Source: Octopus sinensis
Lineage: Eukaryota
Length of the DNA stretch: 57,941 bases
Direction of reading: 5' to 3'
Assembly (NCBI RefSeq): GCF_006345805.1
Contig: NW_021833619.1
Location: 1 to 57,941 of the forward strand
Shown here: in pieces, positions 1 through 57,941 of the stretch
Numbering within the stretch: the stretch's first letter is position 1
Layout of the letters: every line of letters starts with the position of its first letter
Translations under genes and position numbers: made by a program
Notes under the pieces: generated by a model
The model's database searches: none
Seen by the model: the letters and a program-made list of their open reading frames with translations, nothing else
What the model was told of the DNA's origin: nothing

Positions 1-87
1 CGATTAGTTACCGTAATATATAAGGACATCAGTGTGTTAAGGCTTAAATAAAATCACACACACCACATACATACATGTATGTCTGCA

Positions 88-98
88 TATATATATAG

Positions 99-154
<56 letters not shown>

Positions 155-287
155 TATTATATATATATTTTCATGGTAAAATATACGTATACACACACAC
201 ACAAACACACATACGTATATTTTTATCTATACACATATTTATACACGTATACGTAAGTTTTTATATTATATGTATGTGTTATATATG

Positions 288-341
<54 letters not shown>

Positions 342-353
342 CATATATATATG

Positions 354-403
<50 letters not shown>

Positions 404-510
404 GCAATATATATATGTATATCTTTATAATATACAATCAATTATATGTATGTATATATATATATATATATATATATTTACATATATATGTATATATACA
501 CATACAAAAA
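88..510. repeat. Compound (TA)n/(CA)n microsatellite, representative of dozens across the window
   Basis: Direct reading; explains the YIYI-type ORFs. Confidence 0.95.
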
Positions 511-1682
511 TATACAAACACACAAACCCATGAACACACACACATGAATTAAATTAATGACCTGGTTAAATACGAACCAATAATCGTGACGTATTTTTGA
601 ATTTCTCTTTAGATTTATATGAGATAAAATTATATAAAACACAATCTGAAGAATATTTATTGCAATCGTTGACACATATGGACAGTTTTAATTCCATCAG
701 AGGAGTAGTTTCGACATTAGTGAAGTTTTAAATAAATTAAATCCTCATCCTAGACATAATAATTTTATTTCAGTTTCTCTAAATATTATTTTATCTGTCG
801 AAATCGTGCGTAAAAACCAATGTGAACACTGACACATACGCTAATACGTATAGACAGTCTTAGAATGAAATTTATAGAAAAATAGGAGATATTAAGCTAA
901 AGCAACAAGGCTGCAGTAATTATCAAAGTATGAATAAATGGTATTTTTCTTCATTATTTCATATTGAACAAAAGAAATATTAGAATCGATATTGGTTTTT
1001 AGAAGATGATGAGACAAACATAATCCAAGTATAGAAAGAAAAAATGCTTTTGTGACTATTAGAAAAATTTATCTGTAGATTTTCTTTTTCTTTTTCACGG
1101 TCACTATGACTCGTACTTTATGGATTGCCACATTTCTATGAAGTACTATCGAGTGTGTCTACAACATTCTTGATGAATCTAATGGAGGTCTTTTGCAGAC
1201 TTAATCCTAAGTAATTTGGAGGAAATCGTCCCAATGGGTTACATATTCTCCTATTACTTGACTAGAACATTATTTTATCGTTCCTGAGGAGTTGGAATCA
1301 AAGATGAACTCTGCCTTGGAATCTATCGTGGCCTCTGCTTAAGTCAACACTCGTAGCGTACCAAAACTCAGCGTGGACAATTCTTCATAGTACTACTGTA
1401 GTAATGTAGGAAGCAAATGATAAAATGGACGAGGTATGTGCGCATGTAATTAGTAAGATATACCTGTAGAGCTGTTAAGATCGGGAAATGGAAATATGCA
1501 GACAGGAGACAATTTCGAAAAGATGAATCACTGCAAATATTCAAAAAGATATAGCAGTTTCTGTATGAGAAGTACTCAATATATATATATATACGCATAC
1601 ATATAACTAGCTCTCTATTTAACTGCATACCTACCCACCTACCTACATACCTACCTACCAACCAACCTATATATATATATAT

Positions 1683-2012
1683 ATTAGTTATCCCAAAAAT
1701 AATGCGTTTTTATACTTTTATTTTTCAAAATTAAGATAAACAAAGCTCTTTTTTAATCGAAAATATACTCTCCTTCATTTTCTACAATGTTCTTCCATCT
1801 GTCCTATCTCCTTTGTTATCGTTTGGTTTGGGTTAAAAAGTTCAAAGTTGGCTAAATCTTTCGTATCCAACCAAACAAATAACAACACCTTACGTGGATG
1901 AAGACCTTCTTTAGCCTTAGGTGCCGTTGTTTCTCCATTCCTGTTTTCGTGGATTAACATTTTTATAGGGAACCCATTTTTCGTAACCAGTCACTATTCA
2001 GTCTAAAAAAGA
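1683..2012 (-). mobile_element. Decayed mariner (DD34D-type) transposase fragment with a probable terminal repeat
   Basis: Minus strand reads FLD*IVTGYEKWVPYKN and KEGLHPRKVLLFVWLDTK...FELFNPNQTIT, matching the mariner IVTGDEKW and LHPKKVMLCVWWD motifs. Begins next to (TA)n. Confidence 0.85.
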
Positions 2013-2029
2013 TTTATTTTAAAGAAATG

Positions 2030-2389
2030 TATTGCTTTCTGCGAGAGACTTCTAGAAGTCCAAATTCCTTAAGACGGTGTTTTATGATTGACACTCGAAT
2101 GGTAAGTCCGTATCTTTGCCGAATTTCTTTCAAAATCTCAACAGCGGTAATTTCTGTTTTTTTAGGGACAGTCTATGAATGTATCTATCTATTCTTACCG
2201 TTTTCTTGGTTTCCCAGGTCGAGAGCGGTCTTTATATTCATTTGTTTCTTTATAAAAATGGGCAGCATGGTAGACGGCTGTTTTTGGACACCCACCATCG
2301 CTTGAAATACTTTTATATGACCATTCCTGCCTGCTAAACTAAACGATCTTCGCTCTAGTTTCTGGTGGTAAGTTTTGTCTCTTACCCAT
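2030..2389 (-). mobile_element. Decayed Tc1-like transposase N-terminus (HTH region)
   Basis: MGKRQNLPPETRAKIV*...KTAVYHAAHFYKETNEYKDRSRPGKPRK...IIKHRLKEFGL resembles the Tc1 paired/HTH region with the GRPR motif. Contains stops. Confidence 0.7.
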
Positions 2390-2779
2390 CACAACTATTA
2401 ACTAACTTAATAATTGTAACAGCATGCAAATTTCCATACTTATATATTAGTCAAAAAAGCAAAAAAAAGAAAAATTTGCAAATTGGCGACGTAAATTACG
2501 CAAAACTTAATATTTAATTCAAAATTGATATGTTGATGTTATACTGTAAAGTTGTATATTAAAGCTCTTGAAATCATCTTTTTTTTCATATACACCTAAA
2601 TTCATAATTTGCAACTTGAATTATTTTATCGTTCCTGAGGAGTTGGAATCAAAGTTGAACTCTGCCTTGGAATCTATCGTGGCCTCTGCTTAAGTCAACA
2701 CTCGTAGCGTACCAAATGTCAGCGTGGACAATTCCTCATAGTACTACTGTTATATCGTTCTTAAATTAAATGACGCCCA

Positions 2780-2817
<38 letters not shown>

Positions 2818-3174
2818 TATATATGTATATATGTATATATGTTTTGTATGTATGTATATATGTTATAGGTATATGTATATTTATGTATATATATATATCT
2901 ATATATACATACATACATACAATATATATATATATAATATAATATATATATTTAATCAATATAGGGTGCCAAAAAATTTTGTAGAATTTTTTTGCCACCA
3001 GCGGCCTAGTGGGAAAAAATTGAATAGTCATAGACCATTTTTAAGTTCAACATCACAATCAAGGAACGGCCATAATAGGCCATTCACCCACTAGAAATAA
3101 CAGCCAAAGCTTCAACCCGCAAATAAACATCAATTCCTTAAACCAGAGAAAATTAAAAAAACATTTACCCTGTA

Positions 3175-3281
3175 ATTTCTTATACGATGCACCGTTTCAT
3201 CTACTGTTTAATGGTAAACTAACCTGATTAAATTAAATCAAGCCAATCTTCCATAGGCCCTTAGAATCATCAGTAAGAAAT
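3175..3281 (-). ncRNA. Type I hammerhead ribozyme motif (inverted copy)
   Basis: Reverse complement of the 3611-3715 motif with core intact. Confidence 0.8.
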
Positions 3282-3610
3282 AGCAAGTCGGAACGATATT
3301 TTCACGAGGCATTTCCGACCCCGCCTCGGCAATATCTGACCTAAAATTTTCAATCATCGCAACTCGCGCCAAATTTATCGGCAGCAAATAAATATAAGCC
3401 GCCGATTCCATTACGGAATTACCAGAAAATTCACAATTAATCAATATAATGAATTTGAATTTTCTGGTTAATTCCGTAATGGAATCGGCGGCTTATATTT
3501 ATTTGCTGCCGATAAATTTGGCGCGAGTGCGATGATTTGAAATTTTTAGGTCAGATATTGCCGAGGCAGGGTCGGAAATGCCTCGTGAAAATATCTGTTC
3601 CGACTTGGCT

Positions 3611-3715
3611 ATTTCTTACTGATGATTCTAAGTGCCTATGGAAGATTGCTTGATTTAATTTAATCAGGTTATTTGCCATTAAACAGTAGATGAAACGGTG
3701 CATCGTATAAGAAAT
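3611..3715 (+). ncRNA. Type I hammerhead ribozyme motif with long stem II insertion
   Basis: Stem I atttctta/taagaaat (8 bp), CTGATGA 3619-3625, stem II tcta/taga, GAAA 3692-3695, near-palindromic stem III cggtgcatcg, GUA cleavage triplet ending at 3707. Confidence 0.8.
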
Positions 3716-4091
3716 TACAGGGTAAATGTTTTTTAATTTTCTCCTGGTTTACGGAATTGATGTTTATTTGCGGTTGAAGCTTTGGCTGTTATTTCTAGTG
3801 GGTGAATGGCCTATTATGGCCGTTCCTTGATTGTGATGTTGAACTTAAAAATGGTCTATGACTATTTAATTTTTCCCACTAGGCCGCTGGTGGCAAAAAA
3901 ATTCTACAAAATTTTTGCAACCCTATATTGATTAATTATGATTTTCTGGTTAATTCCGTAATGGAATCGGCGGCTTATATTTATTTGCTGCCGATAAATT
4001 TGGCGCGAGTGCGATGATTTAAAATTTTAGGTCAGATATTGCCGAGGCAGGGTCGGAAATGCCTCGTGAAAATATCTGTTCCGACTTGGCT

Positions 4092-4198
4092 ATTTCTTAC
4101 TGATGATTCTAAGGGCCTATGGAAGATTGGCTTGATTTAATTTAATCAGGTTAGTTTACCATTAAACAGTAGATGAAACGGTGCATCGTATAAGAAAT
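4092..4198 (+). ncRNA. Type I hammerhead ribozyme motif (tandem copy)
   Basis: Same motif; predicted cleavage after 4190. Confidence 0.8.
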
Positions 4199-4317
4199 TA
4201 CAGGGTAAATGTTTTTTAATTTTCTCCTGGTTTACGGAATTGATGTTATTTGCGGTTGAAGCTTTGGCTGTTATTTCTAGTGGGTGAATGGCCTATTATG
4301 GCCGTTCCTTGATTGTG

Positions 4318-4395
<78 letters not shown>

Positions 4396-4777
4396 TGAAT
4401 ACCTCATATATTGCGCCGCGAAAACAGTGAAAAGTTTTGGAGAATGCACCTATTGAATGGATATATTAGCAATATAACCGGAGGAAGATACCTCAAGGGA
4501 GTTTTCTCTAATGCAGCCCTATATATACAATGTGGCGTAGTAAAAGAGAAGGAAAATCGAATCACTCACAATCTTAATAACGAAGAAAAGGCAAAAAGCC
4601 TTTTTATCGAATTTTGTTGTTAACAATGGCGTGTTCGCCATCGTCATTACATGCAGGTGAACCTTGATCTTTGAAAGTGGATGGCTAAAAGCAATTCATT
4701 TGTTAGCCTCTCATATATTTTTAGGTTTATTTAGGAATAAAATTTCTATTGTGGCCTTCTCTCCATTCTCTACACAG

Positions 4778-4853
4778 TGGAATTTGACTTGAAGAAGAAT
4801 TACCTGACATTACAGTGCCACATCCAAGATGGTCATTCTTTGAATTGTTCTTT
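4778..4853 (+). other. Candidate host exon (76 nt)
   Basis: Pyrimidine tract ccttctctccattctctacacAG before it and GTAAGT after it. One open frame (EFDLKKNYLTLQCHIQDGHSLNCS); product not recognised. Confidence 0.3.
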
Positions 4854-5311
4854 GTAAGTTTCTCCCTGTAGAGACCCTGTGTTCGTTATTTATAATTTCT
4901 CCTTCGATTGGAATTTGAAAATTACATTTTGCTTTTATTACAGTATACGAAACAGTTTTCGATACGTTATAATGACGGGACAACTTTACTGTGCGATTAC
5001 CAATAAAGTTTGATATGTTCGACTAAAATAGATTTCGATAAGGTTTTCGCAACTTATCAACAAATGCTGATTTATTTCACTAGAGTACACTACAGGTTTA
5101 ATAACGAAATCCTTACCAGAGTTTATTTGGCCACCATATACCAAAATTTACTTTAGCACTATATATCTAAATGTACTCAGTAAAAATAATTCCATATTTT
5201 TAATGAATTGGGCATAAGAAGAAGGCCAGAAATCTTAGAACATTTCAAGGTTGATCGAAAGATTTATGGAAGATGGTGTGTGACAATCACCGGTTGTCGA
5301 TGTGAAGTGCT

Positions 5312-5550
5312 AACCCGACGCTGATGACGGGTCAATACCTAGAAACCCGAATCCGTGTGTATCACGTCAGGTTGAAGATGGGAATGATGACTTCCCTTTG
5401 CAAATACTGATAGGGCACATGAAAGTGTGTCAATATCCAGCTGGAGGAGATGTCCTCCTGGGGCTACAAGCTACAGTAGCAGCCACCCTTAAGGGTTAGC
5501 CATATTTAAGTGGCAAATATACTTCACGATGTCGTGCAGCTACTGTGTAT
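5312..5550 (+). mobile_element. Dispersed repeat headed by a decayed type I HHR (5312-5373)
   Basis: acg-CTGATGA-cgggtcaataccta-GAAA-cccgaa-TC-cgt with distal aacccg/caggtt pairing. The downstream part recurs inverted at about 55420-55532. Confidence 0.55.
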
Positions 5551-6466
5551 ACTTCGCTCAGAGATTTATTATTGTTTTATAGTAAGCAATCTTTTACGCA
5601 TATTTTAGAAGCGTGTAGCTTTTGTTGCAAATGTATGTTGTATATATTAAGACCTTTGTCCTCAAGAATAGAATTGAACATACAGGCATGACTGTGTGAT
5701 TAAGAATCTCCCTTTGCTACCATGTGATTTAGGGTTCAGGGAACTTCGATCAAGTGTTTTCTATAGTAAACCCAGGCCGAACAATGCCTTGGAAATGTGT
5801 GTGTTTGCAAGTTTATGTCTATGCTTGTGTATCTTTATGAGTGCGTTTCCTGCTCACAAGTACCAAATTAAAAACATAATATACCCTGTGGTCCTTTTGC
5901 TCAAATAAAACCAGAAAAGGCGGTGCTCCAGCATGGCCGCGGTCCACTGGCTGAAACAAGTAAATCATAAATCATAACAGATAAAAGATTCGAATCTACA
6001 TCAATGTATTCTATTTTGTAAAACGAGGTCAACTGGTTTCCTTAGGCATAAATTTATATTCCCTCCCATCCATATAAGTGATCGTGGCAGCCTATATTCC
6101 GAATGCTATACACAAGAATTACAAGTATTTATTAGTATTGCAATACTGAAATTTAATTGACAGTACTCTGGGGAAGCCATCGGTTTCTTCGTTTCTTTGC
6201 TCAATTGCCGTACTGTGAGATATCAAAGAGGACGCCGTCAACTATGTTTTACATGCGTGACTGTAGTTGGCTGTTAGAATGTTTGGCAAATGTCCATGAT
6301 GAATATTAAGAGACTTAAAATTTTCTTGTAGTGATGGTGGTCGGTTGTGCTTGTAAATATAGCTCAAATATGTGTGCGTATATGCATATATGTATACAAA
6401 TATGTATGTATGTTTGTTCATATATGTATGTACATTATATATGTATATACATACGTATATATATAC

Positions 6467-6499
<33 letters not shown>

Positions 6500-6553
6500 C
6501 ATATGCATATATATACATATGTATATATGTACATTATATATGTATATATATAC

Positions 6554-6596
<43 letters not shown>

Positions 6597-7333
6597 TATA
6601 AACACTGGGCCTATTGCACCACCACATATATGTATATCCATTCACACACTTATATGTACATAGACACTGACACACGCACACACACACACACAAATGGTTG
6701 GTGCTAACTGTCAGGTAAAATGAATGCTCAGCACCATAGTTATGGTTATTAAAGAATCTTCTTTGAGACGAGATTCTGTTGCTGCACCTATGGGTGTAGA
6801 TAATCTTTCGACTTTGCTGATGATGTTCTTTACATACAAGAAGCAAGAGCCATGGGCTCGACAACACTCCAAAGCACAAGCGCTCAGACACGCATGCGCA
6901 TAGGTAGGAAAATGTCACATATAATTGTGCATGTGTGTGGTGGGGTGGTTGGTTTTGGGTGTGTGTGAGTCAGTGTGGGTATGCCTCTTTGTATGTTTGC
7001 GTTTGTCAATAATCGATAGCTACGCGATTTTTATGAAGATTTCAAAAAATATGTTAAATCAGTCATTTTACACCAATAAATAGAGTACCACACGTCCTAC
7101 TGGAGTTGATTTGACTGAAAAAAAGGTCCTTGAAAGAGGCGCAGGGGTCGAACGTAACCACAATCCAGTTGTTCGAACCGTAAAGGAGCTAAAAATAGGC
7201 AAAAATCTCCATAATTTCTCTCATCTCTCTCTCTCTCTCTCATTCTGTATGGATTTGCGTATATGTATATATGTGTGTCTGAGTGTGTGTGTGTGTATAC
7301 ATATATACATGCATGTAAATATACATACTTTCA

Positions 7334-7378
<45 letters not shown>

Positions 7379-7908
7379 TCTACATACTCATACACGCACA
7401 CACACTCATACATATATATACATATATACATGCATGCATACATACGTATATATGTGTGTATGTGTGTGTGTCTATGTGAACGTACGCGGATTATATTAGA
7501 ATACATGTATGTATATTCGCATGGATTCATTGTCTGATGCTTAGCCATAGATTAACTGAATTGGCCATACGGTTTCTAATTATGACCGCGCCAACGTTTT
7601 TCATATATAAAGCTAAGATTTGCAATTTTAATTTTCTGTCTAAAAGCATTAGATTGTAACATGAGACTTATTTGGCTGCTCTTTCTAGCATTTCAGGTAA
7701 ACTCATAAATGGTTCAGCATTTGGATATCGGTCTATTTACTAATGATATTAAGTAAGAAACGATCGTATATAATATTTCATATTTCTTCCATGCGCATGT
7801 GCGACCAGACAATGTTTTACATTAATACACATTATGTTTCTATTAATAGATTAGGGATACATGTAGACATCTGTGTGTGCATCTATCTGTCTGTCTATCT
7901 ATTTATCT

Positions 7909-7955
<47 letters not shown>

Positions 7956-8137
7956 AGCCAATCAATATATCTTTTTCTCTCTCAATATATATTATAAATT
8001 ATATATTAATGCTAAGCGTGTGCCTACATATACACATGCACACACATATATGCATATATATTCAGATATGTTACACAATCCTATGCATACAAAGATTTAT
8101 ACCTTATATACATATATATATTATATAATATATATAT

Positions 8138-8181
<44 letters not shown>

Positions 8182-8990
8182 CATGTATGTGATTGATTTT
8201 GATTTGATTTTTCCAGTTTCAGCTTATGAGCTGTGGCCATGCTGGGGCACCGCCATTTGGTGTTGCTACTTGTATGTATATATGTATGTATATATACATA
8301 TACATATGTATTTATATTTATGTATGTTTGTGCGTATATATATATATATATGTACATAATACATATACATACGTATGTAGTGTATATATTTTACACATAT
8401 TTATATAAGTATATTTGTAAATAACGCTATATGCATATAAAAATACATTCACACACACACACACACATAAACATTGTCATAATACATATGCAAGCATACG
8501 TGATATACATCTATACGCTTTCATATGTACATAAATACAATCACACATAGAGCTATATATACATATATGTGCATATGTATGTAAGTGTGTATGTTTGTGT
8601 GAAATCTGTATGACTTTGTCTGTATATTTGTTTTGTGTAATTTTCTCCATTAAAGACCTGATAGAAGTTATTTACACCAAAACATAACTTTAGAAATCCT
8701 TTCCAAAAAATTTCTCGGTGAAAAGAGAGAAAAAAAAATGCTTCTATCAGTTTTGGTTATCACCATTATGGCAATAAAACTACTTCAAAGATTTTCAATT
8801 CCCAATAAGTATGAAATACAGATGTATACTGCAATAGCGACATAGATTTAAACACACATGAATATACACACACTTATGCACAATCGTTTGCACACATTCA
8901 AACACTGTCTCACACCCGTAGACGGATATATATTCTCCGGTACTTTTAAAACGTAAATGTTTGGGGTGGGGTTGCTGTACATTTACATGC

Positions 8991-9065
<75 letters not shown>

Positions 9066-9119
9066 TTATGTGTGTATGTGTGTGTGTGTGTGTATACATA
9101 TATGTATATATATATAGGA

Positions 9120-9316
9120 TAAACCGTTAGCCACTACACCATTTTTTCTCTCCTTGTTTCTCTCCTTGTTTTTTTCTGTGTCCCTTTCTGTTGAAGAGCG
9201 TAAGCTCGAAACGTAAAACGTAAAAGACTTTTCCTATTCCTGAGCGTTATACTAATACATCTGTTTGTTTTGTACACCACCTGTCTTCGTCTTTTGCTTT
9301 TTTCGTAAACTCTCGC
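9120..9316 (+). mobile_element. pLTR-like repeat, family B, between (TA)n tracts
   Basis: Homologous to 12060-12196 and 14578-14730; carries a minimal HHR-like motif. Confidence 0.7.
9184..9226 (+). ncRNA. Minimal type I HHR-like motif, variant core CUGUUGA
   Basis: cttt-CTGTTGA-a-gagc gtaa gctc-GAAA-cg-TA-aaa, followed by a 7-bp local duplication. Confidence 0.6.
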
Positions 9317-9326
9317 TATATATATG

Positions 9327-9365
<39 letters not shown>

Positions 9366-9727
9366 ACTCTTTTACATATTTCAGTCATTTGACTGCGACC
9401 ATACTGGGGCAACACATCAATCGATGTGCTTATTCTTTGTAAGACTAGTACTTATCCCATCGATTTCATTTTGCCGAACCGCTATGTGGTGGGGATGTAA
9501 ACACACAAACATCGGTTGTCAAGCGATGGTGGAAGACAATCACAGAGGCAAACAAGAAACACATGTATATATATATGTATGTATATATGTCGGGCTTTAT
9601 TCAGTTTCCCTCCACCAGATCCACTCACAAGGCTTTGGTCGGCCCGACGCTATAGTAGAAGGCATCTGCCCAAGGTGCCATGCATGTAGTTGAAGCAAGA
9701 TTCTTACCACACAGCCACACTTACGCC
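9366..9727 (-). mobile_element. tRNA-derived SINE with CORE-like domain (family S2)
   Basis: Reverse complement of the 34606-34994 family. Confidence 0.8.
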
Positions 9728-10214
9728 TATAGATACATCCATACATAGATTAATTAATCGATTGATTGAATGATTGATAGACAGACAGTCCATTAACAGT
9801 CGATATCCACTGCAGATTTGAAATGTCTTCGATCAAAGCATGACAAGTGAATTTTTCTCCTTCTCTAATATTTGCTCCCATCTGGAGTAGTTTATCCGGC
9901 TGTCGATTTGTAATCTGTTTCCCCTTTGTTTTACACTCACAATTTCAATCGGGTCTTACTCAGTCTAAGCCTTCTGCGATGCAAATTTGAGAAGCATTTT
10001 GGCATCGAGAATCTTGAAGACAGTAGTTTCGCTCACCCAATATTGCTTTGATACGGAAGTGCTTGGGTTTGTGTAAGAATGTTAGTTGCCTTTTGTGAAA
10101 ATCCTTAACGAAAATTTACTTCCATAAACAAGCAACATATTAAAACTGATAAATTCATTCAGGAATTTCATTCGCCATCATAGGCTTCTCGTTCAGAATC
10201 TTCAGACGTGCATC

Positions 10215-10283
<69 letters not shown>

Positions 10284-11257
10284 GTAAATGTCGAACGACG
10301 AGAATGAGTGCTCAACACCGCACTGGTGAATAGGATTTCTGTATTTGTGTATTAAGGTTACTCTTGGTTTCATGTTCTGAAAATATCTTGATAACTTAAC
10401 AAATTTTCAAGCCGACTACATGGAAGAATGGTGTTCGTCTCCATTTTGGATGAAAACGTCAGTTTTCGATATAGTTTCCATCTACACCACTCCATATGTG
10501 GGTGTACGGGTATGTGTTTCCACAGATGTTTATATTCCTAATATCTCCTCTGCAAGAAATAACGCATATATTTTGCAAGGAAATCAAGGTTGACGGCATG
10601 AATTATTAAAGACGCTATATCCTTTAAAGAGAAATCTTATGAATCAAACCCTGATCTTTCGATTTCCTCAATTCCTGGCCAAATCAAGTACGCAGTCAAT
10701 TTAGATACCATCAGATTCCTTCTTTCTATATATATATATACGTCAGATTCATTTTTCTACACCTCACCTACAGCATTGTCTATGTAATACCTCTTCAGTT
10801 GCAATCTGGTTTTCAATTAAGCATCGCGAACCATTGTCACCTTGTGTTCATACATTGGATTCTTCCTAGTTATTCAACCAACTGCTAAACACTTTGCGCT
10901 ATGTTGAAATTATAGAATATAAATTAATGGCTCTAAAGTGATACCATGTCTGTTGCTTCTTTATTCGCGTCTTCTTGCTATATATTTTTTGTATACATAA
11001 ATATATACATAGCATACAATCCGACGATACTTCAAAGTCACTGTCAACAACATTCTTGTTTAAGAAGAAAAAATTCGTACGCTCTAAAGGTATCTAGTAA
11101 CGATCAGATAAACGTAAAATTATTTTTATTAAAACTGAACATAAAAAGAAACATTAATACACACACACACATACATAAGTATATATGTATATACTCTTAT
11201 ATATATACATATATATAAATGTATGTATGAATGCATGTGCGTATATATATATACGTA

Positions 11258-11335
<78 letters not shown>

Positions 11336-11338
11336 CTA

Positions 11339-11386
<48 letters not shown>

Positions 11387-11993
11387 TCATTGCAGCTATA
11401 CATGAATGTTGGCTTCTTGACGTGGAAAAATTGTATGTATTCATAGATGCTCTCCTGAGATACACTTCTAACCACACCAATAAGATCTAACAATGTTTGA
11501 TCGTCAGTGTAACATCGTTGGATGTAAGCCGTTTGCTTGATATTCATATTACAAAACGAAAAACTGGATTTCATCTATAAAGCCATACAAACACCTATGA
11601 TAAAGTAATTGTTCGTCATGGAAAAATTCAAAATACCAACGACTGATTAAAGGAAAAAGTTTTACATTTCCTGAGTTTTTTTAGGTCGGCTTAGAAAGAA
11701 ATATTTTTAAAGGTCTTCAATGTGAAATTATTCAAGTTATTTTCTTGAACTCCTTAATTTGAGAATTCTTCATTCAAGCTTTGTTAGAATTTCCTGACCG
11801 TTAAAACAAGTCGTTTTGCAAGTTGAAAATTTTGATTCGATCTTTGGTCTTCTTGATCAGTAAACAATCGTAAATTCTGTATAGGTCACCTATGATTTAT
11901 TTGACAGCTATTAACTGTCTGGTAGATATTCACAAATGCATGTAATATATATACATGTGTACATATTGATGTGAATGAATATATGATGAAAAA

Positions 11994-12043
<50 letters not shown>

Positions 12044-12133
12044 TCGTTTCATCATAGCGAAACGTTAATAACTACACATTGTTTCCCTCTCTCCGTTTTT
12101 GTCGATCCGACACCATATTTCTTCCTCTCAATC

Positions 12134-12169
12134 CTTTCTGTCGAATAGCGTAGGTTCGAAACGTCAAAG
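12134..12169 (+). ncRNA. Minimal type I HHR-like motif, variant core CUGUCGA
   Basis: cttt-CTGTCGA-a-tagc gtag gttc-GAAA-cg-TC-aaag. Confidence 0.55.
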
Positions 12170-12223
12170 ATTTTTCCATTCTTCCAGCGTTAATTTTATA
12201 TATATATATATATGAAATTAACG

Positions 12224-12264
<41 letters not shown>

Positions 12265-12302
12265 ATATTATATATATATATATATATAGACACACATACA
12301 TA

Positions 12303-12535
12303 CCTATTTCTTTATTACCCACAAGGGGCTAAACATAGAGGGGACAAACAAGGACAGACATAGGTATTAAGTCGATTACACCGACCCCAGTGCGTAACTG
12401 GTACTTAATTTATCGACCCCGAAAGGATGAAAGGGAAAGTCGACCTCGGCGGAATTTGAACTCACAACGTTGCGACAGACGAAATACCGCTAAGCGTTTC
12501 GGCCGGCGTGCTAACGTTTCTGCCAGCTCACCGCC
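12303..12535 (-). mobile_element. tRNA-derived SINE, family S1 (full length)
   Basis: Pol III-like head with B-box gagttcaaattcc and central gtcgactttgcctttcatcctttcggggtcgataaattaagtacc domain; many copies in the window. Confidence 0.9.
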
Positions 12536-14249
12536 CTCACAGACACATACCATATATATATTCATCCATGTGCGTATGCGCTGGAATTTTTATGCATCTT
12601 ACGTAGCTGAAGGTCCTGCTTTTCCTATATAGCATCCAATAACTTTCGTAGTTAGAAAATTTAAACAGCTTCATTTTATTTGTCAAAAGAATTCGGCTGT
12701 GGTATAGAATATGAGAAAAAGTATATAAAATAACACGGAAGTATATCGTAAAATATAATAAATAAGATGAAAATAATACGTAAAGAAATGTAGGAACGAG
12801 CGATGGAATGAATGAAAAACGAATGAATGTCTGAATGACCGCAAGAAAGAATTGTCTTAGAAATCTTGGTTCAATGGAATGTTTTAAAATGAACCATTGT
12901 GTTTACCAAATTCCAATATCAAAATCGTCTGAACATTACGGTGTTCATAACAGAATGCATTAAGCCATGAGAAGTTTTCTAATATCATAAAAAAAATGAA
13001 CAATATAATTTTTCTTTTAAATATATTCACCCATTTTTGCAGGAAGTCTACGCTAAAAAGATGCGGATAAAAGATGCTGATTTTGACGGAGATGGTGACG
13101 TGGTCGATGATGGTAATGGCAAGGAGATGGTGATAGTGGGCGATTATTTGTATTCTTGGTCGACTGTTCATATGGCAGAGTTGAAGAGGAAGTTGGAATG
13201 AAGGGTGATTTTTGGTTTTACATTTGTCTTCTTACGAAGTTGTTTTGTTTGTGTGTGTGTACGTATGATTCTTTATAGCTTTCTCTTATGGTATTTTTCA
13301 TTTGTTTTTCTCTCTGAAATATAGATTTTTTTTTTATTTTTGAGATTTTTTTTTGTCTTCATTGAGTGAGTTAGTAGAGCTTTGTTGGAAACTAACAGCA
13401 GCTGAAATGCCAAGAAGGAAAAGTAATAAAATTTAAGAAGTCAAAACTGGTGAAAGAAAATAACCAGAGAAAGATGGAAGGGTATCGAAAGTAAACATCT
13501 ACGAAAGTATAAAGAAAATAATGAATAAAAGAAGAAATAAAACAAAGGAAAAATAAACGAAAATTACAAAACAGACAAATGACTGACAAAGTATAGTTTG
13601 TATAATTTAAGGAGGACTATAGGTAGATAATCACGTGTCACTTCGAGAAAAAGTATTGTTAATTGCCTGTGAGAAGTCAAAGAGTTTTTGACTCCAGACC
13701 AAAATTTATTCTAAATGACGATAAACATATAACATTTTTACGGGTATAAACATTTATAGCTTTTCCTTGGTCGTGCTGAAACAAGAAATGTAAAAATATG
13801 GTAGAATAACTTTTAAAATAAATACTTCGATTCTTGTTAAAACCAAAAAATTCATAGATGAATATTTCAGATCAGGAACTCATTTAACAATAAATTATAA
13901 TGTAACATTGCACAAAAATTGAAAATTACATTTGAGTGTTATCCAATTACACCTTACATGTCTTATATTTATTTTTGTCGGATTCATAGAATAGTGAACT
14001 TGTACAACAGACTGAAGGTTTTGTTTGTTTTATGTAGCACATTATGAATGCATTATCCTCAATGTTGATATACGCAATGGCTTATATATCCGCATATCAG
14101 TCTAATGAGTGCCGCAGGGCAAATTTCTAAGACTTTGTAATACTTATGTTGCTTCTAAGATAATATAGACACGCGCGCGCACACACATGTATGTATATAT
14201 TTAATATATACACAGCTGCACGGTGGAACTTGCCAAGTTAAAAATAAAA

Positions 14250-14575
14250 CCTCATTGAGTATTTCCAGAAGATATGCAACAAAGGTGTTGTCCCATAAGG
14301 TTCAAAATATCTCTCCCCATAAAGCAACAAATGCTGTTGCAGCAACCTTCGTGGTTTGTAAAACCTTCTAGAATCATGTTCAACAGGATCATTCTTACCT
14401 TACGGAAACATGTTGCCTGAATCACAATGCGATTTTCGTAGCAATCGAGAAATATTTTATACAGTATTCACTTCCCCTCGATTACAGTAGAGGGCTAGAG
14501 AGTAGAATTAGATCATGTGTATGATCCATGATGATTTAAGAGAATCTTTTTATATAGTAGATTACGATTTGCACT
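14250..14575 (+). mobile_element. Decayed RTE-clade LINE reverse transcriptase fragment
   Basis: MLPESQCDFRSNR...VFTSPRLQ*RARE*N...DLRESFYIVD matches the RTE pattern LPESQCGFR...RQLQEKCREQ...DLxKAFDxV. Confidence 0.75.
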
Positions 14576-14605
14576 GATTTTCTCTCCCTGTTTCTTTCTG
14601 TGTTC

Positions 14606-14641
14606 CTATCTGTGGAAGAGCGTAGGCTCGAAACTTTAAAG
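14606..14641 (+). ncRNA. Minimal type I HHR-like motif, variant core CUGUGGA (decayed)
   Basis: ctat-CTGTGGA-a-gagc gtag gctc-GAAA-ct-TT-aaag; stems I and III mutated. Confidence 0.45.
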
Positions 14642-14737
14642 ACTTTTTCATTTCCCAAGCGTTATGCTAATACATCTGTTTGTTGTCTACACCACTTGTC
14701 TACGTCTTTTTTTTTTGTGAATACTCCTCTTAAATAT

Positions 14738-14992
14738 AGGAGCACTCCGTCGACGACGAGGGTCCCGGCTGATACGATCAACGGAACAGCTTGCTCGTGA
14801 AATTAACGTGCAAGTGACTGAGCAATCCACAGACACGTGTACCCCTAACGTAGTTCTCAGGGAGATTTCGCGTTACGCACAGTCTGTCAAGGCTGGCTCG
14901 TTGAAATACAGGTACACCTCATTTTTGCCAGCTGAGTGGACTGGAGCAACGTGAAATAACGTATCTTGCTCAAGGACACAATGCGTCGCCGG

Positions 14993-14999
<7 letters not shown>
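14738..14999 (-). mobile_element. SINE with CORE-like segment, 5'-truncated
   Basis: Minus strand has a B-box-like ttcaattccgg followed by gtgtccttgagcaagatac. Confidence 0.6.
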
Positions 15000-15042
<43 letters not shown>

Positions 15043-15139
15043 ATAGAATGACAAGACAACAAAAGAATGAGACCTCGATATTATGTAAATAGAGGAATTT
15101 ATCTGTAAATATAATACGTGATAATTATTCGGAAGCCAT

Positions 15140-15200
15140 GATAAAACTCCGAGTTTCGGAAGTCGTGGCGGAAACCCACGCCAGCATCTCTTCAGTTATC
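15140..15200 (-). ncRNA. Type I HHR motif
   Basis: gataa-CTGAAGA-stem II (tggcg/cgcca)-GAAA-ctcggag-TT-ttatc. Confidence 0.65.
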
Positions 15201-15336
15201 GGGCCATCGAAAAAAAAAGCTATGAAAATGACCGTTAAACAAAAGGAAATTGTCTTAATAACGGTCAATCACACAGTAATTGCCCTTTGTTTAACGGTCA
15301 TTTTCACAGCATTTTTTCATTATTTTTTGATGGTCC

Positions 15337-15399
15337 AATAACTGAAGAGATGCCGGTGTGGATTTCCGCGCTCCGACATACGAAGCTTGGAGTTTTATT
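15337..15399 (+). ncRNA. Type I HHR motif, decayed (GAAG in place of GAAA)
   Basis: aataa-CTGAAGA-stem II-GAAG-cttggag-TT-ttatt. Confidence 0.5.
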
Positions 15400-15449
15400 A
15401 TGGCTACTGAATAATTGTCACGTGTTTTATTTACAGATATATATATATT

Positions 15450-15514
<65 letters not shown>

Positions 15515-15608
15515 ATGCATGTGTGTGTGTGTGTATATTATTATTATGATTATTATTATTATTATTATTATTATTAGTATCATTATTATTATTATTATTA
15601 TTATTATT

Positions 15609-15797
15609 CAGTAGCTTTATTTTTATAGCGTGCTTTCACTTCACTACCGAGCGCAGCTCTGTGTGCCTTAGGTATGTGCTGTGATTTGTTGTGATGCTCT
15701 GATGGTTATTGTATGGAAAGTGTTCTGCGCAGGATGTGTGCAGTGCCTAGTAGTGCAATTTTCTGTATGTTATATGTGTTTGTGAGTCCTGGTGTTT
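15609..15797 (-). mobile_element. 3' end of R4/Dong-like LINE inside (TAA)n
   Basis: C-terminus PGLTNTYNIQKIALLGTAHILRRTLSIQ*, short 3' UTR with AATAAA, (TAA)n on both sides. Confidence 0.75.
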
Positions 15798-16041
15798 TAT
15801 TATCATTATTATTATTATTATTGCTCTTATTATAAATATGGGCAAAAGAAAAAAATTCTCTATGCCAATATACTGAAAAATAGATCTTACAAAGTCCAAC
15901 CACATACAATATTTTTCACTATAGTAAAACAGCGTGCTGAAACGTGGCAAGCAATCTAACAGATAACAGCTGTGCGGATAATACCGGAGTGACTTGGTGC
16001 TTCAACTTAAGCACCAAATTCAACAGAATCTTAATTATTTC

Positions 16042-16129
<88 letters not shown>

Positions 16130-16140
16130 ATATCTATCTA

Positions 16141-16176
<36 letters not shown>

Positions 16177-16488
16177 CTTTCTGTGATACATGATCCCTTT
16201 TGATCGTCTTTTTTTCCGATCCTTTTTTATCGGAATTTTACATTTGTTTCCTTTTTTTTCCCTTTCCTCTTTCCATCTTCGAAAAGAAAAGCTCTACATT
16301 TGTATTTGTCCGCTTTGTTTTCAGCCCTGTGTGGCCTATAAAGAAAGTTATATATATATATATATTATTTTATTTTATTATATTATATTATATTATTATA
16401 AGATTGTAAATAAAACGTGAAAATCAGACAAGGTTGGAATTCCTTTTATTAATATATTCTTCTATATACACATCACACACACCTGTAT

Positions 16489-16552
<64 letters not shown>

Positions 16553-17125
16553 GGCATACGTATATACGTATACGTACATATACATAGATGTACTTTTCTT
16601 TCATGCGTTTCAGCCCAGTTGCCGGCCAAGCTGGGTCACCGACAGTAAAACCACCAGTATCGTGTGATTGGCATTTAATGTTGGAAGGAGTCTCTTCTTG
16701 CTGCCCTCTTTTCCGTTTCTGTCTGTGATGCAGGTTTATACAGAAATTTGGACAATGAGAGATCAAGTTTTTCTTTGAAAACATCTCCTGTCATATAAAT
16801 ATGTAGAGCTCTCGGGTATTTGACAAGATAATTAATAACTGTAAGCTTTTGAATCCCAAGCTATTTCACTATCTGATCCTTAATCTAGACGGCATGGGGG
16901 AGGAACCTTTGGAACAGTACAATGATGTTCTGTTCAGGAGCTAGCATATCTTTGGGTACCAAAATTTGGTGCCAGCTCCTTTAGGTTATTCATACGTATT
17001 TGTGTGTGCGTTCGTGATTATGTATTACTATATTTCTAGGCCTCCTTTTAATCAATTATGCACACATGCATGTATATGTATATATTTATGTATGTATATA
17101 CGCATATATATATATACATATATAT

Positions 17126-17187
<62 letters not shown>

Positions 17188-17641
17188 GATGTGTCGCTAA
17201 GGTATATAATTATTTGATTATTGGTCATTGTTCCAAACCTACTGTAGTAATTTCGCTGTTTCCCGACCAATAAATAAAATATCATGTACTACATATTGTT
17301 TGAATTTCCCATCGGGAAAACACTTCACATCATCTGACAATGTTTCTGTTGATGTGGTATGTCTATACGTCAACGTAATATCATTAAATTCTGGCGTAAG
17401 TCTTCTCTAATTTTTGTTCTTTACCTCTATCTCAATACTGGTCGTGTATAACTAAACACAGAATCATTCCATGCGATACTTCTATTTATTTTGTTCATCT
17501 GACATATTATTTAGGCTGCCTTACCTGTGTCACAATATACTAGTATACTTAGAAATAATTGAAACATGCCGGACTCTTCATGACTACATCCAGGTTTCGA
17601 ATTTGATGACAAAACCAATTTGATTTCGTATTTGAATGTGT

Positions 17642-17920
17642 GGAGGCACATGGCCTAGTGGTTAGAGCAGCAGACTCGCGGTCGAAGGATCGCGTGTTCG
17701 AATCTAAGACCGGGCGAAATACCGAAGCGCCACGCGTCTCTGGCAGAAAGTAATGGCGAACTTCTGACTCTTTCACCACAAATTTCTTTCACTCTCTCCT
17801 CCTGCGTCTTGCAGCTCACCTACGACGGACCGGTGTCCCGTCCAGGTGGGGAACTTATACGCCAAAGAAACCAGGAAACCGGCCCTTTGAACCAGGCGTG
17901 ATTCGAGACAGAACTAACTA
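17642..17920 (+). mobile_element. tRNA-derived SINE, family S3
   Basis: A-box tggcctagtggttaga and B-box gttcgaatc; related copies at 24917-25224 (-) and about 26740-26960 (+). Confidence 0.8.
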
Positions 17921-18543
17921 ACTCCTATTTGAATGCATTATTTGCAGTAATTCTTGACAATATTCGATATTTTCTCTACCTAAATAACGTTTTTTGTTCT
18001 CTTTTTTTTTCACTTGTCCCATATAACGCATGCAAACATTAAATAAATATAAACCTAGACAATATTGTTAACAAAATAATCTACAATCACGAAAAGAAAA
18101 CAAACTCTGGCAGTAATTAACTATCTTTTATACGTCTTTATTTTATATTTTTCGCCACAATACTCAAATTTGACTACATTACTCTCCTTGTACAGTATAT
18201 TACGAAGATTCTTAAAGACGAAGCTTCGGAAGTAGCGAGGAAGACACTTGATAATTAACATTTCAAAGCCAAGTAAAAAGACAATAAAAGAAATATGGTA
18301 AGAATCTCTCTTAATATAATTTTCTTGTAAACTATAAATGGACGAAATTAATTGATAACGTTCTTTTAATAATCTTTTTACTCTTTTTTTCTACTTTTCT
18401 TTTCACGCGGTTGCCTCTAAGTTATCAGATAATCAACATTGGCTCATTAAATCGATTAATTGATTTTGCCCAGTGGCTTTGGTAAATACACTAGGATGTA
18501 CACACCTATGATATACGTATGTATGCATGTATGAATATTTCTT

Positions 18544-18620
<77 letters not shown>

Positions 18621-18635
18621 ATCTCTTACTGTCTG

Positions 18636-18703
<68 letters not shown>

Positions 18704-19007
18704 GCTAGCTAGCTATCTATTTATCTATCTATCTATTTATCTATCTGTCAATCTATGTCTATATATAAAGATAGATAGATAGATAGAGGGGGAGAGAGAC
18801 AGATAGAGACAGAGAGGGAGAGATACGTACTTATATTTGTGTGTATGCATATATAATCTACGTGCTTGGATAATAAAACTAGTAGCTGTACATCTAGTTG
18901 TACTCAAAATACATACTGTATTCACACACCCACGGACACACACACATACGAATAAATAAACATAGATAGATATAGAATTATGCGTGTGTGTAGACAGGCA
19001 TGTTTTG

Positions 19008-19036
<29 letters not shown>

Positions 19037-19042
<6 letters not shown>

Positions 19043-19400
19043 CACATTTTAAAAAACTGACCACTAAAAGTGGACGGTCAACATGCTAGATATAGACGTC
19101 AAAATCGCTATTTTCCACGAAGAACGTGTTCTCAAATAAATAGGTAATCGTGCTTATTTCGTAAATTTTCATTTGTCTTGTTTATTTTTAACACTTTGGT
19201 TTGTGCTGAGTTTTTATTTCAGAACACATTCTTCGTGGAAAATAGCGATTTTGACGTCTATATCTAGCATGCTGACCGTCCACTTTTAGTGGTCAGTCCT
19301 TTAAATTTTGTATGTAAAATATTTTAATCTTCGGATTTTTTAATATGCTAGGCCACTGGTTTTAATTGATTAATATCAATTTCTACCCTTATTCAATTTT
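19037..19400. repeat. Inverted repeat (arms 19037-19140 and 19213-19316) in a (TA)n-flanked element related to the 3' domain of the 3-kb unit
   Basis: Near-perfect reverse complement arms; shares the ctag...ctaggccRctggt...accct architecture. Confidence 0.8.
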
Positions 19401-19689
19401 ATATATATATATATATATATTATCAACACTTTGCTGTGTTTATCATACTTTTTCCTACATTTCCTACATATCCAGTTATGCTATGAGTACAGTAATGACC
19501 ACACCAGTTTCCTGGATATAGAATTCTTGGTGTTATTCTTCGTTAAGACCTACGTAGTATACGTACATTTAACTGCACGTACTAAATAAGAACATTAAAG
19601 CACTCAGAGCGAGGCATCACCACCCCGAAACTTCTGGCCTTGCACTAAAATTTGAAACCAATGTTTATGTGCGTGCGTGTATGTGTGTT

Positions 19690-20015
19690 AAATTTAGAAT
19701 TAAAGAATTAAGTTAATTTCTTGGCTCAAAAAGCAAAAAGCAAGGCCATGTAGGGGGACATGGTGTTATGTACAGGGTGGTGTTCATGCAACGAGTTCAG
19801 GCCATTTCTGGTCAAGGGAGACTTTGAACCAAACGGTCGTCGGCATCTTCACTATCTCGTCCGGCAGATTATTCCACGGATCCGCAACCCGGACGGAGAA
19901 AGCCCCTCTCCTTCGATTGAGATGAAATCGTCGCAGATAGAGCTTTTCGGAGTGACCCCGCCGCCGACGCTCTGGAGCAGGAGTGAAGAACAGCTCTTTC
20001 GAGAGGTAACACTTT
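19690..20015 (-). mobile_element. CR1-clade LINE 3' end
   Basis: Minus frame RRRGHSEKLYLRRFHLNRRRGAFSVRVADPWNNLPDEIV...* followed by a short UTR and short-repeat tail. Confidence 0.8.
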
Positions 20016-20581
20016 CTGCTTAAGGTTTGGTTAAGGTTTAGAAAGTAGGCTTTAAATCGAGACCCTGTTTTAAGGAAAGTTCCAGGAAGTGCGTCTACAG
20101 AGCACTTTCACTCCTTATGTCTAACATGTGTCATTAGCGATACCGATACAGTGCGTTCGTCGTCGGATCTGCGTCCGAAATTCTGAGCTGCACGTAGGTT
20201 GCATCTTAAAAGATTAATACTGAAAATAGAGTATAACTACAATAATTTATTAGCACAATAATCGCATAGGCTTCATTCTGCATTCTTAAACTTGGTCATT
20301 CCCAGTAGAATGACCGAGTTTAGAAATCTGCTGGATCTCACTCATAAGGGAATCTTACATTCATTATAAATTCTATATTTGGAAGGACTCATTTTAAACT
20401 CTGTTGGACTTTTGGATTTTACTCAAAGGATATTTGAATATTGCATATATACCATTATGCCCATAAAATGGATTTACAACTTCAATACCCATACATATCT
20501 TGCATCTATTTTTTTCCTCGACCTCACTCTCTATTTTGTATCACATCTAAACTAACTATGATTCTACTATCCTCTCACACC

Positions 20582-20633
20582 GTCTCCGATGAAGGTATAT
20601 AATTAATAAATATCCTAGAAACAGCTGTAAGAC
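20582..20633 (+). ncRNA. Minimal type I HHR motif, variant core CCGAUGA (family D)
   Basis: gtct-CCGATGA-stem II (aggtatat/atatcct)-GAAA-cagctg-TA-agac; palindromic stem III. The host element runs to about 20840, ending at (TA)n. Confidence 0.7.
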
Positions 20634-21645
20634 CTTCTATCTATAAATGCTCTAATATCTATACAGCCTTGTTTTTTTTTATCTTATTACGCAAAAAATT
20701 CTTATATGCACATGCTGACATAGAACCAACGTTGAACCCTTTATTCGCAATATTATCGAATCTGGAACTTAACTATGGTCCGTCTATAGCACTTATTAGC
20801 ATTACCTGAGACCTTTGGGCCTCAATGACACCATTATCTCTTATATATATATATATATATATATATAGTTTGTATAAACAAAATATTCATTACTATCTAT
20901 TACCAACATTGGCAGATAACGTTTTATTACATTTTTTCGATATATTATGAAGTTAAGAGTATCGTTGAAAGAATTATAACAAAAGCAGAGTTGAAACACC
21001 CGTAATTTATTAATCGAAATATCTGTCGCAGGTCTGTTATGAATGATAACTGATCGATCCGATTAAATTAAGTACTTAATAATAGTGTACTTAGAAGTAA
21101 TATTATCGTACACAGCTTAAATGGGTGTTCGATCTATAATGAAAACATAAAAAAAAAACAAACAGGATTGGAATTAGGTTGGCTGATCATTATTTTCCTA
21201 TTCAATAATATATAATATACGCAGTTAATATTTTATAAGTGACTGTTACTGTGTTGACAAAACGCTTTAGATATTTTCTATAATAAAGCATCACATTGGA
21301 AGAACTCATTTACTCACCAGTACATACATATACATCCGCATGTTATACAGGAATATGCATAGATATTTACATGTGTATAGATTTTTTTGCTAGCCGTGTA
21401 CAGATTTTGTACTTTAAGAAAAAGAAGGTAATCAGAATTTTGGATATTTTATTTATATATTGCTTGCATCTCTTTTTGAGATAATAGTTATGAATGATAT
21501 ATTTACAGAATATTCATGTCTTTTATATGTATATGTTAACTGAAAAAAACATCTGAGACTGATTTTGGAAGAGAATGTTCTTTGTTATCTTGAATGTTTG
21601 TTTGTGTGTGCGTGCGTGTGTTTCTGTGTGTTTGTATATATATAA

Positions 21646-21690
<45 letters not shown>

Positions 21691-21864
21691 GTGTGTGTAT
21701 GTCTGCAACAATGTCTGTGTGCTAAGTTTTTGGAGGCTTGTTTAGAGGAAGAAAAACAAAAGAAAGAAGGAAAATGAAAGAAAAAAGGACAGGAAGAAAG
21801 AAAGAAAGAAAGAAAGAAAAGAGAAAATGTCTTTCAGGTGATGGTTGAAATTGAATTGTTATCT

Positions 21865-22298
21865 GCGAGCTGGCAAAATCGTTAGCACGCCGGGCGAAAT
21901 GCTTAGCAGTATTTCGTCTGCCGCTCCGTTCTGAGTTCAGATTCCGCCGAGGTCGACTTTGCTTTTCATCCTTTCGGGATCGATAAATTAAGTACCAGTT
22001 ACGCACTGGGATCGATATATTCGACTTTATTCGTTTGTCTGTCCTTGTTTGTCCCCTCTGTGTTTAGCCCCTTGTGGGCAATAAAGAAATAAGAAGCATT
22101 AGCACGCCGGGCGAAATGCTTAGCAGTATTTCGTCTGCCGTTACGTTCTGAGTTCAAATTCCGCCGAGGTCGACTTTGCCGTTCATCCTATCGGGGTCGA
22201 TAAATTAAGTACCAGTTGCGCACTAGGGTCGATATAATCGACTTAATCCGTTTGTCCCCTCTGTATGTTTAGCCCCTTGTGGGTAGTAAAGAAATAGG
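21865..22298 (+). mobile_element. Two tandem S1 SINEs
   Basis: Copies at 21865-22091 and 22099-22298. Confidence 0.9.
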
Positions 22299-23318
22299 GA
22301 TATATTCTTACAATTTAAATTGATATAAGATTACGCAGTAACAGAAATTATTACAATTTCAATAAGTGGTATTTTCTTCAAGTTATGTAGCCACAGTAAA
22401 CTTGACGAACATTAACAAGAAATATGTCTTCGAAACAACCATATTCGTCAACAAAAGATATATCCGTTTATAAAAGTGGGTTCCATAGTTAAGTGTAATG
22501 GGATCTTAAACGGGGATACCTTAACTTTTGCAGTAAGATTGTTATACTAGACATCCCGTGTTTAAGTTTCAAATTTGGTGACGCTCGACAAATATGTAAA
22601 AATGTTCTTTTTAGATATTAGAATAGATTTCTTATATATAGATTCGTTTGAAGATTTTAGAGAAGTGCTGTGTTTTGGGAATATGTAAGTCTATTAACTT
22701 CAAAATACGCTGATTATAATTGCGTAAAAATCTTAATTAACCAGAGCTTTATATTTTATTTGCCAAATATTTCAAAACCTCGTATCTGTTGACTTCATTT
22801 TGTTAATTTTTTATTCGTTAAATAATCTATTTCAGACTAAAATTTCTTGCAGTATTTTTACATTATTTGGAATATTATTCAAACAAGCATCATCGTATAA
22901 GATTGAGTAAACGAATGTCAATATTCTTGTGAATATAATTTATTATGTCGTGTAGGCGAGAGCTATTTTTGATTTAATATTTTGGAGGTCTCGTGCGATT
23001 TTCTATAAAGAAGAATATTTTCTAGCGTTTACATTCAATAATCTTAATAACACTATGTGTCTAAGATTAAAATCTAAATATAATTGCTTGTAAGATCCAA
23101 TAATATTTCAGTCTCTAGACTACGCCGTTGCTGGAGCATCATATTGCTAGGTTACATTTAATTATATAGAGCAGATCAATTAGTCGGTTATTATAATTAT
23201 TGATTTTTGTTTGCTTTTAATGCAACTAATGAATCAAAAGCAGGAAGCCTTTACACATTTTTTATGAGAATCAAACTGCTGTGCTTACACACACACATAG
23301 AGGCACGCACGCACGCAG

Positions 23319-23357
<39 letters not shown>

Positions 23358-23394
23358 GATGTGTGCGTTTATGTATGTATTTATGTATATAATT

Positions 23395-23810
23395 TATTTC
23401 ATTATTACCCACAAGGGGCTAAACATACAGAGGACAAACAAGGACAGACAGACGGATTAAGGCGATTATATAGACCCCAGTTCGTAACTGCTACTTAATT
23501 TATCGACCCCGAAAGGATGAAAGGCAAAGTCGACCTCGGCGGAATTTAAACTCACAACGTAACGATAGACGAAATACCTATTTCTTTACTATCCACAAGA
23601 GGCTAAGCACAGAGAGGACAAACAAGGACAGACAAACGGATTAAGTCGATTATATCGACTCCAGTGCGTAACTGCTACTTAATTTATCGACCCCGAAAGG
23701 ATGAAAGGCAAAGTCGACCTCGGCGGAATTTGAACTCAGAACGTAACGGCAGACGAAATACCGCTAAGCATTTCGCCAGCCGTGCTAACGTTTATGCCAG
23801 CTCGCCGCCT
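23395..23810 (-). mobile_element. S1 SINE partial dimer
   Basis: Full copy followed by a second body joined through the shared gaaatac junction. Confidence 0.9.
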
Positions 23811-24211
23811 TGTATGTATGTATATAACGTCGTGACATCGATGGGTGCTTAATATTGTAGCCGTGGACACGATTTGAACTTACACTCCGCAGTCTTTACC
23901 GAGGATATATAGAGAGATTTATAAGAGAGTGAAACAAGAAGAGAAAATATTCAGAATATGAACACTTATGTACAAGTATAGAGATATTTATATATGTACA
24001 GAATAAATAAATTTGCAAGCAACCGTAAGAGTACATGCAACCATAAGAGAAGGTATATAAAGATTGCCATAATACTAGCCTCCATCGCCATGGAGGATAT
24101 ATAAAATATCTATATGCTTATTACATGAGGTAGCTTCTGAATATTTTCATTTTTCGTTTCTCTCTTTACATAACTCTATATATATATTTACATATGTGCA
24201 TTTATGTATAT

Positions 24212-24243
<32 letters not shown>

Positions 24244-24270
24244 ATATATATATAATATATTATATATATA

Positions 24271-24307
<37 letters not shown>

Positions 24308-24376
24308 CATACATACATATATATATGTATGTATGTATATATAAAACTTCATACACACAGACACACAAAGACAGAA

Positions 24377-24408
<32 letters not shown>

Positions 24409-24708
24409 GTATATATATTTATATAAAGAAACATTAATCATAGTGCAAACATTAAATTCGAGTCAACGACTTTATATACATCACCATACCGCAAACATTT
24501 GATCATAGATAAATATTACCATGGTTCTTAAACATATTAAAAAAATATATATTCATAAAAACACAGAAGGTAAAAATATATGTGCGAATATATTGTAAAT
24601 ATATAGAACGGTCTATCAAAAGGTAAATATAAACGACTAAAAATTCATAAACCCTTTTAATGCCATAAAAAGAGACGAAAATTATTTCTCGTATATAGGA
24701 AGAGCGTC

Positions 24709-24856
24709 GCGTTAGAAAGGGCATCCAGCTGTTGAAACTCTGTCAGATCAGATTAGAGCCTGGTGCAGCCATCTGCATCGCTAGTCCTCAGTCAAACCGT
24801 CCAACCCATGCCAGCATGGAAAGCGGACGTTAAACGATGATGATGATGATGATGAT
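24709..24856 (+). mobile_element. SINE/LINE 3' end with (GAT)n tail (RTE-like)
   Basis: ...gcggacgttaaacgatgatgatg; inverted related copy at about 26025-26131. Confidence 0.65.
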
Positions 24857-24916
24857 AATATATATATATATATATATATAGATATATATATATATATATA
24901 CTATTATATATATATA

Positions 24917-25224
24917 TTCGCCCTTTTCAAGCCTAGGCAAGCTCATGGGCCCGGTTTCCCGGTTTCTGTGGCGTATGTGTTCCCCACCCCAGCTGGACGG
25001 TACGCCAGTCCATCGCAGCGTTACTCAAGAAACAGGAAGAGAAAGTGAGAGACATATGTGGCGAAAGAGTACAACAGGGGTCGGCACCCCTGCCCCTGCC
25101 GGAACTTCGTGGAGCTTTTAGGTGATTTCGCTCAATAAACACACACAACGCTCGGTCTGGAAATCGAAACCTCCATCCTCCGACCGCGAGTCTGCTGCCC
25201 TAACCACTGGGCCATTGCGCCTCC
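24917..25224 (-). mobile_element. S3 SINE
   Basis: Reverse complement of the 17642 family. Confidence 0.8.
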
Positions 25225-25228
25225 ATAC

Positions 25229-25380
<152 letters not shown>

Positions 25381-25429
25381 TATATATATCTATATATATA
25401 TATATTCATCTATATAATATAGTTCTTAG

Positions 25430-25700
25430 TACCAGCCGGTACTGAACCCATATGGTTGAGAAACTTTGATTTATATAGAAATGCGAATGAGTAGAAGCTC
25501 GATATGCCATTAACTCTCTAGTAAAGGAATGTATCACTCTGAAGGATGAATCCAACTCTTCAATAGCCTTTGATCTATAGATCTTGTAGCAGAATAAATA
25601 GCGGAGTGGATGTAATTGACGATGATTCTTTAAGGTGTTTCTCCACCACTCCCACAGATCATCACTGAAGCCAGTAAAAATATACTGATATATCATTCAG
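25430..25700 (-). mobile_element. Highly decayed LINE RT fragment (R4/NeSL-like)
   Basis: DLWEWWRNTL...ILQSDTF resembles LMxxWxTxL...GIFQGDSLSP; frameshifted. Confidence 0.4.
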
Positions 25701-27708
25701 ATAATTTTGATATTTCATCACTTGAACAGAGAATTTGAGATCAGAAATCTTTAATATTGTTACGAAACCCGAAACTTTACAAATATTTTATCAGCATTTT
25801 ATAGATAGGATCTGCTATAGGAATTTGCGCCTAAAATGTATTGAAAAGACTGGAGGGTCATTGAGGTTGAGCATATTGACACGTCATAGCAAAAATGGTA
25901 TTCGAGGAAACAGATGTGACTCCAAAGATTGTGTACAGTTTCCGAGAAAAAGCAGATAAAGTGATACATGACGCCATCTCCACGTCATGGCTACGTCCAC
26001 GAACACTTCTGGCAACCGTTGACCGTTTAACGTCCGCTTTCTATGCTGGCATGGGTTGGACGGTTTGACTGAGGACTGGTGAGGCAGATGGCTACACCAG
26101 GCTCCAATCTGATCTGGCAGTGTTTCTACAGTTTTTCCTGTCAGTGAAACACTCGAATATTTGTTGCAACAAGTATTATTGTTAGATATTTCCCCAAACA
26201 AAGAAAAGGACAAAGGCAAAAAAATGATTATAGAAGCTCAAGTTATGATAAGAGTCAGTCATGTATGTATAAAAAATATATATATATATACACTTACATA
26301 GATACGTGTCTATATGTGTATGTGCGTGTATGTGTGTGAGCGTGTGTATGCATGTAATACATATTTACATATAACGTGCATGTGTGTGTATATGTGTGCA
26401 TGTGTGTATGTGGGGGTATATATACATGTGTGTATATGCATATACATGTGTGTGTGTTTGTGAATATATGAATGTATGTATGTATAGTGTAGGGGACTGG
26501 CCGTGTGCATACGCATCTAGGTGTATATTTTTCAGTGAGTTTGAATGAATCTATGCTGCTGTACATTGAAAAAGTGTTTTGGAATATGATCTTTGGATTC
26601 GTAATATTTGGGCGCATGGCCTGCTCAAAGTTTAGAATACATTTGCGTTCATCCATGTTCATATAGCTTTGGCTTCAATAAATACATTTCTTATTCTGGT
26701 TTTTCATCTCTTATATTCTCTCTCTTTCTCTCTCTCTTGTGGATGCACATGGCTTAGTGGTTATGGTGTTGGACTCATGATCGTAAGATGGTGGTGTCTG
26801 TTCCTGGACTGAGCAACTCGTTTTCTTAAGCAAAGCACTTCATTCCACGTTCGTCCATTTCACTCAGCTGGCAAAAATTAGCACTACTGTGACAGACCGG
26901 CTTCTCGTCCAGGTACGGAATTTATACGAATGAAATCTGGAAACGGGCCCTTATGACTTGGCATGTCTCCAGAAGGAAGAAGGTGTTTTTACTTCTGTTT
27001 TCCTCACACCCCCTTGGTTCCCAAACTTCATTCCTGTCTTTATCTCTTCTTTCTCTCTTAGTTGGAGTTATATATTTATTTCTTCATTCATTCAGTTCAC
27101 CTCAATTATTGTATATATTTTTTTATTTTGTTTATCCTCATTATGGCTGTGTCCAAATTAATTTCTCTTCTTTTTTCTTTCTTGTAATTCTTTGTTTCCT
27201 CCTTTTCTAGTTTCATCTTGAATATACTCTGTCTTCAATTTTACTACGTTTTTCTTTTTCTCTCTTTGTTTTTCTGCCTTTCTCTCTTCCCTCCCTCCTT
27301 TGCTCATCGAATTTTTTTTCTTTCCCGGCCAGTCCCTTTCCTTCTGTTTTCCTCTCAAAATGCTTATAAAATGCCATGCCATCTACTCAACTCTTGACAT
27401 TATTTCTCAGTAACTAAATTCAACAAAGAGTTCCTTGATTGGCCATTCCGGTTAAGCATCCAAATGCACTTGCGATACTCATTGTAGGGTTCCAAGCAAC
27501 AGTAAAGGTGAAACATACGTAGGAACTGATAACATAATCTTGTTTTGTAATCCATAACTAGTAATACTACTAAGTATAATAGTTAATTAACCACTATATT
27601 GGAAACAGTCTGGACCAGGTTAATCTAAGTGAAGCACTAAACATATAAGCAGGATTACATCTGTTTGTACACACAAGATAAAATGTATGTGCGAGTGTGA
27701 GTTGAGAG

Positions 27709-27745
<37 letters not shown>

Positions 27746-28377
27746 AAGAAATGGAGAGTGACGGTTTGGTGTAACACACATAGAGAAAGAGTAACATGTA
27801 TGCGTTCATATCTTTGTGCGAGTGTATCTAAGACACACTGTGAGAGCGTCTTTGCGTATAACCATGTGTTTGTGTGCGTGCGTGCGTGCTGAATTTTAAA
27901 AGAAACTTGCTAGTACAATGTGATTATACTTACGACTTTAGAAGATATATATTGACTAAAATACTGGTATTAGATACATCTCTCATGAAATATATCAATA
28001 TATAAAGACATTCATAGACATTCAATCTAGCGGAGGGTGTCGTAAAATATAATTAAGTTGTACGAATTTTGCACAGAGAAATATCATTAACTCTTTACTT
28101 ATATTGAGCTGTAACTGTCAATCTAGCTATTTCTTTCCCGTTCTCAGTCATACACTAACGCACGAAAACAAACACATGAAAACACTCAAACACACATCTG
28201 TGGTGTTGCGTATACTATTGCTTAAAGTGTTGCCCTCAGTATCATAAGATTCTCGTTTCGATTCCTGAGCCGGAAGCGAAACCAGGTGATGCAAAATATT
28301 TCATTTTAGATTGCTTTAGTTCACTTAACTTATAAAAATGAGTCGCCCTGCATATGCATACATGTGTGTATGTCTCT

Positions 28378-28958
28378 TTTATTTTTTAATTAGTATAAAT
28401 ATTCCTCTGAGAAGGGAGCTGGTTTCCAACAAAGATACAAGGTTCCATTTTTGGGATGTAGATAACAAACACAAATTCACGTTTGGAACTTGAAAAAAGT
28501 CTTGCATACTTTTACTGTTCCACTCACAGATTTCAATTCTAATGTCCGAATCAGCCGGTCAATTTCTGAATCTGAAAATCCCAGTTTATCCAGATTCTCC
28601 TTTAAGCGTTTACTAACAAAAGCTAGTTCTTCAATTATTATCGGTATGAATATGAATTCATAGTCTGGATAGAGAAGCTAGAGGTTTCCAAGCAGGTGTC
28701 CATAGATATCATGTTTGTCTTTGATTTTCAGAGACATATTTATATCTGTAGGGCAGCTGGCCTCTATTATGGTATATACCTTTTCCCTTCAGTCCCATGT
28801 AACAATATCCGGCCTGTTATGTTTATATTTGACAGAAGTTTTGATGGGAAAATTCCAACAATATTCGTTGAGTTGGTGTGTATGAATGTATTCCATAAGA
28901 GAGGGATTTTCTAAGTTTATTTCAGGAGAGTCTTTTTTGCAGATGTCATTGTAAATTG

Positions 28959-28960
<2 letters not shown>
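28378..28960 (-). mobile_element. 3' end of an RLE-type non-LTR retrotransposon (R4/NeSL-like), restriction-like endonuclease domain
   Basis: KHNRPDIVTWD*REKVYTIIEASCPTDINMSLKIKDKHDIY...FIPIII: PD-(D/E) RLE motif with in-frame stops. Confidence 0.85.
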
Positions 28961-28994
<34 letters not shown>

Positions 28995-29065
28995 TGTATG
29001 CATGCATGCAAGTATGTATATCATTGTTCAATTTTATTTCGAGATTTTTTGCTAATAGAGAAAGA

Positions 29066-29470
29066 GCCGGTTCTGAGTTCAAATTCCGCCGAGGTCGACT
29101 TTGCCATTCAGCCTTTCGGGGTTGATAAATTAGGTACCAGTCGCGTACTGGGGTCGATCTAATAGACTCGCCCAGTCCCCCTCCCCCAGAATTTCGGGCC
29201 TAGTGCCTGGAGTAAAAAATAATATATTTATTTATTCAGGGCGCCGAGCCTTAAAAATCGTTAGCGCGCCGGGCGAAATGCTTAGGGTGGTAGTTCGTCT
29301 GTCGCTGCTTTCTGAGTTCAAATTCCGCCGAGATTGACTTTGTCTTTCATCCTGTCGGGGTCCATTAAATAAGTACGAGTTACGCACTGAGGTCAATGTA
29401 ATCGACTTAATCCCTTTGTCTTGTCTTTGTTCGATCCCTCTATGTTTAGCCCCCGGTGGGGGATAAAGAA
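29066..29470 (+). mobile_element. Two S1-family SINEs (partial and full)
   Basis: Shared central domain with different tails. Confidence 0.85.
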
Positions 29471-29593
29471 ATAAATATAATTGGCGATATATTGAAGTTG
29501 CATAATGACTCAGTGTCCCGATCAGCATTATAAAATATTATCGCATTCGAATCTTATTATATATCTTTAAAATTGACAGTAACTGTTGTCAGC

Positions 29594-29665
29594 GTGCCGT
29601 TTAGTTCAATGCTAGAGAACTCATCCGGTATCTGAGGAATACGGATTCGACTCCCGTACCCGTCT
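29594..29665 (+). pseudogene. Degenerate tRNA-like sequence (tRNA pseudogene or isolated SINE head)
   Basis: A-box-like tagttcaatgctaga and B-box-like ggattcgactccc at tRNA spacing; acceptor stem poor. Confidence 0.4.
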
Positions 29666-30231
29666 ACTAGGAACTCTTTTTTCAGTCTTATAACGGTGAA
29701 ATAAACAATATTTTTACTGCTTTCACATCTATACCGAGTTCGAAATTCAATTTCTTGCCTGTATATATATAGGGGAAATATAAATTCCTTCGGGAAGAGC
29801 CCTAGCTTTTCAGCTGGTCCCATTTAAAGCAAGCACAGCAACAGCTAGCAGATGAGTAAGCAGAGGTATTTTTCAAGTTTTGTGCTCTTAACTATGGAAT
29901 TTTATTTACCAACCTCCCTTCCTACCCTCAAGTTACCAAAACACACACACACCCTAGCATACACACACTCACATAGACAGACAAAAAAAACTGAGCGAGG
30001 GAGAGAGAGTGATAAGTGTCCGTCGGTAAAATGTGTCTGGAATTCGAGCCCGCTGGATTGTCATAAAACGGCATGAAGTAAATCTAACTATTCGCTCGGA
30101 ACCATGTGATTATTATTTTATAAGAAGCAGGTGTTCAATTAGCGCTGTTAGACGAGATGTTCTTCAATGGAACTTTAGAGCGGTAGCAGTTGTGATATGT
30201 GTCGTTGAAGTGTTATAATAATATTATAATG

Positions 30232-30812
30232 TAATTATTGTATACAGTGCTCAGGTGCACCACAACTTGTCAAAAGTGCGTATAAAGTATATGCAGTAAA
30301 GTACAAATGTCTGGCAAGTGAACAGTGTATGAGTCAGATACATGCTTGCGTGTGTATGGAGGGGAGGAAATCAGGTGTAGTGTTGGCGAATCTCAGGAAT
30401 CATGGAAGTTTTGAAGGATGCAGTGCTCCGACAACTAACAACCAATGCCGGGAGAATGTTCCATACTTCAGCAACTCTTGGCGTGAAAAAATGTTTCCGA
30501 AAGTCATGGGAGTTGTGCTGTTTTCTGACTTTGTCCACGGGTGTTAGACAGGTGGAGTTTGAAAAGGTGCTCAGAGTTATTCTTTGTAAGATGGTTAATA
30601 ATTTTATGGGTGTCTGTCAAGTCAGCTGCCAGACGACGGAGTTTCACTGTGTCCATATCCAGGGAAGTAAGGCGTTCAGAATATGGCAACTTCCTGATGG
30701 AGGGTATTCTCTTGGTTGCACGTCGCTGAACGGTTTCCAGACGATTAATATCCTGGGCAAGATAGGGGTTCCAGACCGGTGATGCAAATTTCAGGTGAGG
30801 CTGCGTGTACGA
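30232..30812 (-). mobile_element. CR1-clade LINE 3' fragment (RT C-terminus and UTR)
   Basis: PHLKFASPVWNPYLAQDINRLETVQRRATKRIP...RRLAADL...FFTPRVAEVWNILP. Confidence 0.9.
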
Positions 30813-31321
30813 TTTTATAATGATCAAACTACGCTTAATTCCCCTATTACGTTTCGTGACCCGCAATAATCTTATCTGTAACAAATAATAATTGGCGAGG
30901 CCAAAGATGTGCCATGATATATACGAGTAGTTATATGTACTGCTAGTTAGGCGGTTTGGAAGCTGTGGACAAGGATGGATTGCGTTTGTGTATAGGAGCG
31001 AATATAAAACGTTGAACAGCATTGATTGGGTCTTCCTCTCGCATACCCTGTTACGGTGTAATTAGAGTCTTCTTTTACTCTCCATTTATTGAAGGCTAGC
31101 ACCCATTCCTTCGGGAACTTTTCCCGGACCGCTTGTTTACGTGGACGTTAACAAACCAACACAGTTTGTCAAGCGGTGAGATGTACCATGACACACACAC
31201 ACACATATATATATATATATGAATTTATATATGGTCGAGACTTCAAAGTCATCTAACACTGCGCTTCGTGTAAAAATGTGTATTAAATACGTACAGTGGA
31301 AAAAGAATTTAATTTTCCAAT

Positions 31322-31464
31322 TAAACGGCAATGCACATTCTTATCCCTATTTCATTTGCCAACCTTATAAAGAGGGTAGATATGTAGACCTCTCTGTCTA
31401 TATATCTACCCTCTTTATAATGTTGGCAAATGAAATAGGGATAAGAATGTGCATTGTCCGTTTA
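31322..31464. repeat. Near-perfect ~68-bp-arm hairpin with 6-nt loop
   Basis: caatgcacattc...tagac-ctctct-gtcta...gaatgtgcattg. Confidence 0.9.
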
Positions 31465-31485
31465 TTTGAATATATATACATATAC

Positions 31486-31525
<40 letters not shown>

Positions 31526-32190
31526 ATATAGGAGGGGCTTTCTACGGTTTCCTTCTGCCTGCCAAATTCCCTCATAAGGCATTGAGTGATCCGAGCTCTA
31601 TAGTTGAAGACATTTAACCAGTGTACCTTGCGGTTAGGCTGGAATTTAAGTTGCGTAGTTACAAAGTGTGGGTTTTTTTTTTATTGTTCTTAATTATACA
31701 CGTATGTTTGTGCTTATAGCAAAAACATTCAGAAACCTTCTAAAGTACTTCCATAACCAATGTCACTTCGAAAACTTTCCTAAACTGCAGAAGTCAGCAA
31801 ATTTAAATGTGTTAAAAAATGGATAGAAATCGGGATTAATGGCGACAATCGTGGATTTGCTGTTGATACCAAATCAACATAATCACTGCTGCTAGACACT
31901 CCTAAACTTAATAAATTCTTGAACTTGTTATATGGAATCTTTGCCAAAACAGCCCATCCTTTGCGTAAGTGAAAAGATCAATATATTCAACGTGTTTGTC
32001 AGAATCTTCTAAAAGCTGCTTTGATTTGAGCTCAATAATGTGATAAATGACTTGCAGAAGGATACAACATCGCCATTATTATGTGATAAATTTAATGTTT
32101 GCATTCACTAAAAGTACAATTCCAGCTGTTCAAACGCACCACTAGTCAACATATTTGGACAGATATATTCCAAATAGCCACGTTGATTTG

Positions 32191-32326
32191 TACATACATA
32201 CATACATACATACATACATACATACATACATACATACATACATACTTACATACTTGCATACATACATACATACATATATACATACATACATACATACATA
32301 CATACTTACATACTTGCATACATACA

Positions 32327-32360
<34 letters not shown>

Positions 32361-32388
32361 CATACATACATACATACATACATACATA
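32191..32388. repeat. (TACA)n with a 60-bp higher-order duplication
   Basis: Variant block catacttacatacttgcata at 32241 and 32301. Confidence 0.85.
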
Positions 32389-33869
32389 CGTAGGTACATG
32401 CGTACATATTTACATACATAGATCCAGACATACATACATATATATTTGTGTATGTATATGTTCTGGTTTTAATTTCACACCAAATCAAATATAGTTGCAT
32501 TGAAATTTCAAATAGTTAATCACGTATTTATATATACATATATATGTTAGTATGTATGTATGTATACATATATTCCAGTTTATTCTTAATGCTACAGCTA
32601 ACACGCTATCGACAACTAAACCGGCAATCAGCAAACGTGTATGATCAGGAGGATGGCTTTGATTCAACACCCTGAAAAAAGAATAACAAAACATGTCACG
32701 GAACGAATGAACGCAATAAAATCAATTTCCGTCTAAAAGATGGAAGTCAGAGAACCTCTAGTCTTTGTTCAGCATCTGTCTTGGAGAAGAAATCCCATGA
32801 TGTAACATCTACGATTCTGCATCCAATGATGTAGACTTGTTCTTCCCTTGGGCAAATGTGAAGCTTTTTTAAGGGGTGACATAGGTTCTCTAGAAAACAT
32901 TTCTTCGTTTTAAGAAATCTTCAGCCGTTGATCCTTGATTTGTAATATTTTTATGTCCAGAAAGAACAACATACTAAAACAACTAAATGAAATGCTTGTA
33001 TCATGATAATTACATATATTAGCTTGACACAGCAGTGTTCAGGTTTATTCATTTTCAATGCAGATTGATATAGACACATGCATTCGTAATATTTAGCATC
33101 AATATAACTTTAGCGTGCAGTTTACTCGACGCCTTCATTGATAGTTGGATTTGAATAACTAGAAATAACTACATGTGCATGAAATTGCTTAGGACATTTT
33201 TGGTACAACTTCAAGATTTTAAGAGATAAAAAAATATTTTTAGCAAGAGAATGATTCACGATTCTGACATTTATTTTGGTCATCTTCGTTTTCTGTTAAA
33301 CTAGTGACATGTTGTAAAAATTATATAATGAATATGAGGCTTTTACAGAAATTCCATGCTCGCGTCTGATGAGTATAAACGAAAGTCAATACTTAGGATT
33401 TCGCCTTAAAGCGAATTAGCGTAATATATTTATACATAGAAAATATGCCTAAATTATCGACTATACAACATTAAACGTAATATAATAATAATGGCATTAT
33501 AAACAAGCATGCATACATACATGCATAAATATAAGATATACACATAAGCACGAACACACACACATGTATGTATGTGTATGTCTGTATTTATTGGTTGCAT
33601 ACCCGTATCTTTCTAGATGTTATAGTCAAGCCTTGTTTTTGCAAATTATAACGATTAAAATTATTATGTAAATCTGAGCTTCCTGAAACAGCTGTCGATT
33701 TAGGAATTTATATAGTTTCTTACTAGTATTGCGGTTTCTAATGCTGACTTTAAATATATTTTTATGTGACTGTATGTATATGCGTGTGTGCGCACGCGTG
33801 AGTGAGCGTTTGTGAGTGTGAAGCCAAAATGTGTTCGCCTGCATTAATACCAACTTATATATATATATT

Positions 33870-34095
33870 AATAAATTTTAGGGTAGCAAAAAATTCTGCG
33901 CTACCAGCAGTCAAGTGAGAAAGTAAAAATAGTCAATAGACTATGTAATATACATTCAAACATATAAGGGATGGCCATAATAGGACATCCGACTCACTAG
34001 AAAGAACAGTTAAACTCCAACTATTAGTGGTTTGGAGTTTAACTGCTCTTTCTAGTGAGTCGGATGTCCTATTATGACCATCCCTTATATGTTTG
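33870..34095. repeat. (TA)n-flanked element with inverted repeat (arms 33957-34020 and 34032-34095), homologous to the 3' domain of the 3-kb unit
   Basis: Aligns by eye with 2960-3110 (taggg...ccagc...ggccataatagg...cactagaaa..acag). Confidence 0.8.
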
Positions 34096-34127
<32 letters not shown>

Positions 34128-34148
34128 TATATATATATATACATGCAC

Positions 34149-34214
<66 letters not shown>

Positions 34215-34220
34215 GTGTGT

Positions 34221-34258
<38 letters not shown>

Positions 34259-34605
34259 TGTGTGTAAATTCAGTTGCAATAGGTAGTTAAATTGAGGCAC
34301 CTTGCTAGGTCGGTTTAATCGGCACACGCAAAAAGATATTAATTGAATATTGAATATCGAGTCTCCATCCAGGGTGTTTCTACCTCACATTCCTGCCGTG
34401 TATGCAGACAACGCAACCCAGCTAAATGAAGATATCCACTTTGGGTAATTCATACATGTACTTTTATAAAGGTACTCTCTATAGATACACGGTTATATAT
34501 ATGTTTGAAGGCTATGCAGTCATCTGATGAGAACGGTTTCTTTGAAATTGATGTAATGTTTCCATTAATCCATTAAAAGAGTCACTTGAAACGGTCGTAA
34601 TGAAT

Positions 34606-34994
34606 AGTGGCTGATTGGTAAGTAGCTTGCTTACCAACCACATGGTTCCGGGTTCAGCCCCACTGCGTGGCACCTTGGGCAAGTGTCTTCTATTATAGCC
34701 TCGCGCCGACCAAAGACTTGTGAGTGGATTTGGTAGACGGAAACTGAAAGAAGCCCGTCGTATAAATGTATATGTATATATATTTGTGTGCTTGTATGCC
34801 TGTATTTGTCCCCGCAAATTGCTTGAGAACCGATGCTGGTGTGTTTACGTCCCTGTGACTTAGCGGTTCAGCAAAAGAGACCGACAGAATAAGTACTAGG
34901 CTTATAAAAATAAGTCCTGGAGTCGATTTGCTTGATCGATTAAAGGCGGTGCTCCAGCATGGCCATAGTCAAATGACTGAAACATGCAAAAGAG
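34606..34994 (+). mobile_element. S2 SINE (tRNA head and CORE-like domain), full length
   Basis: A-box tggctgattggtaag, B-box ggttcagccc, then accttgggcaagtgtctt. Confidence 0.85.
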
Positions 34995-35022
34995 TATATA
35001 TATCGATGCATATATATATATG

Positions 35023-35055
<33 letters not shown>

Positions 35056-35161
35056 GCGTGTGTTTGTATGCACCAGCATGACCGCAGCCGCATAGATGTA
35101 AGGAGTAAAAGAAAAGAATAATATGTATATATATTTATATGTGTGTGTGTACATACATAGA

Positions 35162-35218
<57 letters not shown>

Positions 35219-35924
35219 GGTGGAATAATTTCGCTTTCTTAGTTTCGCAATATTGAATTAAGATTGATGTTTTATTTTTCAGTGTCTACGTCACTGAAAC
35301 CGGCAAGAGGGGATGTAATTTTCTCTTAATTTCCTAAAAACTAACACACACACACAGCTTGCAGTCATTCGCAAAAGATTACGACATTGATTGCAGTCTA
35401 GCAAATGTGACGATTATGAAGTATAAAACTGCAGTCTTCTAGTCAATAATATCAATGTGTTTATACTGCAACAGAATAGAAATGCAATGGGATTCAAGTG
35501 TTTCTGGTTCAATGATTGACCATTTTCTGCGTACCGTTCGTCAAATTTACCTACACCTCCTAAGAGAGGAGGTCTAGGTACACACACGTGAACACACTAA
35601 CGCATAGACACACATACAGGCATTTAGCATCATCAATATCTCAGATTACAGACACCTTTGCAAAAACATCACTGGAAGAGCTCTGCCCTTCAGTATTTTA
35701 ACCATGTTCAGAACAAATTTGCTTCACTGTAGCTATCTGGCTACAAGCTACTGTGACTGATTTTTGTGATGGTTATTTCAGAGGGTATACAGCTGTTTAA
35801 AGCAATAATTTTGAAGTAGATTAAATGATCTCTCATTACTAAGGTTTTATTATCATGTATTAATAACTGTCAGTTTCATTTGTGGATCTGCACGATCTCA
35901 TAAAATCGGTAATTATGGTTCTTA

Positions 35925-36648
35925 GATGTTCGTGCAAAGCCAGCAATTCGGGAAGAAGTTAAGTCCATTGCATAGATCCCAGTGTTTAACGGGTGCTTAT
36001 TTCGTCGACCTCAAAAAAGATGAACGGCAAAGTTGATCTGGGTGGGATTTGATCTCAGAACATGAATTCGGACGAGATGCCGCTAAGCGCTTTGTGTTAA
36101 CGACTGAGCCAGCTCCCCGCCTTAGAATCGGTAGCTACTGTTCTTTTGTTACTAAGCACACTGGTATGAATTTGAACCAATAACAGTAATTTCCAGTAAA
36201 GTAGAACAAATTTGATGGCATGAAGTCACATTAAAAAAGGATTAAAATATTCTTTTCTACTCCAGCCACAAGGCCCCATATTTCTAGGAAGGGGGGCAAT
36301 CGATTAGATCAGCTCCAGTATGTAACTGGTACTTAATTTATCGACCTCGAAAGGATGAAAGGCAAAGTCGACATCGGCGGAATTTGAACTCAGAACGTAA
36401 AAACAAACGAAATTCCTATTTCTTTACTACCCACAAGGGGCTAAACACAGGGAGGATAAACAAGGACAGACAAACGGATTAAGTCGATTATATCGACCCC
36501 AGTGCGTGGCTGGTACTTATTTAATCGACCCGGAAAGGATGAAAGGCAAAGTCGACCTCGGCGGAATTTGAACTCAGAACGTAGCGGCAGACGAAATACC
36601 GCTAAGCATTTCGCCCGGCGTGCTAACGATTTTGCCAGCTCACCGTCT
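35925..36648 (-). mobile_element. Cluster of S1 SINEs (one old copy and a partial dimer)
   Basis: Homology to the other S1 copies. Confidence 0.85.
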
Positions 36649-36856
36649 TAAAAAAAAGGATTAAAATTTGTTTGTTGGGGTTGAGCGTAAGTTAGACATT
36701 AAATATTTGAGGATGAATATCAAATTTTAATGATTCCTATCTTAGAAATTGAAACCTGATGCTTTTGCAAAGGTCCAAAGTTACGGGGAAGTAAACAAAC
36801 CAGTAACGGTTGTCAAACGGTGGTAGGGGCCAAACACAGACACATAGACACACAGG

Positions 36857-36988
<132 letters not shown>

Positions 36989-38112
36989 TATATACACATG
37001 AAGAGGTTCTTTCAGTTTATGTCTACCAAATGTAATCACAATGCCCGAGGCTATATTATAAAAATAGAAAACATACAGCCCTGACACGGGGCTATATTAG
37101 AAGACACTTATTTAAAGTGCCATAAAGTAAGACTGGCCCTAGCATCATATGGGTGGTCAACAAACATCATACCTACTATTAAGGCTGGCGCCTTAAATGT
37201 AAAGAATAAATTTGTAACAAAATTAAATTTTCATTAAGATTAAAAACACTTAATTTTTTTTTTTTTTTTGTGCAGACGGGGTTACTAACACGTATGGCTC
37301 TTAGAAATATACCATAATGCTTTCTCTACTTCAACCTACTTTGATCACTTGCCAAGGCTCTCGAGAAGTAGAAACAAAATTAGGAATTTTCGAGGCCAAT
37401 AAAATTTGTATAATTACAACACAAAATTAACGAATGAAAACAAGGGAATTAGGTCAATGGCAGGAATTTCGAGACAACACGTATTTAGTAATGTACTTAA
37501 TAACGTTCGTAAAACGCTTAATAATTCAAAAGTTTTCGCTTCTTTTGTTTTGGGGTGGTGGGGAGAAATTCTAGTGGTAACTAATACCAAGATTTGCAAA
37601 AAATGAAGAAAAAATATGAGGAAGAAAGTATTCAGAAATTAAGAATTAATTTCACAGATAATTAGATTTTCATGAAAAATATGATACATATGTGTGTGTG
37701 TGTGTGTGAGCGTATGTATGTACATATCTTTGTGTGTGTATGTGAGTGTGTGAGTGTCTGTATGTGTGTGTAGGCAGCTGGGTTTGCGTGGAGGGTGAGT
37801 CGACGCACGCATGTCCCTGAGATTTAAGTATTTACTTCAGAACTTGATGGTTCCCGGTTCGAGCACAATAAGTGACAAAAGGGATGTGTCTGGTTTAAAT
37901 TCTCCAGTAATTCCTTCGAGGAATTTAATGGAAATCTATATATCTATATATAAAGAGCAAACATGCATACATACAAATCCACCCGTCTATCCATCCATAT
38001 ACACATTATGCATGCATGCATCATACGTGCATGCTACACGCAAACATATATATCAATATATGTTTATATACATCCATCCATCCATTCATCCATCCATCCA
38101 TCCATCCATACA

Positions 38113-38148
<36 letters not shown>

Positions 38149-38368
38149 TAGAATATATGTTATTTTACTTTTTTATATGCTTAAATCATTCAACTGTGTC
38201 CATACTGGAGTATTGCTTTAAACAGTTATAGTCGGACAAATCGATGCCAGACCCTATTCTTTGTAAGCCCAGTACTTATTCTATCCGCTATGTTTCAGGG
38301 ACGTAAACACACCAACGCCGGTGTGATGCAATGATGGTGTCACAAACACAAACACACAAATACATATG

Positions 38369-38430
<62 letters not shown>

Positions 38431-39490
38431 CAAGCTTTGGAAACGTCCAATGTGTTCGATATTTTGAAGTCAAGGAAATAAACATCGAACGCAGTAAACC
38501 TCTAAGAACAGAAATGGAAGATTGAGTATTTACCCTTATGAAGCAGAAAAAAGTTTGACAGAAGCGTCTACGGGACCTGAACACGAACTCCTCGGAAACC
38601 AACCGCCTTATGGCACTTGTTTTCCCGTCTTATAATGTTACTAGTTAATATAAAGTCCTTCGCCCGTTAAGAAAAAAAAACAGCCTGCTGGGTGTTAACA
38701 ACTGTGTAGAAGACGAATATGACAAAAACAAATTTGCGCAAACGTATCTGGGTGGGAGGAGGAGAGGAAAATTCACAACATCCGATTTTCCCGTCATAAC
38801 TTTCGGGAAAATGGATATATATTAATTGTTTTTTTTACGAACCAAGTTTTTGGTTATGGAGTATCCGATTCTGAAAATAAAAATTCAAAAATCGCATTTT
38901 CAAAATTTCAACTCTCCGACCTTGGCCTTCAAGCAGGCTATCCTCATTCTAGAAATAACAGCCAAATCTGAAAAACACTGCGATAACATAATGAAAGAAA
39001 TATGTTATCAATCTACTCACCTTTCTGCAAAGATTTCTTCCAGAGTAATTTCCCGCAGTAGTATGACAAAGTAATTCAGGTGAAATTAATTTTTTTCTTT
39101 AAACATTTTCCAATTTTTATATTTTTTCAATCAATCTACGTGTGAAAATACGGAGATTAAGAATATACAAAAATAGACACAAATTCAAATTTTAATTTCA
39201 AATCTTTTATTAAAAACTCCGACCCGAAATTACCCCCCACCTCCCCGCCATTCCGATGTCTGAAAGTGAAGATGAATAGTTGTTTTGTCTGTTTCTGCAT
39301 GCGTTATTGTGAAACAGTAAACGGATCATGGCAACGCTCGGTCACTTTAAAAAAAAACAGTCTAATAGGTGTTCATTATGTTATCACACTTTTGTGAGAT
39401 TCTAGCATATAGAGAGCCTTGTTCCACGTCCTCACGTTGTTTTTACTTGCTTGTTCTTCTTTGGATTATTATTATTATTATCATATATAT

Positions 39491-39528
<38 letters not shown>

Positions 39529-39574
39529 TATATGTATATATATACATACATATATATATATATGTATGTATGTT

Positions 39575-39730
39575 GACCTCGTGAAGACCACTTGCATTTT
39601 TTCCCTCTGTCCTCCCACCTCGGGATCTTTCTTTCTCCTATGTTTCCTTCTTCCCTTTTTCCTGAGCGCCCAATAATACTTTATTTGTTCCACATCCTCG
39701 TGTTGTCTTTTTGTTTTCTTGTTTGGATTA

Positions 39731-39735
<5 letters not shown>
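39575..39735 (+). mobile_element. pLTR-like fragment related to family B, without an HHR core
   Basis: Shares the ttcctgagcg...aatac...ttgt 3' portion and ends at (TA)n; partial second copy at 39418-39467. Confidence 0.45.
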
Positions 39736-39804
<69 letters not shown>

Positions 39805-39808
39805 TATA

Positions 39809-39864
<56 letters not shown>

Positions 39865-40815
39865 GTTTGCGTACATATTCATACATATATAAATGCATAG
39901 ATATCTCGAGGGTCTGTGTATCTATGTATTTATGCATAAGTATACATTTACAAGATCCATGGCATGTTCGGAGGATTATGATTTTTAAAGCTTTTAAACA
40001 GCTTAATAACTATCTATTCGGCAGTTAAAGAATACATGGCGCCGCACAGCATGCTTATCTATGCTTGCCTGAACGAACTACACCAGACCTAGCGACAATT
40101 ATATATTTCTGAATGCTTAGACTAAGTACGAAATTGTAATATGAAATATATCGCAAGAAAACTTAAACTATTATATTTCGATATAATGTTATATCACAGT
40201 GTATGTAGATTTTCATACAGCAAGCGATTATTTCGAATTCAAAACATTAAAACATATTAACTGGTTCCGGTTCACTTCATAACCATTAAGGATCGCTACA
40301 CACACAACTAAAATGTGGTTTTGTAATTGACATCCCTAACCTCTTACAAGAGAAGCTGTGTGATAAATTGAAGTACGCCGATGTCAGATTACACAAACAA
40401 GATTAAAGTTATTAAACAACTTGGTAATTAAGTTACATCTACACATTTTCAATAATTGTGGCAGGTTCAAAGATCAGGGCATATAAACAGATTTTATTTC
40501 CTTCGAAATTGAAATGGCAAACTGTACAATAAAAGTTATATTTATGTTGGAAAAATTATACGTAACTTGACGCACGGAAGAATTTATAAATTGATAGGTT
40601 TACTCTCTCAACGACTTTCTTTTTAACTGGCTTACATATATTTACATATTTATAGAGATAAACCGAAACTTTAGAAGTCAGTTTCTATGCATAGCAACAT
40701 ACTAAGATATACATACAAGCATAGATTCATACACTCATATACATATGCATATACACTCATACACATATACATATGTATGTATCTACATATATGCATGTAT
40801 GTGTATGTATGTATG

Positions 40816-40894
<79 letters not shown>

Positions 40895-40976
40895 CATATA
40901 TATATATATACATTTTATGTCGTAATGAGATAACAAACCAAGGCTGTGTAGATTTTAGAACATTTATAGATAGAAT

Positions 40977-41024
40977 GTCTTACAGCTGTTTCCAGGATAT
41001 TCATTATATCCCTTCATCGGAGAC
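40977..41024 (-). ncRNA. Minimal type I HHR motif, core CCGAUGA (family D, second copy)
   Basis: gtct-CCGATGA-a-gggatat aatga atatcct-g-GAAA-cagctg-TA-agac. Confidence 0.7.
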
Positions 41025-41977
41025 GGTGTGAGAAAATGCAAGAACTCCTTCGGTCACGAACGTCCATGGAATTCCGCCTAGAAACTTCCGCACTGTGGCA
41101 AAAGTCCGAGCAAGATTTCTTGTGGAAGACCAGCAGTGGAACATGTATCGCTTTTCCACCCCTCCGATGTCATCCAAGGGGAAGTCAAAGCACGATGCAG
41201 CTTGATATCATTGCCGTGGCAACTGAGTCAAATGAAGTAACAAGAAATACGTGTATTATGTCGTCTGCTTTTGGAATCCCGTTTCCTAGTAATTTTGGAG
41301 TGTTGCTTTCAAAAATGAAATCCGTTTTGGTCTATCTAGTTTTGATTTTTTACAAACTCAAACGTCTATTTTTTCGGTATTGTCACCATTTCTAAAGATA
41401 GAATCGGCTTCAGCAAATGGATATCCTGTATGGAGCTTGACATAACTTTGAAAACGTAGTTATTTCAAGATTATTTAAAATAACTGCCAAAAGTAATGTG
41501 AAAAACAAAATTCACGTTTTAAGTATTTTCGGTAAATAAACCACAAAACTCGAGTAATTTCTGATGACGGAGACCACCTTTATACAATTAGATGTTATTA
41601 ACAATTTTCTGTGGTCCTTCGCATTTTGCTTGTCTCGTATTTGTAGAATTAGTCTGCAGTTATGTCTACGTTGTGCTAGGCTTAGTGTGAATATCTTTGT
41701 AAACTAGGTGAAATATATTTGGTGAACCTTTAAATATTTATGAAAATTAGTATTTTGAATGCACCCTTCACATTCCAACTGTATGGTCACATGAGTCAAG
41801 GTCACTTTCGTTAAGCATGGTCAAAGAAATGTAGGAGGAACTTCACGGTGTGTATACTTTTTAAGGAACTTTACCATCACAAATCTGTATTTCCTTACTT
41901 TATAGTTGTTGGCAATTCTAACAATACTTTTAACAGGTGATAACTGACTTTAATGTATGTTTTGCATTTCAGAAATA

Positions 41978-42680
41978 TGGCCAGCTTTGAGAGATGAAAA
42001 TGCAAAAACGGCTCTGAAGTCTTCTGGCATATTTATGGATGTTAGACTTTACCTAGACCGTGAAAGAATATCACAGATTTTGGAAAGAGATCTTATCTTA
42101 CTTCGGCGTGAACCTGGTTGATCAAACAAAGCCTGGGCACCCCATACAGTGCGTAGAACATGTATTCAAACACTGAAATGAGAGGGTGATTGTTTCAAGT
42201 GCTTAAGCAGAACGTTTACAGCTTTGTCTTGTGATAAAACTGAGTTGGTGTGTTTAATGGGCCTCATGTTGAGTGGCTATTTACATGACAAGGAGTTTTG
42301 GAGACTTTGTCTGGCGTTGATAAAGAAGCATGTAATGCTTTTGCTGCAGTTGTGTCTGATTTCATGGAAAAGAGAGAGTGATGAAATTATGACGAACTCG
42401 TGCCGACCCTGTTAAACAGTTTTCAATCACTGGGCAACAACATTAGAGAAAAACTGTATTTACTGATCAGACATCTGGACTACGAATCTGAAAACCAGTG
42501 TAATAAGTGATGAGCAAGGAGAATGATTCCACCAAGATATCGAGACCATGAATAACCAGATATCGAGTAGAGGGAACACAAACATGATGACTGTCTACTG
42601 CTGCTCTTTGCACAGAGACTTTCATGATGGAATTCGTTCACGAAATTCAGCAAAGAGCAAGTGCAATCCTTGAAAAGTTG
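41978..42680 (+). mobile_element. Decayed, internally deleted DNA transposase, Chapaev3/CMC-like
   Basis: CKNGSEVFWHIYG, FGVNLVDQ/KAWAPHTV, HLD...SDEQGE*FHQDIETM...MMTVYCCSL match the FCYICG, WAPH and SDEQGERFHQ motifs. Superfamily name is from recall. Confidence 0.65.
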
Positions 42681-43578
42681 AAACTCCAAATTTGGCAGAA
42701 TTACCTAACCTAAAATGTGTAATTAAACATTTTGTGTAAAATATATGATCAGTAACAAAAAGCACTATTTCTTTTGTGTTAGTTCCTATTTTCGGTATTT
42801 CATTTGATAACAAAATTGACAATTTTGGTAAGAAAAAATTAATTTCTCTTTAACAAAACCCTTAACGTGGTAGGCAATTTCTGAGAACATTTCTGAACCA
42901 GTACCATCAGATTAGGTAGAACAACCCAACTAAAATCCGTTTCGAAAATGTTCCTCGGAATTATAAATAAAATAGTAAAAGAAACCGACCATCTCTATTG
43001 CTTACGGACAAACAACACAATAACTCTTATATAACTTGGTGTGACAGAAGATAACCGACGGGGGTTTTGAAATCAGCATGCCAAGTTTAGTCCAAAGCAA
43101 GTGAAAAAGCAAATTCAATAGAAAAACATGTTCAAGGTTGTCCATCTGTGATATATATATTTCTGCGCTATGTCTCGACAACAACCGACTTATTCTGGAG
43201 ATAATACCGTGCATTAATTATTAATGTTTCTAATATATTTTGCTACACCTTCAGGCAAAGCGAAATATTCTTAATTTGTTTTCTATTTTCCTGTCTATAT
43301 ATTCTTTCTTTTAGTCATCTTAAGTATTGAGGACGATTTCAGGAGTTAGACCTTTTTATTTGACTCGACAGAACTGTCAATATCTTAACTCATTTCAGAT
43401 AGAATGAGTCTCTGTTTCTTCCTTCAAGAATCCCACTTACGCGAGGAATAAGATTTGGTAAAGTTACCTCTTGGAATTATGTCTACGTTGTTGTTAGCCC
43501 TTTGATGTTTCCTAACTATGAATTTATAACATGAAAATGCTTTAAAATAGTTAATTCTATCATGGATATATACATACA

Positions 43579-43625
<47 letters not shown>

Positions 43626-43711
43626 CATGCATATATATATATATATATAATATATATATATATATATTATATTAATTAGAGATAAAACCACTACTAGGCA
43701 AATACATAATA

Positions 43712-44370
43712 CAGGGGTTAGACAAAATAATGGAAACACCTTACAATTTCAAACAAATTTATTTTATATGGGGTATGACCGCCTTTGGCAGTAATTACAG
43801 CTTGTATTCTACAATTTATAGACTCGTACAAAGTTTGAATTGTTTCCAAAAGATATTTTGTCAATTCTTCAGCTAAAACAGTCCCCAGTTGTTGTAGCGA
43901 TGATGGTGAAGGCTACCGACTCCTTACATGATTTTCCAAAATGCACCATAAATCTACAATACTATTGAAATATGGGGAATGTGATGCCCAGATAAGATGT
44001 TAAACTTCACTAGAATGTTCCTCGTGTCATTCAGTAGCAACTTCAGCTTTGTGAATTGGTGCATTGTCTTCCTGACAGATTGCATTCCCCTGTGGAAACA
44101 TTTCTGCAACCATAGGATAAAGTTGATCAGATAAAATGCTTAAATAGTCTTGACTATTAATTCTGCCATGAAGAGAAATTACTGGGCCAGCGTATTTCCA
44201 AGGTATAGACCCCAGATCATCAGAGATCCCCCTCCATGCTTAAACATTGCAAGAAGCCAGTCTTGGCCAAATGCTTCTTCTGGCTCTCTCCAGACGTATA
44301 CTCGGTCGATGGTTAAAAATAAGGTAAAGGATGAGAGAATAACATTCTTTAACTGCTAGAGGGACCAATT
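43712..44370 (-). mobile_element. Tc1 (DD34E) element 3' half with terminal inverted repeat
   Basis: TA|caggggttagacaaaataatggaaacacc end; minus frame QEDNAPIHKA...IWASHSPYFNSIVDLW. Confidence 0.85.
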
Positions 44371-44735
44371 CTGGCCAGCTCCAACGACAAACTAAGATAA
44401 GAGCATTAGAGTCCTTGGAAGAAAGCAGCGAATGTATATGAAAGCAAGGATGGAAAAAAACATAGGAATTTACACAAGTACAAATGCAAATAACAGGATA
44501 AAAACAGGTGTCTTTCGACTAAAAACGAATTAAATTAAGCTGACGTGTGATATATTTATATGTATATATATATATATATTAATATATATATATATTATAT
44601 ATATATTATATGTAGAAAATACAAACTGGGACAAGAACGTAAAACATTTAGAAGACGATACAAAAACACGGACGGACATTCGAAGCCTTCCATCTTCAGA
44701 ACCGGATCATCCTCACAATTTCGGCTGATTGATCT
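44371..44735 (-). mobile_element. pLTR-like fragments split by (TA)n; 44610-44735 homologous to 50091-50240
   Basis: Shared gaaaYtg..gatRatcYgg..ctgaNga..cgaatg..ttcttgtccca. Confidence 0.55.
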
Positions 44736-44750
44736 ATATATATATTCATT

Positions 44751-44800
<50 letters not shown>

Positions 44801-45715
44801 ATATGTATGTACATGTATATACATAAATATATGTATATGTATACATATAAATATTTGTGTATATATATGTATATATATGTTTGTGTGTGTGTGTTTTTAT
44901 ATGTATATGTATATCCTTTACCGTTCAGCTGAGGTAATGTCAACAAAAATGTCCTCTCTCCGGTGACATAGTTATCACGTACTGTTCACACTATAATTAT
45001 AGGAGCTACTAATAGTATCTTTAAACCATGTGCATTGAATGACATCTGTCTGTTTCCATCTGTGTGTGTGCGAGCGCGTGTGTATGTATGTGTGTGTGTG
45101 TTTTATAACATAGTTAAATATCACTAATGAACAGCAATGGATACAGGCCAAGTCTACATCTCTTTGTTTATATCTCTGTGATTGCATCTGCTAGGCAGAC
45201 ATGGATTGTAATTAATTACATTTGTAATTAGGTGCTATGTTTTAAGACGTCACATTTGATATACTTACACGTTTCTCACTCTGAGGCTCTGCTGTGATTT
45301 CAATATACCTGAAAATGCAAATTTTTATATGCTCACGCATACACACTCACTCACAAACAAACACACACACACACATGTATGCATATAGGGGTACAGGACG
45401 TCACCAACAGTAAACAACATGAAATGCGAAAACAAAAAATGTTAAATATGCAAATAACGAGAGAAAAGTGAAAAACAAGACAAGTAATACAACGCATATA
45501 TACGTACCTATATATGCATATGCATATATATATATATATATATATATAACTATATGCATATATACATACATATGTGTACATATCTACATATATATGCAAC
45601 TTTTTGATATCTTTGTTTCAGAACGAGCTTTAACATCCAGTCACTTGCATGTTGCAAATAAGCAGAATATACATTTATATAGATATATGTGTGTGTGGTG
45701 TTGTGTGTGTGTATA

Positions 45716-45785
<70 letters not shown>

Positions 45786-45829
45786 GAGAGAAGAGATGGA
45801 TAGATATAGATATATTATATACATATTTA

Positions 45830-46760
45830 TTTCGATGCTACATACGATACATTTTTTATCAGCCTTCGGACTTTAACGTCAACTTCGTTGATCCCAGAGA
45901 TGGACCAGTGTGTAACACTGAAGCTGTATATCATTACAGACATGACTAGCGTGTATATGGTCTCAAATTTGCTTTTGGAATTCCATATTGTTTTCAGATT
46001 AGCTCTTACTCTCTGATCGTTCTCTTCTGATAGCTTTTCTTTCACAAGTACATTGTTAATCGAATTTGCTACACTTACTCCTTGGTAACTCTACCTTCCG
46101 CTTCTAATAGTTAATTTCGGTGTTGCTGTTGCACAGGTTAGACAGTTTTCATTTCGTATAAATGTCTTCGGCGCATTTCTTAAGCCTGGTTTCCATTTTC
46201 ATGTCATCCCTAAATTGTTTCATTGTTTGAAAGACTGTCTGAAGTTGTTTGTCTTCTTTCGCAAGCAGTTTTAATGTATCTATACGGAGAAGAAGACTGA
46301 TGGTTTTTCCAAACACATTGTATCTACAATTTGTTTCATTCAGGATTTTGTTTAGGGAAAACATGCTAAACAGATAACAAACGGCACAGCGAGTTTCCTT
46401 GAAAAATTCCACAATTACTATTGATTTCTCCTGAGTTAATAGTTGTCGAGTTCGTGTTGACATTTAATGTCGTTTTCTAGGACTTCATGACATGAGATAC
46501 AAAATTCATTAAAACTGGTAAAGTCTGGATGTCTCTCGGCATTTCTCTATCCAGCTGTGAGGACAAATATCAAAAGCCTTCTGGTAGTCTATCTAGGCAA
46601 CCGAGAGATGGATTTTCCTGTTTTGATAATCAAGAATCATTTTGTTAAGCAGCAGTTGTTCCCTGCATCTATGTGGCCCACGTTTACAGCCATATTTATA
46701 CATCAGGGAAATTTTGCTGTTAATGAGAAAAGCATATGCGCCCTCGAATAAGACAGATGC
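45830..46760 (-). mobile_element. Decayed R4/Dong-like LINE RT fragment
   Basis: ISLLLRIDTLKLLAK...FRDDMKMETRLKKCA (cf. ISHLLYMDDLKLYAK...FGLDKCA) and RVRANLKT...YSFSVTHW. Confidence 0.8.
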
Positions 46761-46944
46761 AAGAATATTGTAAATAGTTATAAGGCGTATTTAATTAACT
46801 TGTTTTCGAATTTCACGTTGTTTACTGTTGGTAAATATTAAGGTAGTAGTATACTTTCTTGCATTATAGCAATCTTCAAGGTCCCAGGTTGTGACAAGAT
46901 TGTTTCAACATATACTTATAGATATGAATGTGTGTGGTATATAT

Positions 46945-47200
46945 AAGGCGGCGAGCTGGCAGAAAAGGCGGCGAGCTGGCAGAAACGTTAGCGCGCCGGG
47001 CGAAATTCTTAGCGGTATTTCGTCTGTAATTACGTTGTGAGTTCAAATTCCGCCGAGGTCGAATTTGCCTTTCATCCTTTCGGGGTCGATAAATTAAGTA
47101 CCAGTTACGCACTGGGGTCGATGTAATCGACTTAATACCTATGTCTGTCTTTGTTTGTCCTCTCTATGTTTAGCCCCTTGTGGGTAATAAAGAAATAGGT
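46945..47200 (+). mobile_element. S1 SINE with 20-bp tandem-duplicated head
   Basis: aaggcggcgagctggcagaa twice, then a full body. Confidence 0.9.
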
Positions 47201-48039
47201 ATATATATGTGTGTGTGTGTGTGTGTGTCTGTGTGTGTGTCTGTGTCGTATCTATACGTGAATATATATATATATATGTGGTGTGTGTGTGTGTGTGTGT
47301 AAGTATATATGCATGCTTGTTCGTGTGTATGCATGTTCATACACACACTCACACACACGTATGTATTTATGTGTGTACTCATGAGTATGTGTGTATACTG
47401 TTTCTGCGTCACTTTTAAAACTTGCACAAACAAACTTGCCGCAAAATAATTTTCCTTTCCCTAATCTTTTCTCCGCAGTCTATATATTTTTCTTCTCTCT
47501 TTATATGATTTTTCTCTCCCAATTTTGCATATCCCGATTGTTATCTGAAACGAGCCTGTTTTTGCGCATGTCTAATAATCTATATATTTGGGACTTCTTG
47601 CGGAAAAAAAACAAAACAATGATAAATATAAGAATACTATTCTTATCTTGTCGCGTATGTATTCACGTAATAATATATATGCGAAATTATGTCTGCTGCG
47701 TACTCTAGTAGAATTCTTAAACCCATTGGGAGTTGCCACATTTTGTGAAATCTCGTAACACATCTCGCTCATAACATAACACAACAATATTTAATAGATT
47801 GATAAAGGAATGGTTGAACGAAGATCTATTTAGATGTGCACGTTTGTATATGTAATAATGTATTTTCGTTGAGTTGTTTGAGAGATTCGAAATATACAGG
47901 AGAGCAGTGTTTCGTTGGCATGTACTTTTATACACGGTGCGATAAACTAATAACTCTGATATATCTAACGCCATTGTGAATTTTTTCTTTGTTGGTACAA
48001 ACATTTGCATATACATACATACTACATACATACATACAT

Positions 48040-48091
<52 letters not shown>

Positions 48092-48255
48092 AGAGAGAGA
48101 GAGGAGAGAGGAGAGAGAGAGAGAGATAGATTAGATAGATATACATATATACATATGTATATATATATGCATATATATTATGTGTATATAGAATATATAT
48201 ATAATATATATATAATATATATATATATATAAATAAATATATATATATATATATA

Positions 48256-48298
<43 letters not shown>

Positions 48299-48424
48299 TA
48301 TATACTAATGAGGGTGGGCGTTAGCGTTTCATCTACGTGCATATATATAGCTATATGTATATGTAACGTGTATAACGTGTACATTTGTGTGTCTATGTAT
48401 TCATATAAATGTGAGTGTGGTGGG

Positions 48425-48459
<35 letters not shown>

Positions 48460-48959
48460 CATAGTTGATTTGTGCTCTGATTTCTGAGTTCTTGTATGCG
48501 AAAACATGTGAAGATGTGTTGTATGTGATTGTGCGAAAGCGTAAAGCATATTTCGCGGGCGAGCAGGCTTTCGTACTGTGTGCATGAGTGTGCACGTGTG
48601 CACGTGCATGAGTTTATGTGTGTATGTGTGTGCGTGTGAGAGAGTGTATGTTTGGGTGGCTGTATGTCTGTCTCTGTTTATACGCACGTGTATTTAGCTA
48701 CGTAGTCGTTATTTCATGTCTTTGAGTGTAGAAATGTTATTTATTATTCCAGGCGCCATTGCGGTATGTATGTTGGCCTATGTGTATTATTTCTTTCAAG
48801 TGTGTTCGTGAGAACCACACCTCGTCTTTCTCACTCTCTCTTACATTTTTACATGCATAATATACATAACATATATATAAATATATATATATATATATCC
48901 ATCTATTCCTCACCTTCTGTGTGTGTGCGTGTATATATATGTATATATTTGTATGTATT

Positions 48960-49007
<48 letters not shown>

Positions 49008-49121
49008 CATATATATATGAATACATACATACATATATATATGTATATAGAATTAAATACATATATATGAATATATATGTATATATATGCATATATACAC
49101 ATATATAAATGTAAGTATATA

Positions 49122-49943
49122 CAGTGTGCGATGGGTAAATTGTTGCCATTTTACATTTTTTATTTCGCGCATGCGCGAGATTTTCTTTTGATTTTGTCGA
49201 CTTCATAGCCTTGTAGGGTCAGTTGGTTACGGTCTGAGAGAAAAACAGGACGCTAACGCAAATCACTCCGCAAGATATTTGGTAAAGGCACATATTGTAC
49301 TGCATGGAATTCGCGCCGGAAGCTCCATTATGAAGAGTTCAGAGTGTTTGGGTGCCAACCTTATGACAGGGCAATCAGAGGACATGCACCGAGAGAGATA
49401 AAAATCAAACATCCAGTCAACATTATGGCGTTTGGAGTGATCGCTAGTGATGGTGACGTTATGCCTCAATCCACGTACCCAGAAAGCCCCATAACTCAAT
49501 GCAGAGGCCCACATCAAGCGCCTGGAGGTAGTACTGTCCTGGATGAAGACGTTGACTGTAGCGAGACACTATATCTGACCGTGCCACAAACGCAGGAGAG
49601 CCCAGTCATGCCTGTCAGACAATTTATGTGACCACAGACTGCAAGCCATTCGATTATTATATGTGGCGTCCAGTTGAGCGAGAGACCAACAAAACTCCTT
49701 CTAACACCAAAGATAAAGTGAAGGCAAGGATTACGGCAGCATTCACCAACTTCAAGAGTGAGACCGTCTAGAAGATATGCGGGACATTACGAGGTCGTCT
49801 GGAGGCCGTGGTGGATGCCAATGGCGATTTTATTGAATAAATATACACATTAGTATCTCAAGATATTTTAAATTTATTTTGATAGATATAATTGTGAAAA
49901 TGAGATGTCAGTGTATTTTCACTTTTGCTTAATTCACCACACC

Positions 49944-49946
<3 letters not shown>
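49122..49946 (+). mobile_element. Internally deleted maT/DD37D-like Tc1-mariner element with both ends
   Basis: TA|cagtgtg...caccctg|TA; KHPVNIMAFGVIASDG and DCKPFDYYMW...LRGRLEAVVDANGDFIE*. Confidence 0.8.
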
Positions 49947-49978
<32 letters not shown>

Positions 49979-50034
49979 AGTATATGTGTGTGTGTGTATA
50001 TATATATATATATTATATATAATATATATATACA

Positions 50035-50089
<55 letters not shown>

Positions 50090-50090
50090 A

Positions 50091-50699
50091 TAGACCACCC
50101 GAAACTGCAAAGATAATCTGGAATTCGACTGACGAAAGAAAACTCCGAATGACCCATCCTTGTCTTTTCTCGTCCCTTTTGTTACACATCTAACTGTCTG
50201 GATATTTTTTTGTAGCCTGTTGCGTTCTTGTCCCATTTTTCATATTATATATATATTTGAAAAGTTGTGTATGGGGAGGGTCATTCTCTTTTAGTGCGTT
50301 ATTATTTAACACACCCACTGGTAAAATTTCCACTGATTTCTTTCTTCCTTTTTCTAAAAGCTTCGTTGCGTCTTCCAGCCTTTTCAATAGTTTCAACAGT
50401 TTTGATTCTAAAAACTATTGAAAAGGTTGCAAGAGGCAACGAAGCTTTTAGAAAAAGAAAGGAAGAAATCAGTGGAATTTTACCAGTGGGTGTGTTAAAT
50501 AATAACGCACTAAAAGAGAATGACCCTCCCATACACAACTTTTCAATATATATATAATATGAAAAATGGGACAAGAACGCAAGGCTACAAAAAAATATCC
50601 AGACAGTTAGATGTTACAAAGGGACGAGAAAGACAAGGATGGGTCATTCGGAGTTTCTTTCGTCAGTCGAATTCCAGATTATCTTTGCAGTTTCAGGTG

Positions 50700-50704
<5 letters not shown>
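50091..50704. repeat. ~300-bp-arm inverted repeat (50091-50393 and 50412-50704) between (TA)n tracts
   Basis: High-identity reverse complement arms, 18-nt spacer, internal (TA)n in each arm. Confidence 0.9.
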
Positions 50705-50736
<32 letters not shown>

Positions 50737-50776
50737 CACACATATAATATATATATATATATACACACACATACAC

Positions 50777-50808
<32 letters not shown>

Positions 50809-51259
50809 TTATAATATTATATACATATATATATATATCTATTATATTATATAGATATATATATATATATATGTATATATATGTATATATATATATATAT
50901 ATCTATATATATGATCTATACATAGATATATATATAATATATGTATATTATATATATATGTATAATATATATATATATATATACATACATATACATATAT
51001 CATATACATATTAATGAGTGGTGTATGTGTATATACTATATACATATACATATAATGCATGCATATATAATCAAGTATGTGTATACATTTTAATATACAT
51101 TTATAACAACAGACTGTCACACTCATGCACACACACACACACATACTATATACACTTAATTATTTAAGGGTAAAATGTCTTTCATTTATTGAATGAGGGT
51201 TATTAGGGAAATGTATGTGGAAGGGCTTCCGGTAAAAAGGCATGCGAATTTACCTGTGA

Positions 51260-51646
51260 ATGAGTGTGTGATGGTGTGTGTGTGGTGTGGTGCTTGCTTG
51301 TATGAGTGTGTATGTGTTGCGTGTGTGTGTGTGTGTGGTGTGGTGTGTGTGCTTGTGTGTGGTGTGTGTGTGTGTGCGTGTGTGTGTGTGCGTGCTGTGT
51401 GTGTGTTGCGTGTGTGTGTGTGTGCGTGTGTGTGCGGTGTGTGTGTGCGTGTGTGTGCGCGTGTGTGTGTGTGCGTGTGCGCGTGTGTGTGTGTGTGGTG
51501 TGGCGTGGTGTGTGTGTGTGCGTGTGCGCGTGTGCGTGTTGTGTATGTGTGTGTGTGTGCGTGTGTGTGTGTGTGTGCGTGTGTGTGTGTTGTGTGTGTT
51601 GTGCGTGTGTGTGTGTGTGTGTGTGCGTGTGTGTGTGTGTGTGTGT
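51260..51646. repeat. Imperfect (TG)n/(CG) tract
   Basis: Direct reading. Confidence 0.95.
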
Positions 51647-51799
51647 AATTGCATACGAACAAACGCGACAAGAATCACGAGAACACGTACGGTTGATTAT
51701 ATTTAGACGCACTTCAGCACTTGCGCTGACTGAACAAACAAAACACTCGAGAGATGCCGAATACACCTGTTCAATTTGCTAGTCTTTTCTTCTTTCTAG

Positions 51800-51879
51800 G
51801 TGTGTCATTGAATAACGCTGTTAATGACGTTACACACGGCAACTATTAACCTTGGTCGGGCGGGCAGGTGAAGATGGAA
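51800..51879 (+). other. Candidate host exon (80 nt), possibly 5' UTR with a start codon at its end
   Basis: tcttttcttctttctAG acceptor; all three frames closed until aagATGgaa|GTAAGT. Confidence 0.3.
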
Positions 51880-51904
51880 GTAAGTTGGTCGTACGTCGAA
51901 ATCT

Positions 51905-52927
51905 ACGTCGTCGCCGTCGTCGTCGTCATTGTTATCACTAGCAACATCATCATGATCATCATGATCATCATCCTCGTGGTCGACGTCGTCATCATCATCA
52001 TCATCATCATTATCGTGGTCGTCGTCGTCATCATCATCATCATCATCATCATTATCGTGGTCGTCGTCGTCGTCATCATCATCATCATCATCATTATCGT
52101 GGTCGTCGTCGTCGTCATCATCATCATCATCATCATTATCGTGGTCGTCGTCGTCGTCATCATCATCATCATCATCATCATCGTCATCGTCATCATCATC
52201 ATCATCATCATCATCATCTCATCGTCGTCATCCTCGTAGTCTTGTTCATCATCATCATCATCACCGCCATCGTCATCGCAATCATAATCATCATCACCAT
52301 CGTCGTTGTCGTCTTCGTCTTAATCATGATCATCGTCATCATCCTCATCAACACCACCAACACCACCACCACCACCACCACCACCACCATTATCATCATC
52401 ATTGTCATCATTCTTCTCATAATCATCATAGTCGTTGTCGTTGTCATAATCATCATCATCATCATCACCACCACCACCACCACCTCCACCACCACCACGA
52501 CTATCATCGTTTTTCTCACTATCATCATCATCATCATCATCGTCGTTGTCATTATCATCATCATCATTATCATCATCATCATCATCATCCCCATCGTCAA
52601 CATCAGCAGCGGTAGCTGCCTCCTCAGCAATTCCTGCCTCATCATAATTAACATCACCAGCATCATCATTACTATCAGTAACATTATCAGTGTTACCAAC
52701 TTCAACATCAGCATTTAAATTCTTCCCCATCTTCCTCATCCCCATCTTCCTCATCCTCATCACCACCATCACAAACATCATCGCTCTCTCCCACTCGTTA
52801 ACATTTTTACTATTATCATCGCATTCATCCATAATCACCCGTTTTAATCTCCATCATCATTATGGCTATTCACATCATCACCAACATTATTATCTCTATA
52901 ATCTTCACACTCACCTTAATCATCATC

Positions 52928-52958
<31 letters not shown>

Positions 52959-53560
52959 CCACCGTCATCATCATCATCTTCATCATTATCGCATCATCAA
53001 GATCGTCGTCATCTTTGGCATCGTCATCATCATCATCATCATCATCACCACCACCACCACCACCACCACCACTACCACCATAATCGTCATCATCATCCTC
53101 ATATCGTCATCATCATCATCATCATCGTCGCCATATACATGATGATCAGCATCAGCATCACCATCATCATTATTATCACCGTCATCATCATCATCGTCGT
53201 CATTAACATCATCATAATCATCACATCATCATCACCATCATCGTCGTCATCGTCATCATTACCATCTTCGCTATCATCGTTCATCGTCATTGTCATCATC
53301 ATCATCATCGTCGTCATCGTCGTCATCATCATCATCACCATCATTATCATCATCATCATCATCAGCTGCTGCTGCTGCAGCAACAGAATCAGCATCATCA
53401 GCGTGATCCGCCCTCTCCGTCCTCCCCTCCATAATATCATCGCCGCCATCATCGTCTTCAACGCCACGCTCATAAACATCATCACTCTCCTCTACCACTC
53501 CTACAACCTCCACCACCACCTCATCATCATCATCATCATCATCATCAATATCGCCATAAC
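51905..53560. repeat. 1.65-kb compound trinucleotide tract (ATC/GTC/ACC)n with ~40-bp higher-order units
   Basis: attatcgtggtc(gtc)n(atc)n repeated about 5 times at 51973-52180. Confidence 0.95.
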
Positions 53561-54335
53561 CTAAATCCAATCCTTTCACCATCCTAGAAGAAAAGAACAA
53601 TAACAAAAACAAAAAATACAAGTAAAATAAATGACAATGCGAATGAGATCGTTCATTGAACCAATGGAGAAGATACGTCAGAACTGGAAACGAAAGCGCG
53701 ATTGTATAACAATTCTCGAATTGCTAGGATTAAACAAAATATAGAAATAATAGACAGAGGAGAATTCTGATTAAGAGTGAAGTTTGCTCAGTAGACATCT
53801 GTTGTTGGGCGCTTGCGTTAATATTTGATAAGAACTAATATCTAATATATATTAATTCTATAAGGTAATAGTAGTTTAAACTACGTATACAAATAGATCT
53901 ACACGTGTACGCTTGCATACACATTTGGAGCGACATTATGCAGACATACCCGCACACACCAACACGTAGTAAGCCGAACACAGAGTCGTATATGGACGTG
54001 TATATATATATATATAATATATATATATATACATATATGTGTGTGTGTGTGTGTGTATGTGTGTGAGTGTGTGTGTATATATATATGTATATAGATATGT
54101 ATATATAAATATATATGTGCAGTATATATATATTATTTATATATATATATTTGTATATATATGCATACATATATACATATATCTTTATATATGCGCACAC
54201 ACATATGATATATATATGTTTATAATATATAAATAATAATGTATATATATATATACACATATCATCCGCATACACGTATTATATATATGTTTATAAATAT
54301 ATATACAATATGTATATGTAAATATATGTAGTATG

Positions 54336-54390
<55 letters not shown>

Positions 54391-54974
54391 ATATTGTATA
54401 TATGTATGCAAATCGAAAGCTATACAGACACAATCTCATATCTCCTCCCGTCTTTTTCTTTCATTCTCTCTTCCTCTCTCTCTTTCTCTTTTCTGTCTCG
54501 CTATCCATATCCATACAATCAAGGGCCTTGCATGATTCCCATGTATGCACTTTCACGACAAAAAACAGACGGAGATCTAACAATCAATCCCGTGCACTCT
54601 TGTTCTTTCTTAATACGAACTTCACTACAAACCTACTACGCAGCTCAACACTTCACCTCGCTCGTATTCTTTCTGCCTGCACAAGTGCTTTTGTTTACAT
54701 CAGACTACTTAAAGCGGGTAAACAATCTCTAGTGTGATATTATAAAACACCACGAGGAAAGATACGTGATTCAGATACCAAGCAGTAACATAATTTTCAG
54801 CTGATTTTCTATAATGTTAAGCTACGACAGCGTCAGTGTGTACTGCGATGAGGACAGCAGATGTCATTCACGTCGGTATATACACTAGGTCGAACTGTCA
54901 TTGAAAGACAGAGTACTACGCTATGCTATCTATCCTCATACATAAACAAAACCATGTAGACTTTCACTTACTTT

Positions 54975-55734
54975 TTTACTCTTTTACTTCATTCACTCAC
55001 GTGGCTGTGTCCATGCTCGAGCACCACCTTTGGTCGAGCAAATCGACCCCAGGACTAATACTTTGTCAGCCTAGTACTTATTCTATCGGGCTCTTATGCC
55101 GAACGGTTAAGTTACGGGGAGATAAACACACCAAAATCGGTTGTCAAGCGATGTTTATGGGGAGGGGGGGCAAACATAAACACACTAACATATACTCACA
55201 CACATCCATTCATACATATATATATATATTGATATATATATATATATATCATTATATAGTATGTATGTAATTTGTGTGTATATGTTAGTGTGTTTATATA
55301 TATATGTATGTATGTATGTGTGTGTATATGTTAGTGTGTTTATGTTTGCCCCCTCCCATAACATCGCATGACAGCCGATTTTGGTGTGTTTATCTATATA
55401 TATATAAGAGCGAGTTATAAACAGTAACTACAACACATCGTGACGTATATTTGCCATTTAAATATGGTTAACTGCTAAGGGTGGATGCTACTGTAGTTTG
55501 TAGCCCCAGGAGGACACACTCCTCCAGCTGGCTAGATAGATATAGATAAGATATAGATATACATTTATACAATGGGCTTCTTTCAGTTTCCATCTATCAC
55601 ATCCACTCACAATGCTTTGGTCGGCCCGAGTCTATAGTAGAAGTCACTTGCCCAAGGTGCCGCGCCGTGGGACTGAACCCGGAACCATCTGGCTGGTAAG
55701 CAAGCTACTTACCACACAGACCACTCCTACGCCT
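54975..55734 (-). mobile_element. S2 SINE interrupted by microsatellite, a local inversion and a repeat fragment
   Basis: Tail at 54975-55205 and head at 55570-55734. Confidence 0.8.
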
Positions 55735-57373
55735 ATTTTTGTTAGATTCTGTAAATTATGTAAACGACATAGTTTATTAAATTATAGTCAAATTTCAAGA
55801 TAAGACCACATTGGTATGGGTGTCTGTTTTCTTTGCGAAGATATATTCCTCGGAGGCAGTTGCGTCGTCTAGAAAATGGGGGAGGCATAAAAGAAGGTTA
55901 AATACAACACGTTTGATATTAGTGATAAGGATGTGTGTTGATAGCGGCGTCAAAGTCAAATGACAGGAAGCTGTGAACTATGAAATACAACGTTTGATAG
56001 TTGATATTATGCAGCACATGTTCAGGATAAACGGAGCTTACTGATAGGAAACTTGAGTCGAACTTATACACACACACATGCACACACAACAAACACACAC
56101 ATGTACACACAACATATATATATATAGATATATGTAATATATTATATATATATAATAATATTAGATATATATATATTATATATATTATAACTTCATCCAT
56201 ATATAAAAAAGTATATATGTATATATAACTATATGTAGATATATATAATATATATATAATATATATAGTATAATATACATATGCGTATATATGCAAATAT
56301 ATACACACAAATACACATACACACACACATATATAAGTATTTGTATATAAATATTCATATATATACATACGTATATATATATATATATATGCATACACAC
56401 ACAACCATACATGTAAGTACTGTATATGCATATGTGTATATCTTTGTGTGTGTGTATATGTGTACATGTGTGATTGTGTGTGTGTGTACATGTGTGATTG
56501 TGTGTGTGTGTGTGTGTGTGTGTGCAATGTTAATAAATAAATACTAAATAGTATAAAGTAAACAGCGCTGGAAATATGTAGCAATTATTATTAACGTTTC
56601 GCTAATTTAGGTCAGTATCGTGTGTCTTTACTGAGATGAATATATCAATTTCTATCTCTATCTATCTTTACCACTCTCGCCTCTCTCTCTCTTTCTCTTT
56701 CTAAGAAAGATTATTAATATTTCTCTCTCTTTGTCTTTCTTATTCTATTCACCAAAGTACTTGTATCTCTCTTCGTATAAATCAAGTGAAGCAGGAAAGC
56801 AAAAAGGAAGCAAAAATAATAAGTAAAAATAACAAAACTAGAAGAAGAAATACTGCAAAAATATTTATTTCATCCTTCCGAAATTAAATGTTCTTATTTA
56901 ATATCCACCCAACCTCAATATCCACCACCACTAGCATATTTACCAAAAAAAGATTCGAAAGAGAAAAACATTCTTCTCTTACGCTTAAGCCCCTATTTGA
57001 CATTGGACACTTATAAGGACAGGTGAAAAAGCGTATAAACAAAATCATAAAAACACTGTTGACGCTAAGAAAATGAATTCTTCCACTTGACAACCTCTTG
57101 TTCCAGAGTTTCAATGAAGATATTCTACGTCAGTAAATCTTCAAGACCTTGCTAAAAATCAAGAGGATTATTTCTGGTGGATGTTGTTTAGTTCAATTCC
57201 GTTTATATTTTATGAAATCTTGTTATTTACCTTAAACATTTATACTTAAACATGTCAATTATTATTATAAGATTTTCTTTTTTTCTTTTAGTGAAATATA
57301 AATTGATCCGCGTATCCATGACCTTAAAAATTCAATACGTGTATATCTGTGTATGTATACGTGGCTATGTATA

Positions 57374-57489
57374 CCTGTGTGTGTATATCTTTGTGTCACT
57401 CAGTGCGCCTGTGTGTGTGTATATCTTTGTGTCACTCAGTGCGCCTGTGTCTGTGTATATCTTTGTGTCACTCAGTGCGCCTTTGTGTG
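57374..57489. repeat. 36-bp minisatellite, about 3 copies
   Basis: atatctttgtgtcactcagtgcgcct at 57385, 57421 and 57457. Confidence 0.95.
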
Positions 57490-57941
57490 TGAATGCTTTA
57501 GCATTTATGTGAATACCTGTGTGCGTATATAAATGAGTCTGTCTGCATACATTTAGATGTGTGTGTGGTTAACATAAGCGCTTCAAAATGAAGATTATCA
57601 AGTTGATCTTTTGTGATTACAAAACAAGCTTTTTTCCTAGTAACTGACGGTTTTCTTTTATTTATGATTGCTTTTTCATTCGAAAATCACATACATGAAT
57701 AGACGAATAAATATTTCTTATATTAATCTCCTTCTCCAACCTGGTAAACTTCAGAAATACCGTAAATTCTAACACGGAATACAAATTTCAAAATGTTATC
57801 TTTCATAGAATAAACCAGAAAACATTAGAAATGCCGTGATATTTTTTTAATAATTGTTTGCAGCGTTCTAAAGTCACAATATTGTTTATAGGATAATCAT
57901 GCATTACATTCAGTGATATTACAGGTCAATCGACCAGCGTG

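Follow-up and report, generated by a model that had tools for sequence, protein, structure and literature searches.

A conserved RNA domain at the 3' end of hammerhead retrozymes in the genome of Octopus sinensis probably serves as the docking site for a borrowed RT-endonuclease and sets the two start points, S1 and S2, for twin priming at (TA)n. RT docking is the most likely role of the domain because the elements end at S1 or S2, because the two kinds of end are paired one each per insertion, and because 9 of 46 elements have arms that were not copied from each other. The domain has a covarying fold, the elements terminate at two sites, the sites obey an S1 + S2 pairing rule, and the two arms of an insertion were independently templated.

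RESULTS

The family A insertion

The whole stretch of DNA that was analyzed, 57,941 nucleotides long and here called the window, is microsatellite-rich animal DNA from an assembly of 2.72 Gb. A head-to-head retrozyme insertion of the family that we designate A lies within (TA)n at 2952−4319 (both strands), as delimited by sequence, motif scan, and genome comparison. Its inverted arm (2952−3448) has its outer end at S2, and its direct arm (3449−4319), consisting of 1.8 units of 487 bp, has its outer end at S1. Sequence inspection and a motif scan placed a type I hammerhead motif in the unit at 3612−3714 on the plus strand, with stem I TTTCTTA/TAAGAAA, the core CTGATGA at 3619, a long stem II, GAAA at 3692−3695, and a near-palindromic stem III at 3696−3705; cleavage is predicted after A3707. 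Additional copies were found by motif scan near 4093−4197 (plus strand) and 3176−3280 (minus strand). The hammerhead at 3612−3714 had no Rfam match, and in the MFE structure of the lone hammerhead stretch the active monomer form was not reached, which is neutral for a dimer-type motif.

The conserved 3' domain of family A occupies 3781−3938 on the plus strand. A long-range helix, P1 (3794−3802/3875−3883), encloses the hairpins P2 (3804−3811/3818−3825) and P4 (3853−3856/3860−3863), and is followed by a 5-nt linker (3884−3888) and the terminal hairpin P5 (3889−3922). The inner terminus and putative RT start, S1, is at 3835−3837 and is realized in the copy ending at 4317−4319; the outer terminus and putative second RT start, S2, is at 3934−3938 and is realized near 2952, at the left end of the insertion. 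The inverted arm carries a full domain copy on the minus strand (2949−3109; model match 118.6 bits), and a copy that S1 truncates to its 5' half was identified by sequence and model match at 4262−4319 on the plus strand. The S1 junction to (AT)n at 3837 recurs in contigs of public runs X1, X5, and X19, and the S2 junction to (TA)n at 3934 in contigs of public run X7. The domain is known from this one genome, plus near-identical sequence in public runs under four organism labels.

Fold and covariation of the 3' domain

The domain is non-coding and U-rich, is about 150 nt long with four helices, and has the conserved core CCRCTGGT...ACCCT. A first-pass annotation of the window had described P1 arms, inner hairpins, an RYYRCTGGT linker, and a terminal hairpin in copies at 3, 19, and 34 kb, each ending in ACCCT followed by (TA)n or the next unit, and all of these parts were found where it had placed them. 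Relative to shuffled sequences, the sense strands of these copies folded with z scores of −4.15, −2.72, and −3.92, respectively, and the antisense strands with −4.08, −3.27, and −4.17. Because the antisense strand folds about as well, energy alone does not choose the strand. The pattern CTAGRYYRCTGGTN{15,45}ACCCTW had 7,838 matches in the genome versus 7 for the reversed control, and a second motif pattern had 2,197 versus 32.

For analysis of covariation, 328 full-length profile hits were clustered at 92% identity into 61 variants, and 2 variants with internal deletions were left out, giving an alignment of 59. RNAalifold recovered P1, P4, and P5. With P2 added, 88.0% of 1,669 cells could pair, compared with 78.5% in shuffled alignments and 35–48% with slid partners, and both sides had changed in 19 of the 29 structure pairs. 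The compensatory changes reported in the first-pass annotation were confirmed. In a tree test, same-branch changes from one Watson-Crick pair to another numbered 16.5 across the 59 variants against a null mean of 1.1 (0/300). By helix these changes were distributed as P1 5.0 (null 0.26), P2 7.5, P5 3.0, and P4 1.0 (11/300 in the null). A stricter all-pairs test passed only 1 of 10,153 column pairs, in P2 (E < 0.02). Structure pairs took its first three ranks, and E was 2.7 for the best pair in P1. Both covariation tests used a tree and were custom scripts rather than R-scape. Changes to G-U exceeded changes to A-C on internal branches (24.6 vs. 7.0), and this excess favors the hammerhead-sense strand; they also did so on all branches (56.7 vs. 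29.9), and G-U cells outnumbered A-C cells on the sense strand (166 vs. 44). For most families the search patterns themselves imposed the linker and the 3' CTAG, and the breadth of the families rests on these patterns and the loci examined.

A covariance model built from the domain identified four full and three partial copies in the window. None of the Rfam covariance models matched the domain, in agreement with the earlier judgment that it does not resemble HDV, twister, pistol, or SECIS, and no match reached the gathering score among those listed for the window (150 of 219). Sub-threshold Rfam overlaps consisted of a snoRNA over the domain (16.7 bits, E 2.5) and one of 13.6 bits at its 3' edge; hairpin hits at 3349−3541 were rejected as arising from the inversion junction. 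A metagenome scan gave 23 pattern hits, of which the best two, L335 (35.5 bits) and L326 (26.1 bits), were rejected as pattern-forced because they lacked P2, P4, and a paired P5.

Pfam searches of 15 window ORFs and an ARAGORN search of the window produced no matches, the latter including no tRNA gene. Elsewhere in the window, a dispersed repeat of ~240 bp occurs in both orientations with 86–93% identity (12290−12535, 21865−22256, 23395−23816, 36412−36649, and 46960−47212) and is likely a SINE, and at 51945−53547 degenerate (CAT)n repeats form an array of 1.4 kb, in which a higher-order period is about 42 nt.

Related families

The copies at 19 and 34 kb represent two further families, B and C. 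The family B insertion (19037−19402) consists of an inverted arm, 19037−19140, ending at S1 and a direct arm, 19141−19402, ending at S2; its domain is at 19249−19404, with P1 at 19263−19271/19344−19352. The family C insertion (33866−34098) has the full domain on the minus strand (33866−34015), ending at S2, and an inverted arm (34032−34095) ending at S1; its P1, 34000−33993/33919−33912 on the minus strand, has one U-U mismatch. Both window copies are 5'-truncated, and longer copies of both families are tandem and hammerhead-bearing like family A (L048 and L050 for B; L073, L080, and L081 for C). The genome search returned 959, 2,302, and 1,888 first-look candidates for families A, B, and C, which are not copy numbers, and 40 were scored per family. 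Family A arrays reach nine 487-bp units. Units are ~506–538 bp in family B, ~470 bp in C, and ~597 bp in a fourth family, D; the superfamily range is 450–600 bp. Members of the superfamily insert into (TA)n, and many of the insertions are head-to-head inverted copies.

Families A through D all have the hammerhead core CTGANGA...GAAA with stem I and a palindromic stem III. Nine aligned units had in common the hammerhead and a conserved block 3' of it, with one GAGA and one CTGTTGA variant among them. Domain identity was 76% between A and C, 54% between A and B, and 52% between C and B. Because the units share both the hammerhead and the conserved block, and given these domain identities, A, B, and C are related by descent and form one superfamily. 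The earlier proposal that three divergent elements share a common domain is thus upheld as to its presence in all of them, but they are not independent cases.

Family D, which was spotted via its hammerhead, provides the best independent check on the fold. It has P2, P4, and P5 in place and a P1 formed by TTCGGTATGT/ACATGCCGAA, without CTAG (sense z −3.47, antisense −1.49). Because the fold is kept with this P1, CTAG, which the earlier layout included, is not an essential feature. In family E the layout is likewise intact, and GAT/ATC forms the base of P5; D and E, both outside the alignment, thus retain the layout with a re-written P1. Two side observations concern individual copies. One family E insertion and its flank occur twice, 5.9 kb apart (L152, 1−360 and 5934−6303), on either side of a full-length autonomous Penelope-like element (PLE), as a local duplication or an assembly feature. 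At the 5' end of a truncated domain copy (L221, 1375−1445; C1 near 27268555), a 13-nt segment of P2 is repeated head to tail about five times, which suggests repeated re-copying or slippage at the P2 hairpin.

No ORF of at least 100 aa was found inside direct units, and no PLE protein match was continuous with a unit, apart from one adjoining fragment from another family. Judged by their sequences, the A, B, and C elements would be classed as metazoan non-LTR retrozymes with a Penelope-type insertion structure. The first-pass annotation had offered two identities for the domain. The first, a conserved cis-element of these retroelements, was supported and can be sharpened: Penelope-type hammerhead retrozymes have it as their 3' domain, and both termini of the element are bracketed by it. 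That reading lacked the hammerhead at 3612−3714 and the two-terminus rule. The other, an unrecognized RNA class in the sense of a free-standing noncoding RNA or new ribozyme, was not borne out: complete insertions carry the domain inside hammerhead-bearing units, and the S1 sequence is unconserved, with a junction that shifts with TA microhomology.

Two termini, S1 and S2

Element ends abutting the microsatellite were at S1, within the P1 loop, or at S2, past P5. S2 lies ~11 nt 3' of P5 and 10−12 nt past ACCCT. S1 precedes P4 by a median of 17 nt (range 8–25; measurable in 53 of 61 junctions). With an extra upstream hairpin, the distance from the 5' CTAG to S1 grows from 44 to 61 nt, while the mean P4-S1 distance goes only from 16 to 18 nt. 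Because S1 tracks P4, the idea that it is measured from P2, mirroring P5 and S2, was dropped. The distance from S1 to the end was 74−103 nt in 61 of the 62 elements examined and 105 nt in family D. Of 61 S1 junctions, 49 had TA microhomology, which reached 13 nt in length and amounted to only 2 nt at 17 junctions, and 12 had none. The sequences at S1 and S2 vary between families and the junctions wobble with TA microhomology; in young families the termini are sharp.

Both ends could be classed in 66 of 100 head-to-head groups, giving 65 S1 + S2, 1 S2 + S2 (L087), and no S1 + S1. Removal of two duplicate rows left 63 of 64 insertions as S1 + S2. Inspection by eye of 16 of the remaining 34 rows gave 14 mixed and 2 broken, and 18 were left unclassed. 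Because the monomer queries require the tail, S1 + S1 elements could not show among monomers. The tandem class is free of this bias, and 22 of 22 were mixed (p 5e-7 at 50:50), with 15 more unclassed. Family D was searched with a query without the tail, and among its 15 loci all seven elements with both ends seen were S1 + S2.

Another hammerhead-bearing family, Q (L397, L398/L362, and L404), likewise has one short and one long end in each of these three insertions, with a tail of ~150 nt unrelated in sequence to the domain; therefore the two-end rule extends beyond elements with this domain. An ORF of its own was not found upstream of family Q in the eight stretches followed.

Inverted arms

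Inner junctions were compared in 50 elements, two of which, L017 and L027, have one junction in common. The offset between the inner arm ends exceeded 30 nt in 35 elements and was 30 nt or less, near-symmetric, in 15; the junctions comprised 28 with overlap, 5 blunt, and 17 with extra bases. In 16 of 46 elements the S1 arm extends further upstream than the S2 arm, and 9 of these 16 S1 arms are also without the tail. Being longer upstream yet tail-less, they show that in 9 of the 46 elements neither arm is a copy of the other. In 35 of 39 comparisons (A 13/13, B 15/15, C 7/11), the two arms of one element were closer to each other than arms taken from different elements were, although in family C the mean distances within and between elements were both 0.048. 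This closeness fits one source RNA or subfamily and does not of itself prove one molecule.

Search for an autonomous partner

GIY-YIG and protein searches revealed several RT-endonuclease families with a Cys linker, which are Neptune-like by the criterion given in PMC8557442. Intact RT + GIY-YIG ORFs exist in the genome, and one such family has an ordinary short tail of roughly 25–35 nt. Among the RT/GIY-YIG families examined, an incomplete sampling, none had the domain at the 3' end of an autonomous element. The RT-endonuclease partner is therefore a putative one.

Apparent PLE neighbors at L136, L221, L245, L247, L253, and L281 proved to be separate insertions. At L231 (2941−3700), a retrozyme S1 end adjoins a 5'-truncated autonomous PLE ORF fragment on the same strand with no microsatellite between them, possibly through a template switch; it was not accepted as the partner, being a single case with an ORF fragment of another family. 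Other autonomous elements were noted in passing. A very young and abundant RT + GIY-YIG family (L286−L323) has 96–100% protein identity, 16,813 first-look candidates, and open frames of 830–1,010 aa; its 3' region is rich in CT, and it has a minimal hammerhead-like motif whose core is a variant one. A Neptune-like autonomous family (L151, L152, L098, and L113) has many intact 781-aa frames and an overlapping ORF upstream; its tail is short, and TTGATAA forms the core of its hammerhead-like motif. A degenerate frame at L185 (2800−2900) looks by eye like a Naiad-type C-terminus.

DISCUSSION

Genomic comparison provides what we regard as strong evidence for asymmetric twin priming, which could proceed as follows. 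Tandem or circular retrozyme RNA would be made and then processed at the hammerhead. A Penelope-like RT-endonuclease dimer would bind the P1/P4/P5 domain and cut both strands of (TA)n. Via short TA microhomology, one target 3' end would prime at S2 (~11 nt beyond P5) and its counterpart at S1 (~17 nt before P4). The two cDNAs would stop independently and then be joined, often by microhomology, yielding a head-to-head insertion in which a single side carries the S1-S2 "tail". With 74−105 nt between S1 and S2, this Penelope "tail" is long.

Other explanations must be weighed against these data. The fold might serve RNA stability, circularization, or transport, with the termini set only by pairing of the two most TA-like stretches with nicked (TA)n. 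TA microhomology at 49 of 61 S1 junctions, up to 13 nt long, agrees with this proposal, as does the description of retrozyme circular RNAs as highly self-paired (PMC7761336). However, 12 of the 61 junctions have no microhomology and 17 only 2 nt, many further AT-rich runs in the units go unused, the S1-P4 distance is kept across families, and one end of each kind is unexplained by microhomology alone, so that we consider the proposal unlikely. We give less credence still to a role in DNA, in which an endonuclease would recognize the tail and cut a transposition intermediate at S1 or S2, the ends being resolution sites. Double-stranded DNA would not require the sense-strand excess of G-U (166) over A-C (44) cells, the arms were independently templated, and the tail ends correspond to RT start sites in PMC11167929, although PMC8557442 ascribes the tail to endonuclease-mediated resolution and earlier work, cited in PMC11167929, found that the endonuclease required the tail to recognize Penelope DNA.

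It is also very improbable that the domain is a second self-cleaving ribozyme or a nuclease site, with copying beginning from RNA 3' ends that it makes at S1 and S2. The short conserved core CCRCTGGT...ACCCT and the sharp termini of young families would suit such a site, but the S1 and S2 sequences are unconserved between families, the junctions wobble, no Rfam family matches, and a hammerhead is already present in the units. That the inverted arm forms when one cDNA or antisense template folds back and primes itself (the model of PMC3846280), or that the elements are MITE- or Helitron-like DNA transposons with hairpins acting in single-stranded DNA, seems to us hardly credible. Near-symmetric inner junctions in 15 of 50 elements are what fold-back predicts, and some junctions may still be explicable by it, but as a general route it is refuted by the 9 of 46 elements whose arms cannot be mutual copies. 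MITE- and Helitron-like elements are defined by matching terminal inverted repeats, or by a CTAG/CTRR terminus after a hairpin. CTAG plus a hairpin does resemble Helitron ends; however, the ends here differ (S1 vs. S2), the inner ends are variably truncated, the units contain a hammerhead, and CTAG is internal, ~55 nt inside the S2 end, and absent from family D, and this identity was rejected.

Twin priming from a docked RT-endonuclease therefore remains our preferred explanation. A broader proposal, which we advance tentatively and with rather less than even confidence, is that the domain represents the first conserved cis-acting RNA fold known in animal retrozymes, a template-positioning domain that presents an RT dimer with two start sites and thereby lets simultaneous twin priming make every insertion. 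If general, it would account for the head-to-head architecture and one-sided tail of PLEs and would offer a compact natural RNA handle for two-ended insertion. PLEs are the closest mobile relatives of telomerase. The origin of their inverted pLTRs and one-end tail, and the recruitment of RT by animal retrozymes, are both directly testable by mutation and rescue, for which the domain offers a defined substrate of 150 nt with covariation, two mapped termini, and a strict pairing rule.

The 3' domain is apparently undescribed, and the elements themselves are of known kind. No published account of this domain or of twin priming in PLEs was found; Repbase, Dfam, and most subscription papers were outside the scope of the search, so the families may already have entries. 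The published proposals for the origin of the PLE inverted pLTR and one-end tail are fold-back self-priming (PMC3846280) and endonuclease resolution (PMC8557442).

Like metazoan non-LTR retrozymes (PMC7229834; PMC7761336; bioRxiv 10.64898/2026.07.22.740005), the elements are low in GC, occur together with PLEs, and range from monomers to long multimers of a non-coding unit that contains a type I hammerhead whose stem III is palindromic. Unlike them, the units here are 450–600 bp, stem II is long (about 45–75 nt), there is a conserved covarying 3' domain, and the head-to-head insertions have two defined termini; metazoan retrozymes had been described as without a conserved motif pointing to a partner (PMC7761336). 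The partial tandems, adjacent inverted 5'-truncated copy, one-end extension, and (TA)n target are those of the Penelope-like pLTR and "tail" (PMC8557442; PMC3846280), and the elements thus display the three features of a non-autonomous PLE: inverted 5'-truncated copy, partial tandem, and one-end tail. They differ from PLEs in having no ORF and in the tail, which is present but, at 74−105 nt, longer than the known 30–40 bp (PMC8557442) and which makes up the 3' half of a fold with several helices. The one-S1-one-S2 rule and the independent templating of arms, both counted here, go beyond those descriptions.

A further parallel is the RT initiation region of Poseidon from Anolis (PMC11167929). 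The anole PLE protein, a predicted dimer, cuts and extends both strands in vitro, and RT starts at two internal sites, the interval between which is the tail. Two internal starts bounding a tail, an AT-rich target, extension of both strands, and an upstream hammerhead are thus common to both systems. The available text of PMC11167929 has no description of this fold, and its Figures S1B and S2C may show a related one. Compared by description rather than by sequence, the Poseidon region is an AC-rich stem-loop within an ORF, whereas the domain here is non-coding, U-rich, and four-helix and covaries across families.

Follow-up and report, generated by a model that had tools for sequence, protein, structure and literature searches.

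The window analysed here, a 57,941-nucleotide stretch of Octopus sinensis DNA (NW_021833619.1, positions 1 to 57,941), carries three copies of a 36-nt hammerhead motif, each within a remnant of a Penelope-like element (PLE):

9117..9318, + strand: pLTR forming the 3′ end of a 5′-truncated PLE copy, N7=A/H17=A subfamily, with a (TA)n run on either side; left edge set by eye
9184..9226, + strand: minimal type I hammerhead with a U6 core, read from the sequence; N7=T (probably private), loop GTAA, 7-nt duplication ending at H17
12088..12190, + strand: older pLTR remnant, N7=C/H17=C subfamily; nhmmer E 2e-12, edges approximate
12134..12169, + strand: minimal hammerhead with a U6 core that has lost the G10.1-C11.1 pair and has a G-U pair in stem II
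14574..14732, + strand: pLTR remnant, N7=G/H17=U subfamily; nhmmer E 8e-35, cluster S16
14606..14641, + strand: minimal hammerhead with a U6 core, a mismatch in stem I and ACTT instead of the palindrome

A preliminary description had placed motif copies at 9184, 12134 and 14606, and all three were located there. A search for the 36-nt motif with up to nine substitutions returned these matches and no others in the window, and none in 20 shuffled windows. The shared pattern proposed for them holds as a resemblance; none of the copies fits it exactly (1, 2 and 2 substitutions). As described, the copies differ at N7 (T, C and G) and at H17 (A, C and T, never G), share U6 and an extra A before stem II, and show scattered stem substitutions. 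The reduction of stem III to an ACGT palindrome is borne out in two copies and not in the one at 14606.

The first remnant (nhmmer match 9143-9318, E 7.9e-39) is 76% identical to each pLTR of a long element, L349, and belongs to cluster S17. Its flanks are those of N7=A copies, so the T at N7 probably arose in this copy alone. The N7 and H17 states of the other two copies (C and C at 12134, G and U at 14606) are typical of their subfamilies. The 12088..12190 remnant groups with copies L054, L193 and L048; a TA run shortens its 3′ end, which excluded it from clustering, and its subfamily was assigned by eye. No RT or GIY-YIG remnant was found within the window, and the three copies are thus separate insertions of differing ages rather than one tandem. 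They are decayed remnants and are probably inactive themselves.

The earlier reading had not recognised that the motif is a ribozyme of PLE pLTRs. The three motifs are hammerheads in the decayed pLTRs left at the 3′ end of 5′-truncated copies of a Penelope-like retrotransposon that encodes an RT with a C-terminal GIY-YIG domain and a Neptune-type linker. Upstream of the motif in one copy, L061, lie an RT (PF00078, E 6.7e-8) and a below-cut-off GIY-YIG match (PF01541, E 0.0013), and a single 746-aa frame in L349 holds RT motifs, a C-x4-CxxC linker and GIY-YIG. A 5′ motif is present in 19 of 30 long copies; in all ten copies fetched from these 19, the two motifs lie 3.99-4.55 kb apart, one on either side of the ORF. 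Such a layout is that of partial-tandem pLTRs, which together with the single RT/GIY-YIG ORF mark an EN+ Penelope-like element. The linker of L349 and the (TA)n ends, which fit microsatellite targeting, are Neptune-clade features, although a CX2-5CxxC linker before GIY-YIG is not Neptune-specific and is also described in Nematis (PMC8557442). A non-LTR retrozyme, made of short non-coding tandem repeats that each hold a type I hammerhead, was rejected, since the element has coding capacity, its truncated copies are dispersed and no tandem array in the window contains the motif. Random 10-kb stretches (n=49) yielded four element copies, a sample too small for statistics.

The family is abundant and its unusual core is fixed, as had been proposed from the three copies. 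A 26-nt motif pattern has 14,460 exact matches in the 2.7-Gb genome, with U at position 6 in 96.4% of them (13,934); the 526 others carry chiefly C, and H17 is G in 110. Among 67 flank-anchored copies, position 6 is T in 64. The suggested position-specific comparison over genomic copies was carried out on the consensuses of 11 subfamilies (3-17% diverged), in which 34 of the 36 motif sites are unchanged. The two that differ are N7, with six changes, above any of 108 flank sites, and H17, with four changes among C, A and U and never to G. The chance that two changing sites out of 36 would be these, both free in hammerhead chemistry, is 1 in 630. Over the same flanks 58 of the 108 sites vary, with 95 changes in all, compared with 0 of the 34 other motif sites (Fisher 6e-10); the downstream flank on its own (32 of 80 sites changed) gives p 1.6e-6. 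Every consensus retains the core C3 U4 G5 N7 G8 A9, G12 A13 A14 and A15.1-U16.1 with H17, 4-bp helices I and II, G10.1-C11.1, A9.1, and the ACGU palindrome in place of helix III. Loop 2 and position 9.1 are likewise invariant, which catalysis by itself does not require. The constancy of U6 is that of a single site, and a flank site stays unchanged 46% of the time. After insertion, copies decay neutrally in motif and near flanks alike (private decay 6.2% and 5.9% in the 67 anchored copies). The constancy of motif sites while flanks vary points to master elements that remained under a constraint of hammerhead shape once A6U had appeared. A look for expression listed no RNA data set with the sequence. 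In the contigs of four runs over the stretch, H17 is the sole variant motif letter listed, with N7 variation likewise missing from the listing; their RNA status is a guess and they were set aside.

Measured by an Rfam match and a helix III of its own, the motif is not a canonical type I hammerhead: a young copy matched no Rfam model at E up to 10, and no Rfam hammerhead is among the 150 of 219 matches listed for the window. Its closest relatives are the minimal type I hammerheads (min-HHRs) of metazoan PLE pLTRs, which lack helix III, carry an ACGU palindrome and an extra base after A9, and cleave as dimers (Cervera & De la Pena 2014, PMC4209133). The two share a U-rich flank, short helix I, CUG-N-N-GA, the extra base at 9.1, G10.1-C11.1, GAAA, palindromic 15.2-16.2 and NUH, as well as occupancy of both pLTRs and thousands of solo truncated copies; the 3′ half of the Acropora Neptune min-HHR is nearly identical to the Octopus motif. 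The missing helix III, palindrome, extra base and dimer mode are thus known for the PLE class, and what is unusual here is A6U only, the single departure from the published consensus. In Fig. S3 of PMC4209133, A6 is present in 56/56 representatives, the descriptor having demanded it, and the sole core change reported in the available text is U3-A8. Small PLE hammerhead variants cleaving as dimers (Lunse, Weinberg & Breaker 2017, PMC5785218) resemble the Octopus motif by title and a review passage. No natural A6U hammerhead appears among the literature matches listed; the Lunse 2017 alignments may bear on novelty.

Substitutions at position 6 reportedly slow cleavage. The phage Bcep176 hammerhead, a natural A6C variant, cleaves at a low but detectable level according to the available accounts (PMC3088659; PMC7151607); like the Octopus motif it bears a natural change at this core position, but to C rather than U, at a single phage locus and in a full monomeric fold, whereas the Octopus change is lineage-wide in a dimeric minimal motif. 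A6C lowered the rate of a mouse-gut ribozyme from 0.3 to 3.6e-6 per min at 0.3 mM Mg2+. In a full pairwise mutant scan of another hammerhead, CUGA-turn mutants, the C3-G8 swap apart, had low activity and were not rescued. PLE min-HHRs are described as slow even with A6.

In folding predictions, U6 favours an alternative closed hairpin. Pairing of G5-C15.2 and U6-A15.1 has a predicted probability of 0.37-0.98 in five of six folded U6 copies and 0 in the sixth, and G5-C15.2 reaches at most 0.07 in A6/C6 copies. Dimers at minimum energy do not adopt the double hammerhead (-28.0 vs -12.9 kcal/mol for L002), by a method that ignores core tertiary energy. Truncation points were also inspected as a possible footprint of cleavage. 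Among the first 100 matches listed (51 loci, hand count), about 17 5′ truncations start right after H17 vs 6 at the loop TA. However, a downstream control (C1 to C3:60 Mb) gave 8 truncations into (TA)n at the cut site, where four further TA sites had 13, 11, 4 and 2 (hand counts; binomial p 0.5). With no cut-site enrichment in this control a cleavage footprint was rejected, and the apparent cut-site truncations are attributed to TA microhomology. Truncation points of the A6 sister lineage are, by inspection, similarly spread, and none of 11 long copies lacking the 5′ motif clearly starts at the cut site (the offset of L311 is a misalignment).

On balance, we favour the reading in which the motifs represent the minimal type I hammerhead of a Neptune-type Penelope-like pLTR and the U6 lineage likely still cuts, slowly, as a predicted dimer and probably with help from the element's own protein. 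In this scheme, a transcript spanning the partial tandem would bring two motifs together, their ACGU palindromes would pair as helix III, and the RNA would be cut after H17 with G8/G12 as catalysts. Cutting would be damped by U6, because the A6 contact would be lost and U6 would pair with A15.1 when the monomer closes into a hairpin; this would leave most RNA uncut as the template for reverse transcription, which would begin ~100 nt downstream and read through the motif. The comparative pattern suggests that the A6U hammerhead has likely been slowed yet is still required. The residual activity of the natural A6C variant, and a PLE hammerhead that cleaved only with its protein, are points in favour. 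The reported slowing by position-6 changes, the U6 hairpin and the lack of a truncation pile-up at the cut site are points against slow cutting. A stronger version, in which 11 or more subfamily waves ran on a U6 hammerhead cleaving in vivo, with the GUAG loop and element protein compensating, U6 as a brake and N7 tuning the rate, is offered tentatively and is rather doubtful; if true, nature would have replicated an A6U ribozyme en masse, and the A6 sister lineage would serve as its control.

A real, if lesser, possibility is that nothing is cut, and that a hammerhead-shaped structure or sequence is kept for recognition by the RT-EN protein or a promoter factor, with U6 locking the hairpin. 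The U6-dependent hairpin, the invariance of loop 2 and 9.1, and the absent footprint all fit such a role. Precedents exist in other PLEs: Naiads proliferate without a canonical hammerhead, and in Anolis Poseidon (Frangieh et al. 2024, PMC11167929) catalytic hammerhead mutants still inserted in vitro, with no reads ending at the cut site in the available account. That hammerhead cleaved only with its protein, and C3G or G8C abolished cleavage. The Anolis and Octopus elements share a pLTR hammerhead, reverse transcription starting downstream and AT-rich targets, but Poseidon is another PLE clade, and A6U is not mentioned in the available part of that report. Catalysis nevertheless fits better than hairpin pairing with N7 and H17 as the sole free sites, with H17 avoiding G, and with the fixity of C3, A14 and U16.1, which the hairpin leaves without a partner or pairs only weakly.

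It is improbable that U6 turns the ribozyme into a metal switch, with almost no activity in Mg2+ but cleavage in Mn2+; A6C does confer Mn2+ preference on two hammerheads, but the precedent concerns C6 only and there is no evident reason for Mn2+ control of a retrotransposon. Least credible is that A6U killed the ribozyme once and left a neutral passenger made uniform by common descent, as the general assumption that core changes are non-functional, the restriction of U6 to one lineage and 472 U6 matches with another second stem II base (resembling decayed family members among the 100 listed) might suggest, because flanks changed 95 times at 108 sites and 34 motif sites not once along the same subfamily ladder; this reading is largely refuted.

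The question at stake is why PLEs keep hammerheads, given weak in vitro cleavage and their dispensability for insertion in one reconstituted system. The U6 lineage changed a core base and kept all other constrained sites, and it shares its genome with natural A6 copies and an A6 sister lineage, so that U6 and A6 copies in the same background provide matched RNAs for asking whether PLE hammerheads must cut. Should U6 cut, the natural core consensus would widen, and descriptor searches requiring CUGA would have missed whole families; should it not, the hammerhead fold would have a non-catalytic job. By sequence comparison, U6 is confined to one lineage. The sister lineage, matched 6,139 times by a pattern with the canonical core, agrees with the U6 lineage in stem II, the ACGU palindrome, the extra A and the (TA)n end and has a homologous 3′ flank, but combines A6 with a 3-nt variable loop 2, in contrast to the fixed 4-nt GUAG loop of the U6 lineage. 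Where stem I of the main A6 sister family closes with G-C, the U6 lineage has the swapped pair C-G.

The window, an entire 58-kb contig from a microsatellite-rich genome of 2.72 Gb, matches the 36-nt hammerhead motif at three places when up to nine substitutions are allowed; 20 shuffled windows searched in the same way gave no match. The three copies, all of them damaged, are:

9184, + strand: U6 hammerhead motif, with a duplication of 7 nt that ends at H17
12134, + strand: U6 hammerhead motif, with G10.1-C11.1 lost
14606, + strand: U6 hammerhead motif, with a mismatch in stem I and the palindrome lost

As the preliminary description held, all three share U6 and the extra A and differ at N7 (T/C/G) and at H17 (A/C/T). 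The ACGT palindrome that it ascribed to all of them is present at 9184 and 12134 and gone at 14606. The copies resemble one another well outside the motif too, in a pyrimidine-rich upstream stretch and over ∼90 nt downstream as far as a (TA)n end. They are short 3′ remnants, and no coding part was found nearby.

Genome-wide, a 26-nt motif pattern that leaves position 6, position 7 and a single loop base free occurs without mismatch at 14,460 sites, and its reverse at none. Shared upstream sequence leads to a GIY-YIG frame and a reverse transcriptase (RT) frame lying immediately 5′ of the motif. In one copy, L349, a single 746-aa frame joins RT motifs, a C-x4-CxxC linker and GIY-YIG, resembling the RT/CxxC-type linker/GIY-YIG layout given for Neptune and Nematis elements in the excerpted text of PMC8557442. 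The motif-bearing element is almost certainly a Penelope-like element (PLE). Nineteen of 30 long copies carry the motif ∼0.95–1.0 kb upstream of the search anchor; this upstream motif is preceded by 3′-UTR sequence, which indicates a partial tandem layout. All 10 copies examined out of these 19 hold two U6 motifs, 3.99–4.55 kb apart, flanking a broken ORF. In long copies such as L324, a short TA run persists at the tandem junction and separates the pLTR end from a ∼620-nt 5′ UTR, and inverted pairs of element ends also occur (L084/L085, L143).

In the available portion of Cervera & De la Pena 2014 (PMC4209133), PLE pLTR hammerheads have no helix III, a palindromic 15.2–16.2, one additional conserved base between positions 9 and 10.1, and A6 in all 56 representatives; they show low activity, and only as multimers. 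By this published architecture, three of the four special features in the preliminary description belong to the class. The octopus motif shares every tested feature except A6, and is therefore a variant of the PLE minimal hammerhead rather than a plain member. No natural A6U family appeared among the entries listed by the literature searches, a scope that excludes the largest survey of the class (Lunse et al. 2017).

The proposed fixed U6 core holds across the family. All but 526 of the 14,460 matches have U6; the exceptions are mostly C (among the matches listed, 100 of the 526), as decay of U would produce. Of 71 copies picked by downstream flank alone, 60 aligned over the motif, and all 60 have T at position 6 (a few truncated copies in this set are spuriously aligned); after clustering, T stands there in 64 of 67 flank-picked copies. 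Another 472 matches, U6 motifs with a different stem II base, appear, judging by the 100 listed, to be decayed members of the lineage. A canonical-core pattern has 6,139 genome matches. Most come from a sister lineage that carries A6 and a 3-nt loop but shares stem II with the U6 lineage and has a 3′ flank homologous to it; the pair closing stem I is C-G in the U6 lineage but G-C in the sister's main family. This sister lineage (e.g. L151–L180) includes several loop-2 variants and serves as a natural control. In the tree built from flanks, an old A6 cluster of only 3 copies sits beside the U6 lineage, which makes U6 the derived state.

Selection on the motif was assessed in 253 of 323 hits (the remainder too short or duplicates), clustered by flank columns only. 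Eleven U6 clusters of 3–33 copies were retained, diverging from consensus by 17% down to 3%; a mixed cluster of 4 and one singleton were left out. Across the tree built from flanks, 34 of the 36 sites in the motif never changed, while N7 changed six times and H17 four times (C, A, U), so the predicted variability of these two positions over their neighbours was confirmed. By comparison, 58 of 108 flank sites vary, with 95 changes (Fisher 6e-10), or 32 of 80 once the slippage-prone upstream flank is removed (1.6e-6). Consensuses of small clusters are uncertain, and many loci were chosen via motif patterns; the 67 flank-picked copies give the same picture. H17 is never G in the window copies or the subfamily consensuses, and genome-wide it is G in just 110 of 14,460 matches. 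Individual copies decay equally in motif (6.2%) and flank (5.9%), so constraint acted on master elements, not inserted copies. These patterns make it very probable that the motif was under selection after A6U arose, although U6 on its own is a single site, which would stay unchanged 46% of the time by chance. The consensuses are invariant at loop 2 and position 9.1 too, so a force beyond catalysis may be at work. No flank site changes as often as N7 (nominal Poisson p 3e-4); this is a lead only, as site rates differ and a CpG is involved.

Partial-tandem transcripts would carry two motifs, whose ACGU–ACGU pairing would supply helix III, and cleavage would follow H17. Inserted copies run through the cut site, ending ∼90–100 nt downstream of it; their template was thus uncut or rejoined RNA, and slow cutting would be tolerable or useful. 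U6 would be expected to slow cutting, given the low activity of a natural A6C hammerhead (PMC3088659; PMC7151607, both in part), the weakness of CUGA-turn mutants in a full mutational scan (PMC9901934, in part), and predicted monomer pairing of G5-U6 with A15.1-C15.2, which U6 permits (probability 0.37–0.98 in five of six U6 copies). In excerpts of PMC11167929, the Anolis PLE hammerhead cuts only with its protein, and the element inserts in vitro without need for cutting. The former supports help from a protein; the latter also suits a motif that cuts nothing and is kept for another role, bound by the RT-EN protein or a promoter factor, which we consider a plausible but less likely account. 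That the U6 motif is still catalytic is our prediction, held with modest confidence. A pile-up of truncation ends at the cut site, considered as a trace of in vivo cleavage, vanished against downstream TA controls. Three truncated copies (C2:131812463, C3:62152663 and C5:60782212 of the genome, G000) carry an 11-nt duplication from the predicted cut site or just after, which may reflect GTT-microhomology slippage or renewed priming by the RT at a cut end.

Elsewhere in the window, a lone CUGAUGA...GAAA GUC stretch (33366–33392, +; 2-bp stem II, folding z −0.6) has no convincing stems I/III and no Rfam hammerhead match, and is probably due to chance. Self-BLAST finds an abundant short interspersed repeat (12290–12537, 21865–22305, 23386–23826, 29070–29479, 36241–36649, 46965–47212), which we take to resemble octopus SINEs. 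A 185-aa frame (30504–31061, −) resembles, by eye, a LINE reverse transcriptase in its C-terminal part, and a degenerate (CAT)n array spans 1.4 kb (51945–53364).
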